Position numbers and translations under genes: made by a program. Shown piece after piece: positions 1 to 29,371 of a DNA stretch of 29,371 bases (position 1 is the first letter of the stretch; the number at the start of each line of letters is the position of its first letter). Source of the DNA: a virus (taxonomy: Duplodnaviria > Caudoviricetes); the IMG/VR virus record IMGVR_UViG_3300020185_000190, positions 1 through 29,371 of that record. One strand, written 5' to 3'. Below the pieces are notes generated by a model. That model was not told the DNA's origin. It saw only the letters and a program-made list of their open reading frames with translations, and did not search any database.

Positions 1-1
1 T

Positions 2-32
2 AACGAATCAGTTTATAACTAAGTAGTAATCA
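2..32 (+). promoter_or_regulatory. Early promoter element (spacer CGAATCA plus -10 TATAAC); -35 lies outside the window
   Basis: AACGAATCAGTTTATAACTAAgTAGTAATCA matches 937-967 at 30 of 31 nt; lies upstream of the ORF at 51. Confidence 0.7.
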
Positions 33-50
33 GCGAAAAGGACTAACAAT

Positions 51-494
51 ATGGCTTATATTTCTCAGGACCGCAAAAAAGTAATTGCAAAAAATGTTAA
101 AACAGTATGTAAATCATATGGCTTTACTGGCCGAGAAGTAACTGTTGGCGTTGATAATCACAGTTCATTGGTTGTTAATCTTTGGGGTGGACCGCTTGAC
201 TTAATCGGCGATATCAATGCTCATAATTATAACGTTGCACAACGCTGTGGTGAGCAGATTCGCTCTACTACTGGCAACTATCAAGTTAATCCTTACTGGT
301 GTGAGGAACATGCTGTTGATCCTGTTATCAAACGTTTCTTTGGTGACTTGCTTGCCGCTATCAAATCAACTGGTTACTACAATAACAGCAATTCACAAAT
401 TGATTATTTTGACCACGATTTCTATATTGATATCAACTGTGGCAAATGGGATAAACCATATAACTATCGCAATGAAATGAAAGAAGCCGCATAA
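51..494 (+). CDS. Conserved phage early hypothetical protein (possible large-polyvalent-protein-associated domain)
   Basis: 147 aa ORF, AAGGA RBS; C-terminal NNSNSQIDYFD..FYIDINCGKWDKPY resembles a family common in marine phages. Confidence 0.7.
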   Translation: MAYISQDRKKVIAKNVKTVCKSYGFTGREVTVGVDNHSSLVVNLWGGPLDLIGDINAHNYNVAQRCGEQIRSTTGNYQVNPYWCEEHAVDPVIKRFFGDLLAAIKSTGYYNNSNSQIDYFDHDFYIDINCGKWDKPYNYRNEMKEAA

Positions 495-664
495 TGAATA
501 CTCCAATCACTAAAAGTTTCCGAATGGAAGTGCAAAATTTTGCCCAGCAGTTAATCAATTCTGGCAAAGATGTTGAAACAGTGTATGACAAAGTAAGAGA
601 ACGATATGGTGATCTTGCTATACAACTTGTTGCAGACTGTTATTTCGAATTATCTAGGGTTTAA
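494..664 (+). CDS. Small hypothetical protein (56 aa, MNTPITKSFRMEVQNFAQQL...), absent from the ORF track
   Basis: Translated by hand; TAATG overlap with the upstream stop; fills the gap to the ORF at 667. Confidence 0.7.
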   Translation: MNTPITKSFRMEVQNFAQQLINSGKDVETVYDKVRERYGDLAIQLVADCYFELSRV

Positions 665-666
665 TA

Positions 667-918
667 ATGAATATTGAAAAACTACGAACCGAAGTAAAAA
701 AAGGTTATCCTATTTTTGTTGTATATACATCTGATACCAAAGAATTAGTAGACTGGTATCCTTTTGGCGAAAAGATGGCAAAAACTGCCGCCGAATCAAG
801 AAACAATAAATTTGGACCCAATACACATACTTATGGATCATGGCAGAATTATACAGTTGCATATAATAATCATCAGCGCCATCTTGCAGATTTGGCAGAA
901 CCTTGGAGACATCGATAA
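667..918 (+). CDS. Hypothetical protein
   Basis: 83 aa ORF in tight operon packing. Confidence 0.7.
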   Translation: MNIEKLRTEVKKGYPIFVVYTSDTKELVDWYPFGEKMAKTAAESRNNKFGPNTHTYGSWQNYTVAYNNHQRHLADLAEPWRHR

Positions 919-925
919 AAAATAC

Positions 926-967
926 TTGACATTACAAACGAATCAGTTTATAACTAACTAGTAATCA
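926..967 (+). promoter_or_regulatory. Sigma70-type early promoter with CGAATCA in the spacer
   Basis: TTGACA 926-931, 17 nt spacer, TATAAC 949-954. Confidence 0.8.
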
Positions 968-982
968 AAGAAAGAGAATCAA

Positions 983-1957
983 ATGTCAGTAGTTCAAATA
1001 ACAAACGGCTCATATCTTAATCAAGAAGTTACAGGTATTTTTCCTGTTGTATCTGAAATGAAAGTAGGCAAAGACGGCACACATTTTATTACAGTTGATG
1101 CTAGTGAAACCGAATTCAAACGTTCAAAAATTCGTGTCAAAGTTCAGCCTGAAAATGTAGAAACTATCTCGGTACACAATGAAACTGATGATGAAGTTAT
1201 GGATCGTATCGCAGAGCGTTTCTCTATATTAGACGAAATGACCGAAGCAACATGTGATGGTATTGTTCGCGGTATGGTCGTCAGTGGACCTCCAGGTATT
1301 GGCAAAACATACGGCGTTGAACAGATTCTTGAGAAAGATTCACTGTTTGATGTTATGGCTGATAACCCATTGCGTCACACGTTTGTGAAAGGTACAATGT
1401 CACCTATCGGACTGTATGCAATGCTTTATAAGTATTCAGACTCGAAGAACATTGTAGTCCTTGATGATTGTGATAGTATTTTGTTTGATGAAAATGCACT
1501 AAACATTCTTAAAGCTGCTCTTGATAGTGGAAAGAAGCGTTACATTTCTTGGAATTCTGACTCTCACTTCTTACGGCGTGAAGGTGTTCCAGATCGTTTT
1601 GAGTTTAAGGGCAGTGTAATCTTTATCACGAACTTGAAATTTGATAATGTTCGTTCAAACAAAATCAAAGATCACCTCGAGGCTATCATGTCACGATGTC
1701 ACTATCTTGATTTGACAATGGATTCAACACGTGAAAAAATCTTGCGTATTCGTCAAATCGCACGTGATGGCGGGTTGTTTGACCAGAAAGGGTTGACCAA
1801 AGAACAAGAACGTAGTGTAGTAGATTTTCTTGAAGAAAATCAGGCAAAGATGCGTGAAATTTCATTGCGTATGGCCCAGAAATTGGCAGACTTATGTAAA
1901 ATGAGCCCAAACCGCTGGCAGCGACTAGCAGAAACAACCTGTATGAAACGTGTATAG
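983..1957 (+). CDS. AAA+ family ATPase
   Basis: Walker A GPPGIGKT, Walker B IVVLDDCD, sensor-1 FITN, arginine-finger-like SRC. Confidence 0.85.
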   Translation: MSVVQITNGSYLNQEVTGIFPVVSEMKVGKDGTHFITVDASETEFKRSKIRVKVQPENVETISVHNETDDEVMDRIAERFSILDEMTEATCDGIVRGMVVSGPPGIGKTYGVEQILEKDSLFDVMADNPLRHTFVKGTMSPIGLYAMLYKYSDSKNIVVLDDCDSILFDENALNILKAALDSGKKRYISWNSDSHFLRREGVPDRFEFKGSVIFITNLKFDNVRSNKIKDHLEAIMSRCHYLDLTMDSTREKILRIRQIARDGGLFDQKGLTKEQERSVVDFLEENQAKMREISLRMAQKLADLCKMSPNRWQRLAETTCMKRV

Positions 1958-1976
1958 TGTGTATATTTAAATTTTT

Positions 1977-2006
1977 AAAACAGGCAGCAAATGGTGCCTG
2001 TTTTTT
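1977..2006 (+). terminator. Rho-independent terminator
   Basis: AAAACAGGCA-loop-TGCCTGTTTTTT. Confidence 0.8.
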
Positions 2007-2007
2007 C

Positions 2008-2036
2008 TTGACTCGAACCAGTAAAAGTGTTATTAT
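2008..2036 (+). promoter_or_regulatory. Sigma70 promoter with extended -10, predicted leaderless for the helicase
   Basis: TTGACT-17-TATTAT preceded by TGn; ATG follows 6 nt after the -10. Confidence 0.75.
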
Positions 2037-2042
2037 GTAAAT

Positions 2043-3488
2043 ATGAAAAAATGTACAATCTTAATTAAAGACGAAGTGAATGTGAAATTAGAAGGTCTTG
2101 ATCCTGCTACACGCCGCAAGTGCAGTGATAAACTAAAGTTTTTCTTGCCACATGCATACCATATGCCTGCTTATAAATTAGGACGATGGGATGGTACAGT
2201 ACGTTTCTGTGATGTAGGTGGCAGAACTTATTTAAATTTATTAGATGATCTTTTGCCTATCATTATGAGTTCTGGATATGAGATTGACATTGATGATAGG
2301 CGTGAACATACTACGCTAGAATTTGATACAATCAATGATGAATTTTGGGGTGATACATGTTGGCCCGAAGGACATCCAGCAGAAGGTGAACCTATTCGTC
2401 TTCGTGACTATCAGGTTGAGGTTGTTAATAAGTTTCTAGAATCACCACAAGCATTACAAGAGATTGCAACTGGTGCTGGTAAAACCATTATGACTGCTAC
2501 ACTATCCAAACTTGTAGAGAAATATGGAAGATCAATTGTTATTGTACCGAACAAAGACTTGGTACGGCAGACCGAAGAAGACTATCTAAATTGTGGGTTA
2601 GATGCAGGAGTTTACTTTGGTGATAGGAAAGATATTGGAAAAACCCACACCATCTGTACATGGCAATCCCTCAATTCCTTGCTAAAGAAAACTAAAAAAG
2701 GTGAAGACAACATCATGGACTTTATTGAGGACGTGAGTTGTGTAATTGTAGATGAAGTACATCAAGCAAAGGCGGATGTATTGAAAGATTTGTTAACAAG
2801 TGTATTTGCACGTGTTCCATTACGCTGGGGATTAACAGGGACTATTCCCAAGTCGGATCATGAGTTTGCCACTATAAGAGCCAGTCTAGGAGATATAGTT
2901 AATAGACTAGCAGCAAAAGATTTACAAGATATTGGTGTATTATCGAATTGTCATGTAAACATTGTTCAAACTCAAGAACCTCAGGCATATACAGATTATC
3001 AAAGTGAACTTAAATTTTTATTAGAGGACAAAAAACGACAAGAATATTTAGCCAACTTAATTAAAGAGATATCAAAAACAGGAAATACCCTAGTTTTAAC
3101 TGGGCGTATTAATTCAGGACAAGCATTACAAGAGCTAATTCCAGAAGCAGATTTTGTTCAAGGAGCAATGAAATCTGATGATAGAAAAACAGCATATAAG
3201 GAAATAAATGAAGGTACCAATTCAATCACTATTGCTACTTACGGTGTTGCCGCCGTTGGTATTAACATCCCTCGCATATTCAACATGGTTCTTTTGGAGC
3301 CTGGCAAGTCTTTTGTGCGGGTTATTCAGTCTATCGGTCGTGGCGTCCGTGTGGCAAAAGACAAAGATTTTGTTCAAATCTGGGACATCACAAGTAGATG
3401 TAAATTCTCAAAAAGACACTTGACAGAAAGAAAGAAATTCTATAAAGATGCTGAGTATCCATTCAGCATAGAAAAGGTAAAATACTAA
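2043..3488 (+). CDS. uvsW: SF2 DNA helicase, T4 UvsW-like
   Basis: LRDYQ, ATGAGKT, DEVH, GLTGT and QSIGRGVR motifs; N-terminal WDG motif typical of UvsW-like proteins. Confidence 0.85.
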   Translation: MKKCTILIKDEVNVKLEGLDPATRRKCSDKLKFFLPHAYHMPAYKLGRWDGTVRFCDVGGRTYLNLLDDLLPIIMSSGYEIDIDDRREHTTLEFDTINDEFWGDTCWPEGHPAEGEPIRLRDYQVEVVNKFLESPQALQEIATGAGKTIMTATLSKLVEKYGRSIVIVPNKDLVRQTEEDYLNCGLDAGVYFGDRKDIGKTHTICTWQSLNSLLKKTKKGEDNIMDFIEDVSCVIVDEVHQAKADVLKDLLTSVFARVPLRWGLTGTIPKSDHEFATIRASLGDIVNRLAAKDLQDIGVLSNCHVNIVQTQEPQAYTDYQSELKFLLEDKKRQEYLANLIKEISKTGNTLVLTGRINSGQALQELIPEADFVQGAMKSDDRKTAYKEINEGTNSITIATYGVAAVGINIPRIFNMVLLEPGKSFVRVIQSIGRGVRVAKDKDFVQIWDITSRCKFSKRHLTERKKFYKDAEYPFSIEKVKY

Positions 3489-3988
3489 TGAAAATACTGA
3501 CACCAGAAAATCACTGTTTTGAAATGAACAGTCTTCCAGAAGAAATAGAAGATATAAGATATTGTGTTATGGATGTAACTGATAAGAAAAATCCAGACTT
3601 CTTTTTCATTCCATTAGTATTTATTGAAACATTTAATGCGCCGAGTATTTCAATGACTATTGGCAAATTTAAAATTGAAATGCCACTTGACTGGAATATT
3701 CTAATTGGTCACCGAGAAATTGGTGATTTAGAATTTGTTCCATTAACAAGTATTAATGAACGTAGTTTTGATACAATCTTAACAAATCCATTAAGTGATT
3801 TTATGATGCAATGGGAAGAAATTAAAATCAATAATGTATTTGCAGATGTAAAATGGTTCTTTCCTAAACTAAAGTATGGTCACATTCTTGCAATTCCGCT
3901 TGAGCATGGTGACAAACCAAAGTGTGCGTATTTTGTTAAAGACCTGAACCGCATACCAGATGTATTAAGCAGTTATGATTTCTTTTGA
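3488..3988 (+). CDS. Conserved hypothetical protein coupled to the helicase
   Basis: 166 aa, TAATG overlap. Confidence 0.75.
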   Translation: MKILTPENHCFEMNSLPEEIEDIRYCVMDVTDKKNPDFFFIPLVFIETFNAPSISMTIGKFKIEMPLDWNILIGHREIGDLEFVPLTSINERSFDTILTNPLSDFMMQWEEIKINNVFADVKWFFPKLKYGHILAIPLEHGDKPKCAYFVKDLNRIPDVLSSYDFF

Positions 3989-4199
3989 TACATTACATCG
4001 TGTATTAATTGTTAATTACCAACATACAAAAAATGCGGTTGTATGGTGTGAGCAATCTTTAGAACCAGAAGAATGGAGTGTAGAATATTTTGAAAATAAT
4101 GATTGTTTTTACTTTACATCTAAGACAAAATGTGGTATGTTTATGTTTGTGAATGGTGGTAAATATATTGCGCCACCACGAGGAGTAGAGAATGGCTGA
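3975..4199 (+). CDS. Hypothetical protein
   Basis: 74 aa, overlaps both neighbours. Confidence 0.65.
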   Translation: MISFDTLHRVLIVNYQHTKNAVVWCEQSLEPEEWSVEYFENNDCFYFTSKTKCGMFMFVNGGKYIAPPRGVENG

Positions 4200-4671
4200 T
4201 AAACTTCCATTGAATGATGTTCTGAATGCTATTGATCGGCGTGATTATGATTGGTACTCTAAATTATCAGATGATGATAAAAAGAAGTGGAGTAGTTGGT
4301 TATTCTTACGCTATGCGAGTAGTGTGAAGGGATCTGGAGCAGGTGAAGCATTACTTGCGACAAATGACTTTGTAAATAAGCATTATACCGATTTGTATAA
4401 GCATGAAGAATTGATATGGAAGTTAATGTGCCTAACGGGTTCAGGTAAGAAGAAATACCATGAATGGATTAAACCTCCCACTGCGATTAAAAAGAAAGAT
4501 ACTATTACAGAGTTCTTATCTGAAGTAATGCCACATCTAAAAAAAGATGAAATAGAACTATATCGGTCTATAAATTCAGATGCAGATATAAAACGTCTTG
4601 CAATTGACATGGGAATAGATGATAAATCGATAGATGAAATTTTTGGTAAGAATAAAAGGAAAAAGAAATGA
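4192..4671 (+). CDS. Probable clamp-loader small subunit (T4 gp62-like)
   Basis: Size, context and pattern (LNAI...WLFLRYASS...N...K..HEWIK) resemble the phage clamp-loader A subunit; GGAG RBS. Confidence 0.55.
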   Translation: MADKLPLNDVLNAIDRRDYDWYSKLSDDDKKKWSSWLFLRYASSVKGSGAGEALLATNDFVNKHYTDLYKHEELIWKLMCLTGSGKKKYHEWIKPPTAIKKKDTITEFLSEVMPHLKKDEIELYRSINSDADIKRLAIDMGIDDKSIDEIFGKNKRKKK

Positions 4672-5081
4672 AGTGGTTCCATATTGAAAATAAACAAAAA
4701 TGGGGAATTAGTGAAATACAACATTTTATTAATGAAGAAACCAATACTGGATTGAGAATTGATACCAATTGGAAATGGGGTTCATTTGATATTGGTCATC
4801 ACACACACATTGAAGAAACAAGTGAACCTACAAATGTATACATGAAGTTTGATGAACCAATGGTTAATGCGTTGGATAGTGGCACGGATGAACTTATTTT
4901 TTATAATTTAAAAACGGGCGAAGAGTATGATGCAAGAGATTATCAAGAGTTTATAAATAATTATTATGATGAAGGTATCAACTATTTATTTGACAATGGA
5001 TTTGATGATGGAGAAGATTCTGAATTTTGGATAGAAGGTGGCTTTACTATAGAAGAAACAGAATGCCCTTATGAGTTTTGA
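4668..5081 (+). CDS. Acidic hypothetical protein
   Basis: 137 aa, ATGA overlap. Confidence 0.65.
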   Translation: MKWFHIENKQKWGISEIQHFINEETNTGLRIDTNWKWGSFDIGHHTHIEETSEPTNVYMKFDEPMVNALDSGTDELIFYNLKTGEEYDARDYQEFINNYYDEGINYLFDNGFDDGEDSEFWIEGGFTIEETECPYEF

Positions 5082-5745
5082 ATGTCAATACTGTAAACGT
5101 TCTTTCAAGCGTGAAAAGACTTTATCTGTTCACTTATGTGAACCAAAGCGCCGCTATCTTAATAAGGATGCTAAATATGTTAGACTAGGATATCTTGCAT
5201 ACAATAGATTTTATGCATTGACACAAGGATCTAAAAAAGATAAAACATATGATAACTTTGCATCAAGTAACTATTATACTGGATTTACTAAATTCGGAAG
5301 ATATATATTAGATATTAATGCTATAGATCCAGAAAAGTTTATTGACTTTGTTATTAATAACAGTGTGCATTTAGATAAATGGTGTAGCGACTCTGTATAT
5401 GAGACATATATTAGAGAGTTAAATAAAAAAGAAACTGCAGAACGAGCAATTGAACGTGGTATATTATTAATGCAACAATGGGGAAGAGAACATGATAGAC
5501 CGTTTAATGTATTTTTTAGGGAAGTCAGTAAGCCGCGTCTTATTCATTGGATTAAGTCAGGACGGATTAGCCCTTGGATTATTTTTAATTGCTATAGTTG
5601 CAGTGAGGCAATGGCAAATTTTAATGAACATGAGTTAAATTTAATAAATGAGAATTTAGAACCAACGTTCTGGTCTCGTAAATTCTCAAAACAATCAGAC
5701 GATGTAAAATTTGTTAATAGTATATTAGAAAGAGCAGGATTATGA
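5071..5745 (+). CDS. Zn-finger protein, possibly a gp59-like helicase loader
   Basis: N-terminal CQYCKRSF...HLC; C-terminal PRLIHWIKSGRISP loosely recalls gp59. Confidence 0.5.
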   Translation: MSFECQYCKRSFKREKTLSVHLCEPKRRYLNKDAKYVRLGYLAYNRFYALTQGSKKDKTYDNFASSNYYTGFTKFGRYILDINAIDPEKFIDFVINNSVHLDKWCSDSVYETYIRELNKKETAERAIERGILLMQQWGREHDRPFNVFFREVSKPRLIHWIKSGRISPWIIFNCYSCSEAMANFNEHELNLINENLEPTFWSRKFSKQSDDVKFVNSILERAGL

Positions 5746-5948
5746 GTACTACAAAAGTATTAGGCAAATTAGATGAATGGAAAACTGGAATAATAGAGGA
5801 TCCAGATACAGGTGAGTTAATTATACATTTGCCCGAACACATGCTTGCTACATTGGGATGGAATGAAAATACTGAGTTGGAATGGTATGAAGATTCTGAT
5901 GGAGCAATTGGACTTAGAAAAGTAAAAAATAGTGGGAAAAATATATGA
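5742..5948 (+). CDS. AbrB/SpoVT-like small DNA-binding protein
   Basis: GELIIHLPEHMLATLGWNENTELEW matches the swapped-hairpin pattern. Confidence 0.6.
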   Translation: MSTTKVLGKLDEWKTGIIEDPDTGELIIHLPEHMLATLGWNENTELEWYEDSDGAIGLRKVKNSGKNI

Positions 5949-6442
5949 AACTTATTACATACGATTGGTCAAAAATTAACTCTGCCGTGCAAGATATTGC
6001 AATGGATATGTACAAAGACAACTGGCGTCCAGACTATATTATAGGAATTACACGTGGAGGTCTCGTTCCTGCAGTTATGCTTTCTCATATGACTGAGATA
6101 CCAATGCATACATTATGTGTGCAACTGGCAGCAAATGGACTAGAAGAGAATACCGAAAGTAATTGTTGGATGGCAGAAGATGCATTTGGGTATGAAAAAG
6201 ATCCAAAGAATATCTTAATCTTAGATGATATAAATCGTGGTGGTGATGCGATGGAATGGATTATGAAAGATTGGCAAGCAAGTTGTTTGCCGTCAGACGA
6301 AAAATGGGGACAAATATGGCACAATAATGTTAGATTTGCAGCATTGCTCAGTAGTCCCAATTCAATTGTAGACACTGATTATTGGAGTCAGGAATTTTCA
6401 GATTCTGAAGAACGTTGGGTACAATTTCCATGGGAGACATGA
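5945..6442 (+). CDS. Type I phosphoribosyltransferase (Gpt/Hpt-like)
   Basis: IGITRGGLVPA, PRPP loop ILILDDINRGG, terminal WVQFPWE. Confidence 0.85.
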   Translation: MKLITYDWSKINSAVQDIAMDMYKDNWRPDYIIGITRGGLVPAVMLSHMTEIPMHTLCVQLAANGLEENTESNCWMAEDAFGYEKDPKNILILDDINRGGDAMEWIMKDWQASCLPSDEKWGQIWHNNVRFAALLSSPNSIVDTDYWSQEFSDSEERWVQFPWET

Positions 6443-6443
6443 T

Positions 6444-6905
6444 ATGATACCAGGTGCAGGAAAATATCCAATTGGCGCAATTACAGACTGGGATAATGAA
6501 ATTAAAAAACATATACCAGAAGAAAAAATAACTGAAACTGTTATTGATGATTTTGATGAATTTGTACTAAGTATTCAATCCGAAGACGATATCAATATGC
6601 AGACCACTATTGATAGTATCACATATAATACTCCATATATTACATCCAATACACAAAGTATATCTGGCACAATTGATGTTGGATTAGATTTATTCAGTTT
6701 CCATGATAACATAGAAACATATGAACAGAAGACAGAGCGCCGCCTTGAAACAATTGAAAAAAGATTATGTATTCTAGAACCAAAAAAAGATATGCTAGAA
6801 AAATACGTAGTATTACAAGATTTGTATAAGCAATACATGGCGGCAGAAGCATTGTTACAAGGTGATGATGATAATGATGCCAATGACGAGGATTTAGCAT
6901 ATTGA
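6444..6905 (+). CDS. Hypothetical protein with a C-terminal coiled coil
   Basis: 153 aa; RLETIEKRLCIL.P...LEKY..L..LY..Y. Confidence 0.65.
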   Translation: MIPGAGKYPIGAITDWDNEIKKHIPEEKITETVIDDFDEFVLSIQSEDDINMQTTIDSITYNTPYITSNTQSISGTIDVGLDLFSFHDNIETYEQKTERRLETIEKRLCILEPKKDMLEKYVVLQDLYKQYMAAEALLQGDDDNDANDEDLAY

Positions 6906-7213
6906 TGTCTGCCCTAATTCCTAAAAAAAATAGAACAAAAACATTACTAGATAAGTTACGAGTTCTCAGAGGTGAGATTAGAGACAGACGTAAATTCTTC
7001 TCAGACTTTAATGACGGAGAGTTTCTTAAATGGACTCCTGTTTCCAAAGATGGTATTATATTTGAAAAAGAACTTGTGCCAGGTAGTGGGATGTTGATAG
7101 AATTAATTGACTGGTGTAATAGCAATTGTGACGGATACTATGTAGCACATCGAGGCAATATATATTTCGAAGACAAAGATGATGCAGCAATGTTTATAAT
7201 GGTATGGAAATGA
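6905..7213 (+). CDS. Hypothetical protein
   Basis: ATG at 6905 overlaps the upstream stop (TGATG); C-terminal W...NC...IYFEDKDDAAMF..W resembles small phage proteins. Confidence 0.65.
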   Translation: MSALIPKKNRTKTLLDKLRVLRGEIRDRRKFFSDFNDGEFLKWTPVSKDGIIFEKELVPGSGMLIELIDWCNSNCDGYYVAHRGNIYFEDKDDAAMFIMVWK

Positions 7214-7419
7214 GCGGACAAAGACGTTGGTTAAAAATATGGGCAAGAACAGTTGGTATGCCGATTGGTCTTACCGATGAAGACAAGCCTGAATTTTTAC
7301 CTATTACACAAACAGATGTTCGCCGAGCATTAGCATTCAGAACATTCTGGATTATCTTGCATATTGTCACATGTTGTGCTATAATAGCAGGTAACGGAAA
7401 AACTCTAGGAATTTGGTAA
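7210..7419 (+). CDS. Small membrane protein
   Basis: ATGA overlap at 7210; hydrophobic C-terminal FWIILHIVTCCAII. Confidence 0.65.
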   Translation: MSGQRRWLKIWARTVGMPIGLTDEDKPEFLPITQTDVRRALAFRTFWIILHIVTCCAIIAGNGKTLGIW

Positions 7420-8006
7420 TGAAAATTCAAACTGATATTGATATTGATATTTTGGATAGAAATGCTATTCTGAGCCTAATTAAGCATGTTCCGGCTAGTA
7501 TTAAAAAGAATGGCATCTATACGAAACATAATAGTGGTGTATACGTATCTGCAATACCATATGATCCGGTGAGTAATCTAGCAAGTATTGAATATAAAGA
7601 AGCAGAAGAACGTGGTTACTTTAAATTAGATTTTTTGAATAATAGTTTATATGCCGGAATACATGATGAAGAACATTTATCTATATTGACAAATAGAGAA
7701 CCAATGTGGGAATTATTAGAGTACTCTGAAATTGTTGAACAGTTAGCACACGTACATAGCCATATTGATGTATTACGTGTATTAAAGCCAAGAAGTATTA
7801 TAGAACTTGCAGAAGTACTTGCTATAATTCGGCCTGCAAAAAGATATTTATTGAATAAGAGTGTAGATATTATTAAAGAAAATGTATGGACAAAGCCAGT
7901 AGATAATAGTTACTATTTTAAAAAGGCACATGCAATTGCCTATGCCGTAAGTATTGTTGTGCAACTTAATCTAATTTGCGAACAAGTTGAATCGACCGTC
8001 GTTTAA
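7419..8006 (+). CDS. Miniature DNA polymerase III alpha (DnaE)-like catalytic core
   Basis: Ordered DnaE motifs TDIDID, KHNSGVYV, GYFKLDFL, PRSIIELAEVLAIIRP and YYFKKAHAIAYA in 195 aa; TAATG overlap at the start. Confidence 0.8.
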   Translation: MKIQTDIDIDILDRNAILSLIKHVPASIKKNGIYTKHNSGVYVSAIPYDPVSNLASIEYKEAEERGYFKLDFLNNSLYAGIHDEEHLSILTNREPMWELLEYSEIVEQLAHVHSHIDVLRVLKPRSIIELAEVLAIIRPAKRYLLNKSVDIIKENVWTKPVDNSYYFKKAHAIAYAVSIVVQLNLICEQVESTVV

Positions 8007-8352
8007 TTCTTTTTTGTACAATATTATTTAAACTTGTCTCAGGACCCCACATAATCTGTACGTCTTTTGAGTTCATATTCATTATCCAATTTTTATATGG
8101 TAGAATTTGTGAACCTAAAAATAGATTAATTGGAATCAGTCTATTTGATTCCCACCACCATTGTTCTCCCAATTCAATAAATCCTTTTCTCAGTTCTGGT
8201 GTTGGTATATCTTCCCAGTTGTACAGAGATGTAATTACATTGTCTGTATTAATGAGAATACCAATATATTCTTTATAATCTTTTTTTCCATAGCGAACAC
8301 AAGAGAAAAACGGGTAGTTCTCTTGTATCCATTCAATTTTATCTGTATCCAT
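7966..8352 (-). CDS. Conserved hypothetical protein; the only credible minus-strand gene
   Basis: MDTDKIEWIQENYPFFSC...WWWESNRLIPINLFL; start moved to 8352 because a CATAAATA motif lies just upstream. Confidence 0.75.
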   Translation of the reverse strand: MDTDKIEWIQENYPFFSCVRYGKKDYKEYIGILINTDNVITSLYNWEDIPTPELRKGFIELGEQWWWESNRLIPINLFLGSQILPYKNWIMNMNSKDVQIMWGPETSLNNIVQKRIKRRSIQLVRKLD

Positions 8353-8357
8353 ATTTA

Positions 8358-8397
8358 TATTTATGTCTAATAAAAATTGTCGCTCTAAAGATAAATA
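8358..8397. promoter_or_regulatory. Divergent pair of late-type promoters
   Basis: CATAAATA on - (8365-8358) and GATAAATA on + (8390-8397), each 5 nt before an ATG. Confidence 0.7.
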
Positions 8398-8402
8398 CAA
8401 GT

Positions 8403-9227
8403 ATGATTAATGTAAATGTATTTCAGTATTATAGAGAAATAGAAGTGGTGTGCGTGGATAGCGTCGGCACTGCTGCAATGACGCCCTACCTAGGAAATAT
8501 GCCAATGTATGATGGACAACACAAATTACATAAGGGTATTGACAATACTCTTAGATTCAAAATAAAAGACACTGATAGGAAGCCTATTGATTTAACAGGT
8601 AAAACTATCATTTGGAAAATGTATGACAGAGAAAGCCGCGAAAATGTACTATTCCGATTTGCAGATATTACGAATGCAATTAAGGGACAAGCCTCTCTAT
8701 CAATATCCACCGCTGATACCATTATGCTACCTGAAGGATTCTATCAATTTGCAATGTATACAGTTGATGATGGTGTAGAGCAAATTATATATACTGACAC
8801 ATACGATAATGCAAAAGGAACTATAGAAGTTATTGATGATATATATCCTCAATTTGAAGACTCGCAAGAAACAACAACATTCTTTCCATCTACATTCGAA
8901 GAAAATGGCGAAACAATAGTTAAATATACTACAACCACATTTGATGGTAGTGGCAATACAATAAAATCAAAGTCACTGCATACAATCGCATTATATTTTG
9001 ATGGCATGACAGGAACAGTGAATATACAAGGTGATCTTTCAGTTCAGCCATCATTAAATGACAATGATTGGTTTGATCTTACTCCACAGTTATTTTATGA
9101 TAAAAATATTACTGTTAATAATGAAACAGGAGTACAGGCATATATGGTAAATGCTAATGTAAACTGGATAAGAATACGTTATACTGCTGCAAGTGGCTCT
9201 ATATCTAAAGTCATGATACGGAATTAA
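8403..9227 (+). CDS. Probable virion structural protein (BppU-like N-terminal domain)
   Basis: TLRFKIKDTDRKPIDLTGKTI pattern, beta-rich sequence, late promoter. Confidence 0.55.
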   Translation: MINVNVFQYYREIEVVCVDSVGTAAMTPYLGNMPMYDGQHKLHKGIDNTLRFKIKDTDRKPIDLTGKTIIWKMYDRESRENVLFRFADITNAIKGQASLSISTADTIMLPEGFYQFAMYTVDDGVEQIIYTDTYDNAKGTIEVIDDIYPQFEDSQETTTFFPSTFEENGETIVKYTTTTFDGSGNTIKSKSLHTIALYFDGMTGTVNIQGDLSVQPSLNDNDWFDLTPQLFYDKNITVNNETGVQAYMVNANVNWIRIRYTAASGSISKVMIRN

Positions 9228-9240
9228 AAGAGAGAGACAA

Positions 9241-10176
9241 ATGAAATATAATGAACTTCAAGAAGGACCTCTTGTAAAAGGAAATTTAAGAGATAATCCT
9301 AATAGATTGCAAGCATTAATTACTAAGATTGAGAAAGGTGATCCTTTTGTTCTTGCTGGACAAAGTGAGCCATCTGTGATAATTAAGAAGAATTCAGAAG
9401 TTATAGATAATCTTAAAAATGGTATTATTCCTGATACATTTGAACTAGAAGACGGTCGCACAGTTAGACTTTCAGGTTTAGAAAAAACTGGTGAGTTTGG
9501 TGGCAGAGGTGCAGGGTTTTCCACACGTGACGAAGATGCTGCGCTTGCAACAATAAATAAAATGTTAGATCAAATGAAACAAGGAAATGTAGAAATTGAT
9601 CTTGTTATCGGTAATAAGACGGTATCGGTCGCTAAGTTTGTCTCTACTCCAGGTACTCCTAAATCAGATTTTCATGCAGTTGATACAAGTGGCAATGCAG
9701 TTGCTTGGATTTCACATAAAAAAGGTTCTAAAGCAAAAGACTTTGGACAATGGGGCGGAGTTTCAGATAAAGAACTTGCGGTTGTTTATAAACGTATACC
9801 TAGTATTAAAGAAGAAATAGATTCATTTGTACAGGCAGTTAGAGATATATCACCTGATGGACAAATGATTAAAGGCTCAACATTTGCTAGAAAACTAAAA
9901 GATGGCAGACTGCGCGGCATTGCAATTTATGGTATAGGATGGGGCGGTGCCACGGGACCGCAAAATGTTGATTTGGTATTACAGGGTGAACCAAAATTTG
10001 ATGGTAACAAACTTGTTGCAACCGGTTCATCTCATGCAAATAAAGAAAGACTCGAAGGCGACTTTGAACCAGTATTAATGGTAAGATACTCAAAAGATAG
10101 AAATAACTTTGGTATTAAAGGTGCCAGATTTGGAGTATATCCAATGGGTGGTCGCAAAATTGCAAAGTGGATTTAA
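9241..10176 (+). CDS. Putative PD-(D/E)XK-like nuclease with a possible head-targeting leader
   Basis: TPKSDF...AWISHKKG (PKxD...ISxK); starts MKYNELQE. Confidence 0.45.
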   Translation: MKYNELQEGPLVKGNLRDNPNRLQALITKIEKGDPFVLAGQSEPSVIIKKNSEVIDNLKNGIIPDTFELEDGRTVRLSGLEKTGEFGGRGAGFSTRDEDAALATINKMLDQMKQGNVEIDLVIGNKTVSVAKFVSTPGTPKSDFHAVDTSGNAVAWISHKKGSKAKDFGQWGGVSDKELAVVYKRIPSIKEEIDSFVQAVRDISPDGQMIKGSTFARKLKDGRLRGIAIYGIGWGGATGPQNVDLVLQGEPKFDGNKLVATGSSHANKERLEGDFEPVLMVRYSKDRNNFGIKGARFGVYPMGGRKIAKWI

Positions 10177-10190
10177 ATTTTAAATAATAC

Positions 10191-10219
10191 TTGACAATTA
10201 TTGTATTATAGTTTATTAT
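10191..10219 (+). promoter_or_regulatory. Sigma70 promoter, predicted leaderless for primase
   Basis: TTGACA-17-TATTAT; ATG follows 6 nt later. Confidence 0.8.
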
Positions 10220-10225
10220 GAACTT

Positions 10226-11227
10226 ATGAATCTACAGGAAGTTATATATTCGAGTCTACCTAGACCTCAGAGGCCTAGCAGTGGTGGCTGGTTATCATTT
10301 AATTGTCCTTGTTGTATAGAAAATGGCGAAGCAAGAAATGATACAAGATTGCGCGGTGGTATTAGAAACGATGTAGATAGTATATCGTATCATTGTTTTA
10401 ATTGTGGATTTACGGCATCACATAAGTTAGGCAGAGTCATTAATAAGAAAATGATTTTGCTAATGCGTAATTTAGGCATCTCTGATTCTGAAATAAAAAG
10501 AATACAATTACAAGCAATTAGAGACAAAGAATTAGCCGACGGTCCAATGGTGTTTGCCAGTAAGAAATCAAGTACCATCATACCTAAATTTAAAGAATGC
10601 GAATTACCAGAGGATAGTGTTTTACTAGATGATATATTACAAAGTGAACATCCAGATAGACGGGCAATTTTAGGTGCTAAATATCTAGTAGACAGAGGAA
10701 TATACGATCACATATCTAATATATATTGGAGTCCACATCCAGTATTCAGAAAACGTATTATTATTCCCTATCTACAAGGTGAACGAATAGTAGGATATAC
10801 TGGCAGAGACTATACTGGTAAAGCAGATTCAAAATATATGATGAAGACACCCAAAGACTTCATCTATAATATTGATGTTATTAAGAGTAGACGTAAGTAT
10901 TTAATAGTAACAGAAGGGGTGTTTGATGCAGCAGCATTAGATGGTGTTGCTATAATGAGTAATGAGGCAAGTAAAGAACAAATAGACTATATTAACTTAT
11001 TTAAAGGTGATATCATATTAAGTCCTGACAGGGATAAGGCTGGCGAAAAATTAATTAAACAGGCTATTGAAAACGGTTGGAGTGTTAGTTTCCCAAGATG
11101 GGAAGATGATATAAAAGATGCTGCTGATGCAGTGAATAAATATGGTAAGTTATATACTCTAAAGAGTATAATTGATAGTAAGATAAGTAATAGTACCAAA
11201 ATTAACGTAAAAATGCGTTTAGGATAA
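10226..11227 (+). CDS. DNA primase (T4 gp61/DnaG-like)
   Basis: Zn ribbon CPCC...YHCFNC; TOPRIM motifs VTEGVFDA and PDRDKAG. Confidence 0.9.
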   Translation: MNLQEVIYSSLPRPQRPSSGGWLSFNCPCCIENGEARNDTRLRGGIRNDVDSISYHCFNCGFTASHKLGRVINKKMILLMRNLGISDSEIKRIQLQAIRDKELADGPMVFASKKSSTIIPKFKECELPEDSVLLDDILQSEHPDRRAILGAKYLVDRGIYDHISNIYWSPHPVFRKRIIIPYLQGERIVGYTGRDYTGKADSKYMMKTPKDFIYNIDVIKSRRKYLIVTEGVFDAAALDGVAIMSNEASKEQIDYINLFKGDIILSPDRDKAGEKLIKQAIENGWSVSFPRWEDDIKDAADAVNKYGKLYTLKSIIDSKISNSTKINVKMRLG

Positions 11228-11245
11228 TATAGGAAATACAAATAC

Positions 11246-11932
11246 ATGGCAAAGAATCCAGTCAAAAAGAAAACAACTAAAAAGAAACCAGAGAAGAAAC
11301 CAGCAGTAGAAACAAAAGTAATTCCATCGCCGAAAGAGCAACCGGCACCACCTCAAATGCAGATGCCGCAGCCTCCGGCGCAACCAAAAAAGCCAGGTGA
11401 AATACTATACGATAACGGCGTTTTATTCATGGATAAGGAATTCAATCAAGAAAATTGTATGCCATTAGTCAAAATGATTATGGAATATAATATGATGCCC
11501 GAAGGCCAAAAACCTGAGGTAATTCATCTTTATATTAATTCTCCCGGTGGCGCAGTAAATAGCGCACTACATCTAATTGATACAATCAAACAAAGTTCAA
11601 TTCCAGTATATACATATGGAATGGGTATGATTGCAAGTTGCGGTGTTCTACTGATGATGGCAGGCGAAAAAGGCCATAGGTATCTAACACAGAATACTAG
11701 TGTAATGTCACATCAATATAGTTGGGGGTCGAAAGGCAAAGAACACGAACTAATGTCAATTGTTAAAGAGTTCGAATTATCAACAGAACGTATGCTTGAC
11801 CATTATAAAAAATGTACAGGCAAAACAGAAAGTTATATTCGTAAAAACTTGCTTCCAGAAAGTGATATGTGGTTAACTCCAGAAGAGGCAATTAAACATG
11901 GAATTGCTGATAAAATTATTCAAACATACTAG
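11246..11932 (+). CDS. clpP: ClpP-family protease subunit with a Lys/Pro-rich N-terminal extension
   Basis: LYINSPGG, catalytic Ser in IASCG, His in MSHQ, DMWLTPEEAIKHGIAD. Confidence 0.9.
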   Translation: MAKNPVKKKTTKKKPEKKPAVETKVIPSPKEQPAPPQMQMPQPPAQPKKPGEILYDNGVLFMDKEFNQENCMPLVKMIMEYNMMPEGQKPEVIHLYINSPGGAVNSALHLIDTIKQSSIPVYTYGMGMIASCGVLLMMAGEKGHRYLTQNTSVMSHQYSWGSKGKEHELMSIVKEFELSTERMLDHYKKCTGKTESYIRKNLLPESDMWLTPEEAIKHGIADKIIQTY

Positions 11933-11942
11933 TATATTATAG

Positions 11943-11972
11943 TTGACATGTTACTATAATTTGTGTTATAAT
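11943..11972 (+). promoter_or_regulatory. Sigma70 promoter
   Basis: TTGACA-18-TATAAT with a TGn extension. Confidence 0.7.
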
Positions 11973-12004
11973 TACCTTAAAAGTTATAATTTATTGGATA
12001 CGAT

Positions 12005-12427
12005 ATGACAGAAGAAACAAATATACCTACATCAGAAGTAAAAGAATCTGGTGAATATGAAAACTTGATGGACCTTGCTGCCCAAAATAAACAGAAAAAA
12101 CTAGAAAATCCTGATGCGTTTGCAAGTTTATTTGATGTTGAAGAAGTAGAAATTAATCCAGACCACTGGACACAACATTGGAAAGAAATGCCTGAATTTG
12201 TACAGGAAGATAATGGACCTTGGAAAACAGTTAGAATTCATTTTCGTAATGAAGAAGACTATGATGAATTTGCAAAATTAACTGGCAATACACATCTTAC
12301 AAAGAAAACAAAAAGTGCATGGTATCCTAAGTTAGAAATTACTAAAAATGCATTACTTCGTTGGATAGAAGATGATGATGATGAAGATACAGCAATCGAT
12401 GATGACAACAATGAAGGCTGGCAATGA
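12005..12427 (+). CDS. Acidic partner protein of the phage glycosyltransferase
   Basis: EMPEFVQED...IHFRNEEDYDEF...TKSAWYP; ATGA-coupled to the glycosyltransferase. Confidence 0.65.
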   Translation: MTEETNIPTSEVKESGEYENLMDLAAQNKQKKLENPDAFASLFDVEEVEINPDHWTQHWKEMPEFVQEDNGPWKTVRIHFRNEEDYDEFAKLTGNTHLTKKTKSAWYPKLEITKNALLRWIEDDDDEDTAIDDDNNEGWQ

Positions 12428-13371
12428 GTAAACGAACTGATCCGAAATATCCAGTATATATTATATCTAAAACTAGACATGAATCCATGTTTACTTCTCG
12501 TTCATTAGCACGTATGGGAATAAAACATTATATTTCTGTAGAACCACAAGATTATGATAATTATGATGCTGCATTAGATGAATTTAATATTCGGCCATAT
12601 GTTACATTGCTAACATTACCTTTCAGTAATCATGGTGATGGACCAGGAAGAGCAAGAAATTGGTGCTGGGATCATTCTATGGAAGTATTGAAAGCAAAAA
12701 GACATTGGGTACTAGATGATAATATTCAAGACTTTTATAGACTACATAATAATCAGCGTATTCGTGTAGAGTCTGGTTTGTTCTTCAAGATTATGGAAGA
12801 CTTTTGTGATAGATATGAAAATGTAAAAATTGCTGGACCACAGTATCGTTTTTTCTGCGCAGCAGATCAATCATATCCTCCATATGTAAAAAACACTCGA
12901 ATATATTCAACACTTTTAATTGAAAATGATTGCAAGTATAGATGGCGTGGCAGATACAATGAGGATACTGATATTTGTCTTCGTGTTCTTAAAGATGGCG
13001 ATTGTACAATACAATTTAATGCATTCTTACAGGGAAAGTGTGCAACTCAAACTGTTAAGGGTGGGAATACAGAAGAATTTTATCATGCTGAATATACGGA
13101 CAATGAAGACTTTCAAAAAACCAAATACAACAGTGATGGAACAATTAATAAATCACAAATGTTAGCAGATATGCATCCGGATGTTGCGAAAGTGGTATGG
13201 AGATATGGAAGATGGCATCATTATGTAGACTACTTGCCATTTAAAAAGAATATGTTAAAACTAAAAGATGGCATTACATTATCAACAAACACAAACAATT
13301 ATGGTCTCAAACTAAAAACATATAATAGTGTTAATGAATTTGAAACTGAACAGAATATTCAAACCAAATAG
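12424..13371 (+). CDS. GREB1-like/TET-associated (TAGT) GT-A glycosyltransferase, probable DNA base hypermodification
   Basis: YPVYIISK.R, GPGRARNWCWDHS, HWVLDDNI, RIYS.LLI, WRGRYNEDTDICLRVLKDG. Confidence 0.75.
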   Translation: MSKRTDPKYPVYIISKTRHESMFTSRSLARMGIKHYISVEPQDYDNYDAALDEFNIRPYVTLLTLPFSNHGDGPGRARNWCWDHSMEVLKAKRHWVLDDNIQDFYRLHNNQRIRVESGLFFKIMEDFCDRYENVKIAGPQYRFFCAADQSYPPYVKNTRIYSTLLIENDCKYRWRGRYNEDTDICLRVLKDGDCTIQFNAFLQGKCATQTVKGGNTEEFYHAEYTDNEDFQKTKYNSDGTINKSQMLADMHPDVAKVVWRYGRWHHYVDYLPFKKNMLKLKDGITLSTNTNNYGLKLKTYNSVNEFETEQNIQTK

Positions 13372-13473
13372 ATGTAATACTGCTACACTTTATCGCATGT
13401 GTTTTACTTGAAACTTGACAAATATACACTATATTATTAATAAGTATTATTGAGAAGATGAAAGGGAAAGAAA

Positions 13474-13890
13474 ATGAAAAATTTAATTGTTGCAGCAATT
13501 GTGGCACTATTTGCTACTAATGCATATGCAGAAGATACAACAGTAGAAATGTTAAATAATCGTGATGATGGTGCAAAGATGGTGTACTCAGAAGATATCA
13601 CACGTATTGACGTAGGTGATACAATTACTTGGGTACCGACATCAAAAGGTCACAATGTGGAATTTATTGCAGGTCCAGATGGTTGGAAAGCACCACGTAA
13701 ATCAAAACTCAACAAAGAAGTTGAAATTGCATTTGATACCCCAGGCGTCTATGTATATCAGTGTTCACCACACAAGTCGATGGGCATGATTGCTATTGTT
13801 GTTGTAGGTGACGGAGACAATGATGTATCCAAAGCCAAAGTAAAAGGCAAGTCAAAGAAAAAACTAAAGGCATTGTTAGCAGAGTTATAA
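13474..13890 (+). CDS. Pseudoazurin-type blue copper protein with a signal peptide
   Basis: Signal peptide ending AYA; type-1 Cu ligands GHNVEF and CSPHKSMGM; VGDTITW. Confidence 0.9.
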   Translation: MKNLIVAAIVALFATNAYAEDTTVEMLNNRDDGAKMVYSEDITRIDVGDTITWVPTSKGHNVEFIAGPDGWKAPRKSKLNKEVEIAFDTPGVYVYQCSPHKSMGMIAIVVVGDGDNDVSKAKVKGKSKKKLKALLAEL

Positions 13891-13893
13891 GTT

Positions 13894-14301
13894 ATGTTTA
13901 GAAACTTTGTAAACAAAATTCCAGAGTTTTGTATGACTCATTGGCTACTTCGTATTCCACTTATTGTTGTATTTTTTCAGCAAGGAATGAACAAGTGGCC
14001 AATCAATATCGAAGACTCGCCAGTAGAACTTACACTATTAGTTTGGTCGGTTGTTGTACTAGGAGAACTTGGAGCCGCTGCAGGATTATTAGTCGGCGGC
14101 CTATCAGACTATATCAAACGACTAAAAGAGTTTGGTGATGTTATTACACGTTTCAGTGGCATTACTATTGCCAGTATTATGACAGGTGTTATATGGACAG
14201 GCGAACCAGAAAGTTTCTGGGATGTGATCCTATACGACCACTTTCATGTTCTACTATGGGTAGGCGGAATGTATTTTGCTCTAAGAGGAAACAGAACGTA
14301 A
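13894..14301 (+). CDS. DoxX-family membrane protein
   Basis: LLRIPL..VF.QQG..K, GELGAAAGLLVG, TRFSG; four hydrophobic segments. Confidence 0.75.
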   Translation: MFRNFVNKIPEFCMTHWLLRIPLIVVFFQQGMNKWPINIEDSPVELTLLVWSVVVLGELGAAAGLLVGGLSDYIKRLKEFGDVITRFSGITIASIMTGVIWTGEPESFWDVILYDHFHVLLWVGGMYFALRGNRT

Positions 14302-14408
14302 TGCACGGCGATAGAGGCAATTATAAAATAGTTATATTAATGCTTGTCTTGTGTGTTGTATTACATGTAGTTGTTATACCGATTTGGATGTGGAGATTAG
14401 GACTATGA
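14301..14408 (+). CDS. 35 aa single-pass membrane peptide
   Basis: TAATG overlap; MHGDRGNYKIVILMLVLCVVLHVVVIPIWMWRLGL. Confidence 0.55.
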   Translation: MHGDRGNYKIVILMLVLCVVLHVVVIPIWMWRLGL

Positions 14409-14620
14409 AACCAAATGAAAATTTTAAGTTATCAGTTAGGGATTTAGAAATTATAGAAAACGCACTAAGTGCAAAAGTTTCCAGAAGGGCAAAACGTTTA
14501 ATGGAAGAACATGATGATAAACTAGCACAAGAGTTGAAAGAAATTCGTGATTTGCTAGGAAGATTCCATAATCAAAAGATTTTTTATAGACCAGCAAACA
14601 GATTTGGTAGAGGAAAATAA
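14405..14620 (+). CDS. Small hypothetical protein (MKPNENFKLSVRDLEIIENAL...)
   Basis: ATGA overlap at 14405 with AGGA upstream; true start is later than in the ORF track. Confidence 0.7.
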   Translation: MKPNENFKLSVRDLEIIENALSAKVSRRAKRLMEEHDDKLAQELKEIRDLLGRFHNQKIFYRPANRFGRGK

Positions 14621-14643
14621 AAGGGCGCTTCGGCGCTCTTTTT
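14619..14643 (+). terminator. Rho-independent terminator with a C-UUCG-G loop
   Basis: AAAAGGGCGC-TTCG-GCGCTCTTTTT. Confidence 0.9.
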
Positions 14644-14645
14644 AC

Positions 14646-14674
14646 TTGACAAACAATACGAATCATTATATAAA
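14646..14674 (+). promoter_or_regulatory. Sigma70 early promoter with CGAATCA in the spacer
   Basis: TTGACA-17-TATAAA; ACGAATCA at the same offset as in the 926 promoter. Confidence 0.75.
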
Positions 14675-14792
14675 GAACGTACATGCTAATAAACAGAGAG
14701 CCGATTTGTTGGATATCTTTAGTAATATTGATGAAACTCAAATAGAACCAGAAGACTATTGGGGAAATTTTGAAATTTTAGGAAACACTACA

Positions 14793-15377
14793 ATGAAAAC
14801 TTCTACATATGCTACTCAATTAAAATCAGTAATTAATTCACAAGTATACAGTTCGGTCGTATATAGTTTAGGATCACAATTAAACGACCGCAAAGATAGA
14901 TTTGATAAGGCAGATATAATTGAACAAACAGTTGAAGCAGCAACAGATGGGAGATTAGTTTGGATTGATGATATTGGCAGAGATCATCGGGACACAATAG
15001 AAAATTTAGATATCGAATTTAAATATATGACTGACGGTATGTTTACCAAACGTAACAAGCAAAAAAAGACAGTCAAAGTAAAATTAAAAAATAGTTTAGG
15101 CGAAAACAAAGGCACTACAATTGAAAACCCTGCTGATTTTTATATGCTTGGTCAGCAAAATGCAATTGCAATTATTAGTTCAGAGGATGTAAAACCGTAT
15201 TTGGTTGGTGTTTCTGACGGTATCGAAGCACATATTCCATTCGATGCATTAGAGTTCGTTTTTCGACCAGAAGATATTTCAAATACACAACTTGTAGAAG
15301 TTAATTACAAAGATGCAAAACGTAAAGCACAACGTGCGGTAATTGAATCTGTTAAACAAAGTATAGAAAATGCTTGA
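14793..15377 (+). CDS. Putative restriction-endonuclease-like protein
   Basis: IIEQ...GRDH...DIEFK fits E...D...ExK; adjacent to a methyltransferase; AGGA RBS before ATG 14793 (an upstream in-frame TTG start is also possible). Confidence 0.5.
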   Translation: MKTSTYATQLKSVINSQVYSSVVYSLGSQLNDRKDRFDKADIIEQTVEAATDGRLVWIDDIGRDHRDTIENLDIEFKYMTDGMFTKRNKQKKTVKVKLKNSLGENKGTTIENPADFYMLGQQNAIAIISSEDVKPYLVGVSDGIEAHIPFDALEFVFRPEDISNTQLVEVNYKDAKRKAQRAVIESVKQSIENA

Positions 15378-15416
15378 TATCTTATTCGAATTATAGTATA
15401 ATTGACAGATATCAAG
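15373..15416 (+). promoter_or_regulatory. Methyltransferase promoter inside nested inverted repeats
   Basis: TTGATA-17-TATAAT; CTTGATATCT...AGATATCAAG flanking AATTATA-G-TATAATT. Confidence 0.7.
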
Positions 15417-15424
15417 GAGAGTAA

Positions 15425-16291
15425 ATGACCTATACAGTTTATAATCAAGATTGCACTAGTGGCATCAGTGAACATATAGAAGATGGAACAGTAGATTTGA
15501 TATTTACTGATCCTCCGTATGGTATTGAGGGTGATAAACTTGACACACATTATAATCGTGATGAAGGCAACGTAGTTCCAGGTTATGTAGAAGTTCCATT
15601 AGAAACATATGGTGAATTTTCTAAGCAATGGATCACAGAATGTGCAAGAGTTTTGCGACCGGGCGGTAGTATGTATATTGTCAGTGGTTATACAAATTTG
15701 CATCATATACTTAATGCATTGCACTCAACAGACTTAAAAGAAATTAATCATATTATTGCACAATATAGTTTTGGTGTATCAACAAAAAACAAATTTGTAA
15801 GTAGTCACTATCATGTTTTGTTTTGGTCAAAGCCAGAAACAAGCAAGCAAAAGCGTACATTTAATACCAATGCTTATTACACTGATAGTAAAGATAGTTA
15901 TCATGACCGATTGACAGTACAGACAATGCCGCGTAGTCATAAACCTGGACAAATTAAAAACAAGAACCAACTGAATGAAGATTGGATTGAGAAGTTTATA
16001 CTATATAGTAGTAATCGTGGTGATGTAGTAATGGATCCATTTTGTGGTGGCTTTACTACGCCTAGAACTGCATTGCGATATGGTAGAAAATTTGTTGGAT
16101 TTGAAATGAATAAAAACGCATATGATGCTTTCTTACCAACACTTGATGAAGTAGAAGTATTACCTGACCCGGATCCTATTTCGCCATCTGCAGGAGAACT
16201 GGCAAAACGAGAAAAGCAGCGCGAAGGATGGAAGAGAGATAGATTACGCAAGAAAGAAGAAAACAATTTAAATCCAGCACTGTTTGATTAA
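15425..16291 (+). CDS. Beta-class N6-A/N4-C DNA methyltransferase
   Basis: VDLIFTDPPY precedes VMDPFCGGFTT and GRKFVGFE; AAGGAG RBS. Confidence 0.9.
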   Translation: MTYTVYNQDCTSGISEHIEDGTVDLIFTDPPYGIEGDKLDTHYNRDEGNVVPGYVEVPLETYGEFSKQWITECARVLRPGGSMYIVSGYTNLHHILNALHSTDLKEINHIIAQYSFGVSTKNKFVSSHYHVLFWSKPETSKQKRTFNTNAYYTDSKDSYHDRLTVQTMPRSHKPGQIKNKNQLNEDWIEKFILYSSNRGDVVMDPFCGGFTTPRTALRYGRKFVGFEMNKNAYDAFLPTLDEVEVLPDPDPISPSAGELAKREKQREGWKRDRLRKKEENNLNPALFD

Positions 16292-16296
16292 AAGTG

Positions 16297-16325
16297 TTGA
16301 CCTTTACACATAGAAATGATATACT
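16297..16325 (+). promoter_or_regulatory. Sigma70 promoter with extended -10, predicted leaderless for the replicative helicase
   Basis: TTGACC-17-TATACT preceded by TGn; ATG follows 6 nt later. Confidence 0.8.
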
Positions 16326-16331
16326 ATACAA

Positions 16332-17750
16332 ATGTCAGAAGTAAAAAATTATAGCCCAGACTTACAGAAACTATTCATTCAATTCATGGTAACTAATCCT
16401 GAACTATATACTAGAATCAGAGGGATTATCAAGCCTGAATATTTCGACCGCAGTGTTCGTCCTGTGGTCAAACAACTTATTGATTATAGTGAAGATTATT
16501 CTACACTGCCAGACACTGCAATTATTAAGGCAGAAACGGGGCAAGACATTGAGAAGTTGGACAACATAACCCAGCATGAAGAATGGTTTGTGGATGAGTT
16601 TGAGACATTTTGCCGTCACAAGGCTATTGAGAAGGCTATTATCGATAGCACAGACTTACTTGAGACTGGCAAGTACGGTGAAGTAGAACTTAGAATCAAA
16701 GAGGCCGTTCAAATTGGACTGGCACGTAGTTTAGGAACAGATTATTTTGCTGATCCTAGAGGTGTGCTTGAACGGATGAAAGACAACAATGGTCAGATTA
16801 CGACTGGTTGGAAATCTCTTGATGATAAGTTATATGGTGGCATTAATCGTGGGGAGATTACGATTTTTGCAGGCGGCTCCGGGGCAGGTAAATCCCTTTT
16901 TATGCAAAATATGAGCCTGAATTGGGCGGAGGCTGGGTTGAATTGTGTCTACTTCACATTGGAGTTATCCGAGGAACTTTCAAGTATGCGTATGTATGCA
17001 ATGCAGACGGACCGCAGTACTAGACGCATTTTTAAAGACTTAGATGATGTTGAACTACAAGTTAAAGCGAAAGGCAAACAGTCCGGTATGCTACGTATAA
17101 AGTATCTTCCGAGTGGTTCAACAATCAATGATCTACGGTCTTACTTGAAAGAACTTCAGATACAAACTGGCAAAACAGTAGATTGCATGTGTATTGACTA
17201 TCTAGATTTGTTAATGCCCGCAACTAAAAAAGTCCAAGCAGGTGATACCTTTACCAAAGACAAGTATGTCACAGAAGAAATGCGCAACTTTTCTATGGAA
17301 ACGCAAACTGTTACGGTGACTGCATCACAATTAAATCGTAGTGCAGTTGAAGAAATTGAATTTGATCATTCTCATATTGCGGGTGGCATTAGTAAAATTC
17401 AAACTGCTGATAATGTAATTGGTATTTTCACATCGAATGCCATGCGTGAACGTGGACAATATCAATTGCAACTATTAAAAACACGTTCATCTTCTGGAGT
17501 TGGTAGCAAAGTAAGTTTATTATTTGATAGAGATAGTCTACGTATATCAGATGATCCAGATCAGGATAGTACTGGTGCAGGTACACCGAGCAATGGTGGC
17601 GGTACCACCAGTGTTGTTGATCAACTTAGAAAGAAAACAACTCTAAATAAATCAGATGATGATACTCCTGTATTTGAAAAAACAAAGGCAGCAAGTTCAC
17701 TCCGAGCAATGTTGAAAACTAAAAGCAGGTCGGCTTTTGACGAAACTTGA
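16332..17750 (+). CDS. Replicative DnaB-like helicase (T4 gp41-like)
   Basis: TGWKSLD, AGGSGAGKS, FTLELSE, IDYLDL, TASQLNR, LKTR. Confidence 0.92.
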   Translation: MSEVKNYSPDLQKLFIQFMVTNPELYTRIRGIIKPEYFDRSVRPVVKQLIDYSEDYSTLPDTAIIKAETGQDIEKLDNITQHEEWFVDEFETFCRHKAIEKAIIDSTDLLETGKYGEVELRIKEAVQIGLARSLGTDYFADPRGVLERMKDNNGQITTGWKSLDDKLYGGINRGEITIFAGGSGAGKSLFMQNMSLNWAEAGLNCVYFTLELSEELSSMRMYAMQTDRSTRRIFKDLDDVELQVKAKGKQSGMLRIKYLPSGSTINDLRSYLKELQIQTGKTVDCMCIDYLDLLMPATKKVQAGDTFTKDKYVTEEMRNFSMETQTVTVTASQLNRSAVEEIEFDHSHIAGGISKIQTADNVIGIFTSNAMRERGQYQLQLLKTRSSSGVGSKVSLLFDRDSLRISDDPDQDSTGAGTPSNGGGTTSVVDQLRKKTTLNKSDDDTPVFEKTKAASSLRAMLKTKSRSAFDET

Positions 17751-17756
17751 TAAATA
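17749..17756 (+). promoter_or_regulatory. Late promoter motif GATAAATA
   Basis: Start of the late block; GGAG RBS downstream. Confidence 0.7.
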
Positions 17757-17775
17757 CACTTAACGGAGAATTGTT

Positions 17776-18012
17776 ATGAAACGTAAAAGTCTATTTGAAG
17801 AATTAAACAGCATATCTTATGACAAAGATAATAAACGTTTAGTTGAGCAAAAGGGTGAACATCTTATTGCTGGTGTAATACATCTGATGGAATTTATAGA
17901 GTTAAATTTTGATGAAGACACATCACATGATTTACAAAAGCGTTTAGTTAACAGTATTCGTACAAAAGATCCTCGGAAGTTTCGCCGTGGTATGAATAGT
18001 GTAGACAAATAA
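17776..18012 (+). CDS. Conserved late hypothetical protein
   Basis: 78 aa, GGAG RBS. Confidence 0.75.
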   Translation: MKRKSLFEELNSISYDKDNKRLVEQKGEHLIAGVIHLMEFIELNFDEDTSHDLQKRLVNSIRTKDPRKFRRGMNSVDK

Positions 18013-18230
18013 TGGATTATGAACAACAGTTAAATAAACTAAAAGTTTTAGCAGGCATATACAAACCGTATGATGTTTCTAAAGACCAGGAAAACATATC
18101 GCATACTGGGCAAGAAAAAGGTGAGTATCAAAAAAAGAACAATATTGAGCCAGGTACACCCGAGTGGTTTAAGTTGTGGTTTTCTAGACCTCAACTTACG
18201 GGCGAGAATCCATTTGGGGATAAAAAATGA
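18012..18230 (+). CDS. Hypothetical protein
   Basis: LKVLAGI motif; IEPGTPEWFKLWF; overlaps at both ends. Confidence 0.7.
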   Translation: MDYEQQLNKLKVLAGIYKPYDVSKDQENISHTGQEKGEYQKKNNIEPGTPEWFKLWFSRPQLTGENPFGDKK

Positions 18231-20275
18231 AAATATCAGACATAATTTTAAATCAGGGAATTGAACGTCGATTTAGAGGTCCAAGAAAGCCACGCTTAAA
18301 ACAAGTTGGTCTACATAATCGTATGAAGAACTTACTTGATGATACACAAATTAACGAAGGTGGAAAAATGCCTGGCGTTGGTGTTATTCATCATTCTGAA
18401 ATTGCTCCTACATTAAAAAAATTAGAAAAAGAATTAGGTATACCATTATTATCTAATGCACTAGGCAGTGTTGGCAAAAAAGAATTCTCTGGTGACATTG
18501 ATATTGCAGTGCAATTAGACAGTGATAAACGTGATGAATTTGAAAAAAGATTACAGGCTTCGTCAATAATACAAGATATAAGAAAATCAAGTGTGTTTAT
18601 GACCGTAGTAGATATTGTTGGCTTTGATGCTAACAAAAAAGATGGAGACAAACCACGCACAGGCAAAGTACAAATTGACTTTATGCCAGGTGATGTAGAT
18701 TTTATGAAGAATTATTATCATTCACCTCACTCAAAATCAATGAGTAAGGACGGCAAACATAGTAATTACAAAGGTGTTCATCGTAATATTATGATAGCAT
18801 CTATTGCCGGTGTGTTAGATGTCGTGGCAAGTAATGATAAAACTAGTGATGGTAGACCTCTAGAACTAGAGCGTTGGATGTTTTCCCCTACCGATGGCAT
18901 GGTGCGTGTAGTACGCAGACCAGTTAAAAAGAAAAATGGATTGGGATATACAAAAGCAAATAAGAATGAAGTCATTAAAGGACCATTCAAAAGTCCTAAC
19001 GACTGGGCCAAGATACTAAAATTAGATAGTGTTGATGATTTGTATAGTTTTGAAACGTTATACGCTGCAATTAAAAAGAATTATCCTTCTAATATAGCCG
19101 CAGATATTTTTAAAAATTATAAAGATAATCCAAGTATACAAAATGCTGGTGTTCCAACTGAGTTAGGTGAAGGGGCTAAATCTTCGTTACGTGAATCAGA
19201 TGCACGTATTCAACACGTTGAAGACTTTGCTATTTGGCATGGTTCAAAAGGTGTTGCAAAATCGATTGAAACATTAAAGAATTTAGAGAAATCTCCTGAA
19301 AATGTTACTGTTAAATGGGATGGTTCGCCTGCAGTAATCTTTGGTCGCAATGAGAATGGTGAATTTGTATTAACAGACAAGAGTGGCTTTGGTGCAAAAG
19401 GATATGATGGGAAAGTAACAAGTAAAAACGATATGGCATCAATGTTTTTAAGACGAGGCAAAGAAGCGCCAGATGCTAATCGTAAGGCATTTGTAAAACA
19501 AATGACAAGCATATGGGATATATATGAAGCAGCAACGCCAGAAAACTTTAGAGGTTATGTTCATGGCGACTTATTATATTTTACAAAACCAGGTTTTGAA
19601 GATGGACATTTTGTTTTTACACCAAATACGGTAACGTATCGTGTTCGTGGCAATAGTGATATTGGCAAACAAATATCAAAAAGTCAATCAGGTGTAGTGT
19701 TACATGCTAAGATTGAACTAGACGGAACAAAAAGTAAAGTAGATACATCAGAGTTAAACTCAGGTAATCTTCTTATCATGCCACCGGTGATACTCACAAA
19801 GGGACCAAGAGTACAGGCAGATGATTTGGACAAAGTAGCAAGCATTGCAAATTCCAGTGCCAATAAGATAGATATGTTGTTAGATGATAATTTTTTAAAA
19901 TCAAACAAGTTATCAAGTTTCAAAAATGCACTTTATACATACGTCAATAATATGACAAAAGCACGTAAGTTAGATAACTTAACAGGTGATTGGTCAAAAT
20001 GGATAGCAACTGCTAAAATGTCTGAACAGATGAAAGATAGAATGAACAATCATGTAAATAACAATGCTGAAGGAATGAAGGCATTATTTACAGTAATAAT
20101 GGGTATTATGAAAGTAAAAAATGATATAATTGCACAATTAGATGCAAGTGACGCAGATGTAGAGGCATATACGAATGGACAGCGAGGTGGTGAAGGCTAC
20201 GTTATTGGCCAGGGTGATAGTAAATTAGTTAATCGCAGTGGTTTTAGTGCTGCAAACATGACAAAAGAAAGATAA
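18227..20275 (+). CDS. Two-domain protein: Pol-beta-type nucleotidyltransferase plus RNA/DNA-ligase-like domain
   Basis: LGSVGKKEFSGDIDIAV and VQIDF; TVKWDG, VHGDLLY, GGEGYV, SKLVNR. Confidence 0.7.
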   Translation: MKISDIILNQGIERRFRGPRKPRLKQVGLHNRMKNLLDDTQINEGGKMPGVGVIHHSEIAPTLKKLEKELGIPLLSNALGSVGKKEFSGDIDIAVQLDSDKRDEFEKRLQASSIIQDIRKSSVFMTVVDIVGFDANKKDGDKPRTGKVQIDFMPGDVDFMKNYYHSPHSKSMSKDGKHSNYKGVHRNIMIASIAGVLDVVASNDKTSDGRPLELERWMFSPTDGMVRVVRRPVKKKNGLGYTKANKNEVIKGPFKSPNDWAKILKLDSVDDLYSFETLYAAIKKNYPSNIAADIFKNYKDNPSIQNAGVPTELGEGAKSSLRESDARIQHVEDFAIWHGSKGVAKSIETLKNLEKSPENVTVKWDGSPAVIFGRNENGEFVLTDKSGFGAKGYDGKVTSKNDMASMFLRRGKEAPDANRKAFVKQMTSIWDIYEAATPENFRGYVHGDLLYFTKPGFEDGHFVFTPNTVTYRVRGNSDIGKQISKSQSGVVLHAKIELDGTKSKVDTSELNSGNLLIMPPVILTKGPRVQADDLDKVASIANSSANKIDMLLDDNFLKSNKLSSFKNALYTYVNNMTKARKLDNLTGDWSKWIATAKMSEQMKDRMNNHVNNNAEGMKALFTVIMGIMKVKNDIIAQLDASDADVEAYTNGQRGGEGYVIGQGDSKLVNRSGFSAANMTKER

Positions 20276-20279
20276 TATA

Positions 20280-20474
20280 ATGTTTAGTAAAAAATGCAAA
20301 GAACATTTAGAAAGTGTAAATGAAAGTGGATTTCAACATATGGCTACTGCACTAAGTACTGCAGTGAAATTGCAATTATTAGTGCCAGCATTATTAATAC
20401 ATAGTGTGGCACCACGATGCTTTACGAATACCGCAACAAATGTCATGAAGGATATACTAGATAAAAGGAAATAA
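20280..20474 (+). CDS. Small protein, DUF6356-like
   Basis: HLESVNES.FQHM..A...LIHSVAP..FTNTA pattern. Confidence 0.6.
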   Translation: MFSKKCKEHLESVNESGFQHMATALSTAVKLQLLVPALLIHSVAPRCFTNTATNVMKDILDKRK

Positions 20475-20477
20475 AGC

Positions 20478-21335
20478 ATGGCAGATGATAACAAATATAC
20501 AGCAAGTCAATGGGCAGCAATTTATGGTGGCCATGATCCAGAACAAATCAACGATAGTATGAATTTGAAATTATTAAATGAATTATCTGAAAGTAGATTA
20601 TTCAGAACTAAGAATATTGCTGCAAGTGTAGATTTAGATGATGCAGCAAATCTCGCATTTATGTATTTAATGGTACTTAATATTTTTAATAAAGATTATG
20701 ATTATTCGCCATTGGCATCAGAATATGCAGCCCGTAGTATTACGTTTAGAAATTTTGATACGTTTAGAACTAGTGGCACTGATTTATATATTTCATTAAA
20801 TCGATTAATGGGCAAAGATCAAAAGTATACAAATGATAAAGATATTATTGCGAAGAAACGAATTTCGCCTAATAAAACAGATATACTACAATATCTTACA
20901 CATATAGGAAATAATAAATCAAATTCTGCATATGAACAAAAGATGCTTTTAAGATTTCAGCGTCAGTTTAATATACAAGACAGTATGCTCAAATCGATGC
21001 GCCGTTTGGTTGGTGATTGGGAAAACTTAAATCAAAATCAAAGATCATTACTTGTAACTCGAAGTGTACAATTTATGCGTTCAAAGGCACCAAGAAGTGA
21101 AATGATGAAGCCTTTAATGTCTTTTCAGAAACGTGGTAATTATATTGTCAATGACAAAAATGATAAAAAGAAAAAGATATGGAATAAACCAATAGTAAAA
21201 GCTGCCGCTGCGATTGGTGGTATATATGCCTTATCAAAGGGCGCAGATGCATTAGGAAAACGCATGGGAAATACATCATATCAATCACCTGACAAATCTG
21301 GACTAAGAAAATTTCAGCCTAGGAATAAACAATAA
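20478..21335 (+). CDS. Hypothetical protein, probably virion-associated
   Basis: 285 aa; ELSESRLFR motif; AGGA RBS. Confidence 0.7.
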   Translation: MADDNKYTASQWAAIYGGHDPEQINDSMNLKLLNELSESRLFRTKNIAASVDLDDAANLAFMYLMVLNIFNKDYDYSPLASEYAARSITFRNFDTFRTSGTDLYISLNRLMGKDQKYTNDKDIIAKKRISPNKTDILQYLTHIGNNKSNSAYEQKMLLRFQRQFNIQDSMLKSMRRLVGDWENLNQNQRSLLVTRSVQFMRSKAPRSEMMKPLMSFQKRGNYIVNDKNDKKKKIWNKPIVKAAAAIGGIYALSKGADALGKRMGNTSYQSPDKSGLRKFQPRNKQ

Positions 21336-21355
21336 CATATTTGTTGGCTAGAAAT

Positions 21356-21363
21356 GATAAATA
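21356..21363 (+). promoter_or_regulatory. Late promoter motif GATAAATA
   Basis: Intergenic, upstream of 21412. Confidence 0.7.
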
Positions 21364-21411
21364 AAAGTATAGAGATGATAAAGTCTCAACAAATTTTAAT
21401 GGAGAAATAAA

Positions 21412-21663
21412 ATGGTAGCAAAAGTACATGAATCATATGACGCAGGTCAATTCCTAACAGGATCACTAGTACACTTCACAATTGCACACACATCAGCAGT
21501 AGACATGAAATTAGTTGTCGAAACAGTTGGTATGAGAGCAACAGTTGTAATTCTAGGTGCAGGCGGCGAACGTGTTGCAGTTGAAAACAACGGCGCATGG
21601 GATGCAGCAGACCTACAAGCAGCACTAGGTGCAGGTTATACAGTAACAGACTTTGATTACTAA
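21412..21663 (+). CDS. Small probable virion protein
   Basis: Own late promoter, GGAG RBS and terminator; Ala/Gly/Val-rich. Confidence 0.75.
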   Translation: MVAKVHESYDAGQFLTGSLVHFTIAHTSAVDMKLVVETVGMRATVVILGAGGERVAVENNGAWDAADLQAALGAGYTVTDFDY

Positions 21664-21689
21664 TACATAACCTCTATCTATTAGAGTAT

Positions 21690-21719
21690 AAAGACCCGGC
21701 TATGCTGGGTCTTTTTTTT
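21690..21719 (+). terminator. Rho-independent terminator
   Basis: AAAGACCCGGC-TAT-GCTGGGTCTTTTTTTT. Confidence 0.85.
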
Positions 21720-21742
21720 GTTTTTAATTATCATCAGATATT

Positions 21743-21750
21743 GATAAATA
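21743..21750 (+). promoter_or_regulatory. Late promoter motif GATAAATA
   Basis: Intergenic, upstream of 21780. Confidence 0.7.
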
Positions 21751-21779
21751 CTCACATACACCATAATGGAGAAAATAAT

Positions 21780-22169
21780 ATGGCAAGAATACACGGTGCA
21801 GCAGGTTCAAGTGAAAATCTATCAGGTAACTTGAATTTTTATACAATATATGTAAAAACATTAGACATCACCTCAACCGGTGATATCTTAGATCAGTCAC
21901 AACAAAATTTTGATGATGTTTGTAATCTAATCAATCTGGTGGCACAACCTGTAATTATGAATAGTCCTATTCCAGTATCACTTACTGGTCTAGCACCGAC
22001 ACTAACTGGTAATGGTATGATTTTTAAATTTGCGGTAGAGCATGGGCAAGCATTTCAACGTAGTGGCGATAATGTCGCATTACTTAAAGAAATATTCTAC
22101 GGTGTAGATATTGATGGTGTGCCAATTGATCCTATCACAATGGAATTTGAGATGTCAGAACTACTATAA
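21780..22169 (+). CDS. Probable virion protein, paralog of 21412
   Basis: Start corrected to 21780 (GGAG RBS); MARIHG...LSGNLNFYTI. Confidence 0.75.
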   Translation: MARIHGAAGSSENLSGNLNFYTIYVKTLDITSTGDILDQSQQNFDDVCNLINLVAQPVIMNSPIPVSLTGLAPTLTGNGMIFKFAVEHGQAFQRSGDNVALLKEIFYGVDIDGVPIDPITMEFEMSELL

Positions 22170-22269
22170 ATCTACATTCTATTGAGCGCCCACTACATAG
22201 TATGGTCTTGGAATCATTCGCATAATGAAATAGAATGTGGAGATACCCCATTAAGCAGTGAATGTAAAG

Positions 22270-22298
22270 AAAAAACCCAGTTTTTACTGGGTTTTTTT
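22270..22298. terminator. Rho-independent terminator, potentially bidirectional
   Basis: AAAAAACCCAGT-TTTT-ACTGGGTTTTTTT. Confidence 0.85.
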
Positions 22299-22327
22299 AT
22301 ATGTGGATAATTCTTCTAAACTAAAAT

Positions 22328-22335
22328 GATAAATA
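22328..22335 (+). promoter_or_regulatory. Late promoter motif GATAAATA
   Basis: Intergenic, upstream of 22362. Confidence 0.7.
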
Positions 22336-22361
22336 CATATAACATTTAGTGGAGAAGAACG

Positions 22362-22610
22362 ATGTCTATAAATGAACCGCAATTAGCAGCACTTGAGATG
22401 CAGAGTTTAGAAACTCATGTAGCAGTTAATCATGAACGATTTAAGAAATTAGATGATTCAATCAGGCGGTTAGAAACATTAGTAGAACGTCAAACATTAG
22501 ATACAAAGGAACAATTTACAGAATTAAAAAAGATAGTTGTTTGGGCAAGTTCAACATTATTTGGTACATTGCTAATTGCACTATTGACTTCTGTGTTTAA
22601 GGTGATATAA
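22362..22610 (+). CDS. Coiled-coil protein with a C-terminal TM helix (XhlA/holin-like architecture)
   Basis: LETHVAVNHERFKKL coiled coil, then IVVWASSTLFGTLLIALL. Confidence 0.65.
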   Translation: MSINEPQLAALEMQSLETHVAVNHERFKKLDDSIRRLETLVERQTLDTKEQFTELKKIVVWASSTLFGTLLIALLTSVFKVI

Positions 22611-22894
22611 TGATAATAGAAGAGATTATAACGCCAAAAGAAGAGTTTTATGAAGCAAAACTTGTTTATGCCCGTAGTGGTAAAAAAGTGGTACGTAAAT
22701 ATCGTTGTTCATCAGGTAGATTAAAAGGCAAAACTGTTAAAAATCCATCTGCATGTTTTAAACCTGTAGATGTAAAGAAACGTTTCACACTTGCAAAAAC
22801 TAAAGCAAAAATGGGTACACGGATGTCCCGAAAATCAAAAATGACTAAGAGAATGAATCCAGCGAGTAAACGATTAAAAATGTTAAATAGGTAG
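22610..22894 (+). CDS. Highly basic small protein with an acidic leader (possible head core protein)
   Basis: MIIEEIITPKEEFYE followed by a K/R-rich body. Confidence 0.7.
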   Translation: MIIEEIITPKEEFYEAKLVYARSGKKVVRKYRCSSGRLKGKTVKNPSACFKPVDVKKRFTLAKTKAKMGTRMSRKSKMTKRMNPASKRLKMLNR

Positions 22895-22901
22895 AAAAAT
22901 A

Positions 22902-23441
22902 ATGGGATTAAAAAATGATATAGAAAATGCGATGGTCACTGAAACTTATAATACTAAGTTGACTAATATTGCAGATTTAGTTGGTGCAAATGATTCCGAC
23001 GTTAAAGATAGAATGAAAACCCTTGACTTTGGTAACTATGTGAATTTAATGAGAGCATTGCGTGATCAAGATTCAGACACTGCAAAAGAAATATTGGGAT
23101 TTAGCGTCGAAGAGGCATATTCAACTGGTAGTACATTATCGCCGGGCGAAATGCGTGGACAGAAAGCACAATCTTCAGCGTCAGCCCCTGCAGCCGGTGC
23201 ACAAACAGATAACGCCACGATGAGCAAGAAAGCAGCAGCAATGCAGCGTCTGGGCAAAAAGAATTTAGGTGGAGTAACTGGACAACAAGCGGCATCTGCA
23301 TTAGATAAAGCAGAACAAGGAAAAGCCTTAACACCAATGCAACGGAAAGCAATGGCAGCACAGGCATCATCGGTAGATAAATTAGCAAGTGATCCAAAGA
23401 CTGCCCAGCAATTTAGAAGTCTATTAAATAAACTAAAATAA
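22902..23441 (+). CDS. Hypothetical late protein
   Basis: 179 aa; Ala/Gln/Lys-rich C-terminus after VEEA. Confidence 0.7.
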   Translation: MGLKNDIENAMVTETYNTKLTNIADLVGANDSDVKDRMKTLDFGNYVNLMRALRDQDSDTAKEILGFSVEEAYSTGSTLSPGEMRGQKAQSSASAPAAGAQTDNATMSKKAAAMQRLGKKNLGGVTGQQAASALDKAEQGKALTPMQRKAMAAQASSVDKLASDPKTAQQFRSLLNKLK

Positions 23442-23466
23442 TCTCAGCCTATTTAAGGAGGTTAGC

Positions 23467-23661
23467 ATGAAATTACAAGAAGTATTAGGTGGTATATATG
23501 TGATGATCACCGAAGAAGAAAGTGATTTATTAGCAGAAATGTTTACTGAGAATGAATATGTTAATGAATCTCAATTGAGTGAACGTGCAGCATTAATTGC
23601 TGACAAACTAGTACATAAAGGTGTGCTAGTACCAACACTACGTGGATATAGAGTCAACTAA
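23467..23661 (+). CDS. Small hypothetical protein, possibly winged-helix
   Basis: AAGGAGG RBS; LSERAALIADKLVHKGVL. Confidence 0.7.
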   Translation: MKLQEVLGGIYVMITEEESDLLAEMFTENEYVNESQLSERAALIADKLVHKGVLVPTLRGYRVN

Positions 23662-23672
23662 CGGAGGATGTA

Positions 23673-24299
23673 ATGACAACACCTAGTAAACAAGATGTGA
23701 ATGCAATGTCAAATTTAATGAAGGCACTGAACGGTGACAAAACTGCATTAAAAGAACAGGTTGCCCATGAACAGCAAGTAATGGCTGACTCTGGTCATAT
23801 TGATGTATCACATGGAGTTAAAACTGCAGATATTAAAGCAATGGAAAATATTATGAACGCATTTAATAGTGCCAGTAACAATGTTAGTAAAAAAGTTGCA
23901 ACAACAATGAATGAGTCTACAAAGACACATAATGGTGTAAAAGTAGGAATGTTTTCTGTTGAAAAAAATGACAATGGTTACTATGATATTAGGGACAATC
24001 GTTCAGATGATACATTATTTGAGGAAATTTGTTTGTATGAAACTGCATATGTTATAACAAGACATTTGAATTCTGGAAAGAAAATAAACTCACCAGAATT
24101 AACAAAAATAATGGCAAGTAACGCAGTATTCGAAAAATTCTATTTTGATGCCATTCAGTATAAAGATACATATTCTAAAGCAAAGAAACGCAAGGATACT
24201 GGCAAGATGAATATTGCAGAAGCACGATTTACACGTGCTAAATCTGAGGCAGGAAGTGCAAAACGTAGTATAAAATCCATATATGAGTCGATTAAGTAA
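23673..24299 (+). CDS. Hypothetical late protein
   Basis: 208 aa, GGAGG RBS. Confidence 0.7.
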   Translation: MTTPSKQDVNAMSNLMKALNGDKTALKEQVAHEQQVMADSGHIDVSHGVKTADIKAMENIMNAFNSASNNVSKKVATTMNESTKTHNGVKVGMFSVEKNDNGYYDIRDNRSDDTLFEEICLYETAYVITRHLNSGKKINSPELTKIMASNAVFEKFYFDAIQYKDTYSKAKKRKDTGKMNIAEARFTRAKSEAGSAKRSIKSIYESIK

Positions 24300-24320
24300 A
24301 TTAGAAAATGAAACTAAAAA

Positions 24321-24328
24321 GATAAATA
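24321..24328 (+). promoter_or_regulatory. Late promoter motif GATAAATA
   Basis: Intergenic, upstream of 24362. Confidence 0.7.
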
Positions 24329-24361
24329 CATGATATAACTTTATGTATTGGGGCAAATACC

Positions 24362-25777
24362 ATGAGAAAAACAATTTTTTACAACTCTGACCCAGTTGCT
24401 ATCTCTTCAAAAATGAATGAGTATATGAAAAGCAACTTTGGTTATGAAGTAGATGGTGATCTTGAATCACTGAGAGAAGCGAAAGCACAATTAGAAGCAC
24501 AAAAGCGTGAAATGACTGCAGACCACCAGGATCGTGCATATGTTGAAAACATGCTTATGATTGAAACAATCAAATCACTATTGAAAGCACACGTTGCGGA
24601 AGGTGAATTACCAGCAGGTTTAAAAGCATATCAAGATGCAAAGAAAAAAGGCAAATCGCCGGCTAAGAAGAAAGCCAAACATGCGTCAAAAGCAGAAGAA
24701 ATGGGCGAGTCAGTAGATGAAGGCATCAAAGACACGGTGAAAGCAGCAGGTAAGAAAATCGGCAAAGCTACTAAAAAAGCTAAAAAGTTTTTCGGTCATG
24801 GTGAACACCCAGCATTTGGCGAATTTGATGACGATGAGTTTGATACAATGACAACTTACGAAGCATCAAAGGAAAATGCAATGAAAGCAGTATGTAAAGA
24901 TTGCGGTGATACCTTCGGCAAGCCAACAACTGATTGTAAAAATGATTGTAATGATCCTACACTAGATTGCTGGGTAAAAGAATCTTCATATATGAAAGAA
25001 GGTAAAAGTCCTCATAAAAAAGGTACCAAGAAATATAAAGCACATATGGCAGCAATGCATGCCGAAGGCAAAGAACGCACCGACGAAGTATTACCATTAG
25101 TGCCATTAGTTGGTATGGCAGCAAGAGCAGTTGGCGGCGCGGTTGCAAAAAAGGTTGGTAGTAAAGTTGCTGGCGCAGCAGCCAATGTTGCAACACGTGC
25201 AGTTGCTGCTAAAGCACTTGGCGGCAATAAAAATGAAAGCGATGCACCAAAAGTAAATACACAAAATGAATTTTCAAATACTTTCAACGGTCAAAAGGAA
25301 TATAAAATGTCAACTCAAAAAATTCAAGAAAACTTATTAGCAGAACTTAATACCTTGCTTGAGAGTGATGCAGCAGAAGCCGAAGTTTTGATGGCGGCGC
25401 GTGGCATGGTAGATGAACTACAGGATATGATTGAAAAATTAGGTAAATTACAAAATGATCAACTTGGACCACTATCAGATGAAATGGCATACTCACATGG
25501 TGCAGATCGTGCAACAGCATTCAAAGAGTCAGTGAATGATGCTATTTCTGGTCTATTGGGACAGGCACGTTCAACAAAAGATACTGTTAATGATGCAGTT
25601 CTAGTTCTTAATGGTGAAAAACCATCAAATGATATGGCAAGCGATATTGAAATCGGCGGCGATATGCAAGATGATTTTGAAGATGATGTTGAATTAGATG
25701 GCGATGCTTTTGCAGGTGGTGATGAAGCGGCATCTGGTCCGGATGATGAACCATTAGGCAGAACAAAGAGAACATAA
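24362..25777 (+). CDS. Probable prohead core/scaffold-like protein with a modular low-complexity middle
   Basis: Helical ends, many xxE|G/S/A sites, acidic tail ending EPLGRTKR. Confidence 0.6.
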   Translation: MRKTIFYNSDPVAISSKMNEYMKSNFGYEVDGDLESLREAKAQLEAQKREMTADHQDRAYVENMLMIETIKSLLKAHVAEGELPAGLKAYQDAKKKGKSPAKKKAKHASKAEEMGESVDEGIKDTVKAAGKKIGKATKKAKKFFGHGEHPAFGEFDDDEFDTMTTYEASKENAMKAVCKDCGDTFGKPTTDCKNDCNDPTLDCWVKESSYMKEGKSPHKKGTKKYKAHMAAMHAEGKERTDEVLPLVPLVGMAARAVGGAVAKKVGSKVAGAAANVATRAVAAKALGGNKNESDAPKVNTQNEFSNTFNGQKEYKMSTQKIQENLLAELNTLLESDAAEAEVLMAARGMVDELQDMIEKLGKLQNDQLGPLSDEMAYSHGADRATAFKESVNDAISGLLGQARSTKDTVNDAVLVLNGEKPSNDMASDIEIGGDMQDDFEDDVELDGDAFAGGDEAASGPDDEPLGRTKRT

Positions 25778-25778
25778 A

Positions 25779-26099
25779 ATGAAAATTTCTACACTTTTAA
25801 GCGAAAATGACAATTATAAGTCTCAACTTATGAATGATATTAATGTTTATCTTGTTCGCTTAAAAGCAAATGATATTAATAGTATAGGTACTGAAATAAT
25901 GGTACGCGAGTTAAATGATCTTGGCCATTCGATAACTATCGAAGGCTTAGTTGACTTACTTACAAATAGTAAATATGTTAATAGTGCGACTAATAGCAGT
26001 ATAGAATTAGAATTTGTCCCTACATCAGATAATGATGATAGTTCTAAAGAAGCTGTTAAAAAACTTGCTACGAAAGCAACATCAAGGAGAATAAAATAA
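25779..26099 (+). CDS. Hypothetical late protein
   Basis: Starts MKISTLLSE. Confidence 0.7.
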   Translation: MKISTLLSENDNYKSQLMNDINVYLVRLKANDINSIGTEIMVRELNDLGHSITIEGLVDLLTNSKYVNSATNSSIELEFVPTSDNDDSSKEAVKKLATKATSRRIK

Positions 26100-26593
26100 T
26101 GCCACTTATAATTAAAGGCGGTAAAGAGCCGAGAATAGTTTCTAAGAAAGAAATGAAGACCATAATTAAATCTATTGAAAGTAGTACATCAGAAGAAGTA
26201 TTAAAAACTTTATCTCCAGAGGTTGCAGAAAAACGCCGGGAGACTTTGGCAAATAAATCAGCAAGAAAAAATTCTGCACTTATGGCAGAGAAAAAGGCAG
26301 AAGCCGCGGCAGAAAAACTAAAAAAAGAAAAAGAACAAATTGAAATTGCAGTTTCTGAAAAAGTTAAAGACGCGGTAGTAGAAACCGTTGCTCCAATTAC
26401 AGTTGATACAAATGCATCTGTATCTGTAATAATTGAAACAAAAGAAGAAGTTTCAAATGAAAACACTGTTCCAGATTTTACTAAAATGACCAAAAAAGAA
26501 ATTGATATTTGGGCAGATGAAAACTTAGGAATTCAATTGGATCGTAGAAATACAAAAGATCGTATGATTGCTGATTTAAAACCGCATTTGTAA
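26099..26593 (+). CDS. Hypothetical protein with a C-terminal HeH/Rho-N-like motif
   Basis: DFTKMTKKEIDIWADENLGIQLDRRNTKDRMIADL. Confidence 0.65.
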   Translation: MPLIIKGGKEPRIVSKKEMKTIIKSIESSTSEEVLKTLSPEVAEKRRETLANKSARKNSALMAEKKAEAAAEKLKKEKEQIEIAVSEKVKDAVVETVAPITVDTNASVSVIIETKEEVSNENTVPDFTKMTKKEIDIWADENLGIQLDRRNTKDRMIADLKPHL

Positions 26594-26620
26594 TATTATT
26601 CAGTGAATTATAATTATTAT

Positions 26621-26653
26621 AAGAGCGTAAGATATAATATCTTGCGCTTTTTT
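26621..26653 (+). terminator. Rho-independent terminator
   Basis: AAGAGCGTAAGATA-loop-TATCTTGCGCTTTTTT. Confidence 0.8.
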
Positions 26654-26654
26654 C

Positions 26655-26683
26655 TTGACAAGTCTAAATTTATATGATAATAT
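26655..26683 (+). promoter_or_regulatory. Sigma70 promoter with extended -10, predicted leaderless for the exonuclease
   Basis: TTGACA-17-TAATAT preceded by TGn; ATG follows 6 nt later. Confidence 0.75.
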
Positions 26684-26689
26684 TACTCT

Positions 26690-27379
26690 ATGTTAAAAGA
26701 AACTTATTCATATGCTCCTTTGTCCCGTGTTAATGTTAATGGCTCTAGACATTATCAAACACCTGACGGGAAACCTTTGCCTAGTGTCACGACAGTTTTA
26801 AGTGCACTTGCAGATAAAGCCGCTATTCATGAATGGCGAAAACGTGTTGGCAACGAAGAGGCGGACCGTATTATGCGCCTTGCCACAGGTATTGGCACTC
26901 AGGTACACTTACATTTAGAGAAATTTATTTTAGAAGAAGATCGCCCGTCTGGTAGTAATCTAATACATCAGATGGCAAAAGAACTATCAGATATTGTAAT
27001 TTCATCTGGACTAAGTAAAATTAATGAGGTATGGGGCACAGAAGTACCATTATATTATCCGGGTTTATATGCTGGAACTGCTGATTGCATTGGTGTATAT
27101 AAAGGACAGCAAGCAATTGTTGACTTTAAAACAACTCGTAAGCCAAAAAAGCGGGCATGGATCGACGATTATTTTTTACAAGGTGCAGCATATGCAGCCG
27201 CTCATAATGAATTATATGGAACAAATATTCGTACAATTGTTATTATGATGATTGGATGGGATGCAGAGGCAGATAATTTAGGAAATTACCAAGAGTTTGT
27301 AGTAGAAGGTGAAGAATTTGATAACTACTCCTTGCAATGGGCAAATAAAGTTCAAGAGTATTTTGATAAATACATGTAA
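26690..27379 (+). CDS. PD-(D/E)XK exonuclease (phage Cas4/MGME1-like)
   Basis: PSVTTVL, GTQVH, E.PLY, YAGTADC, IVDFKT, YFLQGAAYA. Confidence 0.85.
   Translation: MLKETYSYAPLSRVNVNGSRHYQTPDGKPLPSVTTVLSALADKAAIHEWRKRVGNEEADRIMRLATGIGTQVHLHLEKFILEEDRPSGSNLIHQMAKELSDIVISSGLSKINEVWGTEVPLYYPGLYAGTADCIGVYKGQQAIVDFKTTRKPKKRAWIDDYFLQGAAYAAAHNELYGTNIRTIVIMMIGWDAEADNLGNYQEFVVEGEEFDNYSLQWANKVQEYFDKYM
27365..27372 (+). promoter_or_regulatory. Late promoter motif GATAAATA
   Basis: Within the exonuclease 3' end, upstream of the AGGAG RBS of 27396. Confidence 0.65.
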
Positions 27380-27395
27380 CTAGGAGTTACACGAA

Positions 27396-29371
27396 ATGGC
27401 TATAACAAACGTAAAAATTCTACTAAGACGCGGTTTACGTGAAGAAATCGGCGTTGACACATTTGAAACTGGCGAAATGGGATTCACTATAGATACGAAT
27501 CAGTTATTCGTTGGTATAGATGATGCGATTGACGAAGTTCAATTTGGTGCATTCGAAAATGCACATGCAGTTATTCAGTCTTGGTTGGATAGTGCAAATA
27601 ATCCAGAACCTGGACTAACAGTTGACGAAGACTTAGTAATTCGTAATGTCAACGATGTTGATGCTTTAATTCGGGCAATGCATTTCTATCTACATAATGT
27701 AGAATGGAAAGGAAATGTAAATTTATCGCCAGGTGAAACAATTTATCTAAAAAGATTTTTATATGATGACCACAGAATTCCATCATCGGAAATTGATCCT
27801 GGTAAAACTTATATCATAAAAGAATTAGGCAACACTGATTACTATATAATGGGCGCAAGCGATAATGTAGTAAATGTAAAATTTAAATCTAATGCAGTTG
27901 GACCATTGAACGGTAATGGCGAAGTACTAGAAGTAATCGGAGTTGAAGATTACACACAAGGAATTGTCACATCGTCATATTATGACTCAGTAAGAGATGT
28001 AACTGTCACATCACTATATATGAGACATGGTGCAGCAATGCCATCACAGGATATTGCTCCAAATAACAACTCAACTTATATGAATAAATCTAACTTCGGA
28101 CTATTTAAGTGGAATAATACTGAGTGGATACCAGAAGTTATTGATTATGTTCTTAATTATGATCCTCTAAATGCAAGTATAGATTATACCACAAATTCTC
28201 CAGTCAGTAGTCTTGGATTGGAAGGTGATGTTGCAGTAATTACCGGTCCAGATAGAGTTACATATTGGTATAAAAGCAACATAACGTGGCAACTTTTAGG
28301 CACCGGTGATCAAGATTTTCAATTTAGAACAACTGATGTAGATAATCAAAATATATCAGATACTCCAATTGCAATTCCAAATGTACGCAGTGATGGAACT
28401 CCTCTTGTAAATAATGATTACTACATAGATTATAGTCGAGATATACAGAATGGATTAGAATTAATTCTTTCTGAATTTGATATTTTATCTCCTAGAATTG
28501 CAGATGTTCCAGTAAATAGTATTCTTTCGTCAATGACATTAGAAGAAGTTAACAACTATTATAGATATGATGATACCACATTACCTGTGTATGCATCTGA
28601 TGCATTGGCATCACTGAACTTATTAGAGTATCAATTAGTATGGGCATTACCAGATTTAACATTAAATAATGCCACTATCTTTATTAAGGAACGTGATCAA
28701 GCAGGAACGAATGATTATACCTTATATAACTATAATAATATGCATAGAGAATATTACTATACTAAATCATTAATTGGTAGTCCATCAGATGTAGATTTTG
28801 CTGATACCGTAAATGTTGAATTTATAGACGTACCTGAATTTGAAGCACCATATTATGCACGATCTCGCCGAAATGTTGAAGTTCTAACAGAAAATACGTA
28901 TAATCAATTATTTGCAGACCAGCATCTATCATCACATTCACATCATAGTGGTAAACGTTCTAGTTTATTCAAAAAACTTTATTCAATTGAACATGATACT
29001 TTTTTAAGTTATCATTTTGACAGTTGTAGCACATTTTTTATTGACTATTCATTAAAACAAAAAAGTATTAGTGCAGGAAATCTATTCTTGCGAACTGGTA
29101 CCATAAAAGTAATAAATGGTTATCCACATGGTGTAAATCAAGTTAAGTTAACAGATGAAAGTACAGAATTATGGCAGGATCTTAATACAGATGGTATAGC
29201 AGAGATGTATCCTAACCCATTGTATCCTGAACCGCCAGCGGTACCTGCGCCACCAGTGGCACCGGAAGTAGAATTTTCTAATATTCAATTTGATGTAAAA
29301 CGTGAAGATATAATACGTGTTACAAATCAAACAGAGTTAGCAATTAATAATTGGTTTGAAACGCCACTGAA
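27396..29371 (+). CDS. Large tail-fibre/virion structural protein, truncated by the window end and absent from the ORF track
   Basis: MAITNVKILLRRG...GEMGFTIDTNQLFVG resembles the Mtd/hyaluronidase-type fibre N-terminal motif; AGGAG RBS; same frame reads open at the segments checked and at the window end. Confidence 0.75.
   Translation, partial: MAITNVKILLRRGLREEIGVDTFETGEMGFTIDTNQLFVGIDDAIDEVQFGAFENAHAVIQSWLDSANNPEPGLTVDEDLVIRNVNDVDALIRAMHFYLHNVEWKGNVNLSPGETIYLKRFLYDDHRIPSSEIDPGKTYIIKELGNTDYYIMGASDNVVNVKFKSNAVGPLNGNGEVLEVIGVEDYTQGIVTSSYYDSVRDVTVTSLYMRHGAAMPSQDIAPNNNSTYMNKSNFGLFKWNNTEWIPEVIDYVLNYDPLNASIDYTTNSPVSSLGLEGDVAVITGPDRVTYWYKSNITWQLLGTGDQDFQFRTTDVDNQNISDTPIAIPNVRSDGTPLVNNDYYIDYSRDIQNGLELILSEFDILSPRIADVPVNSILSSMTLEEVNNYYRYDDTTLPVYASDALASLNLLEYQLVWALPDLTLNNATIFIKERDQAGTNDYTLYNYNNMHREYYYTKSLIGSPSDVDFADTVNVEFIDVPEFEAPYYARSRRNVEVLTENTYNQLFADQHLSSHSHHSGKRSSLFKKLYSIEHDTFLSYHFDSCSTFFIDYSLKQKSISAGNLFLRTGTIKVINGYPHGVNQVKLTDESTELWQDLNTDGIAEMYPNPLYPEPPAVPAPPVAPEVEFSNIQFDVKREDIIRVTNQTELAINNWFETPL

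Follow-up and report, generated by a model that had tools for sequence, protein, structure and literature searches.

Can a protein of 195 residues that carries the motifs of DNA polymerase III alpha (DnaE) be a polymerase by itself, is it one part of a divided enzyme, or is it what remains of a longer gene? The question is raised by an open reading frame at 7419..8006 on the + strand of the window, by which we mean the whole stretch of 29,371 nucleotides analysed here. Below we report that this gene is the C-terminal chain (195 aa; metal- and template-binding; assigned by phrog_11778 and by fold match) of the split minimal DNA polymerase III alpha of Iyer et al. 2021, an arrangement known since that year. 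We then present the evidence on its partner, on natural fusions of the two chains, and on what the pair may do.

An intact gene under purifying selection

The reading frame has an ATG start and zero internal stops. A preliminary description of this DNA had called the gene intact and coupled to its neighbours. Its start shares TAATG with the stop of the upstream gene and its last 41 nt are shared with the convergent gene at 7966-8400. As a single sequence, the protein gives zero matches in Pfam and nothing significant in a search of PDB sequences; it matches phrog_11778, labelled DNA polymerase, with an E value of 1.7e-67. Overall, a word-based homolog search gave 7,872 matches among 8,000 candidates scored, and 79 of 80 viral loci hold an intact ORF of 184-198 aa with all the motifs. 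Against six relatives at 87-89% identity, dN/dS is 0.07-0.12, and purifying selection acts on the gene; the comparison with the near-identical L010 gives three non-synonymous changes and one synonymous, numbers too small to weigh. The gene is not a degenerate remnant of a longer one. Three longer matches appeared among 1,344 candidates, each a partial match with unrelated sequence attached and probably an assembly chimera; a full-length DnaE was not among them, which we count as weak evidence.

Marine metatranscriptome contigs (two runs of one study) span most of the gene; these contigs, which give neither strand nor level and may be DNA, are only a weak sign of expression. A promoter scan stayed at chance level, with 11 sites against 9.2 +/- 2.9. 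Among the relatives, a -10-like box lies 4-8 nt 5' of the C-chain ATG in eight of 43 distinct upstream regions (L025, L027, L029, L031, L037, L042, L046 and L063), by a loose pattern counted without a chance control, and suggests that the C-chain mRNA may be leaderless in some relatives; the window has the TAATG overlap instead.

Motifs and fold of a family-C palm

The preliminary description had placed the DnaE motifs in the correct order with all three catalytic Asp positions, and our alignments agree on both. D6-x-D8-x-D10 (7434..7448, +) corresponds to D401/D403/D405 of E. coli DnaE; of the 89 homologs selected by length, 87 keep D6 and D8, and the alignment of the fusions, described below, runs across the junction. 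The H37..G40 strand (7527..7544, +), equivalent to E. coli H511-AGG, follows a 31-aa spacer that stands in the place of the thumb (H37 in 86 of 89). K69-x-D71 (7623..7631, +), aligned to E. coli 553-555, represents K553/D555, each residue being present in 89 of 89 and D71 being the third catalytic Asp, and in R138-P139-x-K141-R142 (7830..7844, +) the first two residues are R639/P640, again 89 of 89 each. Finally, the helix Y165..K168-K169-A170-H171..Y175 (7911..7943, +) places K169/H171/Y175 on K758/H760/Y764, with H171, the steric-gate H760, in 85 of 89. The roles of D401, D403 and D555 as the three catalytic Asp of the family-C palm and of H760 as steric gate are those given in passages of PMC8485763. 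The 89 homologs are those of 175-225 aa out of the best 150 of 418 representatives; the D6/D8 counts come from this set unfiltered, alignment A1 being partly filtered for the first motif, and in the two homologs without D6/D8 the query match begins only at residue 55 or 65. The Asp residues, K69 and R138 are near-invariant even in homologs at 31-35% identity. In a wider alignment of 139 rows, K141 is a conserved Lys specific to the mini family (130 rows), and K or R occupies position 168 in 138 rows and position 169 in 136.

A homolog profile matches E. coli DnaE with 25.7 bits (E 4.2e-10), a score reached in 0 of 500 shuffles, the best of which gave 2.5 bits, and against PDB sequences all nine of its matches are DnaE (best E 1.6e-4). 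The AlphaFold model of the chain, built with 139 sequences, has a pLDDT of 93.6 and a pTM of 0.85. Both this model and that of a fusion were compared with known folds by VIA-align. For the 195-aa model, the top seven of 48,161 chains are all family-C polymerases (Z 9.8-6.1, 186-192 residues aligned), and the first unrelated chain has Z 4.0. The best match is PolC 3f2b (Z 9.8, rmsd 3.7, 192 residues aligned); E. coli 5m1s follows with Z 7.9 over 398-781, and the alignment overall corresponds to E. coli DnaE residues 398-784. The Z values are modest, yet they span the whole chain and concur with the sequence evidence. In the structure prediction that the preliminary description proposed, the fold agrees with the DnaE palm and matches only family-C polymerases. 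Of the findings it had named as refuting, full-length homologs, catalytic Asp residues that are not conserved or a fold other than a palm, none is seen.

Parts missing from the chain

The chain begins near E. coli 398, right at the first catalytic Asp, with only five residues ahead of D6; it does not contain the palm's front half (the GRGS nucleotide-binding half, E. coli ~280-393). At the other side it ends near E. coli 784, without the distal fingers, HhH, OB and C-terminal region. Between the motifs, the spacer from DxD to H-x-x-G has a median of 31 aa against 110 in E. coli, the thumb being gone, and the spacer from RP to KxH of the steric-gate helix has 31 against 119, the YQEQ motif and the R709/R710 helix being gone; neither of the latter two is found in any of the 139 aligned rows. 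The preliminary description had spoken of internal miniaturisation rather than simple truncation; the two shortened spacers bear out the miniaturisation, but both ends are also cut.

A complete palm in one chain is not present in the 195-aa protein and occurs only in the pair or in the fusions, and full fingers and a duplex-binding domain are not present in the chain either. Because the thumb and duplex-binding domains are part of the core that defines family C in passages of PMC8373059, the 195-aa chain, though it would work in the manner of a family-C polymerase, falls short of full membership of that family. The family PF17657 matches 63 of 139 members, weakly, with E up to 0.1. Nothing points to a split-intein DnaE. 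The 25 Pfam families listed for the 139 members include no intein, and there are no intein halves at the break: only five residues precede D6, and the N chain runs no further than its last palm motif. We searched five records for further pieces, as had been suggested for PHP and OB domains: the PHP and HhH searches each gave 0 of 5, and no third Pol III piece was found in the five records of each search (whole-DnaE, finger, PHP, HhH), OB-fold and clamp motif being covered by the whole-DnaE search only.

The N-terminal partner on a distant gene

Positions ~18-101 of PF07733 are matched by a distant gene of 170-185 aa in five of the nine records searched, namely Atu_ph07, RaK2, Phosso, the complete 342-kb contig G003 and the 146-kb contig G001. 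The four records in which this partner is missing are all fragments, the 29-kb window among them, and all four complete genomes searched carry the N-chain gene. The contig G001 shares 99.85% identity with the window across 18,003 bases, and holds the two halves at 34,816-35,364 (N, 182 aa, with the GRGS loop) and 125,163-125,747 (C), about 90 kb apart. In alignment, the N chain covers E. coli 320-392 and ends where the 195-aa chain begins. Its GRGS loop is invariant; the position of R390 is Glu, invariant in the 49 N chains aligned, and that of R396 falls at the break between the chains. Residues 1-86 of the N chain (L095 4001-4260) have no sequence match to DnaE; this front may be a PHP remnant, as an untrimmed fold match places its residues, with low confidence, in the PHP region.

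Within the phage collection, 96 records have the C half and 103 the N half. The counts for both halves are equal in Escherichia (34), Pseudomonas (11), Salmonella (8), Erwinia (8), Xanthomonas (4) and Yersinia (4), and in Klebsiella they are 11 for C and 10 for N; these are genus tallies among the matches listed, not matched record by record. The excess of N halves includes weak matches, for example a Chryseobacterium phage gene annotated Pol III alpha. Concerning the surroundings of the N chain, a 120-160-aa gene of no named family and then a gene that we take to be GroES-like lie 3' of it in all five genomes viewed (L095 4001-5384; L005, L006, L007 and L089), and its neighbours are not replication genes. 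We regard it as very probable that the 195-aa protein is the C half of an obligate pair; among the possibilities that the preliminary description had listed, one subunit of a split enzyme is the one that has proved right, the GRGS half lying on a second gene.

Natural fusions of the two chains

The 375-aa protein P0187 has the N chain joined in order to the C chain, and as a query it finds two further clusters, giving five fusions in total (P0187, P0276, P0277, P0291 and P0292), of 375-376 aa and 75-97% identical. They come from ENA and Logan assemblies, on contigs of up to 33 kb, an origin that speaks against assembly chimeras; no gene context for them was found in the viral or metagenome contigs. 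All align to E. coli 319-418 in one continuous stretch across the junction. A quick tree groups the five in a single clade (support 100) that falls within the unfused C chains (supports 95 and 98), so the fused state is probably derived from the split one. This tree has 61 rows, about half of the representatives, omits RaK2 and is rooted at the midpoint.

The fusion model is of moderate quality, having a pLDDT of 73.2 and a pTM of 0.69, with residues 217-242 under 50. It matches 5lew with Z 19.2, the best Z of the C half alone being 9.8, and 5m1s with Z 15.4 (rmsd 3.2 over 255 residues, E. coli 280-773). Other Pol-beta-type nucleotidyltransferases give weak matches across the junction (Z 2.6-3.8) to the fusion model only, not to the C half. 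As modelled, the fusion restores the full palm. Since its DnaE likeness may in part be a learned likeness to solved structures, the existence of the fusions is stronger evidence than the model. These natural fusions back the pairing inferred in 2021 and offer a ready single-chain construct for assay.

Comparison with known systems

In section 3.4.1 of Iyer et al. 2021 (PMC7824862), a minimal Pol III alpha of group 2.2 jumbo phages is described as split into an N and a C protein on distant genes, the N-terminal protein binding NTP and the C-terminal one Mg2+ and template, beside a family-B polymerase. The system described here shares the minimal catalytic module without other Pol III domains and, as seen in G001 at ~90 kb, the N protein on a distant gene. 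Orthologs at 38-52% identity are found in Atu_ph07, RaK2, GAP32, PA5oct and Phosso, the first of which is named as a group 2.2 phage in that paper. Set against the family as described, the window gene is a marine uncultured member, and neither single-chain fusions nor sub-jumbo members such as Slickus01 are mentioned in the main text of PMC7824862, of which the supplement may list fusions. What is added here is the natural fusions, both halves in a 142-kb phage, and the list of losses (thumb, YQEQ, R709/R710 helix, HhH, PHP).

With DnaE and PolC the mini enzyme shares the Pol-beta-type palm, the three Asp, the K553 equivalent and the steric-gate helix, with the GRGS loop on the partner, and the two halves together match their fold over E. 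coli 280-784. It differs from DnaE in having ~370 aa in two chains against 1160, in lacking the internal and distal parts named above, and in having no recognisable PHP. A functional analogy may be drawn with African swine fever virus Pol X, likewise a viral Pol-beta-fold enzyme reduced to catalytic and fingers parts, for which passages of PMC11646218 give a repair role beside the main replicase; unlike mini Pol III, it belongs to the X family and is a single chain. No bench study of mini Pol III appeared in the literature searched, whose coverage leaves out most subscription journals, and passages of the PA5oct paper (PMC7318152) and of PMC12753301 hold nothing on the 195-aa gene.

Distribution and gene neighbourhood

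The named matches of the C chain are jumbo phages of the RaK2, GAP32, PA5oct and Atu_ph07 kind. Both halves also occur in a non-jumbo phage of 142 kb, the Alishewanella phage Slickus01 (141,644 bp; L178/OQ508957.1), at 68346-68957 and 79796-80308, 11 kb apart and annotated hypothetical; its family-B polymerase is split over two genes (2558-5196). The search for a family-B polymerase that had been proposed finds one in all five complete genomes tested, including G003 (68% identity), and it is not seen on G001 (40% complete) or G004, both fragments.

The C gene lies in a block with a UvsW-like helicase, three unnamed genes, a convergent unnamed gene, a virion gene, a primase and a DnaB helicase. 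In the window, the UvsW-like helicase is at 2043-3488 (+; 66 of 84 loci), followed by genes of 166 aa at 3488-3988 (+; 67), of 159 aa at 4192-4671 (+; 76) and of 224 aa with a C2H2 finger at its start at 5071-5745 (+; 77), these counts coming from loci of which many are cut by contig ends. The convergent gene at 7966..8400 (-; phrog_11637) is conserved in 82 of 84 loci, and a DnaG-type (Toprim) primase (10226..11227, +) and a DnaB-like replicative helicase (16332..17750, +) stand near the C gene in 64 and 59 of 84. The 159-, 224- and 166-aa neighbours have no meaningful PDB match except for the C2H2 finger, and may resemble T4 clamp-loader or helicase-loader parts. Together with the convergent gene, these three make four conserved unnamed neighbours (3488-3988, 4192-4671, 5071-5745 and 7966-8400) that are candidate replisome partners.

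Some other genes of the window may be recorded here. Between the primase and the helicase lie a gene of the TET-associated glycosyltransferase family (12005-13371, +; PF20691, E 3e-43) and an N6/N4 DNA methyltransferase (15425-16291, +), which by their families suggest DNA modification. Host-type cargo is found at 11246-11932, 13474-13890, 13894-14301 and 5945-6442 (all +), comprising a ClpP protease, a plastocyanin/azurin-like copper protein, a weak DoxX-like membrane protein and a phosphoribosyltransferase. The last 2 kb (27380-29371) have no + strand ORF of 50 aa or more.

Proposed role and alternatives

We lean towards the reading that the split mini Pol III is a short-patch templated DNA polymerase, distributive in action, at primers or gaps beside the family-B replicase. 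The observations behind it are the homology, the conserved motifs, the partner gene, the fusions, the loss of domains and the presence of a family-B polymerase in complete relatives. The N and C chains would associate without splicing into one palm with one active site, to which the N chain would bring the GRGS loop (the R362/G363/S364 equivalents) for the dNTP triphosphate, and the C chain the three Asp for two Mg2+ and K69 for the primer end. The choice of dNTP is predicted because the C chain carries the three Asp and the steric-gate His171, which would select for the deoxy form. The conserved K141, K168 and K169 may replace the lost R709/R710. The enzyme would fill in a few nucleotides, either to elongate primers made by the primase or to close gaps at forks or recombination intermediates, after which the family-B enzyme or a ligase would take over the short tract; it is predicted to be distributive because it has no thumb, duplex-binding, clamp-binding or proofreading part. 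We give primer extension and gap filling about equal weight; the data here do not separate the former from repair filling. Several points tell against this reading. None of the 139 rows has YQEQ or the R709/R710 helix, and the reported dATP contacts are partly lost; R390 is replaced by Glu in the N chains, which speaks against full activity; templated synthesis by an enzyme without thumb and duplex domain may be poor; the neighbours of the N gene are not replication genes; and the family-B gene is not seen on G001 or G004. The contact roles of R362/G363/S364, R390, R396 and R709/R710 are those given in one passage of a docking paper (PMC4374717). A possible special form, which we put forward tentatively, is a primer-maturing relay, in which mini Pol III would add a few deoxynucleotides to the RNA primers made by the DnaG-type primase and then pass them to the family-B replicase.

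Among the alternatives, it is rather unlikely that the chains pair as a nucleotidyltransferase that is template-independent or acts on something other than DNA, in end tailing, in nucleotidylation of protein or RNA, or in making a small anti-defence nucleotide. The loss of thumb, duplex-binding region, YQEQ and R709/R710 with the metal ligands retained would suit such an enzyme, and the Pol-beta fold houses many of them, as the weak matches of the fusion model (Z 2.6-3.8) recall; however, the steric-gate His (85 of 89), the next Tyr and K69 are retained, the gene lies inside a helicase-primase block, and every strong fold match is a family-C DNA polymerase. The base modification role raised in the preliminary description gained no support.

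We think it improbable that the pair has little or no catalytic activity and serves as a binder of DNA ends, nucleotides or pyrophosphate, or as a decoy against the host Pol III replisome. In favour of this reading, several residues that contact the triphosphate are gone and the phages have a family-B replicase besides, but the three Asp, K69 and R138 stay near-invariant down to 31-35% identity, and for a decoy there is little to mimic, the PHP and HhH host-partner domains not having been found.

That the 195-aa protein is by itself a self-sufficient minimal polymerase, the leading reading of the preliminary description, is now hard to maintain: the chain has the steric gate as well as all three catalytic Asp, and is predicted to fold confidently alone (pLDDT 93.6), but the GRGS half of the palm is missing from it and encoded by a distant gene, found in each complete genome searched, the genus counts of C and N match, and the halves are fused in order in one clade. 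Equally doubtful is a larger multi-piece Pol III, a processive lagging-strand replicase drawing its thumb and remaining fingers from divergent phage proteins, for which the three upstream genes and the convergent one, unnamed and as position-conserved as the primase, might speak, but against which stand deletions that are internal and bridged by short linkers, the lack of a third piece in the five records per search, and neighbour profiles without a polymerase match in PDB.

If the short-patch polymerase that we favour is active, it would show which parts a family-C polymerase needs at the least, and that B-family and C-family enzymes divide the labour in one viral replisome. The relay, if true, would be Pol-alpha-like, and the thumbless family-C core of ~370 aa would be the smallest working bacterial replicase fold. 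Strong selection maintains the gene across a large group of phages, cultured phages of E. coli and Pseudomonas among them.
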